From a virus, in the IMG/VR virus record IMGVR_UViG_3300025889_000083, positions 1 to 64,000 of that record: 64,000 nt of DNA. One strand, given 5' to 3'. The translations under genes were made by a program, and so were the position numbers. The notes beneath the pieces are model-generated. The model searched no databases. It saw nothing but the letters and a program-made list of their open reading frames with translations, and had not been told where the DNA came from. This document shows positions 1-64,000 of the stretch, piece after piece. Positions within the stretch are counted from its first letter, which is position 1. Each line of letters starts with the position of its first letter.

Positions 1-1
1 A

Positions 2-100
2 ATGGAATTAGTAATATCAGACACAGTTTATACTTCGCTAGTGGTGGTAACACTCGGTGCATTTGGTATAAGCGAGGCAGGAAAAGCATTTGGAAAATAG
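2..100 (+). CDS. 3' end of a small membrane protein (probably partial at the window edge)
   Basis: Open frame MELVISDTVYTSLVVVTLGAFGISEAGKAFGK* with a hydrophobic segment; its stop TAG lies inside the downstream promoter motif. Confidence 0.5.
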   Translation: MELVISDTVYTSLVVVTLGAFGISEAGKAFGK

Positions 101-132
101 TTCTTGACAACAAGTAATAAATTTAGTATAAT
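95..132 (+). promoter_or_regulatory. sigma70-type phage promoter
   Basis: AAATAGTTC-TTGACA(104-109)-17 bp-TATAAT(127-132). Confidence 0.9.
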
Positions 133-140
133 ATACTTCT

Positions 141-734
141 ATGAATCTGTTTTATCTCGATAATAATTTAGACAAGTGTGCCGAGGCACATGTAGACCGC
201 CATGTAGTAAAAATGATACTCGAGGCGGGGCAGATACTCTGCACTAATATCTGGATAGATCAAGTACTTGGCTTTGTGCCTCGTATGTTGGAAAAGGAAG
301 AACGAAAACTTCTATTAGAAGCAAAAGCAAAAGTAAAGGACTTACCGATTGAGGAAAGACCGATACCTTACTTACCTACTATGGAAAATCATCCGAGTAC
401 GATCTGGGCTCGTTCTTCCTTAGACAACTTCGAGTGGACTCACTGCTACGCTAATGCACTTAATGATGAGTATTATTATCGTTATGGTAAGCAACACAAG
501 TCATGTGTGGAAGTAATTAATAAATTACCAGACCCACAAAACATGCCCAGACTGGGCTTTACCGAGTTTGCACTGGCTATGCCAGATGAACTCAAAGATC
601 CTGCAGACCCCATCGGGTCATACAGGAGATACTACCATGCCGACAAAGCAACCTTTGCTAGTTGGAAAAACAGAGAGAAACCCGAGTGGTGGAATGAAGA
701 TGAAGCGTGGTATGATCGTAGGATTACAAGATGA
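141..734 (+). CDS. pyrimidine-dimer DNA glycosylase (DenV/endonuclease V-like)
   Basis: N-terminal MNLFYLD...DRHVVKMILEAGQILCT, NHPSTIW and YRRYY motifs typical of the family. Confidence 0.8.
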   Translation: MNLFYLDNNLDKCAEAHVDRHVVKMILEAGQILCTNIWIDQVLGFVPRMLEKEERKLLLEAKAKVKDLPIEERPIPYLPTMENHPSTIWARSSLDNFEWTHCYANALNDEYYYRYGKQHKSCVEVINKLPDPQNMPRLGFTEFALAMPDELKDPADPIGSYRRYYHADKATFASWKNREKPEWWNEDEAWYDRRITR

Positions 735-916
735 AAACATACGAAATAAATGGTAAAAGAGTTACCTTTCCAGAAAGTTGGACAGAAGAACAATGCCAAG
801 CATGGATTAAAAAGGCAACTGGAGATCTAGTGCTTCGCAGAAATTTAAGAATGATTAAAAAGGATGGGAGTACACAGTTATTAAACGCCCATAGAATGCA
901 TGGAAAACGGCACTAA
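731..916 (+). CDS. hypothetical protein
   Basis: 61-aa ORF, ATGA-coupled to the upstream gene. Confidence 0.55.
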   Translation: MKTYEINGKRVTFPESWTEEQCQAWIKKATGDLVLRRNLRMIKKDGSTQLLNAHRMHGKRH

Positions 917-1106
917 GATAGGAATATTAGGAGAAAGTATGAAAACTTTAACACACAGTCAGATGCTAAGAAATAATTTAGAAAAACAAGAGAAGCAAGT
1001 TAAAGACTTAATTGTAAATCTTGAGTCTCAATTATCTGAAGCATACGAATTACTACATAAAGTAGAAGGTGGTATTGAAGTTATTGATGAGCTAAACAAG
1101 AAGTGA
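900..1106 (+). CDS. small coiled-coil hypothetical protein (likely start at ATG 939)
   Basis: Heptad pattern; AGGAG Shine-Dalgarno upstream of MKTLTHS. Confidence 0.6.
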   Translation: MENGTKIGILGESMKTLTHSQMLRNNLEKQEKQVKDLIVNLESQLSEAYELLHKVEGGIEVIDELNKK

Positions 1107-1702
1107 TTCATATAGTCGATGACTTCTATCCAAATCCAGACGAAGTAAGAGCAAAAGCTCTTGCTTTGCCACGTTTATCAGGAACAGGAAAGAAAGAAGT
1201 CAGACACCCAGGCTCACGAACTGATGGTACTTTTAGTGATGAGAATAGAATCTATTTAAGAAATAGATTTAGTAAAATACTAAATAAAAATGTAGTAGCT
1301 TTTATTAAAGGCAACAGGGGAACAAATTTTAACTACTCAGAAAATACAGATGAATTTAACTGGGTACATTTCGACTGGACAGTCGATAGATATGGAACAG
1401 AGTACAATGTATGGGCTTCAGTTTTATATCTAACTCCTGATGCACCACTAAACGCAGGAACTGCTCTTTTTAGACATATTGAATCAAAAGATCTTAGAAT
1501 AAAAGGAGTATGGGACAAAGGAGATCCATGGAAAGGTGATTGGTTTGGTACAACAGGACAAAAGTATGAGCCTCATACACTAATAGGAAATATATACAAT
1601 CGTTGTATATTATATAGAGGTGATTACTACCATACAGCAATTAATGCAGGTTTTCCAAAAGGAAGGCTTACACAAGTAACATTTTTTCAGGCAGAAAAAT
1701 AA
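1103..1702 (+). CDS. 2OG-Fe(II) oxygenase-like protein (DUF6445-like)
   Basis: IVDDFYPNP, HFD (HxD), VLYLTP..AGT, NRCILY..YH and a terminal Arg (RLTQVTF). Confidence 0.7.
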   Translation: MIHIVDDFYPNPDEVRAKALALPRLSGTGKKEVRHPGSRTDGTFSDENRIYLRNRFSKILNKNVVAFIKGNRGTNFNYSENTDEFNWVHFDWTVDRYGTEYNVWASVLYLTPDAPLNAGTALFRHIESKDLRIKGVWDKGDPWKGDWFGTTGQKYEPHTLIGNIYNRCILYRGDYYHTAINAGFPKGRLTQVTFFQAEK

Positions 1703-1965
1703 TGTATAAGTTTAACGAAGACAAAGTTTTAGAAGAACTCACAAAGTACATTGATGGAACATACGATCAACACTATAGTATGAATAAAATCCAGTCTACT
1801 GAGTTCATATTTGATGCGAATCATGGCGATGGATTCTGCATTGGAAATATAATTAAGTATGCACAGCGATATGGCAAAAAGAATGGCTATAATCGAGCAG
1901 ACTTACTTAAAATCGCACACTATACGATAATATTATTAGGGGCAAAAATTGAGAATAAAGAGTAA
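1702..1965 (+). CDS. DUF3310 / T7 gp1.7-like nucleotide kinase
   Basis: HY...GFCIGNIIKYAQRYGKKNG...DLLK signature. Confidence 0.75.
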   Translation: MYKFNEDKVLEELTKYIDGTYDQHYSMNKIQSTEFIFDANHGDGFCIGNIIKYAQRYGKKNGYNRADLLKIAHYTIILLGAKIENKE

Positions 1966-2593
1966 AAAGACAGAAAAACTGACAAAAGCAAACATAGCAA
2001 AAGTCATTGGGTTTTTAGAAGGCGAAAATCCAATAACAAAAAAAGAAGCATGTGGTATATTAAATATAGCATATAATACCACAAGATTAGACAAAATTAT
2101 ACTTGACTACAAAGAAGATGAAGCCCACAGAGCTATGATGAGGTCAAGAAATAGAGGCAAAGGTGCAACAGAGTGGGAAATACAGCAAGCCGTCTCAAAA
2201 TACATGCAAGGATTTAGTATCCAACAAATTGCAAACAGTTTATACAGAAGTAACGCTTTCATCAAGTCATTGATCGAAAGAGTTGGAGTTCCTCAAAAAC
2301 AGTCAGATGGAACTTACTATCTGCCAGATGAATGTATGGCAGAAGAATTTAATGCGGGAGAGAAAGTCTGGAGTGCAAAGTATAACGCTCCAGCAATAGT
2401 AGAAAAAGAAATCACCAATATGGATTATGTGGAAAAATATGGTAGCAAGTGTTATCATATCTATGTGCTAGAAAAAGGTGATATGGAAAAAACATTCTTT
2501 CCAACAGCAACTGACATTGGATTTCATGCAGCACAGCTCGCATATGATCTAGGCAGTTTAAGGCATTTAGAAAAATATGGAGTTAACATATAG
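1949..2593 (+). CDS. D2: T5 D2-like protein
   Basis: ITKKEACGILNIAYNTTRL motif, an HTH-like segment, and position upstream of D3. Confidence 0.6.
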   Translation: MRIKSKKTEKLTKANIAKVIGFLEGENPITKKEACGILNIAYNTTRLDKIILDYKEDEAHRAMMRSRNRGKGATEWEIQQAVSKYMQGFSIQQIANSLYRSNAFIKSLIERVGVPQKQSDGTYYLPDECMAEEFNAGEKVWSAKYNAPAIVEKEITNMDYVEKYGSKCYHIYVLEKGDMEKTFFPTATDIGFHAAQLAYDLGSLRHLEKYGVNI

Positions 2594-2864
2594 TATACTA
2601 GCATTTTATCTTGCTAGTTGGATTATGTTATTTGCAAGAACATGGATTCCTGCTATGAAAATTATTGGTATATTTGATCCAAAGAATCCTGTGTATTATC
2701 ACAGGCTTTCTGCGTGGTTAGTATATGCAAGTTTAATATTTTTAGCAGTTCCATTTCTCATGCAAGTAATTTTTAGTGATAGACAACAAAATAAATTTGT
2801 CTGGAATTTTATAGGAGGAGTAAGCCCATGTACGCTGGAACACTTTGGTACCAAGCCCAAGTAA
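2577..2864 (+). CDS. small membrane protein
   Basis: Two hydrophobic helices; overlaps both neighbours. Confidence 0.55.
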   Translation: MELTYSILAFYLASWIMLFARTWIPAMKIIGIFDPKNPVYYHRLSAWLVYASLIFLAVPFLMQVIFSDRQQNKFVWNFIGGVSPCTLEHFGTKPK

Positions 2865-3034
2865 AACATTGGGAAAGCAAAATAGCAGAAGCGAAAGCAG
2901 TGCTCAAAACTTACTATGAAAATAGCGTAGGTATTGGTGAGCATAGCAAATTATTAGAAGAATTTGTAGTATGGCAACAGCAGTTGACTGAAGCCGAGGA
3001 TAATCTTAAATCTTTACAGGAGAATTGGGGATGA
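2828..3034 (+). CDS. small coiled-coil hypothetical protein
   Basis: AGGAGG Shine-Dalgarno; NSVGIGEH hairpin between two helices. Confidence 0.65.
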   Translation: MYAGTLWYQAQVKHWESKIAEAKAVLKTYYENSVGIGEHSKLLEEFVVWQQQLTEAEDNLKSLQENWG

Positions 3035-3192
3035 CACACAGTGCATTACAGTGCGCAATGAAGTTAAAAGTTTTATTAGATAAACTAGAAAAAATAGAAA
3101 GTGAAGCACCACAAAAACACGAAATTGATGACGCTAAACAATTAGCAAGAGAGATAGCAAATGAATCCGAGTTTATTTCTTCACTCAAATAA
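3031..3192 (+). CDS. small hypothetical protein, 53 aa (not in the ORF track)
   Basis: MTHSALQCAMKLKVLLDKLEKIESEAPQKHEIDDAKQLAREIANESEFISSLK*; ATGA overlap with the upstream stop and AGGAG upstream. Confidence 0.6.
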   Translation: MTHSALQCAMKLKVLLDKLEKIESEAPQKHEIDDAKQLAREIANESEFISSLK

Positions 3193-3517
3193 TAAGTTTA
3201 TCGGAGTCGTAAGAAATCCTTACGAAAGAATTATTGCAGCTTATGTAGATGGTTTGTATTGGATCGGACTTAGTGCTTGGATTGATGAAATTAAGCCACT
3301 TAGTCAAGTAGAAACCTACAAAGGTGCAGATTATATTATTACGCTTGAAAATTGGGAACAGGATTTGCACCATCAAAAAATAGTGGTAAACGACCCAAGT
3401 CCTTTACCAACAACACGCAGAGTAAGTAACTATCAAAGATGGTACAGTAAAGAATTATTAAAGCAAGTAAACCCGATAGTCCAGCCTGACTTAGACAGAT
3501 GGGGCTATAGCTTTTAA
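3161..3517 (+). CDS. truncated sulfotransferase-like protein
   Basis: VVRNPYERII 3'-phosphate-binding-like motif and a C-terminal D..RWGYSF; lacks the HxPKxxGT motif. Confidence 0.5.
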   Translation: MNPSLFLHSNNKFIGVVRNPYERIIAAYVDGLYWIGLSAWIDEIKPLSQVETYKGADYIITLENWEQDLHHQKIVVNDPSPLPTTRRVSNYQRWYSKELLKQVNPIVQPDLDRWGYSF

Positions 3518-3556
3518 AAAATAGTTCTTGACAAAATGCTTATGGCGTATTATAAT
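3516..3556 (+). promoter_or_regulatory. sigma70-type phage promoter
   Basis: AAAAAATAGTTC-TTGACA(3528-3533)-17 bp-TATAAT(3551-3556). Confidence 0.9.
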
Positions 3557-3566
3557 ATATTTATAA

Positions 3567-4034
3567 ATGAGTGATAGATTTTACAGCCAGATGATTGACG
3601 CAACAGGTTGGGCACCTGGCTTCCGTAATCAGTTCACAAAACCAACACATATTACTAGGAGAAGAAGAGTGGCTTGGACAGAAGAAAGTAAAGCACAGGC
3701 GATTGAGATGTATTCCAGTGAGGAACCAACTCCTGAAAATTCTATGGAAATAGTTAAGTATATTGCAGAAGAGTTAGGCGAGAGCCCAAACGGCGTTCGC
3801 ATGATCTTAACTAAAGCTGGTGTCTATGTAAAGAAAACACCTGCTGCTAGAAGTTCATCAGGCAGTAGCGCTGGTTCAACTGGCGGTGGTAGAGTTAATG
3901 TTGCGGCAGCACAGGAAGAATTGACAAGTGCAATTAAAGATGCAGGTCAAGAACCCGATGACGCAATTATCTCAAAACTAACAGGTAAGGCAGCTCAATA
4001 TTTTGCTTCGTTGATTAACGCAATCAACGAGTAG
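3567..4034 (+). CDS. D3: T5 D3-like DNA-binding protein (alternative SD-led GTG start at 3669)
   Basis: AWTEE...PTPENSMEIV..IAEELGESPNGVRMILTKAGVYVKK resembles T5 D3. Confidence 0.75.
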   Translation: MSDRFYSQMIDATGWAPGFRNQFTKPTHITRRRRVAWTEESKAQAIEMYSSEEPTPENSMEIVKYIAEELGESPNGVRMILTKAGVYVKKTPAARSSSGSSAGSTGGGRVNVAAAQEELTSAIKDAGQEPDDAIISKLTGKAAQYFASLINAINE

Positions 4035-4047
4035 GTTAACCCCCTGA

Positions 4048-4084
4048 CCACGGCACGGAGCAATCTGTGTCGTGGATTTTTATT
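4048..4084 (+). terminator. rho-independent terminator
   Basis: CCACGGCACGGA-GCAA-TCTGTGTCGTGG stem with GNRA loop, followed by ATTTTTATT. Confidence 0.8.
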
Positions 4085-4159
4085 GACTAGAATTTTAACC
4101 ATGTAATGCGGTACCATAGATGGGAAGGTAAAAGAGTTTAACAACCCACAAGGAAACGC

Positions 4160-4432
4160 ATGAAAAAAGAAGAATTTGTTAAAAATTTAGAAAAAGCTGG
4201 GGATGCTGTTGTAACTTACCGAAGTCAAAATAGTCGCAGACTAAAATACAATGTCTGCACAATGGACTTTGATAATAAATACATACAGTCAAAAAGAAAC
4301 CGAGCAAAACCAAATCAACATCAGGTACTGTTGTTTTGTTGGGATACTGACAGTTATAGACTGTTAGCACCAGAAAATGTAACATCCATCGTACCTCTTG
4401 GAGCAATTCTAAAAAATGATAGACCTAGATAA
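4160..4432 (+). CDS. conserved T5-like hypothetical protein
   Basis: Position between D3 and the PC4-like gene; YNVCTMDFDNKYI and LLFCWDTDSYR. Confidence 0.65.
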   Translation: MKKEEFVKNLEKAGDAVVTYRSQNSRRLKYNVCTMDFDNKYIQSKRNRAKPNQHQVLLFCWDTDSYRLLAPENVTSIVPLGAILKNDRPR

Positions 4433-4721
4433 TGCTCCACAAGTATACGAGAAGATAATACATTACAACGAAGAAAAACATGAACAGATTCGCTTAACTG
4501 TGAATGAGTTTTATGGTACAGAGTATCTGCATATCAGAAAATACTACCAAGACTTTGACGAAGAATGGAAGCCATCTAAGGATGGTATTGCTATGCAATT
4601 AGACATGGATAATACTAGAAATCTATTTGATGCACTTGTAGAAATACTTTCCATATCTGAAGTGAAAGATGTCTTGGAAACACACTTCAAGGATAAACTT
4701 GATAGTATCTATCTCCCATAA
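4416..4721 (+). CDS. PC4/p15-like ssDNA-binding protein
   Basis: IRLTVNEFYGTEYLHIRKYYQD...WKPSKDGI matches the PC4 signature; T5 has a syntenic homologue. Confidence 0.8.
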   Translation: MIDLDNAPQVYEKIIHYNEEKHEQIRLTVNEFYGTEYLHIRKYYQDFDEEWKPSKDGIAMQLDMDNTRNLFDALVEILSISEVKDVLETHFKDKLDSIYLP

Positions 4722-5316
4722 GTTTAAGTTCTTTCATGTGCCAAAGTGCGCAGGAACTGCTATGCGTCAAATATTATTCCCCATTTCTACAACTGAAAAA
4801 TATTGGATCAAGTCTAAGTCCTACGCAGGAAAAAGACAAGGCATAGCAGAAGGTAGAGGATATTGGAATAGCGATCACGCCCAGCACAGCGGCGCCGACA
4901 AAGCGGTACAGATATTTCCTGAGTTTTACTCGTGGGCATTTGTGCGGAATCCTTTTGATAGAGTAGTCTCCTCGTGGCTAAAGCGACAAAAAGACGGACA
5001 GGGCGATACAGATGGTAGCTTTGAAAATTGGGTTGATAGTGGATGCGCTGGACCTGCTACTTATAATCAAATGGTAGATATACTTTGTGATAGTAGTGGA
5101 AATATTCTTTGTGATTTTGTCGGCAGATATGAGAATCTAAATGAAGACTGGAAAAAAGTAGCAGATCATTTAGGCTTCGATGATGAACTCCCCCATTTAA
5201 ATCAATCTTACCCCCACCAGTACCAAGACTACTATAAATCTGACGAAACAAGAAGGAAAGTAGTGGATAAATTCTATGATGACTTTCAAGTTTTTCAGTA
5301 TGATACCCAAAAATAG
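4669..5316 (+). CDS. PAPS-dependent sulfotransferase (Sulfotransfer_2-like)
   Basis: FFHVPKCAGT (5'-PSB), FVRNPFDRVVSSW (3'-PB) and FVGRYENLNED. Confidence 0.85.
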   Translation: MSWKHTSRINLIVSISHKFKFFHVPKCAGTAMRQILFPISTTEKYWIKSKSYAGKRQGIAEGRGYWNSDHAQHSGADKAVQIFPEFYSWAFVRNPFDRVVSSWLKRQKDGQGDTDGSFENWVDSGCAGPATYNQMVDILCDSSGNILCDFVGRYENLNEDWKKVADHLGFDDELPHLNQSYPHQYQDYYKSDETRRKVVDKFYDDFQVFQYDTQK

Positions 5317-5348
5317 TTCTTGACATCTCCCCCAAATTCGAGTATAAT
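5309..5348 (+). promoter_or_regulatory. sigma70-type phage promoter
   Basis: AAAAATAGTTC-TTGACA(5320-5325)-17 bp-TATAAT(5343-5348). Confidence 0.9.
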
Positions 5349-5354
5349 ATACTC

Positions 5355-6299
5355 ATGTTAGAAAATTACCTACGCAGATGCCGAATTGCGTATTACAATG
5401 GCAAACCAATCATACCTGATGATGTCTATGACAGACTGACTGAAGGCACGATTTTTGACCAAGAAGTTGGTGATGGCACAAATGCTCGAATACAGCACGC
5501 CTATCCAATGTATTCGCTACAGAAGTGTTTCGTAGGTGAGCAACTTATATCGTATGATAGTGTAACAGTAAATACTCCCAAGCTAGATGGTGCGGCAGTA
5601 TCTATTCTCTATCTACGAGGTGAATTTCAACGAGCCTTAACTCGAGGTGATGGTAAGCGTGGTATCGACATATCGGACAAAATGCGTTTCCTTGTTCCAA
5701 CTTCGTTACCATATTTCATTGACGAAGACAGGCTAGTTCAAATCACAGGAGAAGTAGTTGCTCCTAAAGAAATTCCAAATGCAAGAAACTATGCGGCGGG
5801 TGCACTCAATCTAAAAGACTTAGATGAGTTTCAAAATCGTGACCTCACATTTATTGCATACGGAGTCCAACCATACTTTACGGAAAGTTGGACACATGAC
5901 TTAGAGATCCTCGATAAGTGTGGATTTCAGCATGTCATGTTGAGTGAATACAATATGTTTCCTCACGATGGCAGAGTTGTAAGAGTAGACGCCTATGATG
6001 AATTTGATAAACTTGGCTACACACAACACCATCCAAGAGGAGCATATGCGCTTAAAGATAGATCAGAAGGAACTATTACTAAACTACTAGATGTCGTATG
6101 GCAAGTCGGTAAGTCTGGTGTAGTTAGTCCTGTTGCTATCTTAGAGCCTTGTGTAATCGGTGGAGCGACAGTACAAAGAGCAACATTACATAACATGGGT
6201 TTCATTGACGAACTCGAACTTGAAATCGGGTGTGATGTTGAAGTTATAAGAAGTGGAGAAATTATCCCAAGAATAGTTAGGAGAGTAAATGGATCTTGA
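5355..6299 (+). CDS. ligA: NAD-dependent DNA ligase subunit A (adenylation + OB domains)
   Basis: YY...D..YD, PKLDG, TRGDG, GEV, RNYAAG, ATLHN and GEIIP motifs; ends after the OB fold. Confidence 0.92.
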   Translation: MLENYLRRCRIAYYNGKPIIPDDVYDRLTEGTIFDQEVGDGTNARIQHAYPMYSLQKCFVGEQLISYDSVTVNTPKLDGAAVSILYLRGEFQRALTRGDGKRGIDISDKMRFLVPTSLPYFIDEDRLVQITGEVVAPKEIPNARNYAAGALNLKDLDEFQNRDLTFIAYGVQPYFTESWTHDLEILDKCGFQHVMLSEYNMFPHDGRVVRVDAYDEFDKLGYTQHHPRGAYALKDRSEGTITKLLDVVWQVGKSGVVSPVAILEPCVIGGATVQRATLHNMGFIDELELEIGCDVEVIRSGEIIPRIVRRVNGS

Positions 6300-6534
6300 C
6301 AAACTAAAAGAAAAATTAACACAAGGAATTTGCCTTATTCAATTTGAGAGTGCAAATTCTGGTACTATTTATAAAAGAGAGTATACACTCTGTGAAAGAC
6401 TAATGGATGTTCCAAATCATATTAAAAACTATCAAGGAGATAATATTCTGTGCTATGATCTAGAGTTTAGAAAGTGGGAAGACATTAAACCAAATTCTAT
6501 TCTAAACTGGAAGTTTTATGGAAAAGAAACTTAA
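6289..6534 (+). CDS. small SH3/WYL_2-like beta-barrel protein
   Basis: Pattern ..F...G..R..TL...YDLE..KW. Confidence 0.45.
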   Translation: MDLDKLKEKLTQGICLIQFESANSGTIYKREYTLCERLMDVPNHIKNYQGDNILCYDLEFRKWEDIKPNSILNWKFYGKET

Positions 6535-6727
6535 AGCAAAGATCGTAGACAGAATGGATATTCTTGAGCAGATGATGGCTAGGAATATGCACATATCAGA
6601 TCCAAATACAGTTGAAATGATGATTGACAGACTTAGCTATTGCTGGGCAATTCTCAGTGAAGAAGATAGAGATTACATTCAAGGATGTCGATACGCTTTG
6701 GAGGAAAAAATTGAGTGGAGTTTATAA
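6518..6727 (+). CDS. hypothetical protein
   Basis: 69-aa helical ORF overlapping both neighbours. Confidence 0.55.
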   Translation: MEKKLKAKIVDRMDILEQMMARNMHISDPNTVEMMIDRLSYCWAILSEEDRDYIQGCRYALEEKIEWSL

Positions 6728-7076
6728 TCAAACCTACTTTGATAACCATCCCGAAGAAAAAATTCGGGAAGGAGTACTCTATGGCGTTATCCTTGTCAAC
6801 CAAAAGACATGGGAACGTGAATGTATTAAAGTTGGCATCGCTTCAGGTAAAGATTGGAGACATGTCATCAAAAGAAGTCGTGGTTTCAAAGGCTACGACC
6901 TAAGAATACAGAGAACATGGTCTGGCACTATTTATGAGTGCTGGCAACATGAACAGGCACTACATGCAGAGTTTGCATGTGATAGATTTAAACCAACTCA
7001 CAAATTTGGAGGACATACAGAATGTTTCGAAATTACGAGCAGTATTTTAAACAAATTTCCAAAGAAAAACTCTTAG
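6624..7076 (+). CDS. GIY-YIG-superfamily (T5orf172/MUG113-like) protein; likely start TTG ~6711
   Basis: GVLY...IKVGIA...EQALH...GHTECF; GAGG precedes the TTG. Confidence 0.6.
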   Translation: MTDLAIAGQFSVKKIEITFKDVDTLWRKKLSGVYNQTYFDNHPEEKIREGVLYGVILVNQKTWERECIKVGIASGKDWRHVIKRSRGFKGYDLRIQRTWSGTIYECWQHEQALHAEFACDRFKPTHKFGGHTECFEITSSILNKFPKKNS

Positions 7077-7603
7077 AGATAGAGAATTTTCTAACACAAG
7101 AAGAAAGTGAGTATCTTGTTAAAGTTATCTTAGATAAAGAACAAGAAGTTTTAAATATACCTAACCCATTAAAAAGTGCATATACTGGTCTAACTAGACA
7201 ATATTCAGTTTTTAATTGGTTAAACACAAAAGAATTTCAAGCAATAGACTGGGAACATAAGTTTACTAGACTTATTCCAGATCTATTATGTATTCAATGC
7301 TGGGCAAATGTTCTAAGAAAAAATGAATCTTTAGGATGGCACAGACACTCTCTCATCGAGAGTTTTCTTGTGGGAAATATATTCCTAGCGGGTGCACAGA
7401 ACACAACAGAATATGAAGTAGGTTTAATTGAAAATAAAGTGGGAACTCTAGTATTAACTACATCAAAGATGAATCATGCAGTTCCTGTAAATAAGTACGA
7501 ACAACCAAGAATATCACTAGCATTTGATATTCATAATGAAGAATTTTATGATCCAAATAGATGGGTAATTTATGAGAAAAGAAGAACTGATAGCGTTAAT
7601 TAA
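7022..7603 (+). CDS. 2OG-Fe(II) oxygenase-like protein
   Basis: WANV...WHRH, GTLVL...NHAV...PRISLAFD double-stranded beta-helix pattern. Confidence 0.7.
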   Translation: MFRNYEQYFKQISKEKLLEIENFLTQEESEYLVKVILDKEQEVLNIPNPLKSAYTGLTRQYSVFNWLNTKEFQAIDWEHKFTRLIPDLLCIQCWANVLRKNESLGWHRHSLIESFLVGNIFLAGAQNTTEYEVGLIENKVGTLVLTTSKMNHAVPVNKYEQPRISLAFDIHNEEFYDPNRWVIYEKRRTDSVN

Positions 7604-7805
7604 GGCATTACCTACAGAAGATACAAAAGGAGAAATAGTTGGAATATTTTACAACAGACATGGTGAGGTTTATACCACCGATAGTATCCGTATTGATATG
7701 GATGGGGGTAGAATTATACTGGCTCAACAGGGATCAGGTTATCACGAACTTAATAAAAAGAATTGGAAACAGGAATTAAAGTTTTATGAAATACAGGGGC
7801 ATTAG
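7572..7805 (+). CDS. hypothetical protein
   Basis: 77-aa ORF coupled to its neighbours. Confidence 0.55.
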   Translation: MRKEELIALIKALPTEDTKGEIVGIFYNRHGEVYTTDSIRIDMDGGRIILAQQGSGYHELNKKNWKQELKFYEIQGH

Positions 7806-9123
7806 TTCAGGCTTTCATGATGCCGCAGTTGCTTTTGTAAGTAACAATCAAATTACATTCGCTAGTCATAGTGAGAGATTCTCTCGCATCAAAAATGACA
7901 AGCATTTAGATCCAAAATTAGCACAATGTCATAGCTTTGAAAAAACAGTTTTCTACGAAGATGTGGCACTTAAAAATCAAAGACGAGAGAAATTCAACAT
8001 GGCTCCTGTGAAGGTTCCAGAATATCCTTTCGTCAAACATCACCAAAGTCATATGGCAGCAGGCTATTTTACCTGCCCATTCGATACTAAGGATGCAGTA
8101 TGCGTTGTAATAGACGCTATTGGTGAATGGGATACTGTCACCATCTGGAAAGATGGAGTGAAAGTCTACAGTAGGCAGTATCCTTATTCGCTTGGACTAT
8201 TCTATAGTGCAATTACTAAAAGAATAGGATTGAAGCCAAATGAAGATGAGTACATAACAATGGGTATGGCAGCATTTGGAGAGCCAGTATTAGATCTAAA
8301 GTGGGTATGGTACCCACATTATAACTGGCACAAAGGATTTAAGGTTGAAGATTTCAAAGGCGTTCATCCATATGATATCGCCGCATCTGCACAAGCTGAG
8401 TTAGAAAATGAACTTATGAGGATTATGCAGATTGCAAAACAGTATGGAAAAGACTTAATTTATGGGGGCGGGGTCGCTCTCAACTGCGTGGCAAACGCTA
8501 AAATAAGAAACATGTTTAGGAATATGTGGATATTTCCTAATCCTGGCGATGCTGGCAGTAGTCTTGGTGCAATATTATGCGAAACAAGACAACATATAGA
8601 TTTTAAAGACTGCTTTCTTGGATATTTAATTGATAATAGATTAAATCCTAGAGAAGTAGTTGATCATTTATTAAAACATAAAGTAGTAGGAGTTGCAAAT
8701 GGAAGAGCTGAATTTGGTCCTCGTGCTTTGGGTAATCGCAGTTTGCTTGCTGATCCAAGGTATAGCGTTAAAGGAACTGTTAATAGGATAAAGAGAAGGC
8801 AACAGTTTAGACCTTTTGCACCTGCTATTTTAGCAGAATATTTTAACGATTATTTTTATGGAGAAGCAAATGAGTATATGCAGTATACTACAGTCGCTAA
8901 GCATGATTATTCGTCAGTCATACATGTGGATGGAACAAGTAGAACACAGATCGTACGTCCATCGAATAACTCCAGATTGCGACTTATACTAGAAGAATTT
9001 TACGAAAGAACAGGATGTCCTATGTTACTAAACACAAGTTTGAATATTAAAGGTCAACCAATGGTAAATACATGGGAGGACGCACTAGAATTTGAAAAGA
9101 AATACGGAGTGAAAGTATTTTGA
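7786..9123 (+). CDS. O-carbamoyltransferase (NodU/CmcH family)
   Basis: HDAA, HH.SH, GGVALNCVAN, GDAG, EFGPRALGNRS, RPFAP and LLNTSLN motifs. Confidence 0.92.
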   Translation: MKYRGISSGFHDAAVAFVSNNQITFASHSERFSRIKNDKHLDPKLAQCHSFEKTVFYEDVALKNQRREKFNMAPVKVPEYPFVKHHQSHMAAGYFTCPFDTKDAVCVVIDAIGEWDTVTIWKDGVKVYSRQYPYSLGLFYSAITKRIGLKPNEDEYITMGMAAFGEPVLDLKWVWYPHYNWHKGFKVEDFKGVHPYDIAASAQAELENELMRIMQIAKQYGKDLIYGGGVALNCVANAKIRNMFRNMWIFPNPGDAGSSLGAILCETRQHIDFKDCFLGYLIDNRLNPREVVDHLLKHKVVGVANGRAEFGPRALGNRSLLADPRYSVKGTVNRIKRRQQFRPFAPAILAEYFNDYFYGEANEYMQYTTVAKHDYSSVIHVDGTSRTQIVRPSNNSRLRLILEEFYERTGCPMLLNTSLNIKGQPMVNTWEDALEFEKKYGVKVF

Positions 9124-9875
9124 TCTATTGGAATGGATGTAGCTTTGTAAAAGGTTATGAACTCACAGAGAAGAATAGTAACTTTGTAAATAAAGTATCT
9201 GAGCATTTTAATCAAGAGTTTGTAAATGATGCTAAAGTAGGTGGATCAAATGATAGAATCTACCGAACAACGATAGAGTATTGTTTAAAAAATAAACCAG
9301 ATTTAGTAGTTATTATGTGGTCTGGTATTAATCGCCAAGAGTATTTAATGCGAATGGAAAATACTTGGCGACAAATGAATTGGTCAAATTGGTACTGTAA
9401 TTTAAAAACAGGACTCACAGATGTAACAAGATCAGTTCTTCATCACCACCCTGGCGTTACAGATACCGAACAAGAAGTTCTACAAGGATGGGCAAAGTTT
9501 AAAAGTGTAAAGTATAACCTAAAAACTACTTTAAATTACATGATAGGACTAAAATATTTTTTACAAGCTAAAAACATTCCTTATCTTTATTATAACTTTT
9601 CTGATGGGCAGTATAAGCCTTTCTTTAAGTTTTTAGATGAAGAATACTTCGAAGCTGCAAATATCATATGGAGTCCTACTGTTACTCTTACTAGAGAAGA
9701 CTACTTAGTAGAACTTCCACATCTTACAGAAAAGATAGGAATGTATGACTTTACACTAAAACATGGATACAAGATGGGTCGAAGAGATCATCCTCTTGAA
9801 GATGCTCATCAAGCATATGGTGAGTACATAATTAAGGACATTTACGATAATGAATATGATAAAATCTTGGTTTAA
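9120..9875 (+). CDS. SGNH/GDSL-like hydrolase or acyltransferase
   Basis: GCSF near the N-terminus, GGSN, and a C-terminal DHP...H. Confidence 0.6.
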   Translation: MIYWNGCSFVKGYELTEKNSNFVNKVSEHFNQEFVNDAKVGGSNDRIYRTTIEYCLKNKPDLVVIMWSGINRQEYLMRMENTWRQMNWSNWYCNLKTGLTDVTRSVLHHHPGVTDTEQEVLQGWAKFKSVKYNLKTTLNYMIGLKYFLQAKNIPYLYYNFSDGQYKPFFKFLDEEYFEAANIIWSPTVTLTREDYLVELPHLTEKIGMYDFTLKHGYKMGRRDHPLEDAHQAYGEYIIKDIYDNEYDKILV

Positions 9876-9954
9876 GAAATTACAAGTCATGTGGTTTGAA
9901 TGGAAACTAAAACGAAACTACCACGCAGACACCTATGTCTATGAGGATGAGTAA
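9850..9954 (+). CDS. small hypothetical protein, 34 aa (not in the ORF track)
   Basis: MNMIKSWFKKLQVMWFEWKLKRNYHADTYVYEDE*; AAGGA upstream. Confidence 0.4.
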   Translation: MNMIKSWFKKLQVMWFEWKLKRNYHADTYVYEDE

Positions 9955-9985
9955 AGTTGTTCCTGAAAATTTTTGCCACATTTTC

Positions 9986-10025
9986 AAAAATAATTCTTGA
10001 CTTTTGGTCAAGATTTCTATATAAT
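9986..10025 (+). promoter_or_regulatory. sigma70-type phage promoter for ligB/D5
   Basis: AAAAATAATTC-TTGACT(9997-10002)-17 bp-TATAAT(10020-10025). Confidence 0.88.
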
Positions 10026-10051
10026 ATATAAATATTTGAGAGAGAAACAAT

Positions 10052-10828
10052 TTGAGAGAAATTATACCACCGACAAGTTGCCCCGCATGTGACTCTGTTC
10101 TTGAGTTAGTCAATGAACAGTTGTTCTGCAGGAACTACGCTTGTCCTGAACAGTGGGATAAAAAGTTGTCTCATTTTGCTTCCACTCTAAAAATCAAAGG
10201 ACTTGGTCCTGCAACTATTGAAAAGTTGCAAGTTTTGGATTATCCAGAACTGTATGAGTTATCTGTTGATGACTTAGTTGATAGAATAGGATCTGAGAAA
10301 CTGGCAAGTAAATTGTTTGACGAAATACAAAAGTCTAAAAGCGTTAGCTTGCAAGAATTACTGCCAGCTTTCTCTATCAGTTTAATCGGTCAATCGGCTT
10401 CTCAAAAATTATGCGATAGTATCACATCTGTCGATGAGATATCAGAGACTACTTGTGTAGAAGCGGGCATTGGTCCGAAAGCGACTGCTAATCTATTGTC
10501 TTGGTTAGAAACAGAGTTCAAACCCAACAAATACAGAGACTCATTACCTTTCAACTGGAAAGTTAAGAAAGTAAATAAAATAGAAAAGGTTCAAGGAGTT
10601 GTCTGCATTACTGGTAAGTTGAAAAGCTATCCGACTAAGGCTCATGCAGAACAAGTTCTCAAAAATTTCGGATTTATAACTAAACCCAGTCTGACTAAAG
10701 ACTGCACTCACTTAGTAAATGAGAGTGGAATTGAGTCAGCCAAAACACAGACAGCTCGGGAACGAGGTGTCATAATAATAACAAACATTAGACATTTAAT
10801 AGAGGAAAACACAAATGGCATTACCTAA
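10052..10828 (+). CDS. ligB: NAD-dependent DNA ligase subunit B (Zn finger, HhH, BRCT)
   Basis: CPAC...C.N..C, IKGLG HhH, GIGP and VCITG..BRCT. Confidence 0.9.
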   Translation: MREIIPPTSCPACDSVLELVNEQLFCRNYACPEQWDKKLSHFASTLKIKGLGPATIEKLQVLDYPELYELSVDDLVDRIGSEKLASKLFDEIQKSKSVSLQELLPAFSISLIGQSASQKLCDSITSVDEISETTCVEAGIGPKATANLLSWLETEFKPNKYRDSLPFNWKVKKVNKIEKVQGVVCITGKLKSYPTKAHAEQVLKNFGFITKPSLTKDCTHLVNESGIESAKTQTARERGVIIITNIRHLIEENTNGIT

Positions 10829-11528
10829 ATGGACAGATGAAAGAACTCAACAGTTAGTGGATTTCGTTGGTAACGAATCTCCAGTTTCTCAGTCAACAGT
10901 AGCTGACGCTGCTGAAAACCTTGAAACTACTGTTAGATCAGTTTCATCAAAATTAAGAAAAATGGGATTTGATGTAGAACTTGCTTCAGCAGGTAACAGC
11001 AAATCATTCACATCAGAGCAAGAAGCAACTTTACAAGCTTTTGTAACAGACAATTCAGGCTCTTACACTTATGCAGAAATCGCTAGCAACTTTGCTGGTG
11101 GAGAGTTCTCTGCTAAGTCAATTCAAGGTAAAATTCTTTCTATGCAACTTACCGAGCATGTTAAACCAGCTCCTAAAGTTGAAACTGTAAAGACTTACAC
11201 TGAATCAGAAGAATCACAATTCGTTGACATGGTTAACGGTGGTTCTTTTATCGAAGAAATTGCTGATGCCCTAGGCAAATCAGTAAATTCAATCAGAGGT
11301 AAAGCACTTTCACTTCTTAGAGCAGGTGAAATCAATGCTATACCAAAACAAAGAGATACAAAAGGAACAAGCAAGTCCGATCCACTTGCTGACTTAGATA
11401 TCAGCGACATGAGTGTCGAAGAAATTGCTGACAATATCGGCAAAACTGTAAGAGGCGTTAAAACAATGTTGACCAGAAGAGGTCTTCAGTGCGCTGACTA
11501 CGATGGATCAGCTCGTAAAGAGAAGTAA
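10815..11528 (+). CDS. D5: T5 D5-like DNA-binding transcription regulator
   Basis: Repeated HTH units (RSVSSKLRKMG, KSIQGK, NSIRGK, KTVRGVKTMLTRRG); sits after ligB as in T5. Confidence 0.85.
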   Translation: MALPKWTDERTQQLVDFVGNESPVSQSTVADAAENLETTVRSVSSKLRKMGFDVELASAGNSKSFTSEQEATLQAFVTDNSGSYTYAEIASNFAGGEFSAKSIQGKILSMQLTEHVKPAPKVETVKTYTESEESQFVDMVNGGSFIEEIADALGKSVNSIRGKALSLLRAGEINAIPKQRDTKGTSKSDPLADLDISDMSVEEIADNIGKTVRGVKTMLTRRGLQCADYDGSARKEK

Positions 11529-11542
11529 ATTATAAACACAAC

Positions 11543-11570
11543 TAAGCGGGGTTCGCCCCGCTTATTTTTG
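11543..11570 (+). terminator. rho-independent terminator
   Basis: TAAGCGGGG-TTCG-CCCCGCTTA followed by TTTTTG. Confidence 0.9.
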
Positions 11571-11584
11571 TTCGGGAGAGTTTT

Positions 11585-12943
11585 TTGACATTAGAGAGTG
11601 GATTACTAAAACAAATTATATCGCTTGGTGATTTTGACACATGGAATCATCTTAAGCAACACTACTTTCCAGAAGGAGAGTATCAAAAGCTATGGTCTAT
11701 AGTAGATAAGCATGTGAACAAATACCACGAACTTCCCACCTTTGAACAACTAAAACTAGAGATACGCTCTAGGGAATTGCAAGAAAAGATCTATGCAATC
11801 GAGGCAGTCGATACAGACATCGAGCCACACATCCTTTTAGATTACCTAAAAAATCAATTTACCCAAAATGAAATACTAGCCCGTATTGAAAATTACGTGG
11901 AACAAACCATTGCAATCTCCGATGCAAAAGAGAACATTGATCTTTTGCAGGAGATTGTAGTTCAGGTTGAAGATAGAGTTGACGTAAACGACGACGCAGA
12001 AAACATGAACTACGTCGAACTCTTTGATGACGAAGAAGATCTCAAGAAACATCTTCCATTGGGTCTCAATCAAGATTATGATATCGGTTTTACATTCTCT
12101 CCCAAAGATTTGGTCGTTGTTGGCGGCTATCGAGGCGGAGGCAAATCCTTTACCTGTTGTAATATGGCAGTATCTGCCCACGAACGTGGACGCAGTGTAC
12201 TCTACTTTACAATAGAAATGGATTCACGAGCCATCTTGCAACGTATGTGTGCAATGGCTACTGGAGTGCCTATCAGTAGGCTTTCGAGAAGAAAACTCTT
12301 TGATAAAGAGTGGGATCTCGTTGCTGAGTGGTGGGCAAACCGTTTTGAAAATGGAGGTATGCACTTAGCAAACTTCTCCAAGCACAGGGACTTTGACAAG
12401 TTTCACCGTGAACTCACAAGAAACAAGTTGACCTCTGGTGCACAAATAGACGTTCATTACGATCCTGGACTCACTCTCTCAAAGATCGTAAACATTGTTC
12501 GTCAGAAACGACTTCAGTTACCAGACTTAGGTCTGATAATCGTGGACTACCTCAACCAAGTTAAACGCCACAACGCTCCAAGTCGTTCAGGTCAGTATGA
12601 CTGGACTGAACAGATAGAGATTTCAAAAGGTTTAAAACAGTTGGCACAAGAAGAAAAATGTTTAATCGTGTCAGCTTTCCAGACTTCCGAAAAAGGAGAA
12701 GTCAGATTCTCAAAAGGTATTCTCGATGCAGTAGATGCTGCTTACAGTATTCAGCATTGGGGAGATCAAGAACAGTGCATCAAGTTTGTATGTACTAAAA
12801 TGAGAAATGGAAAAGTAGAAGGATTCACCTCGACTATGAACTGGGAATCATTAAAGATCGGACCACAAACCGCTATTGATCCCGATGAACGAGCTGAGTT
12901 AAAAGAAACAATGGAAACTGGAGAAAGCACATATGATTTATGA
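11585..12943 (+). CDS. D6: DnaB-like replicative helicase (T5 D6)
   Basis: Walker A GYRGGGKS, FTIEM, Walker B IIVDYL and KMRNG. Confidence 0.9.
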   Translation: MTLESGLLKQIISLGDFDTWNHLKQHYFPEGEYQKLWSIVDKHVNKYHELPTFEQLKLEIRSRELQEKIYAIEAVDTDIEPHILLDYLKNQFTQNEILARIENYVEQTIAISDAKENIDLLQEIVVQVEDRVDVNDDAENMNYVELFDDEEDLKKHLPLGLNQDYDIGFTFSPKDLVVVGGYRGGGKSFTCCNMAVSAHERGRSVLYFTIEMDSRAILQRMCAMATGVPISRLSRRKLFDKEWDLVAEWWANRFENGGMHLANFSKHRDFDKFHRELTRNKLTSGAQIDVHYDPGLTLSKIVNIVRQKRLQLPDLGLIIVDYLNQVKRHNAPSRSGQYDWTEQIEISKGLKQLAQEEKCLIVSAFQTSEKGEVRFSKGILDAVDAAYSIQHWGDQEQCIKFVCTKMRNGKVEGFTSTMNWESLKIGPQTAIDPDERAELKETMETGESTYDL

Positions 12944-13158
12944 TAGATGCAAAAGCGCACCTTATGGACATGGTTTCCTTATTTGGAGAAAGTATAGACA
13001 TGATTCTATATACAGAAATACAGTTACAAGAAGCTTATAGAGAATATTGTAATAATCTACCTAGGTGGATGCCAGTTCCTGACATAGAGGAATTTAGAAT
13101 AATCTTTGAAGACTATTGGAATGATGAAATATGGGAGATAAATAACAGTGGCGGATGA
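12940..13158 (+). CDS. hypothetical protein
   Basis: ATGA-coupled ORF; an internal SD-led ATG is possible at 12980. Confidence 0.5.
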   Translation: MIDAKAHLMDMVSLFGESIDMILYTEIQLQEAYREYCNNLPRWMPVPDIEEFRIIFEDYWNDEIWEINNSGG

Positions 13159-13618
13159 TAGAGTAAGTAGAAAAACGGCAGAGTTAGTGCCACTACCACC
13201 ACATACTTGGTATGTAAGAACTATTGGATGGTTATTGGAACAGGAAAAAGTAAAAGAAAATATTATGAATGTTCCACCAAATGAGCCTCTACGAGAAGCT
13301 CTAAAGAATGAAGGAGTACGATCTCCTTTTCTCTGTATGCCAAATTGGTACCCGATTGCAGGAAGTCAAAGACTTAGAGTACTAAGTGAATTGCCTGAGT
13401 TATGGGATCAAGAAGTAAGAGTGTGCAGATTTAATGAAGAATGGTGGCTTATGTTTTACCTTTGGGGAGACAAAGCTGAAAGAGATAGAATCGTAGCTAT
13501 TTGGTTTCAAATGGCAGAACTGGTATGGAAATCTATGTATTATGAAGATGATCCTAAGTTTAAAGAATACGAGAGATTAGGAGACACACTTCCTTGGAAA
13601 CATAAGCAAAATGGTTGA
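13148..13618 (+). CDS. ParB/Srx-fold-like protein
   Basis: L..EG.RSP....YPIAGSQRL resembles the ParB-N G.xR motif. Confidence 0.4.
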   Translation: MADDRVSRKTAELVPLPPHTWYVRTIGWLLEQEKVKENIMNVPPNEPLREALKNEGVRSPFLCMPNWYPIAGSQRLRVLSELPELWDQEVRVCRFNEEWWLMFYLWGDKAERDRIVAIWFQMAELVWKSMYYEDDPKFKEYERLGDTLPWKHKQNG

Positions 13619-14195
13619 GATTACACAAAAAGCAACAGATTATTTAAAAGACGAATATCGTATGATTCATGCCAATAAAGATATTGGTATGATGATTGGT
13701 GAGCAAGTTATGTATTGGGTTTGGAATATTCAAGATCTAACATTTGAATTTGCAGGCGATGTTCGCATACTAGACTTTGGATGCGGTAAAGCATATCCTT
13801 ACACTAAAAGAAGAATACATAGACTTTGGGACACTACTAAAGTTATATTTTATGATATTGGAATACCAAAGTTTGAAAAGAAACCACCAGTAGGTGAGTT
13901 TAATGCAGTCGTATCCTGTGATGTGCTAGAGCATATTCCAGAAGATGAAATAGATGCAACTTTTGAGTATTGGTATGCAAATCCAAACATGAAGTTTGTG
14001 TTTGCAACTATAGCAGGTTTCCCAGCAAGAGCCACACTGAGTGATGGTAGCAATGCTCATGTAACTCTCAAACCAATAGAGTGGTGGATTGAAAAAATCA
14101 AGAAGTATCAAAATTGCAAAACAGAGCTAATGTACTTCCCCGAAAAAGGTAAGCAGTATGCAGCCCAAAGATACATACTCGAATATAGTTCTTGA
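13611..14195 (+). CDS. class I SAM-dependent methyltransferase
   Basis: ILDFGCGK (motif I), YD and CDVLEHIP. Confidence 0.85.
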   Translation: MVEITQKATDYLKDEYRMIHANKDIGMMIGEQVMYWVWNIQDLTFEFAGDVRILDFGCGKAYPYTKRRIHRLWDTTKVIFYDIGIPKFEKKPPVGEFNAVVSCDVLEHIPEDEIDATFEYWYANPNMKFVFATIAGFPARATLSDGSNAHVTLKPIEWWIEKIKKYQNCKTELMYFPEKGKQYAAQRYILEYSS

Positions 14196-14220
14196 CATAC
14201 AGTTAAAAATAGTGTATAAT
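14183..14220 (+). promoter_or_regulatory. sigma70-type phage promoter
   Basis: ATATAGTTC-TTGACA(14192-14197)-17 bp-TATAAT(14215-14220). Confidence 0.9.
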
Positions 14221-14228
14221 AATATCAT

Positions 14229-15068
14229 ATGACAGCAGAGGAATTTTTACAAGAAAAAGGCATAAGATTTACCCACAGTGGTAGAGACTGCCTTATATCA
14301 TGTTTAAATCCTGAGCATGATGATAGTAACCCATCAATGCGAGTTGATCGAGTTACAGGTTTATTTAATTGTTTTCCTTGTGGTTTTAAAGGAAACATTT
14401 TTACCTACTTCGGAGCACCACAGTCTCCACTAGAAGTAAGGATTCATAGAATAAAAGAAAAAGTATTACAAATCAGATCACAAACAGTCGGTCTAACTCT
14501 CCCAAAAGAAAGACTGAAATGGCAAGGTGGTGTGTTCCGAGGAATCAGTGCTAAAACACTTGAGATTTGGGACGCTTTCACATGGGATGCTCCAAAATTC
14601 GAAGGACGCATCATCTTTCCAATTAGAGATATAACTGGGAAAACAGTAGCACTGATAGGCAGAATGATTAATGATGTAGGACCAAACAAGTACTATATCT
14701 ATCCACAAGGAGTACAAATGCCATTCTGTCCAGCGAAAGTTAAACCGATACAGAACAGAGTTATTTTGGTTGAAGGAATCTTTGATGCTCTCAACCTTTG
14801 GGACAAAGGTCTCAAGAACACAGTTTGTTGCTTCGGCACAAACCAAATGAATTGGGTTAAACTCAGTTTACTTAAATTACAAGGTGTCAGAGGACTTGAC
14901 ATTATGTTTGATGGTGATGATGCAGGACGCAAAGCAGCAGAGGCAACCAAAGGATTAGCAGAGAAGTTGGAAATGTCAGTGCAAATCATAACACTCAAAG
15001 ATGGACAAGATCCTGGCAATATGAATCAATCAACAGTAGATAAGGTTAGAAAGAGATTATATGGGTAA
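14229..15068 (+). CDS. pri: DNA primase (Zn-binding + Toprim)
   Basis: C...H.D..PS...C..C, EGIFD and FDGD.AG. Confidence 0.92.
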   Translation: MTAEEFLQEKGIRFTHSGRDCLISCLNPEHDDSNPSMRVDRVTGLFNCFPCGFKGNIFTYFGAPQSPLEVRIHRIKEKVLQIRSQTVGLTLPKERLKWQGGVFRGISAKTLEIWDAFTWDAPKFEGRIIFPIRDITGKTVALIGRMINDVGPNKYYIYPQGVQMPFCPAKVKPIQNRVILVEGIFDALNLWDKGLKNTVCCFGTNQMNWVKLSLLKLQGVRGLDIMFDGDDAGRKAAEATKGLAEKLEMSVQIITLKDGQDPGNMNQSTVDKVRKRLYG

Positions 15069-15930
15069 TAATTGGGTAAGAGAAGAGGATGATGTAATTA
15101 TAGACGGAATGTTAGAAGACTTATCTAACGATGAAATTGCTATACGCTTGACGGAAACATTTGGTACAGAGTACAGAGAATACCACCAAGATAAAGTCAG
15201 AGGTAGAACAGCGACACTAAGAAAACAAAATTATCGTGATATACATAGTATAAAAAGATCAACTAAAAGAAGAAAAGCAGGAGAAGTACGTAAGTGGACT
15301 GAGGAAGAAATAGAACTTCTTAAAGAACTACGTAACGAAGGCTTTACATCTCCTCAAATCTGTAAAGTATTTAATGAAACATTTACAGATACTAGATGGA
15401 CTCCAAAGATGATTGAAAATTATTTAGCAAATAATAATATTTCTAAAAATACTCATCAAGCAAGCAAAGCAGATACTTGGTATGAAGATAATAAATCTAG
15501 AATACCAGAGCATATAGAATTTGTTAGATTTAATAATATTAGAAATATTGATTTTAAATGTATTGAGTGCGGGCATGAGTTTCACAGACCTAATGCAATG
15601 ACAGAAAGTCCTTGTCCTGCATGTAAATATCCTGTTTCAAACTATGTTTATTTATATGATTTTCCCGAGTGGATAAAAGTCGGATTAGCAGTCAACCCAA
15701 AAAATCGTCCTACTGGCACATGGGAAAATTACGAATTAGTAAAGACATGGAAATTTCCTGATAGACCCAGTGCACAAGAGTTTGAAAAACATACTTTAAC
15801 CCACTGGAGAGGAAAAGCACAAGCGAGTGTTCCTGAAATTTTTGACGGATACACAGAATGTTTACAAAAAGAATTTAAAGAAGAAATAATAAAATGGATA
15901 GATAAAGAGTATGAAAGTCGCATTAATTGA
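15061..15930 (+). mobile_element. putative free-standing homing endonuclease (Myb-like repeats, Zn finger, GIY-YIG/MUG113-like C-terminus)
   Basis: W..EE repeats, CIEC...CPAC, YVYLY...IKVG....R...E...GYTEC; lies between primase and polymerase. Confidence 0.6.
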
Positions 15931-18175
15931 GAGTATACCAACAAGTACAGATTTTAACAAGTATCTTGACTTCGACTTTGATCGTTTTGCACTTTGCAGC
16001 GACAGTAGTAAGAAGAAGATACTAAAACGAGATGTCGATATTGAAATCAATATTGACGATTATGAATGGCTAGTCCTAGTGGGGTCAGAGCCTTTCAAAC
16101 AATTTACACGTAAGTCTTCAATCACCGAATACAATGGAAAAGTAATTGACGAGAAATTTCTCGGTCTAATCAATCCTGCAATGATTCGATTTAAACCTGA
16201 AGCCAAGAAAAGTTTTGAAGAAGCCATCGAGAGTATCAATGGATATGTCTCTGGTGCGCTAAAAATAGAGAAGTTAGACAATGATAAATGTTATGGGATC
16301 ACAGATCCAGAAAGTGCTAAAAAGTTTATATCAGATGCCATCAAAGCTCCTTACGACTTTGTGGCAATGGACTCAGAGACGTCCGCCCTATATCCAAGAG
16401 ATGGTTATATGCTTGGTGTGTCTCTCAGCTATGAACCTGATCATGGTTGCTACATTCACGCTGACTGCATAGATAGCGAAGTAGAGAAACTTCTACAGGA
16501 GTTATTTAACACGAAGAAAGTAGTATTTCACAATGCCAAGTTTGATATTGCATGGTTTGAGTATCACTTTGGATTTAAGTTTCCTCGTTTTGAAGACACC
16601 ATGCTCATGCACTATATGTTCAACGAGAATCCTGGCAATCACGGACTAAAAACTCTTGCTATGAAACACACTCCCTATGGGGACTATGAAAAAACACTTG
16701 AAGATTGGTCAGAAACTTATCGTAGACAAAATGGTATTCTAAAAGATGACTTTGATTATAGCATGATACCATTCGATGTCATGAAGGACTACGCGGCAAT
16801 GGATGCCGTAGTTACGTTCCTTTTATATCAAAAAATGTCTGCAGCACTGGTCAAGAACGAAAAACTATACGGCGTCTACACAAATATTTTATTAGAAGGT
16901 TGTAGATTTTTGCTCGACATTCAAGATAACGGAGTGCCGTTTGACAAAGAAAGACTGGTTGAAGCACAGAGTATCATGTCGAAGCAGATTGATGAAGCAG
17001 TGGAAACACTACAGAAACACCCAGCTGTCCAGCAGTTTATAAAGGACAAAGGTGCTTTCAATCCCAATAGTACTTTACAGTTAAGAGAGTTGTTATTTGA
17101 TTATGTAGGGCTAGCCCCAACGGGTAAGAAAACTGGCACGGGTGCAGATAGTACAGATGCGGAAGTTTTACAGACATTGGCAGAGGAGCATGAGATTCCT
17201 GGACTCATATTAGAGGTTCGTCAGAAAGTTAAGATCAAGAATACATATCTTGACAAGATTATTCCAAGTTTAGATCGTGATAGTCGGTTACGAACAAATT
17301 TCAATCTGCATGGCACGACTTCAGGGCGACTCTCCAGTAGTGGAAAACTGAATATGCAACAGTTGCCTCGTGATAATCCCACCGTGAAAGGTTGCATCAA
17401 AGCTGCCGAAGGCAGCCAGATTGTTGCAATGGACTTAACAACAGCAGAGGTTTATGTTGCTGCCGTTCTTTCACAAGATATCGGTCTGATGGAAGTGTTT
17501 CGATCAGGTGGAAACTTTCACAGTACGATTGCAAAACAAGTATTTAACCTACCCTGTGAGGTAGAGGATGTAGAGAAATTCTACAAAGAGAAAAGACAAC
17601 AAGCAAAAGCTGTTACTTTCGGCATCATGTATGGTGCTGGACCAAGCAAGATCTCTTGGCAGGTTACAAAGGACAGCGGACAAGAATTTACAGTAGGAGA
17701 AGCTACAAAAGTTATTAAAGATTACTTTGCTGCTTTTCCAAGATTAAAGAAGTGGTTAGATGACAATCAAAAATTTATTTCAGCAAATGCGTTTACTTAC
17801 AGTATCTTCGGAAGAAAGAGACGATTGCCAGACGCAAAGTCACAGGATAAAGGAATTGCTTCTCATGCTATTCGGAGCGGAATCAACTTTCTCGTTCAGT
17901 CTGTTGCCTCCGATATCAATCTACTGGGCGGTATCGACATGCAAAAGTATATTCAACGAACAGGCATGAAAGCAAAGATATTTGCATTGGTTCATGACTC
18001 CATACTTGCGGAAGTACCGAATGATGAAGTCGATCATTACAAAGAAAAACTCGCAGAATACATACAAATGGATCGTGGATGTACAATCCCAGGCTGTCCA
18101 GTTGGTTGTGACTTTGAAGTAGGTGAAGATTATTCTATGGGAAAATTCACCGCATATTATGATAATACACAGTAG
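15911..18175 (+). CDS. pol: family A DNA polymerase with 3'-5' exonuclease (T5-like)
   Basis: DSET, HNAKFD and YAAMD exonuclease motifs; TSGRLSS, motif A DLTTAE, motif B RQQAKAVTFGIMYG and motif C VHDS. Confidence 0.95.
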   Translation: MKVALIESIPTSTDFNKYLDFDFDRFALCSDSSKKKILKRDVDIEINIDDYEWLVLVGSEPFKQFTRKSSITEYNGKVIDEKFLGLINPAMIRFKPEAKKSFEEAIESINGYVSGALKIEKLDNDKCYGITDPESAKKFISDAIKAPYDFVAMDSETSALYPRDGYMLGVSLSYEPDHGCYIHADCIDSEVEKLLQELFNTKKVVFHNAKFDIAWFEYHFGFKFPRFEDTMLMHYMFNENPGNHGLKTLAMKHTPYGDYEKTLEDWSETYRRQNGILKDDFDYSMIPFDVMKDYAAMDAVVTFLLYQKMSAALVKNEKLYGVYTNILLEGCRFLLDIQDNGVPFDKERLVEAQSIMSKQIDEAVETLQKHPAVQQFIKDKGAFNPNSTLQLRELLFDYVGLAPTGKKTGTGADSTDAEVLQTLAEEHEIPGLILEVRQKVKIKNTYLDKIIPSLDRDSRLRTNFNLHGTTSGRLSSSGKLNMQQLPRDNPTVKGCIKAAEGSQIVAMDLTTAEVYVAAVLSQDIGLMEVFRSGGNFHSTIAKQVFNLPCEVEDVEKFYKEKRQQAKAVTFGIMYGAGPSKISWQVTKDSGQEFTVGEATKVIKDYFAAFPRLKKWLDDNQKFISANAFTYSIFGRKRRLPDAKSQDKGIASHAIRSGINFLVQSVASDINLLGGIDMQKYIQRTGMKAKIFALVHDSILAEVPNDEVDHYKEKLAEYIQMDRGCTIPGCPVGCDFEVGEDYSMGKFTAYYDNTQ

Positions 18176-18671
18176 AAAATTAATCTTTATACACATTCCG
18201 AAATCGGGTGGAACAAGTATAAAAGAATCTCTTACAAGAGAGTGGAATCTTGATATACAGTTTGAAAAACTTAGTAATTTTCCGCCTTATATAGAGAAAG
18301 ACGGATTACAGGCATGGCATTTTAATTACTGGGATGCCATAGATATTCATCCCGATTATGAATATATAACACAGGTTAGACACCCTGTGAATAGATGGGT
18401 AAGTTACTACAAGATGATACGAGAGTTTCATAAAGAGCCGTACTCTTTTGAAGAATTTACAGATAAGTTTCTTGGAGTAAGATTTACAACACAACAGTTT
18501 AAATGGGTAGGTGAGTGCGAAGTACACCGCCTTGAAGATAGAACAATATGGAAACGATTGGGTATTCCAGAAAGAAAAGACAATGTAACAACTATTTCAG
18601 TTGAAGTATCACAATACCATAGACAAAAAATAGAAGAATATTTTAAAGAGGATATGAAAAAATGGTATTAG
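18123..18671 (+). CDS. sulfotransferase
   Basis: FIHIPKSGGTS and VRHPVNRWVSYY. Confidence 0.8.
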   Translation: MKIILWENSPHIMIIHSRKLIFIHIPKSGGTSIKESLTREWNLDIQFEKLSNFPPYIEKDGLQAWHFNYWDAIDIHPDYEYITQVRHPVNRWVSYYKMIREFHKEPYSFEEFTDKFLGVRFTTQQFKWVGECEVHRLEDRTIWKRLGIPERKDNVTTISVEVSQYHRQKIEEYFKEDMKKWY

Positions 18672-19333
18672 AAGAGCTGAAAACTATATTTATACATATA
18701 CCAAAGTGTGCAGGAACATCACTAGAGGATAGTCTCACAAGAAGATATCCAGCTCTTGGAAATCAACAGATGTGGAACTATAAATTAGAATTTCCAGCAG
18801 TATGGCTATATAACTATTTTGTAGATCGTACTATTTTAGTTTGTAATAAACATGCAAGAGCAGAAGATTATAGAAAAGCTGGATATGCAGGATATAGGCA
18901 TGTAGCTCTAGTGAGGCATCCAGTAGCAAGATGGGAAAGCATGTTTGGATTTCTCAAATGGAGAAAACTATTAAGTACAAAAATTACATTTGATGAATGG
19001 ACTGAGAACGCTATATGGGCAATGAAATACAATGAGCCAGATGGATTTATAGATAAAATAGAGTGGTGGAAATGGTTAAAACAGTTTCCAACTAATTTAG
19101 AGTATCAAGCCTTTATGTTGAAACAAGTAGATTTTATTGATAGAGGAACGAGAATCTATCGACTCGAAGATGAGAAAGGAAAAGATGGGGGTATCTGGAA
19201 AGATCTAGACTGCTACCACTATCCTTCTCGTTCTTTACAGACTCCAAAGGAGTTAAAAGTAAAAGCAAATAAATTTATAACTAAAAAGATAGAAAATTAT
19301 TTTAAGGAAGACTATGAAGAATTTGGATATTGA
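18662..19333 (+). CDS. sulfotransferase
   Basis: FIHIPKCAGTS, VRHPVARWESMF and a C-terminal EDYEEFGY. Confidence 0.8.
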   Translation: MVLEELKTIFIHIPKCAGTSLEDSLTRRYPALGNQQMWNYKLEFPAVWLYNYFVDRTILVCNKHARAEDYRKAGYAGYRHVALVRHPVARWESMFGFLKWRKLLSTKITFDEWTENAIWAMKYNEPDGFIDKIEWWKWLKQFPTNLEYQAFMLKQVDFIDRGTRIYRLEDEKGKDGGIWKDLDCYHYPSRSLQTPKELKVKANKFITKKIENYFKEDYEEFGY

Positions 19334-19487
19334 GTGGTGGCATCACGACTGTCCTGATAGCGGACCGACTGATACACTGATAGGTCAAGACTGTAACTGG
19401 TGTGAGGCAAAAAGCCCAAGTATGTCACCAAAACAAGTCGAGTTATTAGAGAAGTGGATCTCTGATATAAGCGGGGGAATCGCATAA
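19314..19487 (+). CDS. small His/Cys-containing protein, 57 aa (not in the ORF track)
   Basis: MKNLDIEWWHHDC...DCNWCE...GGIA*; AAGGAAG Shine-Dalgarno. Confidence 0.55.
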   Translation: MKNLDIEWWHHDCPDSGPTDTLIGQDCNWCEAKSPSMSPKQVELLEKWISDISGGIA

Positions 19488-19642
19488 TGTGTTATTTGAT
19501 GTATCATACTGCATGTAAGAAGTGCGGAGAAGGTATGTATAGCTGCAAGTGTGAAGACGATAATGAATGGTTTGAAGTTGCAAAACAAATGAAAGAGGAT
19601 ATAAATGAATCTGAGCGACAGGGACACAATAGTAACAGTTAG
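19487..19642 (+). CDS. small Cys-rich protein, ~51 aa (not in the ORF track)
   Basis: MCYLMYHTACKKCGEGMYSCKCEDD...*; TAATG overlap with the previous stop. Confidence 0.5.
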   Translation: MCYLMYHTACKKCGEGMYSCKCEDDNEWFEVAKQMKEDINESERQGHNSNS

Positions 19643-20291
19643 TGGAGGCTTTGAGTGCCTTGCTGCTTTATGGTGGTCTGTAAATAAAGGTTTAAAACCT
19701 GTTGGAGTTCATTTAAAAAATAATGTTCATGGCAATACTGCAAAAGCTTCAGAGTACTGGGCTAGAAAGCAGTGTGAATATTTCAATGTGCCTCTCATAG
19801 TTGATGAAATTGAAATACCACAGAAAAATGCAATCAAGGTTGCAGTATTTCAATGGCAAAGTGCAATACTTCACTTACTTGCAGGCAACGAAAAAGTGGA
19901 CTGGAAGTATATTGTATGGGGTGCAAATTCAGAGGATAGCTTTAGGCAGAGAGTTCAGCTAAGATATCCAAGTAAAATGATACAAATGTATCAAAGTGAT
20001 GCAATAGATGCACACGGAATACACAAAAAAGTTTTATTGAATAGTCCAATAAACTTATTTCCATTTGAACATCTTACAAAATCAGAAATAGTAGGAATTA
20101 TTGGCAGAATAGAGCCAAAAACATTAGATCTAGCTTTTTCTTGTGTAAGAGGTTATCAATTAGTAGAAGAATGGAAAATGTGTGAAAAATGTAATAAATG
20201 TGCTGAATGGCAACTTGCTAAACAAATAGCAGGTCAAGCAAAATTCAGAGTACAAGAAGGATTTGATTATGGCGCTAGTTTCGGTAGTTAA
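19605..20291 (+). CDS. QueC-like PP-loop ATPase/amidoligase
   Basis: Variant PP-loop SGGFEC, PF..LTKSEI and the SC...CxxCxxC Zn cluster. Confidence 0.65.
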   Translation: MNLSDRDTIVTVSGGFECLAALWWSVNKGLKPVGVHLKNNVHGNTAKASEYWARKQCEYFNVPLIVDEIEIPQKNAIKVAVFQWQSAILHLLAGNEKVDWKYIVWGANSEDSFRQRVQLRYPSKMIQMYQSDAIDAHGIHKKVLLNSPINLFPFEHLTKSEIVGIIGRIEPKTLDLAFSCVRGYQLVEEWKMCEKCNKCAEWQLAKQIAGQAKFRVQEGFDYGASFGS

Positions 20292-20814
20292 ACATTGGAA
20301 CGAGTTAACAAAAGATGAACTGTATAGAATTATACAGTTAAGAATTGACGGCTTTATAGTTAGAAATAAAGTCTGTTACCAAGATTTGGAGTATTATTAC
20401 GATGAAAGTCAGGTATATTTTATGTGGTACGATACTGTACTGGGCATTGCTCCTCAGCTTATGGTCGGTACAAACTCCTTGTGCGACAGAAAAGTGTTCG
20501 TTGGAGACGATGGAACAGAATACAGATATCCTGCATTCCGCCGACAGGCATGGGAACGAAGCTACAAAGGTGGTTGCTCCACACGTGATCTAATATTAGG
20601 TCGAGAAGTAGCAATTAAATATTGGGGTAGTCCTAACATGATGTTAGAGATTACATATGAAGGTGGTAAACAACCATTTTTGGATTTTGGATGTAAAGAA
20701 GTAGGAACAAATGTAGATCCTGCTGGTAGAGTGAACTGGGTGTTCGTATATGAAGAAGAAAATTTTAAAAATAAAATCGCCTCTGAATTTAGACAAGTAT
20801 CTAGCAATAGCTAA
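20263..20814 (+). CDS. ElaA-like GNAT acyltransferase
   Basis: ELT..ELY.I..LR...F.V....YQDL N-terminal signature of ElaA. Confidence 0.55.
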   Translation: MIMALVSVVKHWNELTKDELYRIIQLRIDGFIVRNKVCYQDLEYYYDESQVYFMWYDTVLGIAPQLMVGTNSLCDRKVFVGDDGTEYRYPAFRRQAWERSYKGGCSTRDLILGREVAIKYWGSPNMMLEITYEGGKQPFLDFGCKEVGTNVDPAGRVNWVFVYEEENFKNKIASEFRQVSSNS

Positions 20815-21259
20815 GATCAATCAATACAAGGCGCATCAGTATTTTCATAAAGACGGAGAACTGATAAATGGATATAAGTATTTTCACTGGATGGAGCCAG
20901 AACTAAGAGATTTTGTACATGATCTAGGACTAGAAAATTTTCAATGGTCATGGAGATTTGTTTATATAGCTCCTAATACAGAATTACCAATACATAGTGA
21001 TAAAGGTACTCGATGTGCAGTAAACTTTGTTTTAACAGGTAAATACCCAATACAGTGGGTAATTGATGAAGGTACACGAGAATTAAATATGTATGAAACT
21101 GCAATTCTCGATGTAACTCAACCACATTTTGTACAGACAGGATGGAATGAAAGAATACTACTAAAGCTGTCTTTTTTAGACGCAGGATTTGAAGAGGTAT
21201 GTGAAGCATGGTACAATTTCCAATCTTTGCAATCCACACAGCTGATGTCGACACTATAG
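20750..21259 (+). CDS. cupin / 2OG-Fe(II) hydroxylase-like protein
   Basis: LPIHSD (HxD), PH.V and ERI.L. Confidence 0.6.
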   Translation: MKKKILKIKSPLNLDKYLAIAKINQYKAHQYFHKDGELINGYKYFHWMEPELRDFVHDLGLENFQWSWRFVYIAPNTELPIHSDKGTRCAVNFVLTGKYPIQWVIDEGTRELNMYETAILDVTQPHFVQTGWNERILLKLSFLDAGFEEVCEAWYNFQSLQSTQLMSTL

Positions 21260-21675
21260 ACGGCATCACTTGGATAGAGGATCAAGTACTAGACGATAAA
21301 AATATGAGTGGAGAAACACTAGGACTTCGTCGTTTACAAACTCCAATGAAAAGTATTTATCCACTTAAAATAATGCTAGAAGATGAAGTAGCACTAATGA
21401 AGCACCATGGCAAGCATTATATAGATAATTATGGTAAAGTCTTCACCTATGTAAAGACTAAAAATGTAAGATTAACTTACTTAAGAATTGCTAGAGTAGT
21501 ACCAAAAGATATCTGCTCTATAGTGTGGGTAAAGGATGTACCTTTCCCATTTGAAGAAAAAAGACCTTTGCCACGAGAGGCAAAGTGGGCAGGAGTATTA
21601 TATAAAAGTGGTATTCCTTGGAAAATTTACGAATATACAACAGAAAAGAAAAAGGATACATACAGAAAGTGTTAA
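21208..21675 (+). CDS. conserved T5-like protein of the pol-D10 interval
   Basis: FP...VLDDKNMSGETLGLRRLQ; synteny with T5. Confidence 0.55.
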   Translation: MVQFPIFAIHTADVDTIDGITWIEDQVLDDKNMSGETLGLRRLQTPMKSIYPLKIMLEDEVALMKHHGKHYIDNYGKVFTYVKTKNVRLTYLRIARVVPKDICSIVWVKDVPFPFEEKRPLPREAKWAGVLYKSGIPWKIYEYTTEKKKDTYRKC

Positions 21676-22472
21676 TACTAATAAACATAGACGTAACAGG
21701 ACTATGTAACGAAACATGTAATTATTGTCCTCGTAGTCATGGGTATCCTAATACAAAAGACTATATGTCTGTTGAGTTATTTCAAAAGTTTGTAAATGAT
21801 GTAAACGCAGAAGGATTTACTGGACATATTTGTTGGTCTGGTAGAGGAGAAAATAGTTTACATCCAAAGTTTGAAGAAATGGTGAAAATATTACATCATT
21901 CAAATAGAAAATATAAAACTCGTATTCTAACAAATGGGTACAAGTTAAAGCAGCGTAAGTGGTTATTCAAAAGATTTGATAATGTAATTATGAATACCTA
22001 TACGCATAGAGGTGATTTTCAATGGCGCAAAGAGTATTTTACTCATACAATGGCTGGACATCCAGTGCAACACCGCTTTTGGGATCAAAGTGTAAAACCA
22101 GAGGAGTGGGCAGTCACTCCAATACAGGTTCAAAATAGAATAGAAGTTTACAAAGGAATTATTGCTACAGATAATCCAGCGATAAACCTGCCATGTAGCC
22201 TACCAGCTACAAAAGCATGGATACACTGGGATGGTACAATTCAGTTATGTTGTAATGACTGGACTGATACAAATATATTCGGCAACATTAAAGATGATAA
22301 TATTTTTGAGGTTTGGCGTACACATCCTAAACTACGAGAAATGAGAGAAAATCTAATGAAAGGAAATAGATCTCTATATAACGTATGCTCACGATGCAAC
22401 AAAAAACATTCTAAACTTGAACATCATAGATGGAGAATAATAAATGAAAATAATCAGTTATTACACACCTAA
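21618..22472 (+). CDS. radical SAM protein with SPASM/twitch domain
   Basis: CNETCNYC (CxxxCxxC), GE, TNG; C-terminal C..P...G....CC.D...GN...CxxC. Confidence 0.88.
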   Translation: MENLRIYNRKEKGYIQKVLILINIDVTGLCNETCNYCPRSHGYPNTKDYMSVELFQKFVNDVNAEGFTGHICWSGRGENSLHPKFEEMVKILHHSNRKYKTRILTNGYKLKQRKWLFKRFDNVIMNTYTHRGDFQWRKEYFTHTMAGHPVQHRFWDQSVKPEEWAVTPIQVQNRIEVYKGIIATDNPAINLPCSLPATKAWIHWDGTIQLCCNDWTDTNIFGNIKDDNIFEVWRTHPKLREMRENLMKGNRSLYNVCSRCNKKHSKLEHHRWRIINENNQLLHT

Positions 22473-22992
22473 TTACGCAGGTGTAGCAAATAGGCTCAAA
22501 CAATCATTAGAAAAATTTGGGCAAGATTACTATATGGAACATATAGACGATCAAGGCAGTTGGGAAGAAAACTGCGGATATAAACCTAAGTTTATCTTAG
22601 AGTGTATGGAAAAGTTTGATGAAGATTTATTTTGGCTGGATGCAGATGCTGAACTTCTTAGAAAACCTACTTGGAAAGAGTTTGAAGATGATAAGAAAAT
22701 AGGTGCACATGCTCATTTTCACAAACAAATGCAGAAATGGGAATTACTTAGTGGTAGTCTGTATCTACCGAATACTGAAATAAATAGAATGATTATTAAA
22801 GGATGGCACAATCATCAGAAAAATAATCCAATGGCGTGGGATCAACGAACACTCTCTGAAATACTTAATTCTATACCAGATAGCGAAAATAACTGGTTTG
22901 TAATGGATAATAAATGGTGTTTTATAAAAGGAATTATGGAATGTAATGATCCTATCATGTATCACTATCAGGAATCAAGAAATAAAACATAA
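22444..22992 (+). CDS. GT-A glycosyltransferase (nucleotide-diphospho-sugar transferase)
   Basis: KP.FI, WLDAD (DxD), SG, WDQ and H. Confidence 0.75.
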   Translation: MKIISYYTPNYAGVANRLKQSLEKFGQDYYMEHIDDQGSWEENCGYKPKFILECMEKFDEDLFWLDADAELLRKPTWKEFEDDKKIGAHAHFHKQMQKWELLSGSLYLPNTEINRMIIKGWHNHQKNNPMAWDQRTLSEILNSIPDSENNWFVMDNKWCFIKGIMECNDPIMYHYQESRNKT

Positions 22993-24500
22993 TGTGCGGA
23001 TTTGTAGGAACAACTAGACATCATTTAGCTAAGCCAATGTTGGAAAAGCAGGAATTTCGTGGTCCAGACGGAATGTGGTTTTGGAAAAATGAACACCTTG
23101 CTTTAGGACATGCTTTGCTAGATATAAATGGTGAAGCACAAATACAACCTTTTCATATGTCAAATGGAGACAAATTAGTTTTCAATGGAGAAATGTATAA
23201 TAGTCCATATGCAAATGATACAAAATTTTTAGCAAGTGGACTAATGAAATATGGCTATGACTTTCTGCGTTTAAATGACTGGCATGGATCTATAGCATGG
23301 TATAAAATAAAAGAAGCAAAAGTTGTCCTTATACGAGATCATTTTGGAAGTAAACCATTATGGTATAAACATGAAGGCAAAACTTTTGAATTTGCAACTT
23401 CACTAAGAAGTTTCGAAAAGAAAGAGTTTATTGATTATTATAATCATTTTATAGTATCTTTTCAATGGATGGGAGAATTTTCACCATATAAACTAATTGA
23501 TAAAGTAGCTGCTGGACAGATTATAGAGTATGACTTTAACAAAAATCGAGTAACAAAACGAAGTTTGTGGGATGGATTTATTGTAGGAAGTAGAGGTTTT
23601 GAAACAAATATATTTAGAGGTATGCTTATTGACTCTATTGTTAAGACTGCTCGCACAAAACAAAAAGTAGGATTATTTCTTAGTGGTGGTTTTGATAGTA
23701 CAATGGTACTAAGTATTGCTAGAAAATTAGATATAGACTTAAATGTCTATACAATAAATTATGAGAAAGCACCAGGAAATCACTGGAGTCATAATTCTTT
23801 TTATGAAGAAAGTGAGCTTGCAAGAAAAACTTGTGAAGAATGGAATATACCTCTTAAGGTAGTAGAATTAAAAAGAGACGAAAGAGTTCACCTAAGTAGA
23901 TTATGGTTAAATAAAACTCATTTTCCTTGGGGAGATATGAATAGAGTAGCTCCTCGTTATTTACTTGCTAGAGCCGCTGCAGAAGATAATTGTAAAGTTA
24001 TTTTAACAGGTGATGGGGGCGATGAATTATTTAGTGGATACAATCATCATAATAAAAGATTTCAAGAAGGATATAATGAAGAATCTATGAAAAGAATGAG
24101 AGAACAAAATCCATGGTTTCCTAGTGCAGCATTTAGTCATGATGTGAAAAATAATGGACTATTTATAGACCTTCTTACTACTTGTGAACAAAATGTATTA
24201 GCAGCAGATCAAACTATCGGAATGTTCGGTATGGAATCTAGACCTTGCTTACTTACACAGAATTTTGCTAAGTTTACATTATCTATAGCAAGTAATATCA
24301 AGTTTAAACAGTGGAAAGATTTTCGTGCTGGAACAACAAAATGGTTAATGAGGCATGTTATGCGGGATTATCTACCTAAGCATATCACTCAGAGAAAAAT
24401 GAAAATGGGGTGGTCAAGTCCGTGGGATAATAACCATCCAGAAGTGCAAACCGATTGGTTAGCACAAGATATAGAATTTTTAAAAGCGATTATAAAGTGA
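22992..24500 (+). CDS. asparagine synthetase B-like glutamine amidotransferase
   Basis: MCG N-terminal nucleophile, RGPD, FNGE.YN, RD.FG.KPL, LSGGFDS and GDGGDELFSGY. Confidence 0.9.
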   Translation: MCGFVGTTRHHLAKPMLEKQEFRGPDGMWFWKNEHLALGHALLDINGEAQIQPFHMSNGDKLVFNGEMYNSPYANDTKFLASGLMKYGYDFLRLNDWHGSIAWYKIKEAKVVLIRDHFGSKPLWYKHEGKTFEFATSLRSFEKKEFIDYYNHFIVSFQWMGEFSPYKLIDKVAAGQIIEYDFNKNRVTKRSLWDGFIVGSRGFETNIFRGMLIDSIVKTARTKQKVGLFLSGGFDSTMVLSIARKLDIDLNVYTINYEKAPGNHWSHNSFYEESELARKTCEEWNIPLKVVELKRDERVHLSRLWLNKTHFPWGDMNRVAPRYLLARAAAEDNCKVILTGDGGDELFSGYNHHNKRFQEGYNEESMKRMREQNPWFPSAAFSHDVKNNGLFIDLLTTCEQNVLAADQTIGMFGMESRPCLLTQNFAKFTLSIASNIKFKQWKDFRAGTTKWLMRHVMRDYLPKHITQRKMKMGWSSPWDNNHPEVQTDWLAQDIEFLKAIIK

Positions 24501-25777
24501 AGGCAGTAATAAGTAATCGTATATACATGAATTGTGATAATCTCCTATTATCCAAAATACAGGAGGAGTTGACTTATACAATTCCTCCTCGTATGCCTTC
24601 TGATCCGCCTCAGATCATACATACTTGGAGATTTATTAAAGATGGGTTGGTGAGTATACCTATCGGAAGAATGGATTTAATCCCAGATGATTACGAAATA
24701 GTCGATAAACGAAATAATATTGAAATTGACTTTCCTGACTTTAAGTTTGATTTACGACCAAGTCAGAAGATGGTTTATGACGAGATACAAGATAACGCAA
24801 TAATTAACGCATGGGTAAGCTGGGGTAAGACTTTTACAGGTTTAGCTATCGCAGGAAAACTAAAACAAAAGACACTCATAGTTACTCATACTACCACATT
24901 AAGAAATCAGTGGGAAAAAGAAGTAAAAAAAGTCTATGGATTTACGCCTGGCAGGATAGGTAGTGGAGTATTCAATATTGATAGTCCTATCGTTGTTGGG
25001 AATATACAATCTTTATACAGAAAAATACTCGATATAAAGAAAGAGTTTGGGACAGTTATACTTGATGAAATGCATCACGTTAGCAGTCCAACATTTACAA
25101 GAATTATAGATGAATTACCATGTAAGTACAAGATTGGACTTACTGGAACACTAGAAAGAAAAGATGGACGACACGTTGTATTTCGTGATTATTTCAGTAG
25201 TAATGTAATGAAACCACCGAAAGAGAATTACATGACACCTGTTATACACGTAGTCAGATCCGATGTTCGATTTCTAGATGGTGCATTTACTCCGTGGGCA
25301 GAAAGAATTAATCATCTAGCCTACAATGAAGAATATGTAAATAGCATTGCAATAATAGCGGCGAAGTATGCTGCAGAAGGACACAAAGTTTTAGTTGTCT
25401 CTGACAGAGTTGCTTTTCTAAAAGCAGCACAAAAGCTAGTCGGAGATAACGCAGTTCACATTACTGGTGAGATGGAACACCAAGATCGTGAACAAACTAT
25501 GAAGTTAATGGAAACTTCAAAAAACATTTTATTTGGCACTCAGTCAATATTCTCAGAAGGTATTTCTTTGAATTGCTTGAGTTGTCTAATATTAGGAACT
25601 CCTATCAATAATGAGCCACTATTGACTCAGCTTATTGGTAGGGTTATTCGAGAAGAAGAAGGAAAGCAGACCCCAGTGGTCGTTGACATTCATCTTCGAG
25701 GAAAAACTGCTGCAAGGCAGGCAAGTGCCCGTATGGGTTATTATATTAAACAAGGATATAAGGTGAAAACAATATGA
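24455..25777 (+). CDS. D10: SF2 helicase (T5 D10/UvsW-like); likely start GTG 24497
   Basis: LRP.Q, GKT, DEMH, GLTGT..R.DG and QLIGRV.R. Confidence 0.88.
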   Translation: MVSTRYRIFKSDYKVKAVISNRIYMNCDNLLLSKIQEELTYTIPPRMPSDPPQIIHTWRFIKDGLVSIPIGRMDLIPDDYEIVDKRNNIEIDFPDFKFDLRPSQKMVYDEIQDNAIINAWVSWGKTFTGLAIAGKLKQKTLIVTHTTTLRNQWEKEVKKVYGFTPGRIGSGVFNIDSPIVVGNIQSLYRKILDIKKEFGTVILDEMHHVSSPTFTRIIDELPCKYKIGLTGTLERKDGRHVVFRDYFSSNVMKPPKENYMTPVIHVVRSDVRFLDGAFTPWAERINHLAYNEEYVNSIAIIAAKYAAEGHKVLVVSDRVAFLKAAQKLVGDNAVHITGEMEHQDREQTMKLMETSKNILFGTQSIFSEGISLNCLSCLILGTPINNEPLLTQLIGRVIREEEGKQTPVVVDIHLRGKTAARQASARMGYYIKQGYKVKTI

Positions 25778-26670
25778 CACAAAAGCAAATTCAATTAAAT
25801 CTCGAAGAAATGAGAAAGATGAAAGTATTTGTAGGAACTCCTATGTATGGTGGTATGTGCCACGGTATGTATACTAAGTCCCTAATGGACACAGTTGCAT
25901 TAGGTATGCAATATGGAGTACCAATTCAGATATATTATCTATTCAATGAGAGTTTGATTACTCGAGCAAGAAATTATGTTGTTGCAAATTTTCTGAAATC
26001 AGATGCTACTCACCTCTTGTTTATTGATAGTGATATATCTTGGAAAGCACTTGATCTTATGTATATGCTACATGTAGCTACAGAAAGACCTGATATCGAA
26101 ATACTTACTGCTCTTTACCCAAAGAAAACTATAGCATGGGAGAAAGTTCTCCTAGGTGCTAAGTCTGGTAAGTATGATGACGATCCTCGAGGTCTAGAAA
26201 AGCTAGCAGGAGATATGGTATTTAACCCAGACCCTAACGCATACCCCGACGGGAGAGCACCAATCTTTGAACCTGTAAAGATTAAAGAAGCAGGTACAGG
26301 ATTTATGCTTATACATAGAAATGTTTTCACCAAGTATGCAGAAGCTTACCCTGAATATTTATACACACCAGATCACTTAAGAGAAGGTGAGTTTGAAAGA
26401 GGAGAAAAAATAATGGCATACTTTGATTGCATTATCAATGAACAGAACAGATATCTTTCCGAAGATTACATGTTCTGTCAAAACTGTACAAAGATTGGCA
26501 TAGATATTTGGACTCTACCTCATATTGAATTGATGCACACAGGTAGTTATGTGTTCCAAGGCAACTTGATAAACATGGCACAACTTGACATTCATCCAAC
26601 AATACAGCCTGAGTACTCTGATAAATTAGCTCAGAAGGCTGCAGAAAAGGCAGAGAAAAATAATTCTTGA
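25774..26670 (+). CDS. GT-A-fold glycosyltransferase-like protein
   Basis: TPMYGG, ESLITRARN, FIDSD (DxD), GTGFMLI and SEDY.FC. Confidence 0.7.
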   Translation: MTQKQIQLNLEEMRKMKVFVGTPMYGGMCHGMYTKSLMDTVALGMQYGVPIQIYYLFNESLITRARNYVVANFLKSDATHLLFIDSDISWKALDLMYMLHVATERPDIEILTALYPKKTIAWEKVLLGAKSGKYDDDPRGLEKLAGDMVFNPDPNAYPDGRAPIFEPVKIKEAGTGFMLIHRNVFTKYAEAYPEYLYTPDHLREGEFERGEKIMAYFDCIINEQNRYLSEDYMFCQNCTKIGIDIWTLPHIELMHTGSYVFQGNLINMAQLDIHPTIQPEYSDKLAQKAAEKAEKNNS

Positions 26671-26695
26671 CAACAACTTAAAATCTTGTTATAAT
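26656..26695 (+). promoter_or_regulatory. sigma70-type phage promoter
   Basis: AAAAATAATTC-TTGACA(26667-26672)-17 bp-TATAAT(26690-26695). Confidence 0.88.
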
Positions 26696-26697
26696 AT

Positions 26698-27093
26698 ATG
26701 ATATTTTACGACTGGGACAAAATACTAAAAGTAAGCAACGGTAAGGTTTGTGACATACTCACGATACTTCGCATTGTAACTTACAAATTGTACCCTAAGA
26801 ACTATGCTGATAAGACTTTCAAGTTTTACCAGCACAAGTATGGTGGTAACTCTTTTCTGCTTAATGCAGAGGAGTTGCTTACCACTGGTCGAACATATAG
26901 TGATAAAGAGGTTGCAGAGTATGCAGGTGTCGCTTCTTATCGCAACTATTATCATTATAGACAAACTGGAGACACCACACTAGACCTCAGGCACTTACCA
27001 GTGAATGAGAACATAATAACTAATAATAGACTGCTCAACATAGAGAATAACAAAATTTACTTTATGTTTGAGGAGACACACAAGGAGAAATAA
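26698..27093 (+). CDS. conserved T5-like hypothetical protein upstream of D11
   Basis: Synteny; G.SFLLN...EY...AS.RNY. Confidence 0.6.
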   Translation: MIFYDWDKILKVSNGKVCDILTILRIVTYKLYPKNYADKTFKFYQHKYGGNSFLLNAEELLTTGRTYSDKEVAEYAGVASYRNYYHYRQTGDTTLDLRHLPVNENIITNNRLLNIENNKIYFMFEETHKEK

Positions 27094-27723
27094 ATGGCAA
27101 TATCATTCGGGCAGACCAAAGGTTCTGCACAGAAAGAAAAAATCGAAACATATAATTACGGTTCCAAAGAGAATCACACAGTAAGATTAGTAGGTGATCT
27201 ACTTCCTAGATATATCTACTGGATCAAAGGTGAAAACGGCAAAAATATTCCTATGGAATGTTTATCTTTTGACAGAAAGACTGAAACTTTCAACAACAAA
27301 GAGCCAGATCACGTCAAAACTTTCTACCCAGACTTAAAATGCGGATGGGCATACGCTGTCCAGTGTATCGATTTGTCTGATGGAACATTAAAAGTTCTTA
27401 ACTTAAAAAGAAAGTTATTTGATCAAATCTTAGTCGCCATGGAAGACTTAGGCGATCCAACAAATCCTGAAACAGGATGGGACATTGTTTTCCAAAGAAA
27501 GAAAACTGGACCACAGGTATTCAATGTTGAATACAATCTTCAAGTGCTTAAGTGCAAACCAAGAGCATTAACTGAAGAAGAAGTGGCTCTAACTGCTGGA
27601 CTTAAGTCTATGGATGATGTTCTTCCTAGACCTACAGCAGATGCTCAAATGGAGCTTCTTAAGAGACTACAGGGCGGCGGATCTGTAGATGAGGATATTT
27701 CTGACGAGTTCGATATAGAATGA
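27094..27723 (+). CDS. D11: T5 D11-like (probable ssDNA-binding) protein
   Basis: RY.YW, W.Y...C and DPT....GWD; acidic tail ending DEFDIE. Confidence 0.8.
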   Translation: MAISFGQTKGSAQKEKIETYNYGSKENHTVRLVGDLLPRYIYWIKGENGKNIPMECLSFDRKTETFNNKEPDHVKTFYPDLKCGWAYAVQCIDLSDGTLKVLNLKRKLFDQILVAMEDLGDPTNPETGWDIVFQRKKTGPQVFNVEYNLQVLKCKPRALTEEEVALTAGLKSMDDVLPRPTADAQMELLKRLQGGGSVDEDISDEFDIE

Positions 27724-28724
27724 TCCTATTTACCGCAGATTGGCATATCAAGTTAGGTCAAAAGAATGTACCTGTTAGTTGGGCTTGTGCTCGCTATCAA
27801 ATGTTCTTTGACCAACTAGTTGCCTTAGAAAATAAATTCGATTTGCACATCATTGGTGGGGACTTGTTTGATCGAGTCCCATCAATGGATGAGCTTACTC
27901 TTTACTTCGATTTTGTAAAGAGAGTGGGAAAGAGAACTATCATTTATGATGGTAATCACGAAGCCACTAAGAAAAATAAAACTTTCTTCTCAAATTTAAA
28001 AAGAGTTACTAGCGAACTTAATCCACTTGTCGCAGTAGTGGATGAAGCTGTGGGAGACTTTAGTAACTGGGGCTACCTTCCTTCTGAAGAATTGCATGAA
28101 AGTGCAGGAGACTTTAAATGGGGTATTCTTCCTTATGCGGGCTTGCATAAAAAAGATGCGATTGAGAAAATGAATTGCGAAGTTTTATTTACACATGTAA
28201 GAGGAGAAATCCCACCACATGTTACACCAGAAGTAGACTTAGAAAGATTTGATAAGTTTAAGTTGGTTTTTGCAGGAGATCTACATGCTCACGAGAATAC
28301 TCAAAGAAATATTGTGTATCCTGGCTCACCAATGACAACTTCTTTTCATAGAAATAAAGTCAAAACTGGTTATTTATTAATTGATGATGATGACTGGAGT
28401 TGGACTTGGCACGAGTTTCACCTTCCCCAACTAATTCGTAAAACAGTTGATGATCCTGACCTTATGGTACAAACAGATTACGATCATACTATATATGAAT
28501 TAGAAGGAGATGTCGCAGACCTATCCAAAGTAAAGAACTCCGAACTGCTTGATAAAAAAGTTGTAAAACGAGAAGTTGAAGCAACTCTTAATCTTAGCAG
28601 TGAAATGTCAATTAGTGATGAATTGTATGTGTATCTACAACAGATACTCAAACTTGATGATGAAAAAACTAAAAAAATAATGGGAGTCTTTAATGATTAT
28701 TCTACAGAAGTTAGCGTGGGATAA
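27720..28724 (+). CDS. D12: Mre11/SbcD-like nuclease (T5 D12)
   Basis: ADWH, GGDLFD, GNHE, GDLH and YPGSP. Confidence 0.92.
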   Translation: MILFTADWHIKLGQKNVPVSWACARYQMFFDQLVALENKFDLHIIGGDLFDRVPSMDELTLYFDFVKRVGKRTIIYDGNHEATKKNKTFFSNLKRVTSELNPLVAVVDEAVGDFSNWGYLPSEELHESAGDFKWGILPYAGLHKKDAIEKMNCEVLFTHVRGEIPPHVTPEVDLERFDKFKLVFAGDLHAHENTQRNIVYPGSPMTTSFHRNKVKTGYLLIDDDDWSWTWHEFHLPQLIRKTVDDPDLMVQTDYDHTIYELEGDVADLSKVKNSELLDKKVVKREVEATLNLSSEMSISDELYVYLQQILKLDDEKTKKIMGVFNDYSTEVSVG

Positions 28725-30507
28725 CTGCTTTTCCTATGGGAAAGGCAACGAGATAGATTTTACTAAGTCTACTCTCACTCAATTAGTTGGAACAAACGGT
28801 GTAGGAAAGAGTTCAATACCTCTTATCCTCGAAGAAATTTTATTCAATAAGAATAGTAAAAATGTTAAAAAAGCAGACATTGCAAACCGTTATATTAATA
28901 ATGGTTACACTATTACTCTTTGGTTTACAGTTGACAGCGACGAATACTGTATCGCAGTTGATCGAAAGTCAACTCTTAAATGTAAGCTAACAAAGAATGG
29001 TGAAGATATAAGTTCTCATACAGCGTCAAATACTTATAAGACGCTAGGGGATATCTTGGGCATTGACTTTAAGACATTTACTCAGTTAGTGTATCAAAAT
29101 ACTAACGCATCGTTGCAGTTTCTTACAGCAACCGATACTAACCGTAAAAAGTTCCTAATTGATTTACTAAAACTTGACGACTATGTGTTGTTCTTTGAGA
29201 CATTTAAAGAGGCAGTACGTGTTACTTCTCTTGACATTGCCAAGTTAGACGCAAAAAGTCAAACCTTAGTAAAATGGTTAAATGATAATAAATTGGAAAA
29301 TACAGATGTCCTACCCATGTTGGAGCTACCATCTGGGTCGGAAGAGGATCAGAAAACTTTAAGTATTTTACAGGCGGAATTTGAAAATATTTCAAATACG
29401 AATAAAAAAATAAATACTAATAATTCTCTGAAAGAGCAGTTAAAATCAATAGACATTGATAAGATGAAAAAAGCTATTGAGCTTTATCCTACAGAAGTAG
29501 ACACTTCTCCTTTAAGTTCTGAATTGGGAGAAACTAGATATCAACTTTCAGAAAATCAGAGAAAGTTACAAGAGTGGACAGACATTGGAGAAACTCCTCA
29601 GTGTCCAACTTGTAGACAAGATATCAATATGGAACTTGTTGGTGAAAAATGTGACTTCTATGTAATAGAGGTAGGCAAAATTGCTGGAAAGTTAGACAAA
29701 CTAAAAGAAAAGCTAGAGGAACAAGATTATGCAAATAAGGTACATAGGACGGCAGCCAAAAGGATACAAGAGTGGGAAAGTCTCTTCAGGAGCATTGACA
29801 CTCAACTCCCAACTACAGTCATCAATAAAGACGACTTGGAAGGACAGATTCAAGAGCTTCGCTCAAAGATTGCCGCTGTTAGGTCGAGTATTCAAGAGGT
29901 AAGTGATGAAAACAACAGACGGACTTCTCACAATACACGACTTAGTATCATACAAGAGCAAACAGCGAGCTTTGAGACAGAGTTGGAAGAAATTACTGAC
30001 GGACTCAGCAAATGTGAAGATGTACTATCAACACTTGAAATTCTTAAAAAGGCTTTTAGTACTAATGGACTTCTCGCATACAAAATTGAAAGTCTAGTTA
30101 AAGAATTAGAATCTTTAACAAACGACTATCTTGCAGAGTTCAGTGATGGTAGATTTGCGATCAACTTTGTAGTAGAGAATGATAAATTGAATGTAGAAGT
30201 ATCAGATAATGGTAAAATTATTGATATACTTGCACTCAGTAGTGGTGAATTAGCTAGAGTAAATATTGCTACGCTAGTTGCCATAAGGAAATTGATGAGT
30301 TCAATTTCTCGTTCTCAAATAAACGTTCTTTTCCTAGACGAAGTAAATCAAGCACTTGATGAAACTGGAAAAGAAAAGGTGGTAGAGGTATTATTAAAAG
30401 AGGACAGTCTGAATACTTATATGGTATCTCATGGCTGGACTCATCCTCTGCTAGAAAAAATAGAAATAATAAAAGAGGATAACATAAGTAGATTAGATGC
30501 CGAATAA
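28693..30507 (+). CDS. D13: Rad50/SbcC-like ATPase (T5 D13)
   Basis: GTNGVGKS, coiled coil with CPTC zinc hook, LSSGE, FLDE and SH. Confidence 0.92.
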   Translation: MIILQKLAWDNCFSYGKGNEIDFTKSTLTQLVGTNGVGKSSIPLILEEILFNKNSKNVKKADIANRYINNGYTITLWFTVDSDEYCIAVDRKSTLKCKLTKNGEDISSHTASNTYKTLGDILGIDFKTFTQLVYQNTNASLQFLTATDTNRKKFLIDLLKLDDYVLFFETFKEAVRVTSLDIAKLDAKSQTLVKWLNDNKLENTDVLPMLELPSGSEEDQKTLSILQAEFENISNTNKKINTNNSLKEQLKSIDIDKMKKAIELYPTEVDTSPLSSELGETRYQLSENQRKLQEWTDIGETPQCPTCRQDINMELVGEKCDFYVIEVGKIAGKLDKLKEKLEEQDYANKVHRTAAKRIQEWESLFRSIDTQLPTTVINKDDLEGQIQELRSKIAAVRSSIQEVSDENNRRTSHNTRLSIIQEQTASFETELEEITDGLSKCEDVLSTLEILKKAFSTNGLLAYKIESLVKELESLTNDYLAEFSDGRFAINFVVENDKLNVEVSDNGKIIDILALSSGELARVNIATLVAIRKLMSSISRSQINVLFLDEVNQALDETGKEKVVEVLLKEDSLNTYMVSHGWTHPLLEKIEIIKEDNISRLDAE

Positions 30508-30991
30508 TAGAAGCAGAAGAAAAGGTAACGCTTTCGAAAAAAACGTTAAGAAAATTCTCGATGCGGCAACTGGGTTAGACTTTGAGTTTACACCTGGCAG
30601 TGGCTCAGGAAAAATAAAAGGAGATTTATATCTCGAACATAAAGTAAATGTGTATTGTATAGAGTGCAAACACTATAAAAGCATTGACTTTAATGAAAAA
30701 ATGTTCACACAAAAAAGTAATACTTTTGTAAAGTGGTGGACTAAATTAGTAGAGCAGGCAGCGGGTATGAATTTAAACCCACTGCTAATTTTTAAACAAA
30801 ACCATGGACAGATCTTTGTAGCAACACACAAAGTTCCAGTCAACTGTGATTATATGTATATAAGTTGGTTGGATTGCTATGTTACATTTTTACACAAGTG
30901 GTTAGAATATAAGGAGCTAGTGTTCGACAATGGCGATATCGTTTACCAACCATGGGAAACCGATTCCGAACGGCAACCTCTTAATAGTTGA
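30497..30991 (+). CDS. D14: PD-(D/E)xK nuclease / Holliday junction resolvase-like (T5 D14)
   Basis: KG..FE, GD...IECK. Confidence 0.8.
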   Translation: MPNNRSRRKGNAFEKNVKKILDAATGLDFEFTPGSGSGKIKGDLYLEHKVNVYCIECKHYKSIDFNEKMFTQKSNTFVKWWTKLVEQAAGMNLNPLLIFKQNHGQIFVATHKVPVNCDYMYISWLDCYVTFLHKWLEYKELVFDNGDIVYQPWETDSERQPLNS

Positions 30992-31787
30992 CGGTCTAAA
31001 CCTAGCGTTTAGATGGAAACATCAAGGCAACCTCGACTTCGAGCATGATTATGTAAGAACAGTTAAGTCTCTTGCAAAATCTTATGATTGCGGAGAAGTC
31101 GTGGTATTAGGTGACGGTGGTAGCACCTATCGGAAAGAACTCTACCCCGAATATAAACAAAACAGAAAAGATAGATACGCAGAACAAACTCCTGAAGAAG
31201 AAGCAGAGTTTCTTGAGTTCTTACAAGAGTTTGGTGTAACTATGAATAAGTGTAAGTATGAAGGCTTCCTAACTCTTAAATATCAAGGAGTTGAAGCTGA
31301 TGATATAGCAGCACTTATATGTCAGAATAGAGAAAATCTAGGTATAGAAAATATTTGGCTAATCTCTTCTGATAAAGACTGGGATTTACTAGTCGATGAG
31401 AACATATCACGGTTCTCAACCGTAACAAGAAAAGAAACAACAGTACACAACTGGGATGAACATTATGACTTTGATCCTTCGTATTATTTGACTTTCAAAT
31501 GTCTTACAGGAGATAAAGGAGATAATGTACCAGGTGTAGCAGGAATTGGTCCTAAGCGTGCTACTCAAATGATTGAGCAGTATGGTGATATTTTTGATAT
31601 CATGGCAAGTCTACCTATTGATGGTAGGTACAAGTACATACAGAACTTAAATGAGTTTGGAAGTGATGCACTTGAACTTAATATCAAGTTAATGGACTTA
31701 TCATTTGATACTGAAAAAGCAGTACTAGGACATGGACAAGAAATTATAGGATTGGTGGAAAATTATGTCAGTGAAGATAGACTATAG
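30930..31787 (+). CDS. D15: flap endonuclease / 5'-3' exonuclease (T5 D15)
   Basis: DG.NLAFR, YK.NR, EADD, SSDKDW and GDKGDNVPGVAGIGPKRA. Confidence 0.95.
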   Translation: MAISFTNHGKPIPNGNLLIVDGLNLAFRWKHQGNLDFEHDYVRTVKSLAKSYDCGEVVVLGDGGSTYRKELYPEYKQNRKDRYAEQTPEEEAEFLEFLQEFGVTMNKCKYEGFLTLKYQGVEADDIAALICQNRENLGIENIWLISSDKDWDLLVDENISRFSTVTRKETTVHNWDEHYDFDPSYYLTFKCLTGDKGDNVPGVAGIGPKRATQMIEQYGDIFDIMASLPIDGRYKYIQNLNEFGSDALELNIKLMDLSFDTEKAVLGHGQEIIGLVENYVSEDRL

Positions 31788-33531
31788 CAGAGATAAACTC
31801 TTTGACGAGTTTGCTCTAAATACTTTAAAAGATCGTTATATGGTGCCAGGTGAGACTTCTCCACAGGAAGCTCTTGCTCGTGCTGCTGAAGCTTTTGGCG
31901 ATAATGATGCACATGCACAAAGATTATACGACTATGCAAGTAAACATTGGTTTATGTTTGCTACTCCTGTACTATCAAATGGTGGTACAAAGAGAGGTTT
32001 ACCAATCAGTTGCTTTTTGAATTACGTAGATGATAGCCGTGAAGGAATTACAGATCACTTTACTGAAAATGCTTTTTTAAGTTCATTCGGTGGTGGTATC
32101 GGTGGATATTGGGGCGAAGTCCGTTCTGTTGGAACGAAAACTTCAAAAGGCTCAGAGTCCACTGGTGTGATTCCTTTTATGAGAGTTGTCGATGCTGAGA
32201 TGCTTGCTTTTTCTCAAGGAATTACTCGTAGAGGAAGCTATGCAGGCTACATCGATATAAGTCACCCTGAAATAGAGGAATTTCTAGATGTTCGAAAACC
32301 TACTGGTGGTGACGTTAATCGTAAGTGTATTAATCTGCATCATGGGGTTGTCGTATCAGATCGCTTTATGGAGCTCATTCACAGTGCTACAAAGTATAGT
32401 GGTTTCGACGATAGCTGGCAGCTTGTGGATCCGCACAGCGGTGAGGTAAAGAAAACTGTCAGTGCTAGAGCATTATGGGTAAAGATTCTTCAAAACCGTA
32501 TGGAAACAGGAGAGCCTTATCTTATGTTTGGTGATGCTGTGAACAGTGAGTTGCCTGACTTTCAGAAAAGACTTGGATTAAGCGTTCACCAAAGTAATCT
32601 TTGTTCTGAGATTACTTTAGCAACAAATGATGAAAGAACAGCAGTATGTTGTCTATCAAGTGTAAACTTGGAATATTTTGATGAATGGAAAAAGGAACCA
32701 GCGTTCATTCCAGATCTAGTCAGAATGTTAGATAATGTGCTAGAATATTTTATAAAACATGCGCCAGAACAATTACACAAAGCAGTATTTTCTGCTTATC
32801 GTGAAAGAAGTATTGGTCTTGGTGCAATGGGATTTCATGCTTATTTACAGAAAAATTCTATACCATTTGACAATCCAATGGCAACTGGTGTAAATCTTCA
32901 GATGTTTGAATTAATTAAATCAAAAGCAAGTGAAGAAACTAGAAGATTGGCTGTAGAAAGAGGAGCATGTCCCGACGATGATACTTGTACTGTTAGAAAT
33001 GCACACTTGCTAGCAATAGCACCAAATGCATCTAGTAGTATTATTTGTGGAAACACAAGTCCAAGTATTGAGCCTTTCCGTGCTAATGCTTACACTCAGA
33101 AAACAAAGAGTGGAAGTAATCTTGTAAAGAATAAATTCTTAAAGCAAGTCCTAGCGGGGTATGGACAGGACACAGACGAAACTTGGGCAAGTATCGTTGG
33201 AAACAAAGGAAGTGTGCAACATCTTGACTTCTTGAACGACTGGGAGAGAGACGTGTTCAAGACAGCAGTTGAGATAAATCAAGCGTGGGTTGTCGAGCAT
33301 GCTTCAATGAGACAACCATTTATCTGTCAATCGCAGAGTGTGAATCTATTTTTTCCACCTGACGTAAACAAGGCAGATCTACACAACGTCCACATGCTTG
33401 CGTGGGCGAAGAATCTTAAAACGCTTTATTACCTACGAAGTGAAGCAATATCTCGAGCAGATAATGTTACTTCACAGGCAAAGCGAGAAATAATCTTTGA
33501 ACAATCAGATTGTTTAAGTTGCGAAGGATAA
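31765..33531 (+). CDS. nrdA: class I ribonucleotide reductase alpha subunit (no ATP cone)
   Basis: SCF, SNLCSEI, AIAP.ASSS, YYLRS and a terminal CxxC. Confidence 0.95.
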   Translation: MSVKIDYSRDKLFDEFALNTLKDRYMVPGETSPQEALARAAEAFGDNDAHAQRLYDYASKHWFMFATPVLSNGGTKRGLPISCFLNYVDDSREGITDHFTENAFLSSFGGGIGGYWGEVRSVGTKTSKGSESTGVIPFMRVVDAEMLAFSQGITRRGSYAGYIDISHPEIEEFLDVRKPTGGDVNRKCINLHHGVVVSDRFMELIHSATKYSGFDDSWQLVDPHSGEVKKTVSARALWVKILQNRMETGEPYLMFGDAVNSELPDFQKRLGLSVHQSNLCSEITLATNDERTAVCCLSSVNLEYFDEWKKEPAFIPDLVRMLDNVLEYFIKHAPEQLHKAVFSAYRERSIGLGAMGFHAYLQKNSIPFDNPMATGVNLQMFELIKSKASEETRRLAVERGACPDDDTCTVRNAHLLAIAPNASSSIICGNTSPSIEPFRANAYTQKTKSGSNLVKNKFLKQVLAGYGQDTDETWASIVGNKGSVQHLDFLNDWERDVFKTAVEINQAWVVEHASMRQPFICQSQSVNLFFPPDVNKADLHNVHMLAWAKNLKTLYYLRSEAISRADNVTSQAKREIIFEQSDCLSCEG

Positions 33532-33533
33532 AT

Positions 33534-34490
33534 ATGTTATTAGAAGAAAGAAACTATTACAAACCTTTTAACTATCCGTGGGCGTTTGATGCTTATAAAA
33601 AACAGCAGCAAATGCACTGGATGCCTGATGAAGTTACACTAAGTGATGATATTAGGGACTATAACGAAAAACTTACGCCTGAAAATAGAGAATTGTTAGA
33701 TAACATTTTTCGATTTTTCACGCAGGCAGACGTTGATGTATGTTGTGGATATGCAAAGCACTATCTTCCAACATTCAAACAACCAGAAATCCGAATGATG
33801 CTTGCATCTTTTGCTGCCATGGAGGCAGTACATCAAGAAGCATATTCATTGTTGCTGGAAACTCTTGGAAAATCCGAAGGAATTTATCAAGAGTTTATGG
33901 ATATACAAGCGATGGTAGAGAAACATGAGTACTTGTCTGACTTTAGTATGAAAACTAAACATGATATTGCGAAGACACTAGCAGTATACAGTGGTTTTAC
34001 AGAAGGAGTTCAGCTTTTCTCTTCTTTCGCAATTTTACTTAACTTTCCAAGGCATAATCTTATGAAAGGAATGGGGCAGATTGTTACATGGTCAATTCGT
34101 GATGAAACACTTCATGTTGAGAACGTGTCTAAATTATTCCGAACTTTCATAGCAGAAAATCCCGAGTTGTGGACTGATAAGTTAAAATACGAAATTTACT
34201 GCGCTGCAGAGCGAGTAGTTGAGTTGGAAGACGAATTTATTGATGTTTGTTTTGCAAAAGCTCAAATACCCGATCTTACTGCAAAAGAAGTAAAAGAGTA
34301 TATACGATATATTGCAGACAGACGCTTATTGGGTTTAGGTCTAAAAGCAATATTTCATAGTACAACTAATCCACTACCTTGGGTAGATATGCAAGTAAAT
34401 GCAGTTGAGCATACCAACTTTTTTGAAAATCGTGCTACCGAGTATGCAAAAAGTAGTACACAAGGCAACTGGCAGGATATTTTTAAATGA
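33534..34490 (+). CDS. nrdB: class I ribonucleotide reductase beta subunit
   Basis: W.P.E, E..H...Y, EG..F, DE.LH and NFFE; SD-led ATG at 33534. Confidence 0.95.
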   Translation: MLLEERNYYKPFNYPWAFDAYKKQQQMHWMPDEVTLSDDIRDYNEKLTPENRELLDNIFRFFTQADVDVCCGYAKHYLPTFKQPEIRMMLASFAAMEAVHQEAYSLLLETLGKSEGIYQEFMDIQAMVEKHEYLSDFSMKTKHDIAKTLAVYSGFTEGVQLFSSFAILLNFPRHNLMKGMGQIVTWSIRDETLHVENVSKLFRTFIAENPELWTDKLKYEIYCAAERVVELEDEFIDVCFAKAQIPDLTAKEVKEYIRYIADRRLLGLGLKAIFHSTTNPLPWVDMQVNAVEHTNFFENRATEYAKSSTQGNWQDIFK

Positions 34491-34678
34491 CAACAATTAG
34501 TATAGACGGCGTCGAATATGATGTCGAAGGCATGACTAAAGAACAACGCTTGTTAGTAAATGCGATTGGGTATTGTGATAAAAGAAAAACAGAACTCGAT
34601 CACGAATTGGCAGCGATACAAACTGCTAGACAAGCGTATGTTAATGACTTAGGAGCACAATTAAAAGGAGAAGAATGA
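34487..34678 (+). CDS. small coiled-coil protein
   Basis: ISIDGVEY followed by a heptad helix. Confidence 0.6.
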   Translation: MTTISIDGVEYDVEGMTKEQRLLVNAIGYCDKRKTELDHELAAIQTARQAYVNDLGAQLKGEE

Positions 34679-35328
34679 AAATCTTTATAGGATATGATAG
34701 TGAACACCCCGAAGCATACGAAGTATGTAAGGCAAGTATTTTAAAACATAATCCTTTACATGAGATACATCCTTTAATTAATAAGAAATTGAGAAAGAAA
34801 GGACTCTATGACAGACCAAAACACTTAATGGAAAGTACAGAGTTCTCCTTTACTCGATTTCTAGTTCCTTTGTTATGTAACTACACAGGGCGCGCACTCT
34901 ATTGTGATGGAGATTTTCTTTGGAGATGTGATCCTCAAGAACTTACACATCATATGAATGATGAAGATGTTGCAGTAGTAAAACATCCAAAGTTTAGTAT
35001 AAAAACTAAAAAGATGAAAAATAAAGGAAATGCAGATTACGATATGAAATATTGGAGTAGTTTGATGTTCTTTGATTGTGCAAAATGTGATAGTTTAACA
35101 AAGTGGTATGTGAGTAATGCTCATGCTGCACACTTACATGGCTTTTCATGGGCTAGTAAGATAGGCAGCATCCCAGCAAGTTTTAATGCACTTGTTGGAT
35201 ATTACGACTTTGGTAAAAAATATACAAAAGCCGTCCACTTTACAGATGGCGGACCGTGGCTGGAAGGCTACGAAAACGTGGAGTTTGCAGACGAATGGTT
35301 TCAGATAAAATCAGAAATAAGTCAGTAA
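34675..35328 (+). CDS. GT8-like glycosyltransferase
   Basis: IFIGYD, STEFSFTRFLVP, DGD (DxD), WSS.M and HFT.GGPW. Confidence 0.8.
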   Translation: MKIFIGYDSEHPEAYEVCKASILKHNPLHEIHPLINKKLRKKGLYDRPKHLMESTEFSFTRFLVPLLCNYTGRALYCDGDFLWRCDPQELTHHMNDEDVAVVKHPKFSIKTKKMKNKGNADYDMKYWSSLMFFDCAKCDSLTKWYVSNAHAAHLHGFSWASKIGSIPASFNALVGYYDFGKKYTKAVHFTDGGPWLEGYENVEFADEWFQIKSEISQ

Positions 35329-35942
35329 TTCTAGTAGGAAACTCTGTCGAGTTATTAGAGTATGAATATGGAGACTATATAGAATCCTTTGATATAATAG
35401 TAAGATTCGGCAGAGGTATTCCTCGCCCAGATATTTATAAATCAGTTGGAAAACGAACTGATATCTGGATTACTGGATTTTTGAGAGCAAACTTTCATCC
35501 ACACTTTCCTACCGCACTGAAACTTCTTAATCGGTGCAGAATACACTTAAATAAAAAACCTACTCGAGAAATAGTTTTCGATCACGAAGTAATGTACTCA
35601 GATGATGAGTTAATGCTTATATTTGAAGAATTTGGTTGTAAAAACGGAGATGCAAATGCGTTGCGACCAAGTGCTGGTTATATGGGTGTTCATTATTTTG
35701 TGAATAAAATGAACATGTGGAAAAACTTAAATCTAATAGGTTTCGACTTTTTTCAAAAGAAACTTCCATGGAAACTAGGACAGGACTATCCTTCAAGTTG
35801 GCATTTACCAGAGAATACAATACAGAGAAGTCCACATGCAAAAGATAAAGAACGAGAAATCGTTAGTCAGTGGAACGAGAAAGGAATACTAAATTGGAAA
35901 ATACTTTCTGATTTGAAAGAAGAATTAATAGACTTTTCCTAG
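35256..35942 (+). CDS. GT29 (sialyltransferase)-like protein
   Basis: V.LVGNS...I..FD.IVR...VGKRTD (sialylmotif L-like), PSAG and LIGFDF. Confidence 0.65.
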   Translation: MAGRLRKRGVCRRMVSDKIRNKSVILVGNSVELLEYEYGDYIESFDIIVRFGRGIPRPDIYKSVGKRTDIWITGFLRANFHPHFPTALKLLNRCRIHLNKKPTREIVFDHEVMYSDDELMLIFEEFGCKNGDANALRPSAGYMGVHYFVNKMNMWKNLNLIGFDFFQKKLPWKLGQDYPSSWHLPENTIQRSPHAKDKEREIVSQWNEKGILNWKILSDLKEELIDFS

Positions 35943-36884
35943 AATATAACCTGCTTGAAGTATTTTTCGTGTAGCTTGCTTTTGCTTTTCAGCTTTTAAC
36001 AAGATTCTTTCATTTACTCTAGCGTTTCTAAGATTTACAGGGATTCTGTCTATTAAATTTGCATATAGATCAAAAGGAACTGCTAATGCTACTCCCATAG
36101 GACAGTCAGCATATTCAGCAACTAAATATTTATGATCGCAACTAATAGAAAATGCTTTTCTCATTGCAATATTATGATTAAGAGTATCTGCTGTACCGAT
36201 AGAATCAACTTTGATAAGATAATCTACCTTCATACTTGCATACAAAGGCATATGTCCAAATTTATAAGTTTTTAATGCGTTAAAAAATACATTATTTCTT
36301 GCACCATTAATATAGGCATCAAGTCTGTGTTCTAATCCAATAACTGCAGGAGCTCTGCCGTCTTCAAAGAATAATTCATGATCTCCTATCTTATCTAGTT
36401 CATCCCAATTAAATAGCATAAAATTAGTATCTAAATCATTTTTCTCATGTGAAACTCCAAGTATATTGTAATAATTTCTATACATTGGATGCTCTATATA
36501 CTGCCATCTTTTAGGAGCCATAACAACACCTTTTTGCCAGTCTGCTGGTGGTAATTGTCCTACCCAGTCTCTAAGAAATATTCTATTGTCTCCGAACATT
36601 AAAACTCTTTTATTGAGTTTACCATTCTTACTTCCTTCGCCTCTATACCATCTTCTTATAAGAAGTAAAAATTTTGCTTGCCAGTTACCATTAGCTACCT
36701 TTGAAGGTATTTGATAGCATTTATAATTTTTGAAATTTCTGTCAATCCATTCAACAACTTCTTTGTCCCATTGATCTTCATGAAACCCAACATGTAGGCG
36801 AAAGCTATCCCCATCCCAATCTAACATGGATGCGAGTGTGAACATTCCGTACACTGGTTTGTATCTATAAATTACTTCTATCAT
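35925..36884 (-). CDS. putative glycosyltransferase-like protein
   Basis: Weak GT8-like features (TLASM, TNFMLFN); last gene of the late unit, lying between GT-like genes. Confidence 0.4.
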   Translation of the reverse strand: MIEVIYRYKPVYGMFTLASMLDWDGDSFRLHVGFHEDQWDKEVVEWIDRNFKNYKCYQIPSKVANGNWQAKFLLLIRRWYRGEGSKNGKLNKRVLMFGDNRIFLRDWVGQLPPADWQKGVVMAPKRWQYIEHPMYRNYYNILGVSHEKNDLDTNFMLFNWDELDKIGDHELFFEDGRAPAVIGLEHRLDAYINGARNNVFFNALKTYKFGHMPLYASMKVDYLIKVDSIGTADTLNHNIAMRKAFSISCDHKYLVAEYADCPMGVALAVPFDLYANLIDRIPVNLRNARVNERILLKAEKQKQATRKILQAGYILGKVY

Positions 36885-37795
36885 TTTGCCATCTTATATT
36901 CCCAGAAGGAGTGTAGGTATCTATCCATACGTTCTTCTGCATCGTTATCAAAGTTAAAAATTATACCTGAGTGTTTTGCACTAAGGAGTTTACATAGTGC
37001 TGTATATGCACCTTGTTGTGAACACTGATTTGATATAGCGTAGTAAAAACTTTCGTAAGTAAGTAGATTTTTTTCTCTTACATCTTTTGGTGTACTTACT
37101 AAGCGTAGTTTTTTACCTAGTAAAATTGCTATCAAACCCATTTCACTATTTGGTGCACAAGCTACTTCTTTTGCGTTCATAAGAAGTTCAAATCCACCTG
37201 ACTTTTTATTCAAGATTTTATCTGCTCCAAGTTTTTCTCTTAGCAGTGCCATCCAAATGTGTGCTGTTATTGGATGCGGTTTTACCATAAATCCATCTGC
37301 TACTGCCTGTCGCATTTTATTCCAGTCTAAAGTATTTTTATACATTAGATTACTGCCAGGCGGGAATATTACTTTATCATAGAACTCTGGATTTGTTTGT
37401 AAAACATATTTATTGTGAAGATTGTCTTTTATCTTTTGTATTCTATCTTCATCAATTTCTATATCGCCATTTACTATTCCAGCAAAAAACTTATCATTGA
37501 TTTTTATAGACGGAACTCTCATTACAATTCCTTTGCCTAAAAAATCAGTATAAAGCCATGCTCTTATAGTTGAGACTTCATTTGTATTAAACCAAATATC
37601 ATATTCAAATGGTCTACCTCTAAATGAATCTCTGATTACTCTTTTACGAAATTCTGCTAAGTCGTTAAGATCCTCTTTAGGTCTAAATGCGCTTCCTGAT
37701 TTCATAAAATGAGTTGGTATATCACCAAGACATTCATTTATTGTTAGAGCTTGAAGTGGCTTTTTTGGTTTTACTATTCCGCCTTCTTGAGCCAT
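36881..37795 (-). CDS. KpsS/KpsC-like capsule-synthesis (GT-B) protein
   Basis: VKPHP and NSEMGLIAILLGK resemble the KxHP and NSxxGxEA..GK motifs. Confidence 0.6.
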   Translation of the reverse strand: MAQEGGIVKPKKPLQALTINECLGDIPTHFMKSGSAFRPKEDLNDLAEFRKRVIRDSFRGRPFEYDIWFNTNEVSTIRAWLYTDFLGKGIVMRVPSIKINDKFFAGIVNGDIEIDEDRIQKIKDNLHNKYVLQTNPEFYDKVIFPPGSNLMYKNTLDWNKMRQAVADGFMVKPHPITAHIWMALLREKLGADKILNKKSGGFELLMNAKEVACAPNSEMGLIAILLGKKLRLVSTPKDVREKNLLTYESFYYAISNQCSQQGAYTALCKLLSAKHSGIIFNFDNDAEERMDRYLHSFWEYKMAK

Positions 37796-37965
37796 TCTCT
37801 AAACTCCTTTTGAAGTTGGTAAAGTACCACTTCAATATTTTTTATTCTTTCTTCATTTTCGCCCATATTATCAAATATGGCTGCCATCATGCTTTCTAAT
37901 TTCTTATTTACATAATCGGCGTCTACTTTTGTATCTTTATGTCCTTCTATCAAGTCTCGCTCCAT
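37774..37965 (-). CDS. small coiled-coil protein
   Basis: Heptad repeat; overlaps both neighbours. Confidence 0.6.
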   Translation of the reverse strand: MERDLIEGHKDTKVDADYVNKKLESMMAAIFDNMGENEERIKNIEVVLYQLQKEFREWLKKAE

Positions 37966-40610
37966 TTAGAGCCATCCCAATAGGACTGCCCTAGATCTTG
38001 AGCACTTGCCACTTCTGTATCGAAGATTGTTCCTAATGTGGAGGCGGTTATTCTTTCATAAATCACAGTATTAGTTGCTGTTGCAAATACTGTGAGGTGA
38101 TCTGTAGTTCTGCTGGTCTCTGTAAGTCTATTTGAACTTGTTGTTCTAACTGTAGCGGTGGATTGCGTAGTATTAAATGTTGTGGTTGTAGTATATGCTG
38201 TAGTTGTAGCAAATAGAGTAGCAGTTGATCTTGTAGTATTAAATACTGTAGTTGTTTCTCTAGTAGTGTTAAATGTTGTAACTGTTGCATAAGCAGTTGT
38301 AGTTGTATATGCAGTAGTTGTAGCTTTAGTTGTAATGTAAGTTGTTGTAGTTGTATATGCTGTAGTAGTACTATAAGCAGTTGTTGTTCCTTGAGAAGTA
38401 TTAAATGTTGTAGTTGTTTCTCTAGTAGTGTTAAATGTGGTTGTAGTCGTATACGCTGTTGTAGTTGTATAAGCAGTTGTTGTTGCGTTACTTGTTATAA
38501 ATGTAGTTGTAGTATTATATGAAGTTGTAGTTGTATATGCTGTAGTTGTAGCTTTACTGGTTATAAATGTTGTAGTTGTTGTATAAGCAGTTGTAGTTGT
38601 ATAAGCTGTAGTTGTAGACTTACTGGTTATAAATGTTGTGGTTGTGCTATACGCTGTTGTAGTTGTATATGCAGTAGTAGTTGCCTTCGAAGTATTAAAT
38701 GTTGTAGTTGTACTTCTTGATGTACCAGTAGCTCTTGATGTAATACGTGAAGTTATATATGCAGTTTCATAGTTTGTTATTCTAGAAGTTGCTGTATTAT
38801 CAATATATGCTGTGGTTGTACCTCTAGCAGTATTTGTATTATTTGTAAATCCAGTATTATCTACATAAGCTGTTGTTGTACCACGAGCTGTATTTGTTGT
38901 ATTTGTAAATCCTGTATTATCTATAAATGCTGTAGTTGTATTTCTCGCTGTGTTTGTTGCATTTGTAAATCCAGTGTTATCTATAAAGCCTGTCGCAAAT
39001 GCTGTTGAGTTCGTAAATCCTGTAGCACGAGCAGTATTTGTGTTTCGATAAGTTGTTCTTGCTGTGTTTGTAGTGTTTGTAAATCCAGTAGAGTTTGTAA
39101 ATCCTGTACCACGAGCTGTATTCGTATTTCTATAAGTTGTTCTCGCAGTATTTGTTGTATTTGTAAATCCAGTTGAGTTTGTAAATCCAGTAGCGTATGT
39201 AGTAGATCCACTAAACGCAGTATTTCTAGAAGTATTTGTCCATCTAGTAAAGAAACCTTCTGACTGATCTCCGTATACTGTAATATTTTGGAATGTAGTT
39301 AATCTTATACCAGATGTAATTCTAGTTGTGTTTCTAGCAGTATTTGTATTTCTGGATGTTGCTGTATTGTCTATAAATCCAGTAGCAAAAGCTGTTGAGT
39401 TTGTAAATCCAGTATTTCTTGATGTGTTTGTATTTCTGGAAGTTGCAGTATTATCTATGAAACCTGTAGCAAAAGCAGTCGAGTTTGTAAATCCTGTGCT
39501 ACGAGAAGTATTTGTATTTCTGTATGTAGTTCTCGCTGTGTTTGTTGCTCTTGCAGTATTTGTGTTGTCAATAAATGCAGTACCTGTAATTCTAGCGGTA
39601 TTTGTCGCTCTTGAAGTGGCTGTATTGTCAATAAACGCTGTAGATGTAATTCTAGCAGTGTTTGTAGCTCTAGCTGTATTTGTAGCATCAATATATGCTG
39701 TAGATGTAATTCTAGCAGTGTTTGTTGCATTTGTAAACCCTGTAGTTCTACTTGTTGTGATAGTTGTATCATATGAAGTAGTATATGTAGTAGTGGTATT
39801 GTAAGCTGTGGTTGTAGCTTGTGAAGTATTAAAAATTGTAGTAGTACTTCTTGATGTTGCTGTACCTCTACTTGTACCAGTAGCTTGTGATGTATTGAAA
39901 GAAGTTGTTGTACTTCTTGATGTACCAGTACCTCTACTTGTTGCAGTACCTTGTGATGTATTATAAGAAGTTGTTGTACTTCTTGATGTTCCAGTACCTC
40001 TACTTGTTCCAGTAGCTTTTGAAGTATTATAAGCTGTAGTAGTTGATCTACTTGTACCAGTTCCTCTACTTGTTGCAGTTGACTGAGTAGTATTAAATGT
40101 AGTTGTTGTTGACTGTGTTGTGTTAAATACAGTTGTTGTCTCTCTACTTGTACCAGTACTTCTTGATGTTGCTGTTCCTTGCGATGTATTATAAGCTGTT
40201 GTAGTACTTCTACTTGTAGCAGTTCCTCTTGATGTACCAGTTGATTGTGTAGTATTAAATGTAGTTGTTGTTGACTGACTAGTGTTAAATGTAGTTGTAG
40301 TACTTTGTGAAGTTCCTGTTGCTCTACTTGTTGCAGTTGACTGAGTAGTATTAAATGTAGTTATTGTATTAAAGACAGTGCTAGTATCAAAGACAGTAGT
40401 TGTATTAAAAGTAGTTACCTGAATACCTGATACATATGTTGTTTCAGTATTTGTAACTCGCAATGTATCATGCACTGCAACAAATGGTCCTTCTAACGAA
40501 CCACCATCATTTACATAAACTTCATTGGCACGACGAAGCGTACCGCCATCGTTGACAGCTACAAAGCGTAACTGGCGTAAAGTGCCATTGTCGTTTACAT
40601 AAATTGCCAT
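37950..40610 (-). CDS. Thr-rich self-complementary repeat protein, putative giant beta-hairpin fibre
   Basis: 886 aa; YVNDxG N-terminal module, TxT repeats with Arg/aromatic mirror symmetry, YWDGSKW C-terminus; lies in the tail-fibre operon. Confidence 0.85.
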   Translation of the reverse strand: MAIYVNDNGTLRQLRFVAVNDGGTLRRANEVYVNDGGSLEGPFVAVHDTLRVTNTETTYVSGIQVTTFNTTTVFDTSTVFNTITTFNTTQSTATSRATGTSQSTTTTFNTSQSTTTTFNTTQSTGTSRGTATSRSTTTAYNTSQGTATSRSTGTSRETTTVFNTTQSTTTTFNTTQSTATSRGTGTSRSTTTAYNTSKATGTSRGTGTSRSTTTSYNTSQGTATSRGTGTSRSTTTSFNTSQATGTSRGTATSRSTTTIFNTSQATTTAYNTTTTYTTSYDTTITTSRTTGFTNATNTARITSTAYIDATNTARATNTARITSTAFIDNTATSRATNTARITGTAFIDNTNTARATNTARTTYRNTNTSRSTGFTNSTAFATGFIDNTATSRNTNTSRNTGFTNSTAFATGFIDNTATSRNTNTARNTTRITSGIRLTTFQNITVYGDQSEGFFTRWTNTSRNTAFSGSTTYATGFTNSTGFTNTTNTARTTYRNTNTARGTGFTNSTGFTNTTNTARTTYRNTNTARATGFTNSTAFATGFIDNTGFTNATNTARNTTTAFIDNTGFTNTTNTARGTTTAYVDNTGFTNNTNTARGTTTAYIDNTATSRITNYETAYITSRITSRATGTSRSTTTTFNTSKATTTAYTTTTAYSTTTTFITSKSTTTAYTTTTAYTTTTTFITSKATTTAYTTTTSYNTTTTFITSNATTTAYTTTTAYTTTTTFNTTRETTTTFNTSQGTTTAYSTTTAYTTTTTYITTKATTTAYTTTTAYATVTTFNTTRETTTVFNTTRSTATLFATTTAYTTTTTFNTTQSTATVRTTSSNRLTETSRTTDHLTVFATATNTVIYERITASTLGTIFDTEVASAQDLGQSYWDGSKWSET
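38100..40420 (-). repeat. degenerate tandem coding repeats (10-, 20-, 22- and 28-aa periods)
   Basis: Recurring GTAGTTGT / AGTTGTTGT-type DNA units; TSRxTxTSR, TTTAYTTTT and TGFTN peptide units. Confidence 0.9.
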
Positions 40611-40621
40611 TTAATTATCTC

Positions 40622-40840
40622 TTAATATACGTACCAGACGTGTCCACTACTTGTTGATCCTACGGAAACTGGAGCAGTTGTTGTTATTGTGTAAGGAAGT
40701 CGAGCAGAAGCAATAGTTCCACTATCGATTTTATCGGCAGAGATAGTTACACTTGCCATTCCTCTACTTGAATCAATACTTTCTGTTCCGTCTACGGATA
40801 GACCAGCGTCTTCGATATTAAAGTTTAGTTTTACACCCAT
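40622..40840 (-). CDS. small fibre adaptor protein
   Basis: I.A.KI.SGT..SARLP and a C-terminal TTAP...GHVWY motif. Confidence 0.6.
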   Translation of the reverse strand: MGVKLNFNIEDAGLSVDGTESIDSSRGMASVTISADKIDSGTIASARLPYTITTTAPVSVGSTSSGHVWYVY

Positions 40841-40841
40841 T

Positions 40842-43800
40842 TTATACCTCTATTGTTGTTCTAATAAATTTGTAAGTCATGCTATCTGTTGAAGCAGGAG
40901 TTACTAATAATCTTACATTACCACCGCTTATATCTGCATCAAATGTTGCCTGAGCAAGATTGTCAAAGATAGATGCGAACTGTGTTAAGTATACATTTGT
41001 TCCGTCATGGAAAAGTAAAATTTCTAATGCTTGATAATCCCCATCAGTTGTGTTATGAACCTGTACTATATATTTTGCAGTTCTAAATGTTGCTGAAGCG
41101 AAAGAATCAAGTGCAAATTGTGATGTTGAAGATGAACTTCCTGTACCTACATCCATACCCGCCACTTCATCAATGTGAAGTTTTTGTGGTGGGCTTGTAT
41201 CTTGAATACCTAATACACCTGCTGCATTTGTTATATCAGTAGTTCCATTACCAAGTGTTGTTGTTCCTTGTGTATTTACATCACCTGAGAAAGTTACTGT
41301 GCCACTAAATGTTTGTCCACTTAATGCACCACTTGCTAACTCACTTGTTCCAATAGCATTTGCGGCAATCTTAGCTGAAGTTACTGAATTACTTGCTAAA
41401 TGAATTGCATCTACAGATCCAGTTACTAACTCACTTGAATCTACTGAGTTTGCAGCAATTTCAGATGAACCTACTGCATTACCTGCTATTTCACTTGAGC
41501 CTACTGCATTTCCAGCAATCTTAGTTGCGGTTACTGCATTTGAAGCAATGTGTATTTCATCAATAGATCCACTTACTAATTCGCTAGAATCTACTGAGTT
41601 TGCTGCTAAGTGTGATGCATCTATAGAATCAGTTGCAATTTTATTTGCGGTTACTGCATTATCTGCAATATGAATATCATCAATTGATCCACTTACTAAT
41701 TCACTGCTATCTACTGAGTTAGCGGCGATTTCTGTTGCTGTAACTGCATTTACTGCAATTTTCGCATTTGTTACTTGTAAGTCTCCAATATGAATAGTAT
41801 CAATGCTACCACTTACTAACTCACTTGAATCTACTGAGTTAGCGGCGATTTTTGTTGATGTTACAGCATTATCTGTTATTTGTAAAGTACCTACGCCATT
41901 AGTTTCAATTTCACTTGTTCCAACTGAGTTTGCTGCAATATGTCTTGCTACTATTGAATTACTTGCAATTTCGTCACTTGTTACAGCATTTGCGCTGAAG
42001 TGAATTGTATCAATAGACCCACTTGCTAATTCGCTGGAGTCTACTGAGTTTGCAGCTATTTTAGCAGCTGTTACAGCATTTGCTGCTATTTTTGCTTCGG
42101 TTACAGAATCAGTTGATAAGTGAACTGCATTAACAGCACCACTTATAATTTCAGCAGAATCTACTGCATTTGCGGCGATCTCTGAAGATCCTACTGCTCC
42201 TGCACTAATATGTATTGCTAGAATAGAATCAGTTGCAATTTCACTTGATCCAACTGAATTTTCTGCAATTTCTTCTGATCCAACTGCATTTGCAGCGATC
42301 TGTAAAGAGCCTACTGCGTTAGCAGCTACTGCACTTGCTGTTCCTGTTAAGTTTCCTTCGACATTTGCTACAAGAGTTCCTACTGTATAACCAGAAGCAC
42401 CTGTGTCTACAGTTGAAGTAGGAGCTACTTGTGAATCAACAAATAGTTTCCATTTGTTGTCATTTGCATCTCTGAAAAGACCTGCATATAAATCTGTTCC
42501 TGCTGGATCGTATAATCCATAAAGTCCGATATCGATTGCATCTGTTGAATCATTTGTAGATGCAACCTGTACAAGACCATCTTCAACTGTTAATGTTGTT
42601 GAAGAAACTATAGTCTCGCTTCCTGAAACAGTTAAGTTTCCAGAAACTACTAAGTCATTCATTGTAAAGTTTGAAGTATTTGATAATTTCGCACCAGTAA
42701 TAGCATTGTCTGCTAAATGAATAGTTAATACGCTACCAGTTACTAACTCACTTGAATCCACTGAGTTTGCGGCGATTGTTTCTGCAGTAACTGCATTTGA
42801 AGCAATTTTATTTGCTGTAACTGCGTTTGCGGCAATAGCATTTTCTACAACTGCACTTGCTGATAAGTGAATTGAATCGATAGAGCCAGTTACAAGTTCG
42901 CTACTATCAACAGAGTTTTCTGCTATTTCTGCGGAACCTACTGCATTTGCGGCTATTTTAGCAGCTGTTACTGCATTGTCACCTAAGTTATGAGTTGTAA
43001 CATTTCCTTCTACAATATGTCTTGTTAAAATACTATTTGTAGCAATTTTATCTGATGTAACTGCATTATCTTGAAGACAGTGTGTTTGAATTGAGTTACC
43101 AGCAATAATTCCATGAGTAACAGAGTTAGAAGCAATTTCAACTCCTGTTACAGCATTTGCTGCTATTTTAGCAGTTGTTACTGCTAATGAAGCAATCTGC
43201 GCTGATCCAACTGCATCACTTGCTATTTCACTTGTACCTACTGCATTTGCACTAATTTCAGCATTTGTTATAGAGTTATCTGCCATCGCATCATTAGTAA
43301 CTGCATTTGTTCCAATATGAATTGTATCTACTGCTCCAGAAGCAAGATGTACTCCTGTAACTGCATTACTTGCGATTTGAGTTGATTGTACTGAGTTTAA
43401 TTTAATTTCTGCGGAGCCTACTGAATTAGAAGCTATTTTTGCAGTTGTAACTGCATTAGCTGCTATTTGTACTGTTCCTACTGAATCAGTTGCTAAATGT
43501 AAAGCTGTGATTGAATTTGTTGATATTTCACTTGATCCTACAACGTTCTCTGCTATCTTAGCGGCAGTAATTGCGTTGTCGGTAATATGTGTAGTTTGTA
43601 CTGCATCGGTTGCAAGTTCTGAACTTGTAACCGCATTTTCAGCGATTTCACTTTGACCTACTGCATTAGCGGCTATCTGTGGAGCACCGACAGCATTTGA
43701 GGCGATCTCTGCAGTATCTACAGAGTTAGCGGCAATTTCATTTGAAGTGACAGCATTTGCAGCTAGTTTTGCAGTTGTAACTGCACCAGTTGAAATATGA

Positions 43801-44099
43801 ATAGAATCAATAGACCCACTTACTAATTCGCTGGAGTCTACTGAGTTTGCAGCAATAGCTGCTGCATCAATTGAGTTATCGCTTACTGCTGTAACTGCTG
43901 TACTCGCTAATTCCCTAGATGTAATAGCGTTTGCTTGAATCTTAGCGGAAGTAATCGAGTTAGTTGATAGTTCTGAAGTTGTAATACAGTTTGCAGTAAT
44001 TTCTGATGCAGTAATACTATTGCTTACAATTTCGGTTGTACCAACTGAGTTTGCTTCTAGCGATGCTACAAGTGCTAGTTGTTTACCTATAAGTGCCAT
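40842..44099 (-). CDS. long tail fibre with 10-aa repeats
   Basis: IAANAVTTAK / IAANSVDSSE repeats flank a GNLTVSG..T.V.STTL.VED domain; C-terminal FRTAKY..Q...E....HDG domain. Confidence 0.8.
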   Translation of the reverse strand: MALIGKQLALVASLEANSVGTTEIVSNSITASEITANCITTSELSTNSITSAKIQANAITSRELASTAVTAVSDNSIDAAAIAANSVDSSELVSGSIDSIHISTGAVTTAKLAANAVTSNEIAANSVDTAEIASNAVGAPQIAANAVGQSEIAENAVTSSELATDAVQTTHITDNAITAAKIAENVVGSSEISTNSITALHLATDSVGTVQIAANAVTTAKIASNSVGSAEIKLNSVQSTQIASNAVTGVHLASGAVDTIHIGTNAVTNDAMADNSITNAEISANAVGTSEIASDAVGSAQIASLAVTTAKIAANAVTGVEIASNSVTHGIIAGNSIQTHCLQDNAVTSDKIATNSILTRHIVEGNVTTHNLGDNAVTAAKIAANAVGSAEIAENSVDSSELVTGSIDSIHLSASAVVENAIAANAVTANKIASNAVTAETIAANSVDSSELVTGSVLTIHLADNAITGAKLSNTSNFTMNDLVVSGNLTVSGSETIVSSTTLTVEDGLVQVASTNDSTDAIDIGLYGLYDPAGTDLYAGLFRDANDNKWKLFVDSQVAPTSTVDTGASGYTVGTLVANVEGNLTGTASAVAANAVGSLQIAANAVGSEEIAENSVGSSEIATDSILAIHISAGAVGSSEIAANAVDSAEIISGAVNAVHLSTDSVTEAKIAANAVTAAKIAANSVDSSELASGSIDTIHFSANAVTSDEIASNSIVARHIAANSVGTSEIETNGVGTLQITDNAVTSTKIAANSVDSSELVSGSIDTIHIGDLQVTNAKIAVNAVTATEIAANSVDSSELVSGSIDDIHIADNAVTANKIATDSIDASHLAANSVDSSELVSGSIDEIHIASNAVTATKIAGNAVGSSEIAGNAVGSSEIAANSVDSSELVTGSVDAIHLASNSVTSAKIAANAIGTSELASGALSGQTFSGTVTFSGDVNTQGTTTLGNGTTDITNAAGVLGIQDTSPPQKLHIDEVAGMDVGTGSSSSTSQFALDSFASATFRTAKYIVQVHNTTDGDYQALEILLFHDGTNVYLTQFASIFDNLAQATFDADISGGNVRLLVTPASTDSMTYKFIRTTIEV

Positions 44100-44431
44100 T
44101 ATGTTTGCTCCAAATATGACAGAACAACGTCTATGCTGTCTACGACGTTACTCTGAACCTTGATGGCGTCTCCTGCCTCTAAAACTACTTTTGCATCTCC
44201 TCCGACTAATACCAATGTTGATCCACTTGGAATCGGCGTGGCGGCTGTAAGAGAAACGTGAGTTGCTGAACTACTATCGTAAAACTCACAGTTTGCTTCA
44301 ATTTGACCTCCACTCTGATTACAGAGATAAAGACCAATAATCGTAGATGTCGTGCTCGATGGGCATGTATATACTGTCGTAAGTGAAGTATTTACATTTG
44401 CCTTGGAAGCAGTTTTAAATGCTGATGCCAT
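44099..44431 (-). CDS. small virion structural/adaptor protein
   Basis: MA..FK...VYT.P...IIG...N and KVVLEAGD..S.LE pattern seen in marine phage fibre clusters. Confidence 0.65.
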   Translation of the reverse strand: MASAFKTASKANVNTSLTTVYTCPSSTTSTIIGLYLCNQSGGQIEANCEFYDSSSATHVSLTAATPIPSGSTLVLVGGDAKVVLEAGDAIKVQSNVVDSIDVVLSYLEQT

Positions 44432-44435
44432 AATC

Positions 44436-44636
44436 TTATCCTAATGCTATACTCAACGCTAGTGCTTCTGATTCAGAAATACCTGCAGATGCCATAACAA
44501 CTATGTCACCACTAGCGTTTTTTGTATAAATCTTTTGGTCAGAAACATTCATAGCTATTTCGTGTGTTTCTAAATCCCCTGTGCCTGGAACTGATCCAGG
44601 TGTTTCTGACCTTTTAATTTTGATTACATGGGACAT
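44436..44636 (-). CDS. Mtd-N-like small adaptor protein
   Basis: IKIKRS...EIA.N..D.KIY; ends ALALSIALG. Confidence 0.6.
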   Translation of the reverse strand: MSHVIKIKRSETPGSVPGTGDLETHEIAMNVSDQKIYTKNASGDIVVMASAGISESEALALSIALG

Positions 44637-44637
44637 C

Positions 44638-46407
44638 TTAGAACGTTCCTCCGTCTAATGTATTTGTCCATGTTATTGTTCCGTTGTTACCAACTTGTAG
44701 CATTTGTCCTACTGAGTTGGTTGAGTCGTATGTGCCGATTGCTAAAGTAGTAAACTGATTGCCACCATTTGCTCCGAAGATTAAATCTCCTTCTGCAATC
44801 GCATCATCAAGACCTTTAATTTGTAAAGTATCTGCAACAATTTCAAGTGAGGTATCGTCTACATTTACTGAAAGTGTATTTCCAGATTTTGCTAAACCAT
44901 CACCTGCTGTAACCTGTCCAGCTCCTGAGAATTGAGTAAATGTTAAAGCATCGCTACCAAGTGTTGCAGATCCTGTAATATTTGTTAATACAAAACCAGC
45001 ATCGGCATTAGTTGATCCTTCTTCTACAAAAGTGAAAAGACCACCTGTTACTTCTGCACTTGAGTCTGCATCAGTTACACGAGTAAGTACAAATGGTGTA
45101 CCTGCATCACCAACTGTTGTTACAGAGTAAATACCGTTTTGAGTTCCTGTTGATTGATCTTTAACAAGTACTCTATCACCAGATGAAAGTGTTACACCAT
45201 CTACTGAAATTGCACCATTTGAGTCAGCTGTAAGAGTTGCACCTACACCACCTGTTCCATTATCATAAGTTGCTGATAAGTTTGCTGTGGTTGCTACTCG
45301 TACTGAATCTTTGATATCGAGTGCTTGTTTAACGCTATCTACATATGCTTTTGTTGTTGCATCTGTTGCTTGAGTAGGAGTTCCAATATTGGTAAGTCTA
45401 TTACCTCCAAAGTTAACTGTTTGTGAGGAAGCAACTGTAAATCCAGCATCAAAGTCTGCTGATTGTGAGAAAGTTGCTGTACCTGTTACTGTTATTGTAT
45501 CCCCTGCGGCGTCTCCAAGAGTTACAGCACCATTTGCTGTTAAAGCTCCTGTAATATCTACGCTTGATGAGAAAGTAGCGGCATTAGTTACTCCTAATGT
45601 TCCTGAAATACTTGTATTACCTTCTCCTGCTGAAACTGTAAATTTATCTGTATTAACAGTTAAGTTACCTACTGTATTTACTGTTCCGCTAAAATCTGTT
45701 GTGGTTGCGTTGACATCGAAAGTACCAGTTGTAATTTCTACTTCAGTATCTGCATCAATGTCTAATTGACCATCTGCACTTGATCCAATAGTAAGTGCAT
45801 CGTCTCTAAATTGAAGTTCACTTGCTCCATTTAATAATAGACCAGTATCTGCTACGTGTGTTAATGTAACATCGCTGTCTACACCAAATGATAATACATG
45901 CGCATCATTACCAAATAAAACATTCTTACCAAAGTCAATGACTTCACTACCATTAGTAGTAACAAATTTTAGATATGAGGTTCCGCCTTCGTTTATATCT
46001 AAAGCTGCTGCTTCATTATCTGGTATTGTAAGAGAGTTGGCTTGTGCGTCTAAGTCAATAGTGCCACCATGAGTAATAATTAAATTACCACTTGGTGCGA
46101 TTGTTAGATCTGCACTTGATACTGTTGAAAGTGTATCTGTTGAGCCAGTAATAACAATATTACCAGTTTTTAACTGGTCAATTTTACTACTTGAATCTAC
46201 TACAATAGCTGAACTTGCGGTAAGAGTACCTGCGGCGTGATCTAGCATCTCTACATAGAGATCTCCACCTATAGTTGTTACTGTTCCAGAGCCAGGAGCA
46301 CCAATAAAGAATTTCTTCGAGTTGGATGAGTATGCTATTTCCCCTGCACTTAAAGAAACAGGCGAGGCGGTCGTGCTACTTCTTTTAATTTTAATTACTT
46401 GTGCCAT
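44638..46407 (-). CDS. tail fibre / structural protein
   Basis: N-terminal IKIKRS..GEIA, DATTKAYVD, RVLVKDQ....NGIY; ends DGGTF. Confidence 0.75.
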   Translation of the reverse strand: MAQVIKIKRSSTTASPVSLSAGEIAYSSNSKKFFIGAPGSGTVTTIGGDLYVEMLDHAAGTLTASSAIVVDSSSKIDQLKTGNIVITGSTDTLSTVSSADLTIAPSGNLIITHGGTIDLDAQANSLTIPDNEAAALDINEGGTSYLKFVTTNGSEVIDFGKNVLFGNDAHVLSFGVDSDVTLTHVADTGLLLNGASELQFRDDALTIGSSADGQLDIDADTEVEITTGTFDVNATTTDFSGTVNTVGNLTVNTDKFTVSAGEGNTSISGTLGVTNAATFSSSVDITGALTANGAVTLGDAAGDTITVTGTATFSQSADFDAGFTVASSQTVNFGGNRLTNIGTPTQATDATTKAYVDSVKQALDIKDSVRVATTANLSATYDNGTGGVGATLTADSNGAISVDGVTLSSGDRVLVKDQSTGTQNGIYSVTTVGDAGTPFVLTRVTDADSSAEVTGGLFTFVEEGSTNADAGFVLTNITGSATLGSDALTFTQFSGAGQVTAGDGLAKSGNTLSVNVDDTSLEIVADTLQIKGLDDAIAEGDLIFGANGGNQFTTLAIGTYDSTNSVGQMLQVGNNGTITWTNTLDGGTF

Positions 46408-46427
46408 ATTTATATCCTAGTCGAGCT

Positions 46428-46808
46428 TTAAAAAGCTCCTGCGTCTATCGTGTCCGAATCCGCTGAATCGTTACCTATCATTATAGGAACAAAACTAAAC
46501 GTTCCTTCAGTTGTTTCACGATAAATCTTTAACTGATTATCGTCAGTATCGTAAAATAAATCTCCTTCCGCTAAATTAGTTGTATTTGCGGTAGGTGCTG
46601 TCGTTGCGACAAAAAATTGATTAGCAAGAAAATTGAGTGCGCCTTCTACTGTTGTTTGTCCAGTAAGTGTTCCTACTGGAGAATTAAAAGTAATTGACCC
46701 TGCGTCACTAGCTGCATCGGCTACGGCAGATGATATTGTCAGAGTTGTGGTCTGTGCTGTGGCATTAAGCGTAGTATTGTTAGGAGTTAATGTTAAGGTT
46801 AATGCCAT
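46428..46808 (-). CDS. virion structural/adaptor protein
   Basis: TAP....EGDLFYDTDD.QLKIY; ends DAGAF. Confidence 0.6.
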   Translation of the reverse strand: MALTLTLTPNNTTLNATAQTTTLTISSAVADAASDAGSITFNSPVGTLTGQTTVEGALNFLANQFFVATTAPTANTTNLAEGDLFYDTDDNQLKIYRETTEGTFSFVPIMIGNDSADSDTIDAGAF

Positions 46809-47146
46809 TATCGTGTAACGTTTTGAGTGACTCTTGCTACTCCTTGAATTAGTCTTGTCATAGTATTTGTACTACTATTATACAATTCTAAATCATAGTA
46901 ATATTTACCTGACGCAATATTTGCAGTTGTTGCATATGGTAAAGTCATTTTAAAGACACCATTAGCTGCATCTGTTATTGAACAAGTAAATGTTGCTGTA
47001 AGAGTATCGGAAGAAGGCGTAGGACGTAGCTGTGCACTTGCCGTATGACTAGACAAATTGATTGCTGTTCCATCTTGTGCTATTGCGATTTGGAGCGAGA
47101 AATCTGCTCCTTGGTCGATAACAATATCATAGTTTCCTGCTGCCAT
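46808..47146 (-). CDS. BppU-N-like baseplate/adaptor protein
   Basis: IDQGADF...QLR...G.YYYDLE...RL.QG...V...VTR. Confidence 0.65.
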   Translation of the reverse strand: MAAGNYDIVIDQGADFSLQIAIAQDGTAINLSSHTASAQLRPTPSSDTLTATFTCSITDAANGVFKMTLPYATTANIASGKYYYDLELYNSSTNTMTRLIQGVARVTQNVTR

Positions 47147-47172
47147 TCTTAACTTATACTCCTATATGCTAA

Positions 47173-47212
47173 ATTATAACAAAATATAAGTGAGAAGTCA
47201 AGAACTATTTTT
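47173..47212 (-). promoter_or_regulatory. sigma70-type phage promoter driving the accessory-fibre/GT block
   Basis: On the minus strand: AAAAATAGTTC-TTGACT(47201-47196)-17 bp-TATAAT(47178-47173); AGGAG precedes the ATG at 47146. Confidence 0.88.
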
Positions 47213-47225
47213 GAGAGGTGTAAGA

Positions 47226-47423
47226 TTATTCTGTTGGTTTAGGATATTTATCCTTGACCGCTTTTAACTCTGTATAAAAACTTGAAGTCTTTGCGGTCTC
47301 ACCCAATAGACCAGTATCAATAGCATGAAACAACTTATCAAATTGTTCCTTTAATTCTGGGTACTCACTTGCGCGAGATTCTGCATAAGTGTAATTTTTG
47401 CTAAGTGATATTTCTAGTGCCAT
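47226..47423 (-). CDS. tail-fibre-associated small protein
   Basis: R..EYP...EQ.D.L.H...AVK.KYPKP motif. Confidence 0.6.
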   Translation of the reverse strand: MALEISLSKNYTYAESRASEYPELKEQFDKLFHAIDTGLLGETAKTSSFYTELKAVKDKYPKPTE

Positions 47424-47833
47424 TACTTTGTAACCTCCAGTGTAAATGTTTTTGACTTATAGTTATCTTTTGATAAGATTACTGTATATCTTGTTGCTAC
47501 TTGTGTTCCTGTAAATGTTATTGTGCCATCTGCTGGAACTGTTCCTTTGTTTACATTATCTACAGTAACGGTTGTTCCTTCTGGTAGTCCACTAAAACTT
47601 AATGTTCCATTAAGTGTAATACTGGTTGTAGATAGGTCTGGATTAAAATTTCCATACTGTACTAATGCACCATCTGCTATATAATAATCATCAATAGATG
47701 GTAGTGTATCTACTATTACTTGTAAATAAGAATAGCCATGTTCGGCTTGTGCACTAATAGCAGAGGCGTCACAAGCTGCGACTGTCGCCCATGCAATTTT
47801 TCCGTTATTGTCATAAAAAATATTGTATTCCAT
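47423..47833 (-). CDS. tail-associated protein with an Ig-like C-terminus
   Basis: Beta-rich; LPEGTTVTVD. Confidence 0.55.
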   Translation of the reverse strand: MEYNIFYDNNGKIAWATVAACDASAISAQAEHGYSYLQVIVDTLPSIDDYYIADGALVQYGNFNPDLSTTSITLNGTLSFSGLPEGTTVTVDNVNKGTVPADGTITFTGTQVATRYTVILSKDNYKSKTFTLEVTK

Positions 47834-47841
47834 TTATTCTC

Positions 47842-48711
47842 CTATGCGAATGGACTTGTTCCGTTATAAATTAAGTATGAATAGTAAATAGTTTCTTCTC
47901 CTCCAAATGCAGTATTGCTATATGCCATCCCATTCCATAAATTTTGGTATCCTTCTTTATAATCATTACTAATTGTTAAATGTGTTGTATTTGTTGAAAA
48001 ACTAACTCCAGAGTATCCTACTGTAATGCCATCTCCCACTGCCAGTCCGCCAACTGTTTCATATTCTTTATAATATCCACTATTTGTTAAAAATCCATAT
48101 TGAGTTGTTGCTGGTACAATATCAGAGTCATAAGCTGGGTATACTTGTGAAGCATGTAAATCTCCTGCTCCTCCACTCAATGTAATTGTAGGTACTGGGC
48201 TATTTCCGCCGTATTTTGGAACATTTGTAATTGTTATACTCGTTATACTACCACCTGAAATAGTTGCATATCCTGTAGCCTGAACTGTTCCTCCAGCTCC
48301 TGTATAAGCAACTCCACCCGTAGCTGTAAATGGTATTGTTGAACCTACATATCCTGATCCAGCATTTGTAATACTTACGTTTGCACTTCCAAAAGTGTAG
48401 TAATCAGTAAAAAATGGTACATACATACTTGCCACACTTACAGTTGCAGTATTAGACGGACTAGACTCATTTATGTCATCTGGAAAACAATACGTAACGC
48501 TTGCATACGGTTTAAAACCTAATCCATGAGAAAAACTTCTTGTGCCTCCTGGACTTAGTATTCCTTGTCCTTTAGTAACAGTATTAAAACCTTTTACAGC
48601 ATTTGAGTCAAATACCAAAGAAGAACTTGTACTCGCAACATTTTGTCCTTCTCTACTAATAAAGATTCCGTAGTCACTGCCTCTATTTCCTATTAAAACT
48701 CTATTTGCCAT
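47842..48711 (-). CDS. tail tip accessory protein (paralogue 3)
   Basis: RVLIG...YGIFISR.G.NV...L.FDS N-terminal module. Confidence 0.65.
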   Translation of the reverse strand: MANRVLIGNRGSDYGIFISREGQNVASTSSSLVFDSNAVKGFNTVTKGQGILSPGGTRSFSHGLGFKPYASVTYCFPDDINESSPSNTATVSVASMYVPFFTDYYTFGSANVSITNAGSGYVGSTIPFTATGGVAYTGAGGTVQATGYATISGGSITSITITNVPKYGGNSPVPTITLSGGAGDLHASQVYPAYDSDIVPATTQYGFLTNSGYYKEYETVGGLAVGDGITVGYSGVSFSTNTTHLTISNDYKEGYQNLWNGMAYSNTAFGGEETIYYSYLIYNGTSPFA

Positions 48712-49133
48712 TAAAATAAACTCGTATTTGGTATACCTTTTAGTATAAAGGTAAATGTATTTTGTGTTTGTACTGGATTTGTGTTTGTTCCTACGCTATT
48801 TGTTGCTGTAGTTATTTGAACATTTGTTCCAGAATTTAAAGTAATATTTGCGGTATCATTTGCTCCCACAGGTTTAAATACCATTGCACTTTCGCCAGAT
48901 GCCAAAGTAGGTACTCCACTAGTAATAGTTCTTGTACTTGCAGGTGCCTGAGAAGCAGAAGGTATCTCTAATAAAACTAAAGCATGATCTACTTGGTCTT
49001 GGTCATCTGAAGAAAATAGTAATTGATCTGAAGTACAAGTTTGTACATTATAACCTGGTCTACTTACCCATAGCCCAAAGTTACTTGTACCTCTTGTAGA
49101 GGATCCTTTACCTAATAAAACTCTATCTACCAT
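48711..49133 (-). CDS. tail tip accessory protein (paralogue 2)
   Basis: RVLLGKG...FGLWVSRPG.NV.T...L.FSS. Confidence 0.65.
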   Translation of the reverse strand: MVDRVLLGKGSSTRGTSNFGLWVSRPGYNVQTCTSDQLLFSSDDQDQVDHALVLLEIPSASQAPASTRTITSGVPTLASGESAMVFKPVGANDTANITLNSGTNVQITTATNSVGTNTNPVQTQNTFTFILKGIPNTSLF

Positions 49134-49678
49134 AAATTTGCTGTATCTCCTAAAGTTGGATGGTTTCCTAGATTTTGTGTTGTACCACTTGAATCTACAT
49201 AAGTATTACCCATAAATCCAAAAGCATTTGGTATTTTTAAAACGACAAAAGCACCCGCTGCACTTGTTCGTGAAGTATTGCCTGGAGAATATGATACATT
49301 CATACGGAGTGGAGTTACACTTGTATTTGAAATTTTATAAGTATCATACTCTCTAATAAGATCTTCTGTAAAACTGTCAAAGCTTGGATTACTTACTATA
49401 TTTTCATTATGTAAAATTGCTGTATTTGCCTCATTTACTAAAACCTCTGGAATATAAGTTAATGTTGCCTTACTTCCAGATGTCCAAGTTATAGCGGATG
49501 AAGTTGCTGTAAAATTTGCACCTGCATATATCAATCCTGTTCGTACTGTTGTAGAATCAAAAATTAGATTATTTGCAGTTGTTGTCTCAACATTTGCTGA
49601 AGGTTTTGATACCCATAGCCCAAAATTACTTGTGCCTCTTGTTGCTGTTCCTTTACCAAATAAAACTCTACTAGGCAT
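49127..49678 (-). CDS. tail tip accessory protein (paralogue 1)
   Basis: RVLFGKG...FGLWVSKP..NV.T...L.FDS. Confidence 0.65.
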   Translation of the reverse strand: MPSRVLFGKGTATRGTSNFGLWVSKPSANVETTTANNLIFDSTTVRTGLIYAGANFTATSSAITWTSGSKATLTYIPEVLVNEANTAILHNENIVSNPSFDSFTEDLIREYDTYKISNTSVTPLRMNVSYSPGNTSRTSAAGAFVVLKIPNAFGFMGNTYVDSSGTTQNLGNHPTLGDTANLW

Positions 49679-52600
49679 TATGTTCCATCCGATATAATTA
49701 TTTGTTGATTTACGGAACTAAAAACAATATTTGCACTTGATAATGACGTTGAATTTAGTGTCCACCCACCAGCAGATCCGCCTGCTACTGTTAATGTTAA
49801 ACTGTCTGTTGATGATATTTTAGCATTTGTAATCGCATTTGCTGCAATCTGTAAACTATCTATACTTCCTGCAATTATTTCAGAAGTACCAATCTGGTTA
49901 GCTGCTATCTTTGCTGCTGTAATTGCATTAGCGGCAATTTGTAATGTTCCAATAGATCCACTAGATATTTCTGCTGTACCAACTTGATTAGCTGCTATTA
50001 AAGCCGAAGTAATAGCATTTCCAGCTATAAGTGCAGTTGTAATACTTCCACTAACTATTTCTGCAGTACCAATTTGATTAGCTGCTATTAAAGCCGAAGT
50101 AATACTGTTTGCTGCAATTTCACTTGTACCTACTTGATCTGCGGCTATCTTTGCTGATGTAATTGAGTTTGCCTGAATCATTGCGCTTGTAATAGATACA
50201 GAAGTTATTTTTGCAAACTCAATTCCTGAAGCATTGATACTTGCATTTGTAACAGCTCCACTTTCTATCTTTGCATTTGTAATTGCATTTGCTGCAATCT
50301 CATTTGTATCTACAGCACCAGAAGATATCTTCGCATTTGTAATTGCATTTGATGAAATCTGGTTAGTACCAACTGCATCACTCTGAATACTTACAGAAGT
50401 AATACTGTTTGCAGAAATATGAGAATTATCAATAGCATTTGTTACAATCGCTGCGGCTGTTATTGAGTTTGCTGTTATATGGGAACTATCAATGGTGCCA
50501 GCTTGAATAATTGCAGCATTTACAGAGTTAATTGATAATTCATTATTTGTAATTGAGTTTGCTGCTATAATAGCTGCTGTTACAGAGTTTGCTGTTAGTT
50601 CATTATTTGTAATTGTATTTGCTGCTATCTGTGCGGAGCCAACTGAGTTTGCAGCTAATTCTGAACTGGTAATTGATCCTGCAATAATCTGTGCTGCTCC
50701 AATAGCATTTGCTGCCATCTTAGCATTTGTAACAGCTCCAGTGGCAATTTGTATAGCTCCCACAGCTCCAGTTGCAATACTTACTGAGTCTATACTATTT
50801 GCAGCTATTGTTTCATTTGTAACTGAGTTACTTGCTAGTAGTGTTGAAGTGATCGCATTTGCTATAATTTGTGCTGTATTAATAGCATTAGTTGCGACTT
50901 TTCCACTTGTTACAGCATTTGCTGCTATTTTAGCTGCTGTAATTGCACTTCCTGCTAATTGGTTTGTATCAACAGCACCATTGGCAATAATAATACCAGT
51001 TACAGATCCAGTGGCTAATTGAGTTGTTCCAACTCCACCACTAGCAATAATTGTTCCAGATACAGAGCCAATGGTAAGTTCTGCACTTCCAATAGAGTTT
51101 GCAGCTATCTCAACTGAAGTAATTGAGTTTGCTGCCATTAGGGCATTTGTAATAGTACCAGAAGCAATTTCTACTGCGGTAATTTCATTTGCTCCCACAG
51201 TGAATGAATTTATAGCATCTGCAGTTAACTGAGCTGATGTAATACTATTTGCTTGAATAGCAGCAGTTCCAATAGCATTTGCTGCTATTTTTGCTTCTGT
51301 AACTGAGCCCGCTGCAATTGAAGCAGTAGTAATAGAATTAGAAGCTATTTTTGCATTTGTAATCGCATTTGCGGATACATGCACAGTATCAATAGATCCA
51401 CTTATAATTTGGGCACTATCAATAGAGTTTGCGGCTATTTCTGATGTACCAATAGCATTTGCAATAATCATTGTGCTATCTATTGAGTTTGCAGCAATAT
51501 GAGAACTATCAATAGAATCAGCAATAATTGCTACTGATCCAATACTATTTGCGGCAACTTCTGATGCTCCAATAGAGTTTGCTTGAATATGAATTGCTTG
51601 TATTGAGTTTGAAGCTAATTCTACACTTGTAATTGAGTTTGCTGATACTGTAAACGCAGCTACAGCACTTGAAGTTAACATAAGAGAAGTAATACTATTT
51701 GCTTGAATAGCAGTACCTCCAACAGCGTTTTCTGCTATTGTTGTTTCAGTTACAGCACCATCACCAATTTCTCCAGTATTTATTTTGAATTTAGAAGTAA
51801 ATTGCTGTAGTGAATATGTACCTGATGTATTTGCTACTACTGCTAAAATTGCGTCTTTTGTTCTATCTATTTTGTAATTTTGGAAGAAAACATTTGCTCC
51901 GCTATACGCTCTTAATGCACCATCTGAAATCTGTATGCTAGTATTACTATAGACATAAGTTACTTTTGCATATTGTCGAGTAGTACCTGCATCGCCTAAA
52001 ACAATTAGGTCACCAGTTTGATAATCACTTAAGAAAGTAGTACTACTTCCTTCTAATATTGTCTCTCCTGCATCTACAGAGAATGTACCATTTGCTTGTC
52101 CAAAGTCTGTATTTGCATCATTAATTGTTCTTTTTGTAAAAATAGGATAAAGTTTATTTCCTTGTGCATCTTCTGATGTAGTATCTGTTCTATATTCAAT
52201 AGCTTGTAATGGGTCTGCTGTGTTGCTATAGTCATATAATAAATATGCTACGCTGTTTGCAGACATTGCACTAAAGTCTTGCTGTGTTTGTGCAGTATTT
52301 CCGCTTGATACAGTTATAAAAGTTCCAGCGTCTACTTGTGGAGGTAAGTAATTATATGAAGTATTTGAAAAACTTACTACTCCATTAGCAGCTATTGTTA
52401 ATGTTGTATCTAAAAATCCACCTAATGGAATGTCTTTACCTGGTTGACTTGATAATATATGGGCTCCGACGGCATCATCAACACCAATACGTCTGCTTCT
52501 CCATCGAGAAAAGTTTTCTCTAATATTTACTGTTCTTACTCTTACTCGATATGTACCTGGCATTACATTTTCCCAAGTATATGAAGTATCTTCAGGGTCT

Positions 52601-55600
52601 ACACTAAATCTTTCCCATTTTGCATTTCCATCGTATCTACCTTTACCATCCCATGCTACCTGATATTCTTTTAAATGCTCGTACTCACTTGTAACTGAGT
52701 TTCCGTTTTTATCAAGTCTTGTTGATAAAGGAGCTTGCCAAGTAAGTAGTATTTTATATCCTAAATCTGGAGCTGCTGATCCTGATACATTTACGTCTCC
52801 TGATGAATTATCACCTGAGCCCATAGGTATTGCTTTAACTGCTAGATTTCTAGGTACTGGTACTTCTTCAATGTATTTTGGAGGTCTATTTACATCAGGT
52901 ATTGCAGGTATTGCCCAACCTCTATCAATTAAATCATATTTTCCAGAAGTATGCTGTACTGCTGTAATTTCAAAGATTCTTCCATCATTTTCTTTTATGG
53001 CTTGAATCATAAACTCTTTTGAACTTCCAGCAAGTTTTTCACCATCTGCAGAAGTTGTTGTTATTGACCAAATAACATCTCTATTTGGAGCAGCACTAAA
53101 TGCGCTTGCTACTGTTATAGAGCTTGATGTATAACTATCTATAACTTGAGATTCTATTCTTGAATCTTCAGACCAAAGTAATTGTACTAGACCATCAGAA
53201 TCATCTTTACAGTTTGCTGCTTTTGCTGCAGTATCTATCGTATTTCCACCTTCATCTGTAAGTACTAACTCTCCTTTTCGGTATGTAGTACCATTGATAG
53301 TTGCTGAATCTTGTCCGAGATAAGCACCACCAGATGGGTATATTAAGTGTAAAGTTGAGGTTGCTGTTCCTGAAAGTGTAACAGCTCTATCTATATTAAT
53401 TGTTGTAGTTGTAGAAGATGAAGAAACGCGACCACTAAATTGAATATCATCATAGTCTGCGTCTTGTATGTATATTGAATCGCCTGGTTGTAAGAAACCT
53501 GCGTTTAATCCAGTTTTAAATGATACTATTTCAGTATCAAGTTTCTCTGAGAATAAATGGAACTTACCATATCTATGTGCTTGTCCCTGTGAAGTACAAC
53601 CAAATGCTACTGTTTCTTTTGGAATAATTTTACCTATTCTTGCAATCTCATCATAGTCTTCTACAATTTCTACTGCTTGTTTGTAGTGATTATCTGGGTC
53701 ATTCCAAGTTACACGAATTTGATTTGATCTAAATCTTTGTGAAGATGAACTGTATGTAAACATTCCATCAATAACATTACCTTTTGTAAAGGTATAAACA
53801 GGACTTTTTTCCTGCATGGCGGCTAAAGTTATTTGTCCATTTTTCCAGACTAAGATTCCTCTAAATAAAGTTAGGAAATCTTTAACAACTTTTACAGCTT
53901 CTTGTAAATCTTTAATATAAACATTCGCAGTAAAACGAGGTTCTGATCCACCTTTTCCATCTGGTACTAATTCATCGCAATATTTGGCAATAGCAAATAG
54001 AGAATATTTGTCTATTAAATCAAAATTATTATCTGGGTCTAACCAACGTCCTAATCCATATCGAGGATTAGTCATAATGTCTAAAAATACCCACGCTGGG
54101 TTATTACAATAGACTGCATTATAGTTAGGGCTTGTTGCGTCAAATTCGTTTTTATCGCCTCTAAACTTTCCATCCCAGTCTTGGTAAGTTGATGCATCTA
54201 CTCCAGTACTTACATTACGAGTATAACTTGCAGTTGTTCTTCTAATTCCTGTATTCGCAAAAGCTTCTTCTGCTGGAAAATAGTTTGTTGGAACTTTTAT
54301 TTTTAGACCACGTACTTGATATGCTCTTGATGGCATTTCTCTAAAGTCTTTTGCATCAATAATAACTGCTCCAAATGCTGTATATGGATAGTTAAGTTTA
54401 TCTTCTACTATACACTCAATAGATTTAATTACAGACTGATTCTCATGTACCCAGTTACCATATTCAAAATTTGTTGCGGTTGGTCGCTGAATTGTAACTT
54501 GGAAGTCATCAAATGGTTGGAATTTTTCAGTATCAAATGAAAGAGTTGCAAGTGTAGGAGTTACTGTGTGTTTATGAATAACACTTGTTGCTGATTTTGG
54601 TAAAGTATTTGCATGTAAAGATCGACCTGATAAAGTTTTTGGTCCGTGTACAACGACTTCTTCTACCTCAGATCCATTTCTAAAGTATTTAAATAAAATT
54701 CTGTATTCTACAAAAGAAGGACCTGTTGCGTTATTTGAACTATTTTTCTTTCTAGATTCAAGTCTAGGCATTTCCACATTTACTTTAATATGATCAACAA
54801 TGCCAGGATCTCCTGTTCCTATTAAAGTACTTGCTCCATAGGTGCGTCCTCCTGAGGTTGGCTCAGCTAATGGATCTCCATTTGCATCATCTAAAGTTAG
54901 TGTTGCATTACTTGGGTTTCCTGAAATTAAAGATTGTGGTAGCTCCTCGCCTATTTCATGTGCAAATGATGCACTACCAACACCTTTGGGTGATTGTAAA
55001 AATGGTTGCTCTCTTTCTCCTGTTCTGAAAGCATATCCAAAGTTTGTAAAATTAAAACGTGGAGATTCTGATTCAGGTATTCTTGGAGTACTTAGAATAA
55101 TAATTGTGTTTGCTTGATCGACACCACCACCAGTTGCTAGTGTTGCTGTATTTACAGAGTAACTTGCTATTCTATCAACAAGGTCTATCTTACAGTCTGC
55201 ATTTGATACAGTAGTTGCGGGAGCAAGTGCTACTTTTACTGCGGCAGTATTAATAAATTCTGTGATTGTGGCTGCAAAATTACCTCCATCTACTCCTGCT
55301 CCTTCAATTCTTAATTGAGGTACTAATTCTGTAGATGCAGTTTGAACATCATCGCTTGCGAATGACATTATGCTTGTATTTGTTGTAACTATTTTGGAAC
55401 CAGCAGTGGTGCTGACAGCGGCTGTGCCTTTCTTTTTACCCCCAACCACTAATACCTGTCTAACACCATCGCTAGTATCTAAACCATCAAAAACATTTGT
55501 AGAAAGATTATCGGTTAGTTTATTATTTGCTGAATCATATGCGATATCCGTACCTTTTCTTGTTGCAAAACTTTCGGCATACTGATATGAAACTGCTGGA

Positions 55601-55773
55601 GCTCCGTTAATAAGAACACTAGCGGCACCATCAATTAGACCTTCTATTGGTCCTTCTGAGACTAAGTCATACACTACAGCTGTTTGATGCTTTAGTGATG
55701 TTACATTTGTTGATAAATTGCCTGGTGCTGCTGATCCTATACCACCATTTGCAGTTGGGTTATTAAGTGCCAT
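49678..55773 (-). CDS. tail tip hub / central fibre (lambda gpJ-like) with FN3 domain and a C-terminal 10-aa repeat shaft
   Basis: DLVSEGPIEGL, YPYTA, NNPAW, YCDELV.DG.GG.EPRF, GCTS.GQA.R and YRVRVR. Confidence 0.9.
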   Translation of the reverse strand: MALNNPTANGGIGSAAPGNLSTNVTSLKHQTAVVYDLVSEGPIEGLIDGAASVLINGAPAVSYQYAESFATRKGTDIAYDSANNKLTDNLSTNVFDGLDTSDGVRQVLVVGGKKKGTAAVSTTAGSKIVTTNTSIMSFASDDVQTASTELVPQLRIEGAGVDGGNFAATITEFINTAAVKVALAPATTVSNADCKIDLVDRIASYSVNTATLATGGGVDQANTIIILSTPRIPESESPRFNFTNFGYAFRTGEREQPFLQSPKGVGSASFAHEIGEELPQSLISGNPSNATLTLDDANGDPLAEPTSGGRTYGASTLIGTGDPGIVDHIKVNVEMPRLESRKKNSSNNATGPSFVEYRILFKYFRNGSEVEEVVVHGPKTLSGRSLHANTLPKSATSVIHKHTVTPTLATLSFDTEKFQPFDDFQVTIQRPTATNFEYGNWVHENQSVIKSIECIVEDKLNYPYTAFGAVIIDAKDFREMPSRAYQVRGLKIKVPTNYFPAEEAFANTGIRRTTASYTRNVSTGVDASTYQDWDGKFRGDKNEFDATSPNYNAVYCNNPAWVFLDIMTNPRYGLGRWLDPDNNFDLIDKYSLFAIAKYCDELVPDGKGGSEPRFTANVYIKDLQEAVKVVKDFLTLFRGILVWKNGQITLAAMQEKSPVYTFTKGNVIDGMFTYSSSSQRFRSNQIRVTWNDPDNHYKQAVEIVEDYDEIARIGKIIPKETVAFGCTSQGQAHRYGKFHLFSEKLDTEIVSFKTGLNAGFLQPGDSIYIQDADYDDIQFSGRVSSSSTTTTINIDRAVTLSGTATSTLHLIYPSGGAYLGQDSATINGTTYRKGELVLTDEGGNTIDTAAKAANCKDDSDGLVQLLWSEDSRIESQVIDSYTSSSITVASAFSAAPNRDVIWSITTTSADGEKLAGSSKEFMIQAIKENDGRIFEITAVQHTSGKYDLIDRGWAIPAIPDVNRPPKYIEEVPVPRNLAVKAIPMGSGDNSSGDVNVSGSAAPDLGYKILLTWQAPLSTRLDKNGNSVTSEYEHLKEYQVAWDGKGRYDGNAKWERFSVDPEDTSYTWENVMPGTYRVRVRTVNIRENFSRWRSRRIGVDDAVGAHILSSQPGKDIPLGGFLDTTLTIAANGVVSFSNTSYNYLPPQVDAGTFITVSSGNTAQTQQDFSAMSANSVAYLLYDYSNTADPLQAIEYRTDTTSEDAQGNKLYPIFTKRTINDANTDFGQANGTFSVDAGETILEGSSTTFLSDYQTGDLIVLGDAGTTRQYAKVTYVYSNTSIQISDGALRAYSGANVFFQNYKIDRTKDAILAVVANTSGTYSLQQFTSKFKINTGEIGDGAVTETTIAENAVGGTAIQANSITSLMLTSSAVAAFTVSANSITSVELASNSIQAIHIQANSIGASEVAANSIGSVAIIADSIDSSHIAANSIDSTMIIANAIGTSEIAANSIDSAQIISGSIDTVHVSANAITNAKIASNSITTASIAAGSVTEAKIAANAIGTAAIQANSITSAQLTADAINSFTVGANEITAVEIASGTITNALMAANSITSVEIAANSIGSAELTIGSVSGTIIASGGVGTTQLATGSVTGIIIANGAVDTNQLAGSAITAAKIAANAVTSGKVATNAINTAQIIANAITSTLLASNSVTNETIAANSIDSVSIATGAVGAIQIATGAVTNAKMAANAIGAAQIIAGSITSSELAANSVGSAQIAANTITNNELTANSVTAAIIAANSITNNELSINSVNAAIIQAGTIDSSHITANSITAAAIVTNAIDNSHISANSITSVSIQSDAVGTNQISSNAITNAKISSGAVDTNEIAANAITNAKIESGAVTNASINASGIEFAKITSVSITSAMIQANSITSAKIAADQVGTSEIAANSITSALIAANQIGTAEIVSGSITTALIAGNAITSALIAANQVGTAEISSGSIGTLQIAANAITAAKIAANQIGTSEIIAGSIDSLQIAANAITNAKISSTDSLTLTVAGGSAGGWTLNSTSLSSANIVFSSVNQQIIISDGT

Positions 55774-56562
55774 CTATTTTCCTATTTGCTCCAAGTCTTC
55801 AATAATTTCTTCAGTAATATTATTATACTGATCTGCTAATAAATTCCAGTCTATGTTTGAAGTTCCACCTGTGTATATTGCACCACTTGAACCCATACCT
55901 TGATTAGAATATCCTCCACCGACACCGCTAACCCAGTAGTCTTCTCCACCTTGCCAATCTTCATCAGAATTTGTATTCGTAGATCCTGTAAAAGTAAATC
56001 CTGCGGATTGTGTTACTCTTGTGTTTGTAAAGCCAAAGTTTATTGGTGCTCCTCCTATTTCTAGTTTTCCATAACAGAGAGGAACTGGAATACCTTGTTT
56101 TACATTATTAACTGGTCCATTAAATAAGTAGGCTTCATTTGTATCAGATGGTGAATCTTTCATTAGTTTATCAAGTGTGCCTTCTATAACTAACATACTA
56201 CCAAGTGCAAATGTCGCTGCTGCTATTGCTCGTCCTGTAGTTCCAGTTGGGTCTATAAAGAAAGATGCAATCATTAAAATATAACCAATTGTTTGTTTTG
56301 CATTTGAACCTTCTACTGCTGGAGAAATTACTAAATCTTGTCCGCCAAGACTAAGTAATGCATCAGTATCACCATCAATTAATTCTTCACCTTTCTGGAT
56401 TGTATAGTGTATACCTTTACCTGCTTGTTCAGTAATATAATTTAAAAAACCTTCACGTTGCACAGAAATTCCTCGTATAGCTTCTACGATGTTTCGTGCT
56501 TCGAGTTTCCAATGAGATCCAAATTTCTCGCCAAGATCTCCTGTTAAATAAATATTTGTCAT
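55774..56562 (-). CDS. tail assembly protein (lambda gpI-like)
   Basis: L.G.LG.KFG, YLFNG.VN...QG.PVPL.YG. Confidence 0.85.
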   Translation of the reverse strand: MTNIYLTGDLGEKFGSHWKLEARNIVEAIRGISVQREGFLNYITEQAGKGIHYTIQKGEELIDGDTDALLSLGGQDLVISPAVEGSNAKQTIGYILMIASFFIDPTGTTGRAIAAATFALGSMLVIEGTLDKLMKDSPSDTNEAYLFNGPVNNVKQGIPVPLCYGKLEIGGAPINFGFTNTRVTQSAGFTFTGSTNTNSDEDWQGGEDYWVSGVGGGYSNQGMGSSGAIYTGGTSNIDWNLLADQYNNITEEIIEDLEQIGK

Positions 56563-56888
56563 GCTGGTTCTAAAATAAATACCTCTTTTTGTGGATACGA
56601 TACAATCATATATGGTATCCTTTGTGCGTTACAACAATCAATATCATGTTGACTTGGTTTACAATCGCTCATGTAGTGACTATGGACTATGTATTTTATC
56701 AAAGAATTTAGTTGATATTTAACTACAATCTTTGAGTCGATTTTAAAGCTATTCTTTTTATCGTCTGCTAAATTTTCACATTCAATGAAATCGCCATTCC
56801 GTAAAAGAAGTCCACACATTTCATAAGGTGCCGCTTTCTCTGCTGCTAAGAAGATCTTATCCAAAATCTTTAGCGGCGGGGAAACCAC
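56559..56888 (-). CDS. JAB/MPN-domain tail assembly protein (gpK N-terminal-like)
   Basis: E.CG, N.A and HSH....PS..D JAMM motif. Confidence 0.8.
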   Translation of the reverse strand: MVSPPLKILDKIFLAAEKAAPYEMCGLLLRNGDFIECENLADDKKNSFKIDSKIVVKYQLNSLIKYIVHSHYMSDCKPSQHDIDCCNAQRIPYMIVSYPQKEVFILEPA

Positions 56889-58101
56889 CGAATGGAATTA
56901 CTACATTAGTACTAAATTCAGTTTTACCTGTAGTAGATGTATTACCAGTATTAATTGGCGTAAATCCAAATCTCATTCCACAAGAAGTGAGAGATTTGCC
57001 ACAGATATCACCTCTTTCCCAGTAAGTACTGTAAGTAGGTGCAACATTAATACTTGCTTTCTTTGCTTTCCACATAAGTGTTTTGTTATAAGTTGCAGAA
57101 CTTGCTACATTATCTGTAAAAGTTACATAGTCATTCTTTTTATCATCTGAGTAAATAAAATACTCTGTTCCATGACTATAAGTTGCATAAGTTCTTACTC
57201 TTTTAAAATTCTCATTTGTATCTGTTGGAGTTCCAAGTGCAGTTTTTGTACCTTGTGTTGCTACTTGCCAATAATTATTTACTGTCTGACTACTTACTGT
57301 TCCATTTGCTGCAGCTCTGCTTGCAGTTGTTTGTGTGTACCAATAAGTATCAAGTGATAAAGTATTTGCTCCTGATTCACTTGTCCAATTTCCAAAAGTA
57401 AGACTACTAGGTACAATATACTCATCATCTTGATTTACATATACTTTATATGTTGTTGCACCATTTTCTGTATATAAATGTCTAGCTTCATAAGTGCTGT
57501 CGATTCTCCAAGTACATCCGCTTTTTGCTTTTTGATACTCTGATAAGTGATCACTTGCACCTTGATATTCCCAAGGACATCTATTTACTACTACTTGTCT
57601 GTATGGAATTTTAATTCCTTCTAATTCAAAAGGAACTCGTAAACTAAATTCTACAGATATTTTTGTTCTTGTTTTAATTCTGTCAATATAAAAAACTTGT
57701 CGTGGATACTCAGTTGGAGGATTTGTTGCTGAAGCTTCTCCATATAAGTATTTCTTTAAAGTAGTTCTACGAATAACTCGATTACCAACTAAAGAATCAT
57801 AGTCGGTTGTTCCTACTGCTCCACTAAAAACACTTGTTGCATTTGCTATTGTAAAACTTGGATTTGGATAAGTTCCTGATGCTTGATGCTCAAAACCTTT
57901 TGCTTGTACAGGTGCAGCAACATAAGTATTTATCTGAGAATTATTTGAATAATCTCTCATTTGTATTGTAGATAAATCAGCTTCAAGACCTACAGCAAAG
58001 TATGCCCAAGTATTTTTGGCATACTCAAATTCATAAAGATCAACAACGGCTGAGCCTGGATCTTGCTTTTGTAAGTCTTTTACTAAAATTTTCTCTGTCA
58101 T
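56857..58101 (-). CDS. minor tail protein (lambda gpL-like)
   Basis: C.W.Y...C and D.CGK.L..C..RF...FGGFP. Confidence 0.85.
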   Translation of the reverse strand: MTEKILVKDLQKQDPGSAVVDLYEFEYAKNTWAYFAVGLEADLSTIQMRDYSNNSQINTYVAAPVQAKGFEHQASGTYPNPSFTIANATSVFSGAVGTTDYDSLVGNRVIRRTTLKKYLYGEASATNPPTEYPRQVFYIDRIKTRTKISVEFSLRVPFELEGIKIPYRQVVVNRCPWEYQGASDHLSEYQKAKSGCTWRIDSTYEARHLYTENGATTYKVYVNQDDEYIVPSSLTFGNWTSESGANTLSLDTYWYTQTTASRAAANGTVSSQTVNNYWQVATQGTKTALGTPTDTNENFKRVRTYATYSHGTEYFIYSDDKKNDYVTFTDNVASSATYNKTLMWKAKKASINVAPTYSTYWERGDICGKSLTSCGMRFGFTPINTGNTSTTGKTEFSTNVVIPFGGFPAAKDFG

Positions 58102-58478
58102 TATGCTTCGTAAACTCTTCTAAATTGTGCATTAAGAGTGTAGTAATCATCATACACCCATGTTTGATCCCAAGTATCACAGACCACTTTTATTGTTTCT
58201 TCACTTCCACCAGCATTTGAATCTGATAATGTAAAGTTAAAGTTTGTGACTCCGCCTTTTGATTCAAAGAACGCTACGATATCATCTATATCTGCTTTTG
58301 GTCGAGTTGTAAAAGCTACATCTATAGTTTGTTCTAAACTATTTATACCGTTTGCAATTCTTTGCTCATATCCATCGCCAAAGTTAGCAACAAATACTCT
58401 TGGTTTGTTATTTCTTTTTTGTCCTCTATCTGGAACTACTACTCCGAGTGTTCCGCCTACATCAAATCCTATTGCCAT
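58101..58478 (-). CDS. distal tail protein (lambda gpM-like)
   Basis: FGDGYEQR..NGIN, F....G...F and F..V.E. Confidence 0.85.
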   Translation of the reverse strand: MAIGFDVGGTLGVVVPDRGQKRNNKPRVFVANFGDGYEQRIANGINSLEQTIDVAFTTRPKADIDDIVAFFESKGGVTNFNFTLSDSNAGGSEETIKVVCDTWDQTWVYDDYYTLNAQFRRVYEA

Positions 58479-61400
58479 TATGTACCACTCAATAATCCAC
58501 CTGCGCGTTGTTCATCAGCTATTACTTCTTTAACAGCCGCTGCTATTATAAGTCCCATTTCTCCTCCACGATCTGAGGTCATGGTTGTCTCTCCGTTTGC
58601 CATATTTACATTAACAGAGATATTGTTTGTTCCACCAGATTTTCCTTGCATTTCTACTGGAATACTTCTTCCATTTGGTAGAGGAACTACAGCTTCAGTG
58701 CCATGTAATTCTGCAAGATAGCCAGAGCTTGGTCCTGTTGATACTGCTCCATCACTATACGATCTATAACCAGGTGCGTTTGCTATACCGCCTTGTCTAA
58801 CTCCAAATAATGCTTTTAGACCACCCATAAGACCACCACCATTAGCCATACCACCAAAGAAGCTGTTTGCACTTTGATAAATCATTGCTGCCATTTGAAT
58901 TTTTGCGGCGATTTCCATAAGTTTTGCTGCTTCTTCACTTTTTCCTGCAGCACCAAGTAACATTGAGGCTCCTCCTAAAAATTTAGTAGAAACTCCTGTG
59001 AAAGTATCGACGCCTTCCTTAAATTTATCAGCAGTAGTTTGTGTGCCTGCAAGAGTAACAGAGTTAGGATCTATTCTTTTAATTCCATTTCCTGTTGTAG
59101 TTCCTGTTGTAGTACCTGAACCTGTACTTACACCTGGAAGTGATTGTAAAGCTGTATTTAAGCTTTGTATGTTAAGTTCTAATTGATCGTATTCGAGATT
59201 TAAAGCCTCGATTTTTTCATTTGCACCTGTTGCTAATCCGATATTTTTTTCTTGAGTTTTTCGGTAGTTTTCATTTGCACTTTCTAATTTAGCTATTTCG
59301 TCTTTAATTGCCTGCAAAGTCATTGGTTGGGTATAAGGTCCATAAGGACCGTCAGTTAGAACGTTACCCGTTACCTTAGAAAAATCAGCACCTATACTCT
59401 CATAACCACCTGATTTTGCTATGACTTCACTAATTTGATCCAGTCCATCTTCTAAAAATAGTAGTCTTCTATTATTCGCTGCTTCTGCGGCTTTAGCATT
59501 ATTATAAGCACTTCTAGCAGTTGTTAGTTCGTTGATGTCTCCTTTTATTCCACTTTTCTTTAATTCAGTGGCGGCAATTTCACCTTGTGTTTTAAGTCTA
59601 AAAGCAATTAGAATTGCAGCTTTATGATAGTCTGCTCCTGATTTAATTGCTTGTTCTATTTTGGAAGATGCGGTTTGCATGCCTTTTTGAAGTGCACCGC
59701 CTTCATCTACGTAAATATCTTTTGTAATCTTATTAGGATCAAACATTGTGCCCCCTAATAAGTCTTCCATCATTCTTTCACTGATTGCTTTTCCAACAGA
59801 GTCAGTTAAAGTTTTTGTTAATTCTTCTCCGATATTTTTAAATGCATTTGCTTCACCTCGTAAAGCTGCTCCAATAGAAGAGCCGAGTTTACTAGTAATA
59901 TCATCTAGCATGCTAGTATAGAAATTAAATAGCTCACTTTGTTGTGCTTTTGCTATTCTATAGTTTTGTTTTAGAACTTCAATATTACCTTTTGCTTGTT
60001 GTACTCTAAGCTGTGCAGATTCGTCTCCTTGTTTCTTAGATAGTTCATATGTTGCAGCTTCTAGTTCATTTCGTGCTTTTGCTAGATTAAGTACTGCTGT
60101 CATTGTTTTTTCGTATGCTTTTGCCTCTCTTTGTCTTTTTGTACCAAAGCTATTTTCAGCAACTTCTAAAGATACTCCTAACTGTGCCATTGCAATAAGA
60201 TGAGCCTCTTTATTTAAAGCATTAATATACTCTAATTCTCCTCTAACTAATAGAAGTTGAGCAGCATATTTTCTATGTTCACCAGCAAGCTGTTCCATTG
60301 CCTGTGCTTGAGTTTTTAATTGATCTGTAATATCTTGATATTTTAATTTTGGGAGAGCTTGTATTAAGCTATTGGTTAATTTTACAAGAGCTGACTGCGC
60401 TTGATTATAAGATTTTATAGCTAACATATTTGTAATATGTTTATCGGCAAGTTTTGATACTTCTTTTATTTGTTCACTTGTTAATTGTTTTCCTTCTCTT
60501 AATACATCTGCATAAACTTTCATTTCAGGATCAAGTCTAGACATTGTATCTAATTGTTCTAATAATTTATTGTTAAATTTTTCAAATTCTTTAGGTGCAA
60601 GATTGCTTCCATTTGCAAAAACTTGATACTCTTGTAGTCTATTAACTAAATCTGCACTTTGAAATGCTTGTCCTAATTGTGAAATCTGCTCATCAATACC
60701 TTTTAATAATCCTCTCTCGCGAACTTGTGCCATTTTATCAAGTTCTTGATTTAAACTATCCATACTTCTAGTACTTTCTGAAATTCCTTCGGCAAATTTA
60801 TTTATCGTTTTTCCATTAAATTTATCTACTAAATCTCTTAGTACAGTAAAAGCTGTGATTGCTAAACCAATATAACCTAACCATCTCAATAGTCCTGTTA
60901 TAGCTGTCATAAGTCCTGTTCCTAATGCTTTGATAGTTCCTATAAATTTACCATATTCTATTTGCATTTGGTATAAACTAGATTTCCACTCTAACATTAT
61001 TCTTTTAAATCCAGTGGATTGATCTATAACTAATTGATTCTGTAAGATTTTTAAATCTAGAAGAAGTTTTTTCTCTGCACCTTTTACAAAGTTATGGTGA
61101 TTGAGTAGACTAGATTTTTTTGCTTCTAATGCTTTTCTATACTGTTCTAGATCTGCTTGTGTATACTCTCCTTCTTGAAATCTTGCTAGTCTTCCCTGTG
61201 CGGCTTTTGATCCCGGCTTAGTTTCTAAAACATTGAATAGTTTACCTTGCGCGCCCCCTGTAATTCTACCAATATCTGCTTTTTGCATAGCAGGTAATAA
61301 AGATCCTACTATACTTGCAGTAAAACCTACAATAGCAAATGTTGCTGCTTCAGTGCTCTCAGTTATTCCTTTTGCAATAAACTCAGATATAGTTGCAATA

Positions 61401-62215
61401 ACAGGACGAGCTTTATTTAAAAGTTCATCAAATGCGATTCCAACTTTATTTATGGCATTACTGGTTGGATCCATAATTTCATTAATAGCTCCAAATTTTT
61501 CTTCTACCTGTCCTAAAACTTCTGTTGTTACTGCCTGTGACTTTTGGAAGATTGTTAATTGATTTTTATTTAGACCAAGAGCAGCGGCGTATTTTATAGA
61601 CGCTTCTTCGAGTCTTAACACAATACCCAGTTCATCCAAAAGTTCTGGTTCCGCTTTTGTCACACCACGAACTAATCTATTAAATGAATCTGTTACATCT
61701 CTACCAAGTGCGATTGAAACTGTTTTTGCGGCAGCACCTAATTCTCTTAATTGAGTGGGAGATAAACCTGCAGCTAATCCGATAGCTGCTGCTTGTGATG
61801 CCTCTTTAAAACTAATTTGAGCATCTGTTGCAATTTGTAAATCTTTTGCTAAAGATTTAATTGCCATGCCTGTTGTCGCGGCAAATGCAGCCTGTCCTTC
61901 TCCTAATACTCTGAAGTCAGCTGCATCTTTTAAAAAACGGAATAACGCATCAATTGCAAATAATTGAGCCGCTAAAGTAGCGTAAGCAGGTACAAGAACT
62001 CCTCCGATTCCTTGTGCCATTTTTGAAAAGTTTTTAGTTGCATTTGAAGATTGTTTTGAGACACCTTTCATTGCACGGTCAGCTGACTGTGCATTTAATC
62101 CAACTGTATTAAAAGCTGCGCCTGTTTTTTTGGCTTGTTGCTCTACAATCTTGTATGAGCCATCATCCGACATGCGGATGACAATGGTACCAGCTTCAAT
62201 TTTTTTCTTTGCCAT
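58478..62215 (-). CDS. tape measure protein
   Basis: 1245 aa helical; EPELLDELGI, hydrophobic segments and C-terminal ELHGTEAVVP. Confidence 0.9.
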   Translation of the reverse strand: MAKKKIEAGTIVIRMSDDGSYKIVEQQAKKTGAAFNTVGLNAQSADRAMKGVSKQSSNATKNFSKMAQGIGGVLVPAYATLAAQLFAIDALFRFLKDAADFRVLGEGQAAFAATTGMAIKSLAKDLQIATDAQISFKEASQAAAIGLAAGLSPTQLRELGAAAKTVSIALGRDVTDSFNRLVRGVTKAEPELLDELGIVLRLEEASIKYAAALGLNKNQLTIFQKSQAVTTEVLGQVEEKFGAINEIMDPTSNAINKVGIAFDELLNKARPVIATISEFIAKGITESTEAATFAIVGFTASIVGSLLPAMQKADIGRITGGAQGKLFNVLETKPGSKAAQGRLARFQEGEYTQADLEQYRKALEAKKSSLLNHHNFVKGAEKKLLLDLKILQNQLVIDQSTGFKRIMLEWKSSLYQMQIEYGKFIGTIKALGTGLMTAITGLLRWLGYIGLAITAFTVLRDLVDKFNGKTINKFAEGISESTRSMDSLNQELDKMAQVRERGLLKGIDEQISQLGQAFQSADLVNRLQEYQVFANGSNLAPKEFEKFNNKLLEQLDTMSRLDPEMKVYADVLREGKQLTSEQIKEVSKLADKHITNMLAIKSYNQAQSALVKLTNSLIQALPKLKYQDITDQLKTQAQAMEQLAGEHRKYAAQLLLVRGELEYINALNKEAHLIAMAQLGVSLEVAENSFGTKRQREAKAYEKTMTAVLNLAKARNELEAATYELSKKQGDESAQLRVQQAKGNIEVLKQNYRIAKAQQSELFNFYTSMLDDITSKLGSSIGAALRGEANAFKNIGEELTKTLTDSVGKAISERMMEDLLGGTMFDPNKITKDIYVDEGGALQKGMQTASSKIEQAIKSGADYHKAAILIAFRLKTQGEIAATELKKSGIKGDINELTTARSAYNNAKAAEAANNRRLLFLEDGLDQISEVIAKSGGYESIGADFSKVTGNVLTDGPYGPYTQPMTLQAIKDEIAKLESANENYRKTQEKNIGLATGANEKIEALNLEYDQLELNIQSLNTALQSLPGVSTGSGTTTGTTTGNGIKRIDPNSVTLAGTQTTADKFKEGVDTFTGVSTKFLGGASMLLGAAGKSEEAAKLMEIAAKIQMAAMIYQSANSFFGGMANGGGLMGGLKALFGVRQGGIANAPGYRSYSDGAVSTGPSSGYLAELHGTEAVVPLPNGRSIPVEMQGKSGGTNNISVNVNMANGETTMTSDRGGEMGLIIAAAVKEVIADEQRAGGLLSGT

Positions 62216-62632
62216 TTACTTTTTTCTTACACTACTTTGTGCCTTGGCTTTTCGACTCTCAGCGTCTTGCCTTTCTTTCACTTTTCTATTAATTGCTTCT
62301 GAACTATAGTGTTCCACCCATTTTAAAAAGAACCAGACTGTCTTTCTATCCTCTACATTATATACATTAAATAGAGTTTCTATGGGAGTATAATCTTTAC
62401 CCATGTAGTATCCAGACATTCCATCCCAATTATCGTTTAAATTGCTATGCAATAAAAAAGCCACCTGAACTTCGTAAGGTAATACACTTACATCAGGCGG
62501 CATTCTATCGGGATCAGGTTCTTGACCTAATTGTTCGCATATAGCTAAATACTTATCTAGGTCAATGGCTGTATCTTGGTATTTTCGTTTTATTAACGCA
62601 AGTATATCTTCTACTTGCGCTGAGTAAAATTT
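62216..62632 (-). CDS. tail assembly chaperone, -1 frameshift extension (GT-like)
   Basis: Frame stays open from the slippery site through MPPD...; no obvious own SD. Confidence 0.75.
   Translation of the reverse strand, partial: KFYSAQVEDILALIKRKYQDTAIDLDKYLAICEQLGQEPDPDRMPPDVSVLPYEVQVAFLLHSNLNDNWDGMSGYYMGKDYTPIETLFNVYNVEDRKTVWFFLKWVEHYSSEAINRKVKERQDAESRKAKAQSSVRKK
62597..62632 (-). promoter_or_regulatory. programmed -1 ribosomal frameshift signal
   Basis: A AAT TTT heptamer (62632-62626), 6-nt spacer, then a CGCAAGTA-7 nt-TACTTGCG hairpin. Confidence 0.8.
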
Positions 62633-63042
62633 TCCAGATCACTGGTTGTTTCACTCACCCATGTATCAAAATCTGATGAATTTTTCATTAATAACTCTGC
62701 GTTATCATGATCGAACTCAAGACAATCATCTGGGTTTAAACTACTAACATCAACCAATAGAAGCTCTTCTAAGTATTTGAATTTTAAGCCGCTCCACCCC
62801 TGAATTATTGCTTTTACGTATTCTTTTAAAAATTTATCATTATCAAGAGTTTCTTCAAACTGTCTAGTCTTTTTATTAAAAGTCTGTTTTACACTTTTGT
62901 TGCGTAATTTTAACAGCTCTTCTCTTGCTAAATAAGTCAATTTGACTTTAAATCCATCAAAACCTGGAAAGTCAATTTCAACTGTTTTGCTTGGAGTTAA
63001 TAAACTCTTTAATGATACTGGTTTTTTATTTTCTTCTGTCAT
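62611..63042 (-). CDS. tail assembly chaperone (G-like)
   Basis: Lies between tube and tape measure; I.GW.GL motif. Confidence 0.8.
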   Translation of the reverse strand: MTEENKKPVSLKSLLTPSKTVEIDFPGFDGFKVKLTYLAREELLKLRNKSVKQTFNKKTRQFEETLDNDKFLKEYVKAIIQGWSGLKFKYLEELLLVDVSSLNPDDCLEFDHDNAELLMKNSSDFDTWVSETTSDLENFTQRK

Positions 63043-63059
63043 TCTCTTTCCTGTAAGGA

Positions 63060-63083
63060 TATGCGGGACCGAAGTCCCGCATA
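63060..63083 (-). terminator. cUUCGg hairpin downstream of the tail tube gene (attenuator or mRNA stabiliser)
   Basis: TATGCGGGAC-TTCG-GTCCCGCATA on the minus strand; no U-tract. Confidence 0.6.
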
Positions 63084-63093
63084 ATTGTTAAAA

Positions 63094-64000
63094 TTAGCTA
63101 GCAACGTAAGTAAGTTTGACTTCGTTAGTAGCGTTTGCTGCTGTTCCTGATGATAAGTCGCTGGGTAAACCGTGGAAGTTTACATCAACGCTTATGACGT
63201 CATCAAGAGAGTGAGATGGTAATTCTAAGTGTGCTTTTGCAACTTGTACATTACACCTTGGAGTATTACCAGATCCACCGATTCCGAAAGTTAAATCAAA
63301 TGCGTTAGTAATAACACCTCTTGATTCTTGTAATCTTTCGAATAGATCAAGTGAGCCATTTGCAGTATCATTTAAGTAACATGTGAAGTTACCTGATACT
63401 GATCTTGTTCCCATAACATGACCAAGTGGTAGATTAACTTGTCCTAATGTCTCAGGAGTTAGGTAAGTAAGATTATTTTCGATTGTAATATTACCACCAG
63501 TTAGTGTAATGTTATAAGAAACATCACTTCCGTCAACATTTAAAGCTCCTAATGTACCTGTTGATTCTGATACATCAAAGCTAATAGTTAAATCTGTTAG
63601 TTTTTGTCTTATGAAGTTAGATGTGGTATCTATACCTTCTCTGATTAAACCTTTTGCTGTTAAACCTGAAGCTGCTGTGTTAATAGAAGCTACTTCTTCA
63701 ACTGTTTGACCGTTTCCAGCCCAAGCAATCTGTGCAATTCCTTCAATATCAAAATCAACTGAAGCAGAACCGACTGAACAGTTTGCAAGTTTGTAAACTG
63801 TTACACCTTCTGTACCTGTAGCATAAACTTCTGTATCAGTGTCTTTTGCAGCACCGAGTACGAAGTATAGATCAAATACACCGAGAGTAACTTGGTTTGA
63901 GTTTGCGAAATCAAAGACAGATGCATTAGCTTGGAAGTCTCCACCATTTACAGCTCTGTCATAAGTGTTGGCACTCATAGCAGCCCAAAGTGGTCCTTCT
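63094..64000 (-). CDS. major tail tube protein (T5 pb6-like), 5'-truncated by the window
   Basis: ENNLTYLTPETLG.VN.P.G...GTR..SG...YL; frame remains open to the window edge (EGPLWAAM). Confidence 0.85.
   Translation of the reverse strand, partial: EGPLWAAMSANTYDRAVNGGDFQANASVFDFANSNQVTLGVFDLYFVLGAAKDTDTEVYATGTEGVTVYKLANCSVGSASVDFDIEGIAQIAWAGNGQTVEEVASINTAASGLTAKGLIREGIDTTSNFIRQKLTDLTISFDVSESTGTLGALNVDGSDVSYNITLTGGNITIENNLTYLTPETLGQVNLPLGHVMGTRSVSGNFTCYLNDTANGSLDLFERLQESRGVITNAFDLTFGIGGSGNTPRCNVQVAKAHLELPSHSLDDVISVDVNFHGLPSDLSSGTAANATNEVKLTYVAS

Follow-up and report, generated by a model that had tools for sequence, protein, structure and literature searches.

Predicted glycosylation of a threonine-rich repeat protein by a KpsC/WbbB-like protein encoded beside it in a marine T5-like phage

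Results and discussion

In a marine T5-like phage, four glycosyltransferase-like genes (O1 to O4) adjoin the gene for a repeat protein, hp886, that consists of 38% threonine. As an O4-like enzyme also follows Thr-rich proteins in several unrelated phages, O4 is predicted to sugar-coat hp886, and we consider it somewhat better than an even chance that O4 transfers the sugar of a CMP-ulosonic acid to hp886 in the host cytoplasm, giving a heavily glycosylated fibre-associated protein. The prediction is drawn from sequence, and we found no published description of this system in the literature.

Organisation of the locus

Within the window, i.e. the whole stretch of 64,000 nucleotides analysed, the gene of the proposed acceptor hp886 (37950-40610, 886 aa) is located on the minus (late) strand and overlaps by 16 nt the gene of cc63 (37774-37965), a small K/E-rich coiled-coil protein and putative partner of O4. 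The O4 gene (36881-37795), encoding a KpsC/WbbB-like GT-B protein with an HP motif, overlaps cc63 by 22 nt and is in turn overlapped by 4 nt by the gene of O3 (35925-36884), a GT8-fold GT-A protein lacking DxD. The latter converges head-on with the GT29-like (sialyltransferase-like) O2 gene (35295-35942) of the plus (early) strand, their stop ends overlapping by 18 nt. The O2 frame is open from a GTG at 35256, but relatives favour the ATG at 35295 as the true start. O2 is preceded on the early strand by O1 (34675-35328), a GT-A, GT8-like nucleotide-sugar transferase as judged by motifs, with nrdA, nrdB and a 63-aa ORF further upstream. On the other side of hp886 lie s72 (40622-40840, minus strand), encoding a small protein conserved at the same position in related loci (identity 56-69%), and tf1085 (40842-44099, minus strand), which matches phrog_892 tail fiber protein (E 3e-124). 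As a tail fibre gene is next along, hp886 belongs to the fibre operon, and we infer that the protein is part of the virion. The gene positions and order, the late-strand overlaps and the head-on meeting with the early unit are all as placed by the original prediction. The layout is identical in 80/80 related IMG/VR loci, which represent one phage family and hence count as one observation.

Serine and threonine together make up 47% of hp886, with threonine reaching 41% in the core (residues 61-840), and the motifs T[ST]R and TTx[FYW] occur more often than in composition-matched shuffles (z 7-8). All 47 related loci spanning the interval encode a homologue, 668-1556 aa long and with 35-40% Thr.

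A cassette shared with unrelated phages

The combination of a Thr-rich repeat protein, a coiled coil and an O4-like enzyme recurs outside this phage morphotype, in KVP40 (KVP40.0254 with 29% Thr, 19% Ser and TSR repeats, the coiled coil KVP40.0255 and the O4 homologue KVP40.0256) and in Cr30 (coiled coil gp252, then gp253 and gp254 with ~20% Thr, and the O4 homologue gp255), and without the coiled coil in Lullwater (tail fibre gp40, gp41 with 26% Thr and the O4 homologue gp42). In these three phages the O4-like gene comes directly behind the Thr-rich repeat proteins. In hp886, KVP40.0254, Lullwater gp41 and Cr30 gp254, T[ST]R is commoner than composition alone would give. In DLP6, a large fibre-like ORF that is less Thr-rich, and by the motif test not a TSR-repeat protein, is followed by a coiled coil and then by an O4 homologue. 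No recognisable structural module was seen around the KVP40 cassette. The coiled-coil protein cc63 has a homologue in DLP6, AAY80_001 (E 5e-6), and a weak one in KVP40.0255 (E 3e-3), and a coiled coil is naturally fused to an O4 domain in P0347. Since O4 stands without a further transferase in Lullwater and Cr30, it can accompany a Thr-rich protein alone. We propose that hp886, cc63 and O4 are one copy of a cassette moving between unrelated tailed phages.

O4 resembles Kdo transferases and is predicted to be an enzyme

The guess that O4 is KpsS/KpsC-like agrees with the structural comparisons of its AF2 model (pLDDT 76), in which KpsC/WbbB came out on top by Foldseek (E 3e-4, prob 1.0) and in two VIA searches. 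The Z-scores for KpsC/WbbB were 7.6-8.8 compared to 6.5 for the next family, a moderate match, as values of 8.5-8.8 fall in the range where VIA warns of a possible common arrangement; the unbiased structure search among 48,161 chains ranked KpsC, WbbB and again KpsC first. The best PDB match of the O4 family profile was also KpsC, aligned over the HP motif with an E of 0.14, below significance, and PF05159 was weakly matched by 4 of 64 family members. Sequence and model together suggest that O4, whose family numbers 325 clusters at 50% identity, is distantly related to the Kdo transferases of bacteria. Residues K129, Y130, N149, K172, H174 and P175 are invariant across 64 diverse relatives, D66 and E218 are kept in at least 90% of family members and the CMP-binding HP motif is retained. 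The QXXXD nucleophile motif of beta-Kdo transferases is absent from the 64-relative alignment, its position being occupied by PG[ST]N with Asn149 invariant in 64/64. Having Asn in place of the Asp nucleophile, O4 is not a canonical retaining Kdo transferase and probably does without the covalent double-displacement route.

That O4 is missing the Asp nucleophile motif found in its closest structural relatives would also suit a non-enzymatic role, in which O4 and the coiled coil serve the Thr-rich protein as a chaperone for folding or assembly or as a structural partner, by analogy with GtfB, the non-catalytic GT-B partner in serine-rich-repeat adhesin systems. The tight linkage of O4 to the substrate gene, the existence of coiled-coil fusions and the N-terminal 85 residues, which are conserved yet poorly modelled, fit such a role as well. 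We nevertheless regard it as unlikely, since the invariant polar residues, together with D66 and E218, are placed as in an active site and follow the order in which KpsC has its base, sugar-binding residues, nucleophile position and HP motif. Furthermore, the natural fusion P0336 of a bona fide GT-A domain (PF11397, polypeptide GlcNAc-transferase family) with an O4 domain fits a two-step glycosylation enzyme better. O4 thus conserves polar residues and the HP motif as an enzyme would, from which we infer enzymatic activity.

O3 was originally described as another GT-like gene, which its AF2 model (pLDDT 89) narrows to a GT8-clan GT-A fold, with structural Z-scores of 16.0 for WbbM, 15.5 for GlyE and 14.9 for LgtC. 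DxD is absent, as the alignment reads x-G-N-R-I-F where GT8 enzymes carry it, and R242-K243 is invariant. The O3 family is confined to this phage group, and the protein, which is translationally coupled to O4, would most simply be a lineage-specific extending enzyme. As O4 lacks QXXXD and O3 lacks DxD, either could be catalytically unusual or inactive. That each of them is without one canonical catalytic motif and that both lie at the end of the fibre operon would be consistent with the alternative in the original prediction, according to which the GT-like proteins, instead of being enzymes, bind glycans or receptors as part of the virion. For O4 this is disfavoured by the active-site-like conservation including the nucleotide-binding HP motif; O1 keeps DxD and is, like O2, an early-strand gene, and no GT-fold receptor-binding protein is known to us from phages, which makes the alternative very improbable.

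The early-strand pair O1 and O2

O2 exceeded the Pfam cut-off for PF00777 (23.9 bits against 23), a family to which most of its relatives have a precomputed assignment, and its family profile matched GT29 structures only; ST3Gal-I (E 1.5e-4) aligned over sialyl motif L and was collinear with motif S. The invariant motifs are VGNS, RxSxG, GFDFF, SWHxP and PH. The GT29-like assignment of O2 thus held, and O2 is likely a CMP-sugar user as well. For O1, the suspected GT8 likeness is backed by the invariant motifs D78-x-D80 and HFTDGGPW, by weak Pfam GT8 matches among relatives (O1 itself is below the cut-off) and by ESM-Atlas neighbours, which are glycosyltransferase clusters with PF01501 in 14%. 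O1 also matches phrog_28018; in DLP6 and CcrColossus its homologues carry the annotation nucleotide-diphospho-sugar transferase.

As a separate early-strand pair, O1 and O2 may extend the hp886 glycan or serve another acceptor. A possible, though less probable, reading is that O4, perhaps with O3, serves the Thr-rich protein while O1 and O2 form an independent early module remodelling a glycan of the host envelope (LPS core, O-antigen or capsule), possibly for superinfection blocking or receptor change, or another acceptor. The pair follows nrdAB on the early strand; its DLP6 counterpart has a methyltransferase and a GT4 for neighbours and is separated from the O4 cassette by ~50 kb. Searches that included a positive control showed O1 homologues but no O4 in Mosig, S-SCSM2R and CcrColossus, O2-like genes without O4 in two uncultured jumbo phages, and O4 without O1/O2 in KVP40, Cr30 and Lullwater. 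Radical-SAM and SDR genes are inserted between O1 and O2 in relatives, as often in glycan clusters, and the C-terminal helix of O3 is basic and conserved, as in membrane-associated GT8 enzymes such as LgtC. On the other hand, the pair abuts the cassette in all 80 related loci, DLP6 as the sole other phage with O1 and O2 has O4 too, and the CcrColossus O1 homologue is grouped with sialyltransferase-like and Capsule_synth-like genes directly 3' of a tail protein gene. By inspection, no signal peptide or membrane span was recognised in O1-O4, which argues against an envelope target. As O1/O2 and O4 occur without each other, a single four-enzyme pathway is unproven; the only pointer to one aimed at the fibre is adjacency within one phage family. 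The original glycosylation reading is partly supported, by the GT-like nature of all four ORFs, the recurrence of the O4 cassette, the natural fusions and the enzyme-like conservation of O4.

The nucleotide-metabolism genes next to O1/O2, and the ThyX inserted between the two in some relatives, could also point to hypermodification of phage DNA with sugars including ulosonic acids, for which phage GT-A/GT-B enzymes capable of attaching Kdo-like and other sugars to the 5hmC of DNA provide a precedent (bioRxiv 10.1101/2023.12.21.572611). However, no thymidylate-synthase-type hydroxymethylase, ThyX, TET/JBP dioxygenase or C5 cytosine methyltransferase was found in the complete genome, so that precursor genes are absent, and O4 always adjoins Thr-rich protein genes, not DNA-modification genes; we therefore give this explanation hardly any weight.

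In the favoured reading, the glycosylation of hp886, O4 would act in the host cytoplasm late in infection, held or targeted by its coiled-coil partner. The predicted acceptor would be the Thr/Ser repeat hydroxyls or an initial sugar previously added to them. As donor, O4 would use a CMP-activated ulosonic acid made by the host (Kdo or a nonulosonic acid), and the product would be a heavily glycosylated, probably acidic, fibre-associated protein. CMP-ulosonic acids are plausible donors for both O4 and O2, and Vibrio and Caulobacter, in which the cultured carriers grow, make nonulosonic acids. The genome encodes neither kdsA/kdsB nor other genes of CMP-sugar synthesis, so that the donor is a guess.

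Comparison with known systems

O4 has the modified GT-B architecture in common with the retaining beta-Kdo transferases KpsC/KpsS (GT107), WbbB (GT99) and KrkA. The KpsC catalytic and Kdo-binding residues are described in PMC10148158, and the acidic D66 of the N-terminal domain and the Lys/Tyr pair of O4 follow their order, with the HP motif HMM-aligned. Unlike KpsC/WbbB, O4 has PG[ST]N as the topologically equivalent loop instead of QXXXD, is a single phage-encoded module of ~300 aa and is linked to a candidate protein substrate, not to capsule or O-antigen loci. O2 shares with GT29 sialyltransferases (ST3Gal-I, PDB 2wml) a clear sialyl motif L, a collinear motif S and W-H element and two invariant His residues, whereas motifs III and VS are approximate only and the phage-encoded protein of ~215 aa, having neither membrane anchor nor stem, would be cytoplasmic. 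O3 shares the GT8 fold (LgtC, glycogenin, GlyE) over residues 1-286 (Z 13-16) but has R242-K243 instead of DxD and the conserved metal-binding His, which suggests metal-independent catalysis or none. O1, below the Pfam GT8 cut-off, has DxD and an H-x-x-G-G-P-W resembling the GT8 C-terminal motif. GlyE, the GT8 enzyme of the pneumococcal serine-rich-repeat adhesin pathway, and glycogenin both act on proteins.

Virion glycosylation in mycobacteriophages was reportedly described by Freeman et al. 2023 (Cell Host Microbe; cited in PMC12801897). The likeness is that phage GT genes are found in or next to the structural operon and that their products presumably modify virion proteins in the cytoplasm. 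In the present case the hosts are Gram-negative and not actinobacterial, and other enzyme families are involved; a dedicated Thr-rich repeat protein is the candidate acceptor, CMP-ulosonic acids are the probable donors and the system is known from genes alone. In Maf/FlmG flagellin O-glycosylation, a CMP-activated acidic keto-sugar is transferred directly to Ser/Thr of a structural protein while this is in the cytoplasm, ahead of export or assembly; a similar attachment is proposed for hp886. The enzyme family of O4 is unrelated to Maf/FlmG, and the only protein with a MptE/Maf-like domain is CcrColossus gp126.

Organisation of the locus

The record is complete (104,148 bp), the window covering its first 64 kb. 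On the minus strand, the gene of a 1085-aa tail fibre protein (tf1085, 40842-44099; phrog_892, E 3e-124) precedes a small conserved gene (s72, 40622-40840), followed by the genes of the Thr-rich repeat protein hp886 (37950-40610; 38% Thr, 47% Ser+Thr), the small coiled-coil protein cc63 (37774-37965), the KpsC/WbbB-like GT-B protein O4 (36881-37795) and the GT8-fold protein O3 (35925-36884), with successive overlaps hp886/cc63, cc63/O4 and O4/O3 of 16, 22 and 4 nt. This unit also carries other large structural genes besides tf1085. On the plus strand, nrdB and a 63-aa ORF (s63) lie upstream of O1, GT8-like by motifs (34675-35328), which overlaps the GT29-like O2. The longest O2 ORF, from GTG 35256, gives a 73-nt overlap with O1; alignment with relatives places the start at ATG 35295, leaving a 34-nt overlap and a protein of 215 aa. 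O2 and O3 lie head-on and their stops overlap by 18 nt. The plus-strand unit ahead of the cluster encodes Mre11/Rad50-like proteins, a PDDEXK nuclease, a flap endonuclease and nrdA/nrdB, and this predicted gene content fits a T5-like phage. The original prediction had therefore described the locus correctly in every particular.

The order tf, s72, hp, cc63, O4, O3 facing O2, O1, s63, nrdB, nrdA is kept in all 80 family loci, which belong to one lineage and thus count as one data point. A promoter and terminator scan returned sites no commoner than expected by chance, NCBIfam gave no match for any of the six proteins searched, and nrdB was the sole match in a DNA-level search of the phage collection.

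The Thr-rich protein and its cassette

Each of the 47 family loci that span the interval has a gene for a protein 668-1556 aa long, of which 35-40% is Thr. Homologues of the Thr-rich protein occurring without glycosyltransferases were looked for within the phage family of the window, and 47/47 spanning loci have both. Evidence from unrelated phages for a cassette of Thr-rich protein, coiled coil and O4-like enzyme comes from the cultured phages with an O4 homologue, namely KVP40, Cr30, Lullwater and DLP6. In KVP40, the 197-aa product of KVP40.0254 (29% Thr, 19% Ser), with TSR and TTxY repeats as in hp886, is encoded beside a 72-aa coiled coil (KVP40.0255) and the O4 homologue (KVP40.0256). The Cr30 set, located just before the neck genes, comprises a coiled coil (gp252), two proteins with about 20% Thr (gp253, gp254) and the O4 homologue (gp255), and in the podovirus Lullwater the O4 homologue gp42 comes after the tail fibre gp40 and gp41, the latter with 26% Thr. 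T[ST]R motifs exceed composition-matched shuffles in hp886 (z 6.9), KVP40.0254 (5.7), Cr30 gp254 (3.7) and Lullwater gp41 (2.2). In DLP6, an ORF of about 1340 aa is followed by a cc63 homologue (E 5e-6) and the O4 homologue, but the Thr content of this ORF is just 15% and the repeat motif is missing from it. The predicted co-occurrence of glycosyltransferases with the Thr-rich protein thus stands for O4 in KVP40, Cr30 and Lullwater; it does not extend to the less Thr-rich ORF of DLP6 or to O1 and O2, which are separable.

Two metagenomic proteins join cassette parts in one chain: P0347 (376 aa) fuses a KVP40.0255-like coiled coil (E 6e-5) to an O4 domain, and P0336 (592 aa) fuses a PF11397 GlcNAc-transferase domain (E 2e-15) to an O4 domain. 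These natural fusions tie the parts of the cassette together. Single distant O4 relatives used as queries matched no IMG/VR loci. Taken at the level of gene neighbourhoods, the link of O4 and cc63 to the Thr-rich protein gives strong comparative support to a putative dedicated modification system.

The large ORF of the Stenotrophomonas phage DLP6 is unannotated in KU682439.2, where it spans the record ends and a 229-bp terminal repeat (positions 15894-18488 of locus extract L086 and 3-1655 of L082), and its C-terminus (C...SHN) resembles a Hint/intein-type autoprocessing domain.

The early-strand pair and O3

O2 matches Pfam PF00777 over sialyl motif L at 23.9 bits (cut-off 23), precomputed PF00777 assignments are found in most of the 120 O2 relatives among the matches listed, and one relative is named GT29 family protein in its NCBI record. 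The O2 family profile, which includes the DLP6 homologue, retrieved exclusively GT29 structures (ST3Gal-I at E 1.5e-4, followed by ST6Gal-I and ST8Sia-III); the alignment shows a clear motif L and a collinear but weak motif S. VGNS, RxSxG, GFDFF, SWHxP and PH are invariant, and SWHxP and PH(x3-4)E, both with an invariant His, sit where motifs III and VS are expected. Both the Pfam score and the profile search therefore uphold the earlier GT29-like assignment. In O1, D78-x-D80 and HFTDGGPW are invariant. The protein matches phrog_28018, and its language-model neighbours in the ESM Atlas are glycosyltransferase clusters, 14% of which carry PF01501. In Pfam, where PF01501 was sought, the window O1 gave no match and its relatives gave weak GT-A-clan matches, one at E 0.018.

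In two sub-lineages of the window's phage family (L018:12434-13832 and L076:13168-15282), O1 and O2 are separated by an inserted radical-SAM/SPASM gene and a short SDR-like one. In the L076 type, ThyX is inserted there as well, and O3 and O2 have a Coq4-like gene between them.

Profile searches for the O4, O1 and O2 families in named phages, run with a positive control, detected the O4 family at E values no worse than 1e-53 in DLP6, Lullwater, KVP40 and Cr30, and no O4 family member in five phages with O1 or O2 homologues (Mosig, S-SCSM2R, CcrColossus, LR756508 and LR756500). DLP6 is the only one of the four cultured O4 carriers with O1 and O2, and there the pair lies ~50 kb from the cassette, with methyltransferase, glutaredoxin and GT4 genes beside it. 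Because some phages have O4 without O1/O2 and others O1 or O2 without O4, the pair and the cassette are, judged by their distribution, separable modules, and the adjacency of O1/O2 to the cassette in the window is only suggestive of one pathway.

Other genomes place O1 homologues in varied surroundings. In the Synechococcus phage S-SCSM2R (L089:6001-9526, ORF261-265), which has kdsB and kdsA of its own, the homologue is annotated as GT24 and lies at a distance of three genes from these two, an arrangement that hints at a link of the O1 family to Kdo metabolism. Directly after a tail protein gene, gp126-gp131 of the Caulobacter phage CcrColossus (L092:1620-6173) include an MptE/Maf-like "sialyltransferase", an O1 homologue, a methyltransferase and a GT9; the same cluster encodes a protein with a weak Capsule_synth match and an HP motif, and no Thr-rich protein was seen nearby. 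In Pelagibacter phage Mosig (L088:2946-8780), the O1 homologue lies downstream of nrdAB alongside two methyltransferases, a sulfotransferase-like gene and a second glycosyltransferase, a context resembling the early-strand position of O1/O2 in the window, in a genome from which the O4 family is absent. Candidate O2 partners beside the S-SCSM2R and Mosig homologues were compared and are unrelated to O2.

O3, originally noted as another glycosyltransferase-like gene, has a predicted GT-A fold of the GT8 clan (model pLDDT 89); over residues 1-286 the Z score is 16.0 for WbbM, 15.5 for GlyE, 14.9 for LgtC, about 14.5 for UGGT and 13.5 for glycogenin. The model provided by the ESM Atlas shows this fold too, and the glycosyltransferase-like assignment holds. 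A conserved DxD after strand 4 was not found (column consensus x-G-N-R-I-F; G-D-N in the window), nor is the metal-binding His conserved in the alignment; what is conserved is R242-K243 and, at the C-terminus, a basic helix (288-314). All 36 clusters of the O3 family come from the window's phage group, and tblastn of O3 against 50,697 phage records gave no match. No relation was detectable between O3 and DLP6 AAY80_003 or between O1 and O3, and Pfam gave no match for DLP6 AAY80_003 or KVP40.0257.

Structure and conservation of O4

The AlphaFold2 model of O4 (pLDDT 76, good from residue 85 on) matched WbbB by Foldseek with E 3e-4 and probability 1.0. Comparison by VIA gave moderate Z scores of 8.8-7.6 to WbbB/KpsC over 200-222 residues, the next family reaching 6.5, and a Foldseek-independent search of 48,161 representative chains ranked KpsC (8.5), WbbB (7.8) and KpsC (7.6) as best matches. 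The model has the modified GT-B fold specific to beta-Kdo glycosyltransferases (GT107 KpsC/KpsS, GT99 WbbB). With KpsC and WbbB ranking first structurally, the KpsS/KpsC-like guess for this gene is borne out.

HMMER, run against 1.84 billion representatives, yielded 325 O4 clusters, from which 64 diverse members, 20-35% identical, were used to assess conservation. K129, Y130, N149, K172, H174 and P175 are invariant, and D66, D128, P146, G147, E218, K228 and G277 are conserved in at least 90%. Such invariant polar residues speak against a role of O4 as a chaperone or glycan-binding protein, a reading that we disfavour relative to an enzyme. The HP motif, in which His acts as general acid on the CMP phosphate, corresponds to H174-P175 in O4, is present in 64/64 relatives and is HMM-aligned to the HP motif of KpsC (6mgb). 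This structure is also the best PDB match of the 64-member profile, over K-x-H-P and S-E-x-G...G-K, at an E value of just 0.14. Capsule_synth (PF05159) is the sole Pfam family matched by more than one O4 member (4/64, weak, best E 0.018); the window O4 did not match it at E<=1, nor did any protein of the genome at E<=10. Sequence-library searches gave no match for the window O4, and close-relative profiles of O1, O3 and O4 returned nothing useful from PDB sequences.

Within O4 residues 1-85, the motifs LGDIPTHFMKSGS and YDIWFNTN...LYTDFLG are strongly conserved, yet pLDDT is <50; this stretch may need cc63 or the repeat protein as a partner in order to fold.

Neither kdsA nor kdsB was found in the complete genome, so any CMP-sugar would have to come from the host. 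The transferases could instead hypermodify phage DNA with sugars, a modification that does occur in other phages, where the sugars can be Kdo-like (bioRxiv 10.1101/2023.12.21.572611), but four families of precursor enzymes (ThyA-type hydroxymethylase, ThyX, TET/JBP and C5 methyltransferase) are absent from the complete genome, which leaves this very improbable here.

A putative system for virion glycosylation

The virion glycosylation originally proposed is thus partly supported, for O4 with cc63, through the link to the Thr-rich protein; a joint pathway of four enzymes is not, O1 and O2 being separable. We infer which donor and which chemistry are used, what parts O1, O2 and O3 play, and that hp886 belongs to the virion. 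As a tentative model, which we hold possible rather than probable, a KpsC-like enzyme with Asn in place of the Asp nucleophile, together with a coiled-coil adaptor, would O-link a CMP-activated ulosonic acid (Kdo or nonulosonic) directly to hundreds of Thr residues of the repeat protein, as a widespread, undescribed system of Gram-negative phages; in this marine lineage the GT29-like and the two GT8-like enzymes would elaborate the glycan, giving an acidic mucin-like virion whisker. Our literature searches found no published description of the cassette.

If this holds, tailed phages of Gram-negatives would use their own enzymes to produce fibre proteins that are heavily glycosylated and probably acidic. 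KVP40, a model vibriophage, would be among them, as would Caulobacter phages and the abundant T5-like phages of the sea. This would bear on phage adsorption to hosts, on sticking to mucus or marine particles and on evasion of grazers and immune recognition, as well as on the reading of virion proteomes, in which glycosylated proteins would escape detection or be assigned a wrong size. Bacterial viruses would then also be a place where a GT29-like enzyme occurs, and the small beta-Kdo transferase superfamily would gain a new branch with a different catalytic residue. The hypothesis is directly testable in culturable phages.

KpsC and WbbB require an Asp nucleophile, within an invariant QXXXD, the HP-motif His and a Glu base (PMC10148158). 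QXXXD is absent in O4, whose C-terminal domain has [FV]-L-P-G-[ST]-N in the loop that follows its first strand, with no Asp and with an invariant N149, the equivalence of the two loops being judged by topology and spacing and not by residue-level superposition. On these motifs O4 is very probably a CMP-sugar enzyme and is predicted not to be a canonical retaining Kdo transferase. Compared with KpsC and WbbB, it keeps the HP motif and the acidic D66 but has Asn at the nucleophile-loop position, and we therefore place it as a distant, motif-divergent relative of the beta-Kdo transferases.

Follow-up and report, generated by a model that had tools for sequence, protein, structure and literature searches.

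The needle domain of the phage T4 long-tail-fibre tip, gp37, is reported by Bartual et al. 2010 to contain a chain that goes out to the receptor-binding tip and comes back, such that outgoing and returning strands lie side by side and both chain ends point towards the virion. The needle is trimeric and contains seven iron atoms held by His residues (PMC6957217). The fold-back part of gp37 is short, with tens of residues per arm held by His-x-His iron sites. Intramolecular antiparallel pairing over hundreds of residues is seen in the coiled-coil arms of SMC and Rad50 proteins, where arm length is under selection and engineered or natural resizing must keep both helices matched and in phase (PMC5344682). 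Those arms are alpha-helical with heptad periodicity, and allowed lengths fall in steps of about 100 aa. In RNA stems, two distant segments of one gene co-vary under a pairing code between bases, lasting indels on one side are matched on the other and single-sided changes are seen only as young variants. The L-shaped tail fibre of phage T5, pb1, is a long side fibre encoded late in the tail module and carries a C-terminal intramolecular chaperone.

The gene described here was found in a window of 64,000 nucleotides (positions 1 to 64,000 of IMG/VR record IMGVR_UViG_3300025889_000083, 104,148 bp in full), where it is present in a single copy in the virus record. It encodes an 886-aa protein with 38% Thr that contains tandem arrays of 22-, 20- and 28-aa units, a short unique centre and then arrays of 28-, 20- and 22-aa units. 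The features of the gene, in window coordinates, are as follows.

37950..40610, minus strand: whole gene, 886-aa Thr-rich protein, inferred to be a fibre
40446..40610, minus strand: conserved N-terminal domain, residues 1-55, with three YVNDxGTLR-like repeats, invariant alignment columns and GPF at residue 41 (in all 92 homologues); presumed attachment end
39270..40445, minus strand: outgoing (N) arm, residues 56-447
39822..40085, minus strand: N-arm 22-aa unit x4, residues 176-263
39549..39728, minus strand: N-arm 20-aa unit x3, residues 295-354
39330..39497, minus strand: N-arm 28-aa unit x2, residues 372-427; 70/84 nt identical, with 12 synonymous and 1 non-synonymous codon differences
39249..39269, minus strand: predicted apex loop, residues 448-454 (DQSEGFF), centred on the symmetry axis at residue 451; the last pair is 447/455
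38073..39248, minus strand: returning (C) arm, residues 455-846
39024..39191, minus strand: C-arm 28-aa unit x2, residues 474-529, of a different sequence from the N-arm pair that it faces; 72/84 nt identical, with 11 synonymous and 1 non-synonymous codon differences
38805..38984, minus strand: C-arm 20-aa unit x3, residues 543-602, facing the N-arm 20-aa array
38433..38696, minus strand: C-arm 22-aa unit x4, residues 639-726
37950..38072, minus strand: conserved C-terminal domain, residues 847-886 plus stop (ERIT...FDTEV...YWDGSxW), conserved in all 92 homologues, which would lie next to the N-terminal domain

The first-pass annotation had described duplicated units of 28, 20 and 22 aa at mirror positions on the two arms of a hairpin, and this observation was confirmed, with exact residue coordinates. 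Residues 372-399 and 400-427 are 27/28 identical, as are residues 474-501 and 502-529, which represent a different unit. Tandem Repeats Finder showed the same layout in the DNA, in mirror order, with period 66 at 39814-40097, 60 at 39524-39725 and 84 at 39339-39527, followed by 84 at 39007-39194, 60 at 38794-38985 and 66 at 38432-38687. Under the rule i+j=902, the 22-aa arrays face each other exactly, the 28-aa arrays within 1 residue (the mirror of 372-427 is 475-530) and the 20-aa arrays within 5 residues (mirror 548-607), which is within the arbitrary phase of a tandem repeat. An independent metagenome contig (L094) matched residues 246-886 with the same copy numbers and 3 differences in 1926 nt.

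The mirror relation is far beyond chance. At i+j=902, 67 of the 72 large residues on each arm form aromatic-Arg/Lys/Gln pairs in a run of 392 consecutive pairs with no bulge or register slip, whereas any other register from 802 to 1002 gave at most 28 such pairs and one thousand parity-preserving shuffles of the C arm gave 12.7±2.8 (maximum 24). Aromatic residues of the N arm correlated with Arg/Lys of the C arm (r=0.92) and Arg/Lys of the N arm with aromatic residues of the C arm (r=0.80) at this register only. Strict two-residue alternation was noted over residues 60-850, with all F, Y and R but four at even positions, and pair counts on the even face were T-T 99, R-Y 17, F-R 16, R-F 12 and Q-F 9. 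Pair log-odds from 18 homologues were +2.3 to +3.8 bits for F/Y with R/K, +3.7 for F with Q, about 0 for Y with Q, -9.6 for R with T, +1.2 to +1.7 for G/S with I/V and +1.1 for A with V.

The collection of homologues of different length had been proposed as a test of whether N-arm and C-arm indels are paired, with arms of commonly unequal length or unpaired repeat counts as the contrary outcome, and was performed with 92 distinct homologues (624-1621 aa). In 61 of 61 homologues tested (742-1621 aa), the best register equalled pos(GPF)+pos(FDTEV)-2 and was thus fixed to the two conserved ends. In 20 homologues, the axis computed from the two ends alone fell within 1 residue of an F[DC]PExGT[DE][FY] turn motif. 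Gapped hairpin alignment indicated that arms match to the residue in most homologues; 34 had no bulge at all over 320-724 pairs and 19 more had only regular 1-residue bulges, where 21-aa units face 20-aa units. The pair-scoring matrix was learned from family members, so these alignments are not fully independent of the model, and the distal arms of a Cys-rich subfamily were not explained by the aromatic-basic pair code (6 sequences unmodelled). Facing arrays shared their period at 1948 of 2174 positions (90%). Indels between relatives were mirror-paired in size and position. For example, the list for the homologues L003 and L001 was (450,-20)(525,+18)(535,+6)(546,+2) on the N arm against (438,-20)(526,+18)(538,+6)(548,+2) on the C-arm mirror; the same was seen for L074/L060, while L073/L081 was mirrored in size with two matches offset in position.

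Imbalances of a whole unit were noted in 12 clean cases, of which 11 were 98.8-100% identical to a balanced sibling and shorter than it. These sequences behave as transient intermediates or assembly errors rather than as stable forms. Because the unbalanced variants are almost all shorter than their siblings, which is also what repeat collapse by assemblers would give, the existence of slipped intermediates in nature is not settled by these data, and metagenomic reads were not examined for unbalanced copy numbers. The interpretation of the first-pass annotation, that each length change needs equal-sized indels at two sites up to about 2 kb apart, which implies strong compensatory selection through register-slipped intermediates or else an unknown coupled mechanism and could make fibre length tunable (here 257-749 pairs), was supported in its first alternative, whereas the coupled mechanism is not needed and is disfavoured.

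The genomic context of the gene is that of a tail module. The tape measure (58478-62215), a minor tail protein, a 2031-aa protein and a 1085-aa PHROG tail-fibre gene (40842-44099), which the present gene follows, lie directly upstream on the same strand, and the DNA polymerase of this virus is 44% identical to those of T5-like phages. However, no Pfam or PHROG family was matched at E<=0.1 or E<=0.01, phmmer against all PDB chains gave no hit at E<=1, gp37 included, and the ESM Atlas returned only unnamed viral clusters. Searches of GenBank phages by tblastn and megablast found nothing, probably because of the low-complexity filter, a word-indexed protein search also found nothing and an exhaustive HMMER search returned almost only N- or C-terminal fragments. 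The fibre role is therefore without a family anchor, and neither virion proteomics nor imaging formed part of this work. About 170 loci of this new, fairly common marine viral protein family were recovered.

Compared with gp37, the present arms are far longer (257-749 residues in the family) and are held, in this view, by aromatic-Arg/Lys/Gln rungs; the protein has only 2 His in 886 residues and no HxH ladder. Mirrored repeat arrays or mirrored indels have, to our knowledge, not been described for gp37, and literature searches on fold-back or Thr-rich fibres and on paired indels found no such description. Whether the chain runs to the tip and returns antiparallel as in gp37 is left undecided here, since the sequence evidence for antiparallel pairing is very strong but no confident three-dimensional model was obtained. 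AlphaFold2 with 8 homologues gave an unusable pLDDT of 33.6 for the whole chain, and with 22 apex fragments gave 37.1 for the apex fragment; the two strands drawn in the latter model, 423-438 and 464-479, do sum to 902, but the model is too weak to count and MAFFT had scrambled the arm registers in the underlying alignment. The SMC/Rad50 arms are analogues in logic only, with unrelated functions, given the strict period of 2 residues (beta-like), the scarcity of Leu, Glu and Lys and the strands-only AlphaFold2 drawings seen here; in the present family any even step is allowed and length varies continuously by gain and loss of tandem units. As in RNA stems, two distant segments of the gene co-vary under a pairing code, lasting indels on one arm are matched on the other and single-sided changes are seen only as young variants, but here the code acts between amino-acid side chains (F/Y with R/K/Q, T with T, small with branched). 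No sequence similarity to T5 pb1 was found, no C-terminal self-cleaving chaperone (peptidase S74-like) domain was detected by Pfam and the conserved C-terminal part is only about 40 residues; pb1, as far as we know, is not described as a fold-back hairpin.

The best explanation, to which we assign a probability of about 0.8, is that the protein is a fibre of a marine T5-like siphovirus whose chain runs out for about 390 residues, makes a tight turn and runs back antiparallel in exact register, so that residue i lies opposite residue 902-i. One face of the ribbon would carry Thr-Thr pairs interrupted every 4-6 residues by a rung in which Phe or Tyr on one arm meets Arg, Lys or Gln on the other, while the other face would carry small residues with size complementarity (Gly, Ser or Ala opposite Ile or Val). 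The conserved terminal domains would meet at the base and the variable, aromatic-rich apex is the likely receptor-contacting tip. Because a rung only forms in register, an indel in one arm would break all pairing beyond it unless the other arm gains or loses the same number of residues at the mirror site. In this view, tandem units in each arm gain and lose copies independently, by replication slippage or unequal recombination, unbalanced forms are short-lived and only lineages that have restored balance persist, while exchange of the contiguous central segment between alleles, which is balanced by construction, probably adds to this. The result would be a fibre whose length can be retuned over more than a two-fold range. 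The pairing rule, its register, the mirrored arrays and indels and the youth of the imbalances were demonstrated by the sequence comparisons, whereas the physical hairpin, the oligomeric state (probably a trimer, as for other phage fibres) and the fibre role are inferences.

Cassette exchange as the main source of paired differences is possible but considered unlikely. Any contiguous central segment from position x to position S-x (S being the sum i+j) is itself a balanced hairpin, such that one double crossover between alleles, for example in conserved junction motifs, would change both arms at once with no compensatory second mutation. In agreement with this, junction motifs on both arms ([FY][DE]TxIxT[SD]R and [YF]ET[ASD]..TSR) sit at exact mirror positions, proximal arm lengths fall into a few classes (151, 193/195, 211, 239, 283), each found with very different distal lengths, and both amino-acid and synonymous identity fall from the ends towards the centre in L074/L060 and L003/L001, a mosaic-like gradient. 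However, a sharp identity boundary was looked for and not found, exchange cannot create the in-place tandem duplications seen on both arms of one protein, since balanced variety must first arise somewhere, and the nested indels of opposite sign (-20,+18,+6,+2) within a pair that is 93% identical need several events. A single molecular event that duplicates or deletes facing units on both arms is very unlikely. The two 28-aa duplications have almost equal divergence and nucleotide identity of paired duplicates correlated weakly across the family (r=0.41), but third-position identity was uncorrelated (r=0.13, p=0.18) and some facing arrays differ clearly in age (in the homologue L006, 20-aa units scored 0.55-0.80 on the N arm and 0.93-1.0 on the C arm). 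In addition, facing units have unrelated sequences, so neither can template the other, single-arm variants occur on either arm around one balanced parent, L085 (an N-arm deficit in L069, a C-arm deficit in L084 and L088), and a misaligned recombination patch spanning both arrays would be expected to give +1/-1 rather than +1/+1.

Pairing between two chains rather than within one, as a head-to-tail antiparallel homodimer or a higher even oligomer, giving a rod twice as long with both kinds of terminus at each end, would satisfy i+j=constant equally well and is not excluded by any structure. This reading is also improbable, since the symmetry axis coincides with a tight-turn motif (DPExG) or a short loop of 0-21 residues in most homologues, Gly/Tyr/Trp-rich inserts of 50-85 residues sit there like a knob in some, odd-length indels occur mostly at or near the axis (the regular 1-residue bulges of one subfamily being the exception) and phage fibres attach by one end. 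A relic of DNA history, such as an ancient inverted or palindromic duplication, or a by-product of low-complexity sequence was rejected as far as sequence analysis allows. While highly repetitive Thr-rich sequences do give many spurious self-matches, the arms are complementary rather than similar, with low aromatic-aromatic and basic-basic correlations at 902, both are read from the same DNA strand, shuffles and all other registers fail and the register is maintained through dozens of independent indels in 92 homologues.

A more far-reaching reading, judged only slightly more likely than not, is that this family is a natural programmable protein duplex, a beta-hairpin hundreds of rungs long whose arms recognise each other through a simple side-chain code (aromatic with Arg/Lys/Gln, Thr with Thr, small with branched residues). 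It would therefore evolve like a nucleic-acid stem, with compensatory indels and co-duplicated rungs, and would let phages retune fibre length (roughly 85-250 nm if fully extended) and swap tips without refolding problems. Such an architecture would be new for proteins and could serve as a design principle. If the hairpin is real, this family, on which fold predictors currently fail, is an unusually clean case of structural co-evolution in a protein, in which hundreds of residue pairs follow a readable code and length changes at two sites up to about 2 kb apart are visibly compensated in natural populations, and it gives protein designers a candidate rule set for long, register-specific beta-ribbons. 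In that case the gene gives a ruler-like fibre whose length and tip can be altered in modules, which bears on how marine phages adapt their reach and host recognition.

The two matched sets of repeats lie within one gene, which is single-copy in a 104,148-bp IMG/VR virus record rated complete. The gene, its neighbours and two overlapping reading frames are as follows:

37950-40610, minus strand: the gene itself, encoding 886 aa, of which 333 are Thr
40842-44099, minus strand: upstream gene for a 1085-aa protein built of dozens of short ANAVT/ANSV-type repeats that matches PHROG tail-fibre families (phrog_892, E 3e-124)
35925-37795, minus strand: the two genes directly downstream (304 and 319 aa)
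39328-39804, plus strand, and 39455-39772, minus strand: ORFs of 158 and 105 aa inside the gene

A tape measure, a minor tail protein, a 2031-aa protein and the 1085-aa protein lie just upstream on the same strand, which places the gene in a tail module, and the DNA polymerase is 44% identical to T5-like phages. The 886-aa protein itself matched no Pfam or PHROG family and no PDB chain, and in the ESM Atlas it matched only unnamed viral clusters. The 1085-aa protein is probably the fibre to which the putative hairpin protein attaches. For the downstream genes, Pfam gave no family at E<=0.1 for either protein, and PHROGs gave only a family of unknown function (phrog_26179) for the 304-aa protein. 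The two internal ORFs are by-products of the repetitive ACN-rich coding sequence read in other frames and are unlikely to be genes.

The first-pass annotation had described a 28-aa unit duplicated at residues 372-399 and 400-427 and a different 28-aa unit duplicated at 474-501 and 502-529, three 20-aa units at 295-354 facing three at 543-602, and 22-aa units at about 176-263 facing 22-aa units at about 639-726. Each of these residue ranges was found to be exact, and Tandem Repeats Finder indicated the same layout in the DNA, with periods of 66, 60 and 84, then 84, 60 and 66. When the two halves were tested for a mirror rule of the form i+j=S, one register stood alone, S=902, at which aromatic residues of the N arm faced Arg/Lys of the C arm with r=0.92 and the converse gave r=0.80, over 386 positions. 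In this register, 67 aromatic-R/K/Q rungs were formed out of 72 large residues on each arm, whereas no other register between 802 and 1002 gave more than 28, no parallel offset gave more than 30 and one thousand parity-preserving shuffles of the C arm gave 12.7±2.8, with a maximum of 24. The pairing ran without a single slip from residue 56 to 447, facing 846 to 455, and left a 7-residue apex. From residue 60 to 850 the sequence alternated strictly, with Thr or a large residue (R, F, Y, Q, K, D, N) at even positions and Thr or a small residue (A, S, N, G, I, V) at odd positions, and rungs were spaced 6 residues apart (40 times), 4 (18 times) or 8 (7 times). Under i+j=902 the 22-aa arrays faced each other exactly, the 28-aa arrays within one residue and the 20-aa arrays within five. 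A second, independent metagenome contig (L094, Ga0070749_10053981) carried residues 246-886 with the same copy numbers and 3 differences in 1926 nt, indicating that this phage or a near twin occurs in another sample. The observation of matched repeats on the two arms is confirmed and is not due to chance.

Two scans of IMG/VR and one of JGI metagenomes gave about 170 loci (numbered here with the prefix L) and 92 distinct full-length homologues of 624-1621 aa, all with the same N-terminal domain (GPF at residue 41) and the same C-terminal domain (FDTEV...WDGxxW). In all 61 homologues tested, the best mirror register equalled pos(GPF)+pos(FDTEV)-2, although length varied more than two-fold. The axis computed from the two ends alone landed within one residue of a turn motif, F[DC]PExGT[DE][FY], in 20 homologues of 752-1063 aa. 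This motif, which resembles the DPETGT turn of the designed mini-hairpin chignolin, was shared exactly on the axis by many homologues (L074, L080, L082, L060, L073, L028, L039, L037, L044 and others), whereas the protein from the window has a different apex (VYGDQSEGFF). Some homologues (L001, L003, L014, L096 and L137) carried a 56-70-residue Gly/Tyr/Trp/Ser-rich insert at the apex (e.g., GGNYYSGWGGG...) that looks like a small knob domain on the tip. Two conserved junction motifs, one per arm, also sat at exact mirror positions, the proximal arm measured on the C side exceeding that on the N side by exactly 10 in all 13 homologues for which this was worked out from landmark positions, while the arm itself ranged from 151 to 283 residues. 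Pair statistics from 18 members gave a clear code, which was F/Y with R/K at +2.3 to +3.8 bits, F with Q at +3.7 (Y-Q about 0) and R opposite T at -9.6 and, on the other face, G/S opposite I/V at +1.2 to +1.7 and A opposite V at +1.1.

Whether indels of the N and C arms are paired in homologues of different length, the comparison that the first-pass annotation had put forward as a check, was examined with a gapped hairpin alignment in which the base was fixed, the tip was free and the gap-open penalty was -12. The 92 proteins were classed as follows.

Classes of the 92 homologues in the gapped hairpin alignment
No bulge at all over 320-724 consecutive pairs: 34
Only 1-residue bulges: 19
Bulges of 2-7 aa, mostly near the tip or in a divergent subfamily: 11
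A bulge of 8 aa or more: 22
Distal arms not described by this code (Cys-rich subfamily): 6

In most of the 19 proteins with 1-residue bulges, the bulges recurred once per repeat because 21-aa units faced 20-aa units, so that unit count rather than length was matched. In one subfamily (L023, L047, L052, L046, L067, L017, L010 and L132-L169, N arms around residues 430-650), the 21-aa units contained GLAAV and lay on the N arm, opposite 20-aa units on the C arm. The Cys-rich subfamily (L012, L015, L030, L034, L036, L070, L136 and L140) kept the aromatic-basic code in the proximal arms only; the distal arms have odd-length units rich in Cys, His and Ile-Val, are not explained by the code and may use a different pairing, perhaps disulfide rungs. 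In 25 bulge-free proteins, facing tandem arrays had the same period at 1948 of 2174 positions, and most exceptions were simple multiples.

Ordinary global alignments of relatives, which know nothing of the mirror, nevertheless gave palindromic indel lists. The list for L003/L001 was -20,+18,+6,+2 | +2,+6,+18,-20, at mirror positions within 12 residues, that for L082/L060 was -20,+28,(-1 at the axis),+28,-20, that for L074/L060 was +6,-6,+12 | +12,-6,+6 and that for L070/L034 was -44,-44 ... -44,-44. For L073/L081, all indels were mirrored in size, although two matches were offset in position and one was split. All of these mirrored indels were of even length, whereas odd ones occurred mostly at or near the axis, the regular 1-residue bulges being the exception.

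Twelve sequences (L042, L108, L165, L127, L130, L129, L009, L069, L084, L088, L139 and L050) were otherwise perfect hairpins with one unpaired whole unit or, in L050, two units. Eleven of these were 98.8-100% identical to a balanced sibling, and all eleven were shorter than it. Both kinds of single-arm variant were noted around one balanced parent, L085, which was assembled from three samples; L069 lacked 20 aa on the N arm while L084 and L088, from two samples, lacked 20 aa on the C arm. In most of these sequences, the exact repeats around the missing units were only 29-50 nt long, which argues against simple assembler collapse, although L050 has an 83-nt exact repeat. The consistent deletion bias keeps collapse possible, and read-level evidence for the unbalanced alleles was not obtained. 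Either way, length differences that have lasted long enough to gather substitutions are mirrored, and, with two possible exceptions (L042 at 86% and L137 at 92% from the nearest balanced relative), imbalances were seen only at essentially zero divergence.

The mirror rule, its register and the matching of arrays and indels rest on the sequences themselves, whereas the physical hairpin, a probable trimer and the length of the fibre are inferences. AlphaFold2 failed for both the full chain (pLDDT 33.6) and the apex fragment (pLDDT 37.1), and the symmetry of the two strands in the latter, 423-438 and 464-479, about the predicted axis is at best a weak hint. The main gap is an experimental or confident predicted structure, together with read-level evidence for the unbalanced alleles. 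No trimer was modelled, and the length estimate of about 130 nm for 392 pairs assumes an extended ribbon with the standard beta-strand rise. An antiparallel dimer would satisfy the same rule but fits poorly with the tight-turn motif, the short loops and the knob-like inserts at the axis. The wide range of even repeat periods (16-66 aa) and of even indel sizes argues, again by inference, for a uniform ribbon rather than a solenoid with a fixed coil size.

The nearest phage precedent is the fold-back needle of T4 gp37. That needle is far shorter, is held by His-iron sites (PMC6957217) that are absent here and shows no sequence similarity. The nearest evolutionary precedent is the matched antiparallel coiled-coil arms of SMC proteins, whose length is under periodic constraint (PMC5344682), and compensatory change in RNA stems is a second. 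Full-text literature searches found no description of such a fibre or of mirrored indels in one. Fold-back phage fibres and compensatory evolution of paired arms are known, whereas the scale and the pairing code seen here are unprecedented.

The first-pass annotation had proposed that paired length changes imply either strong compensatory selection through register-slipped intermediates or an unknown coupled mechanism; its interpretation is supported in the former version, while the latter is unlikely. In the gene from the window, the two 28-aa duplications are similarly old, with 12 and 11 synonymous differences and one replacement each. However, the facing units have unrelated sequences, so that one cannot template the other, and across 112 facing duplicate pairs in the family, third-position identity on the two arms was uncorrelated (r=0.13, p=0.18). 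Some facing arrays also differed clearly in DNA age, as in L006, where the 20-aa units scored 0.55-0.80 on the N arm and 0.93-1.0 on the C arm while the proteins were nearly identical. Exchange of the contiguous central segment between alleles would change both arms at once and is compatible with the fall of synonymous identity towards the centre, but no sharp boundary was seen, and such exchange cannot make the in-place duplications. These findings point to independent slippage, unequal recombination or homogenisation in each array, with selection removing unbalanced forms, rather than to a coupled mutational event.
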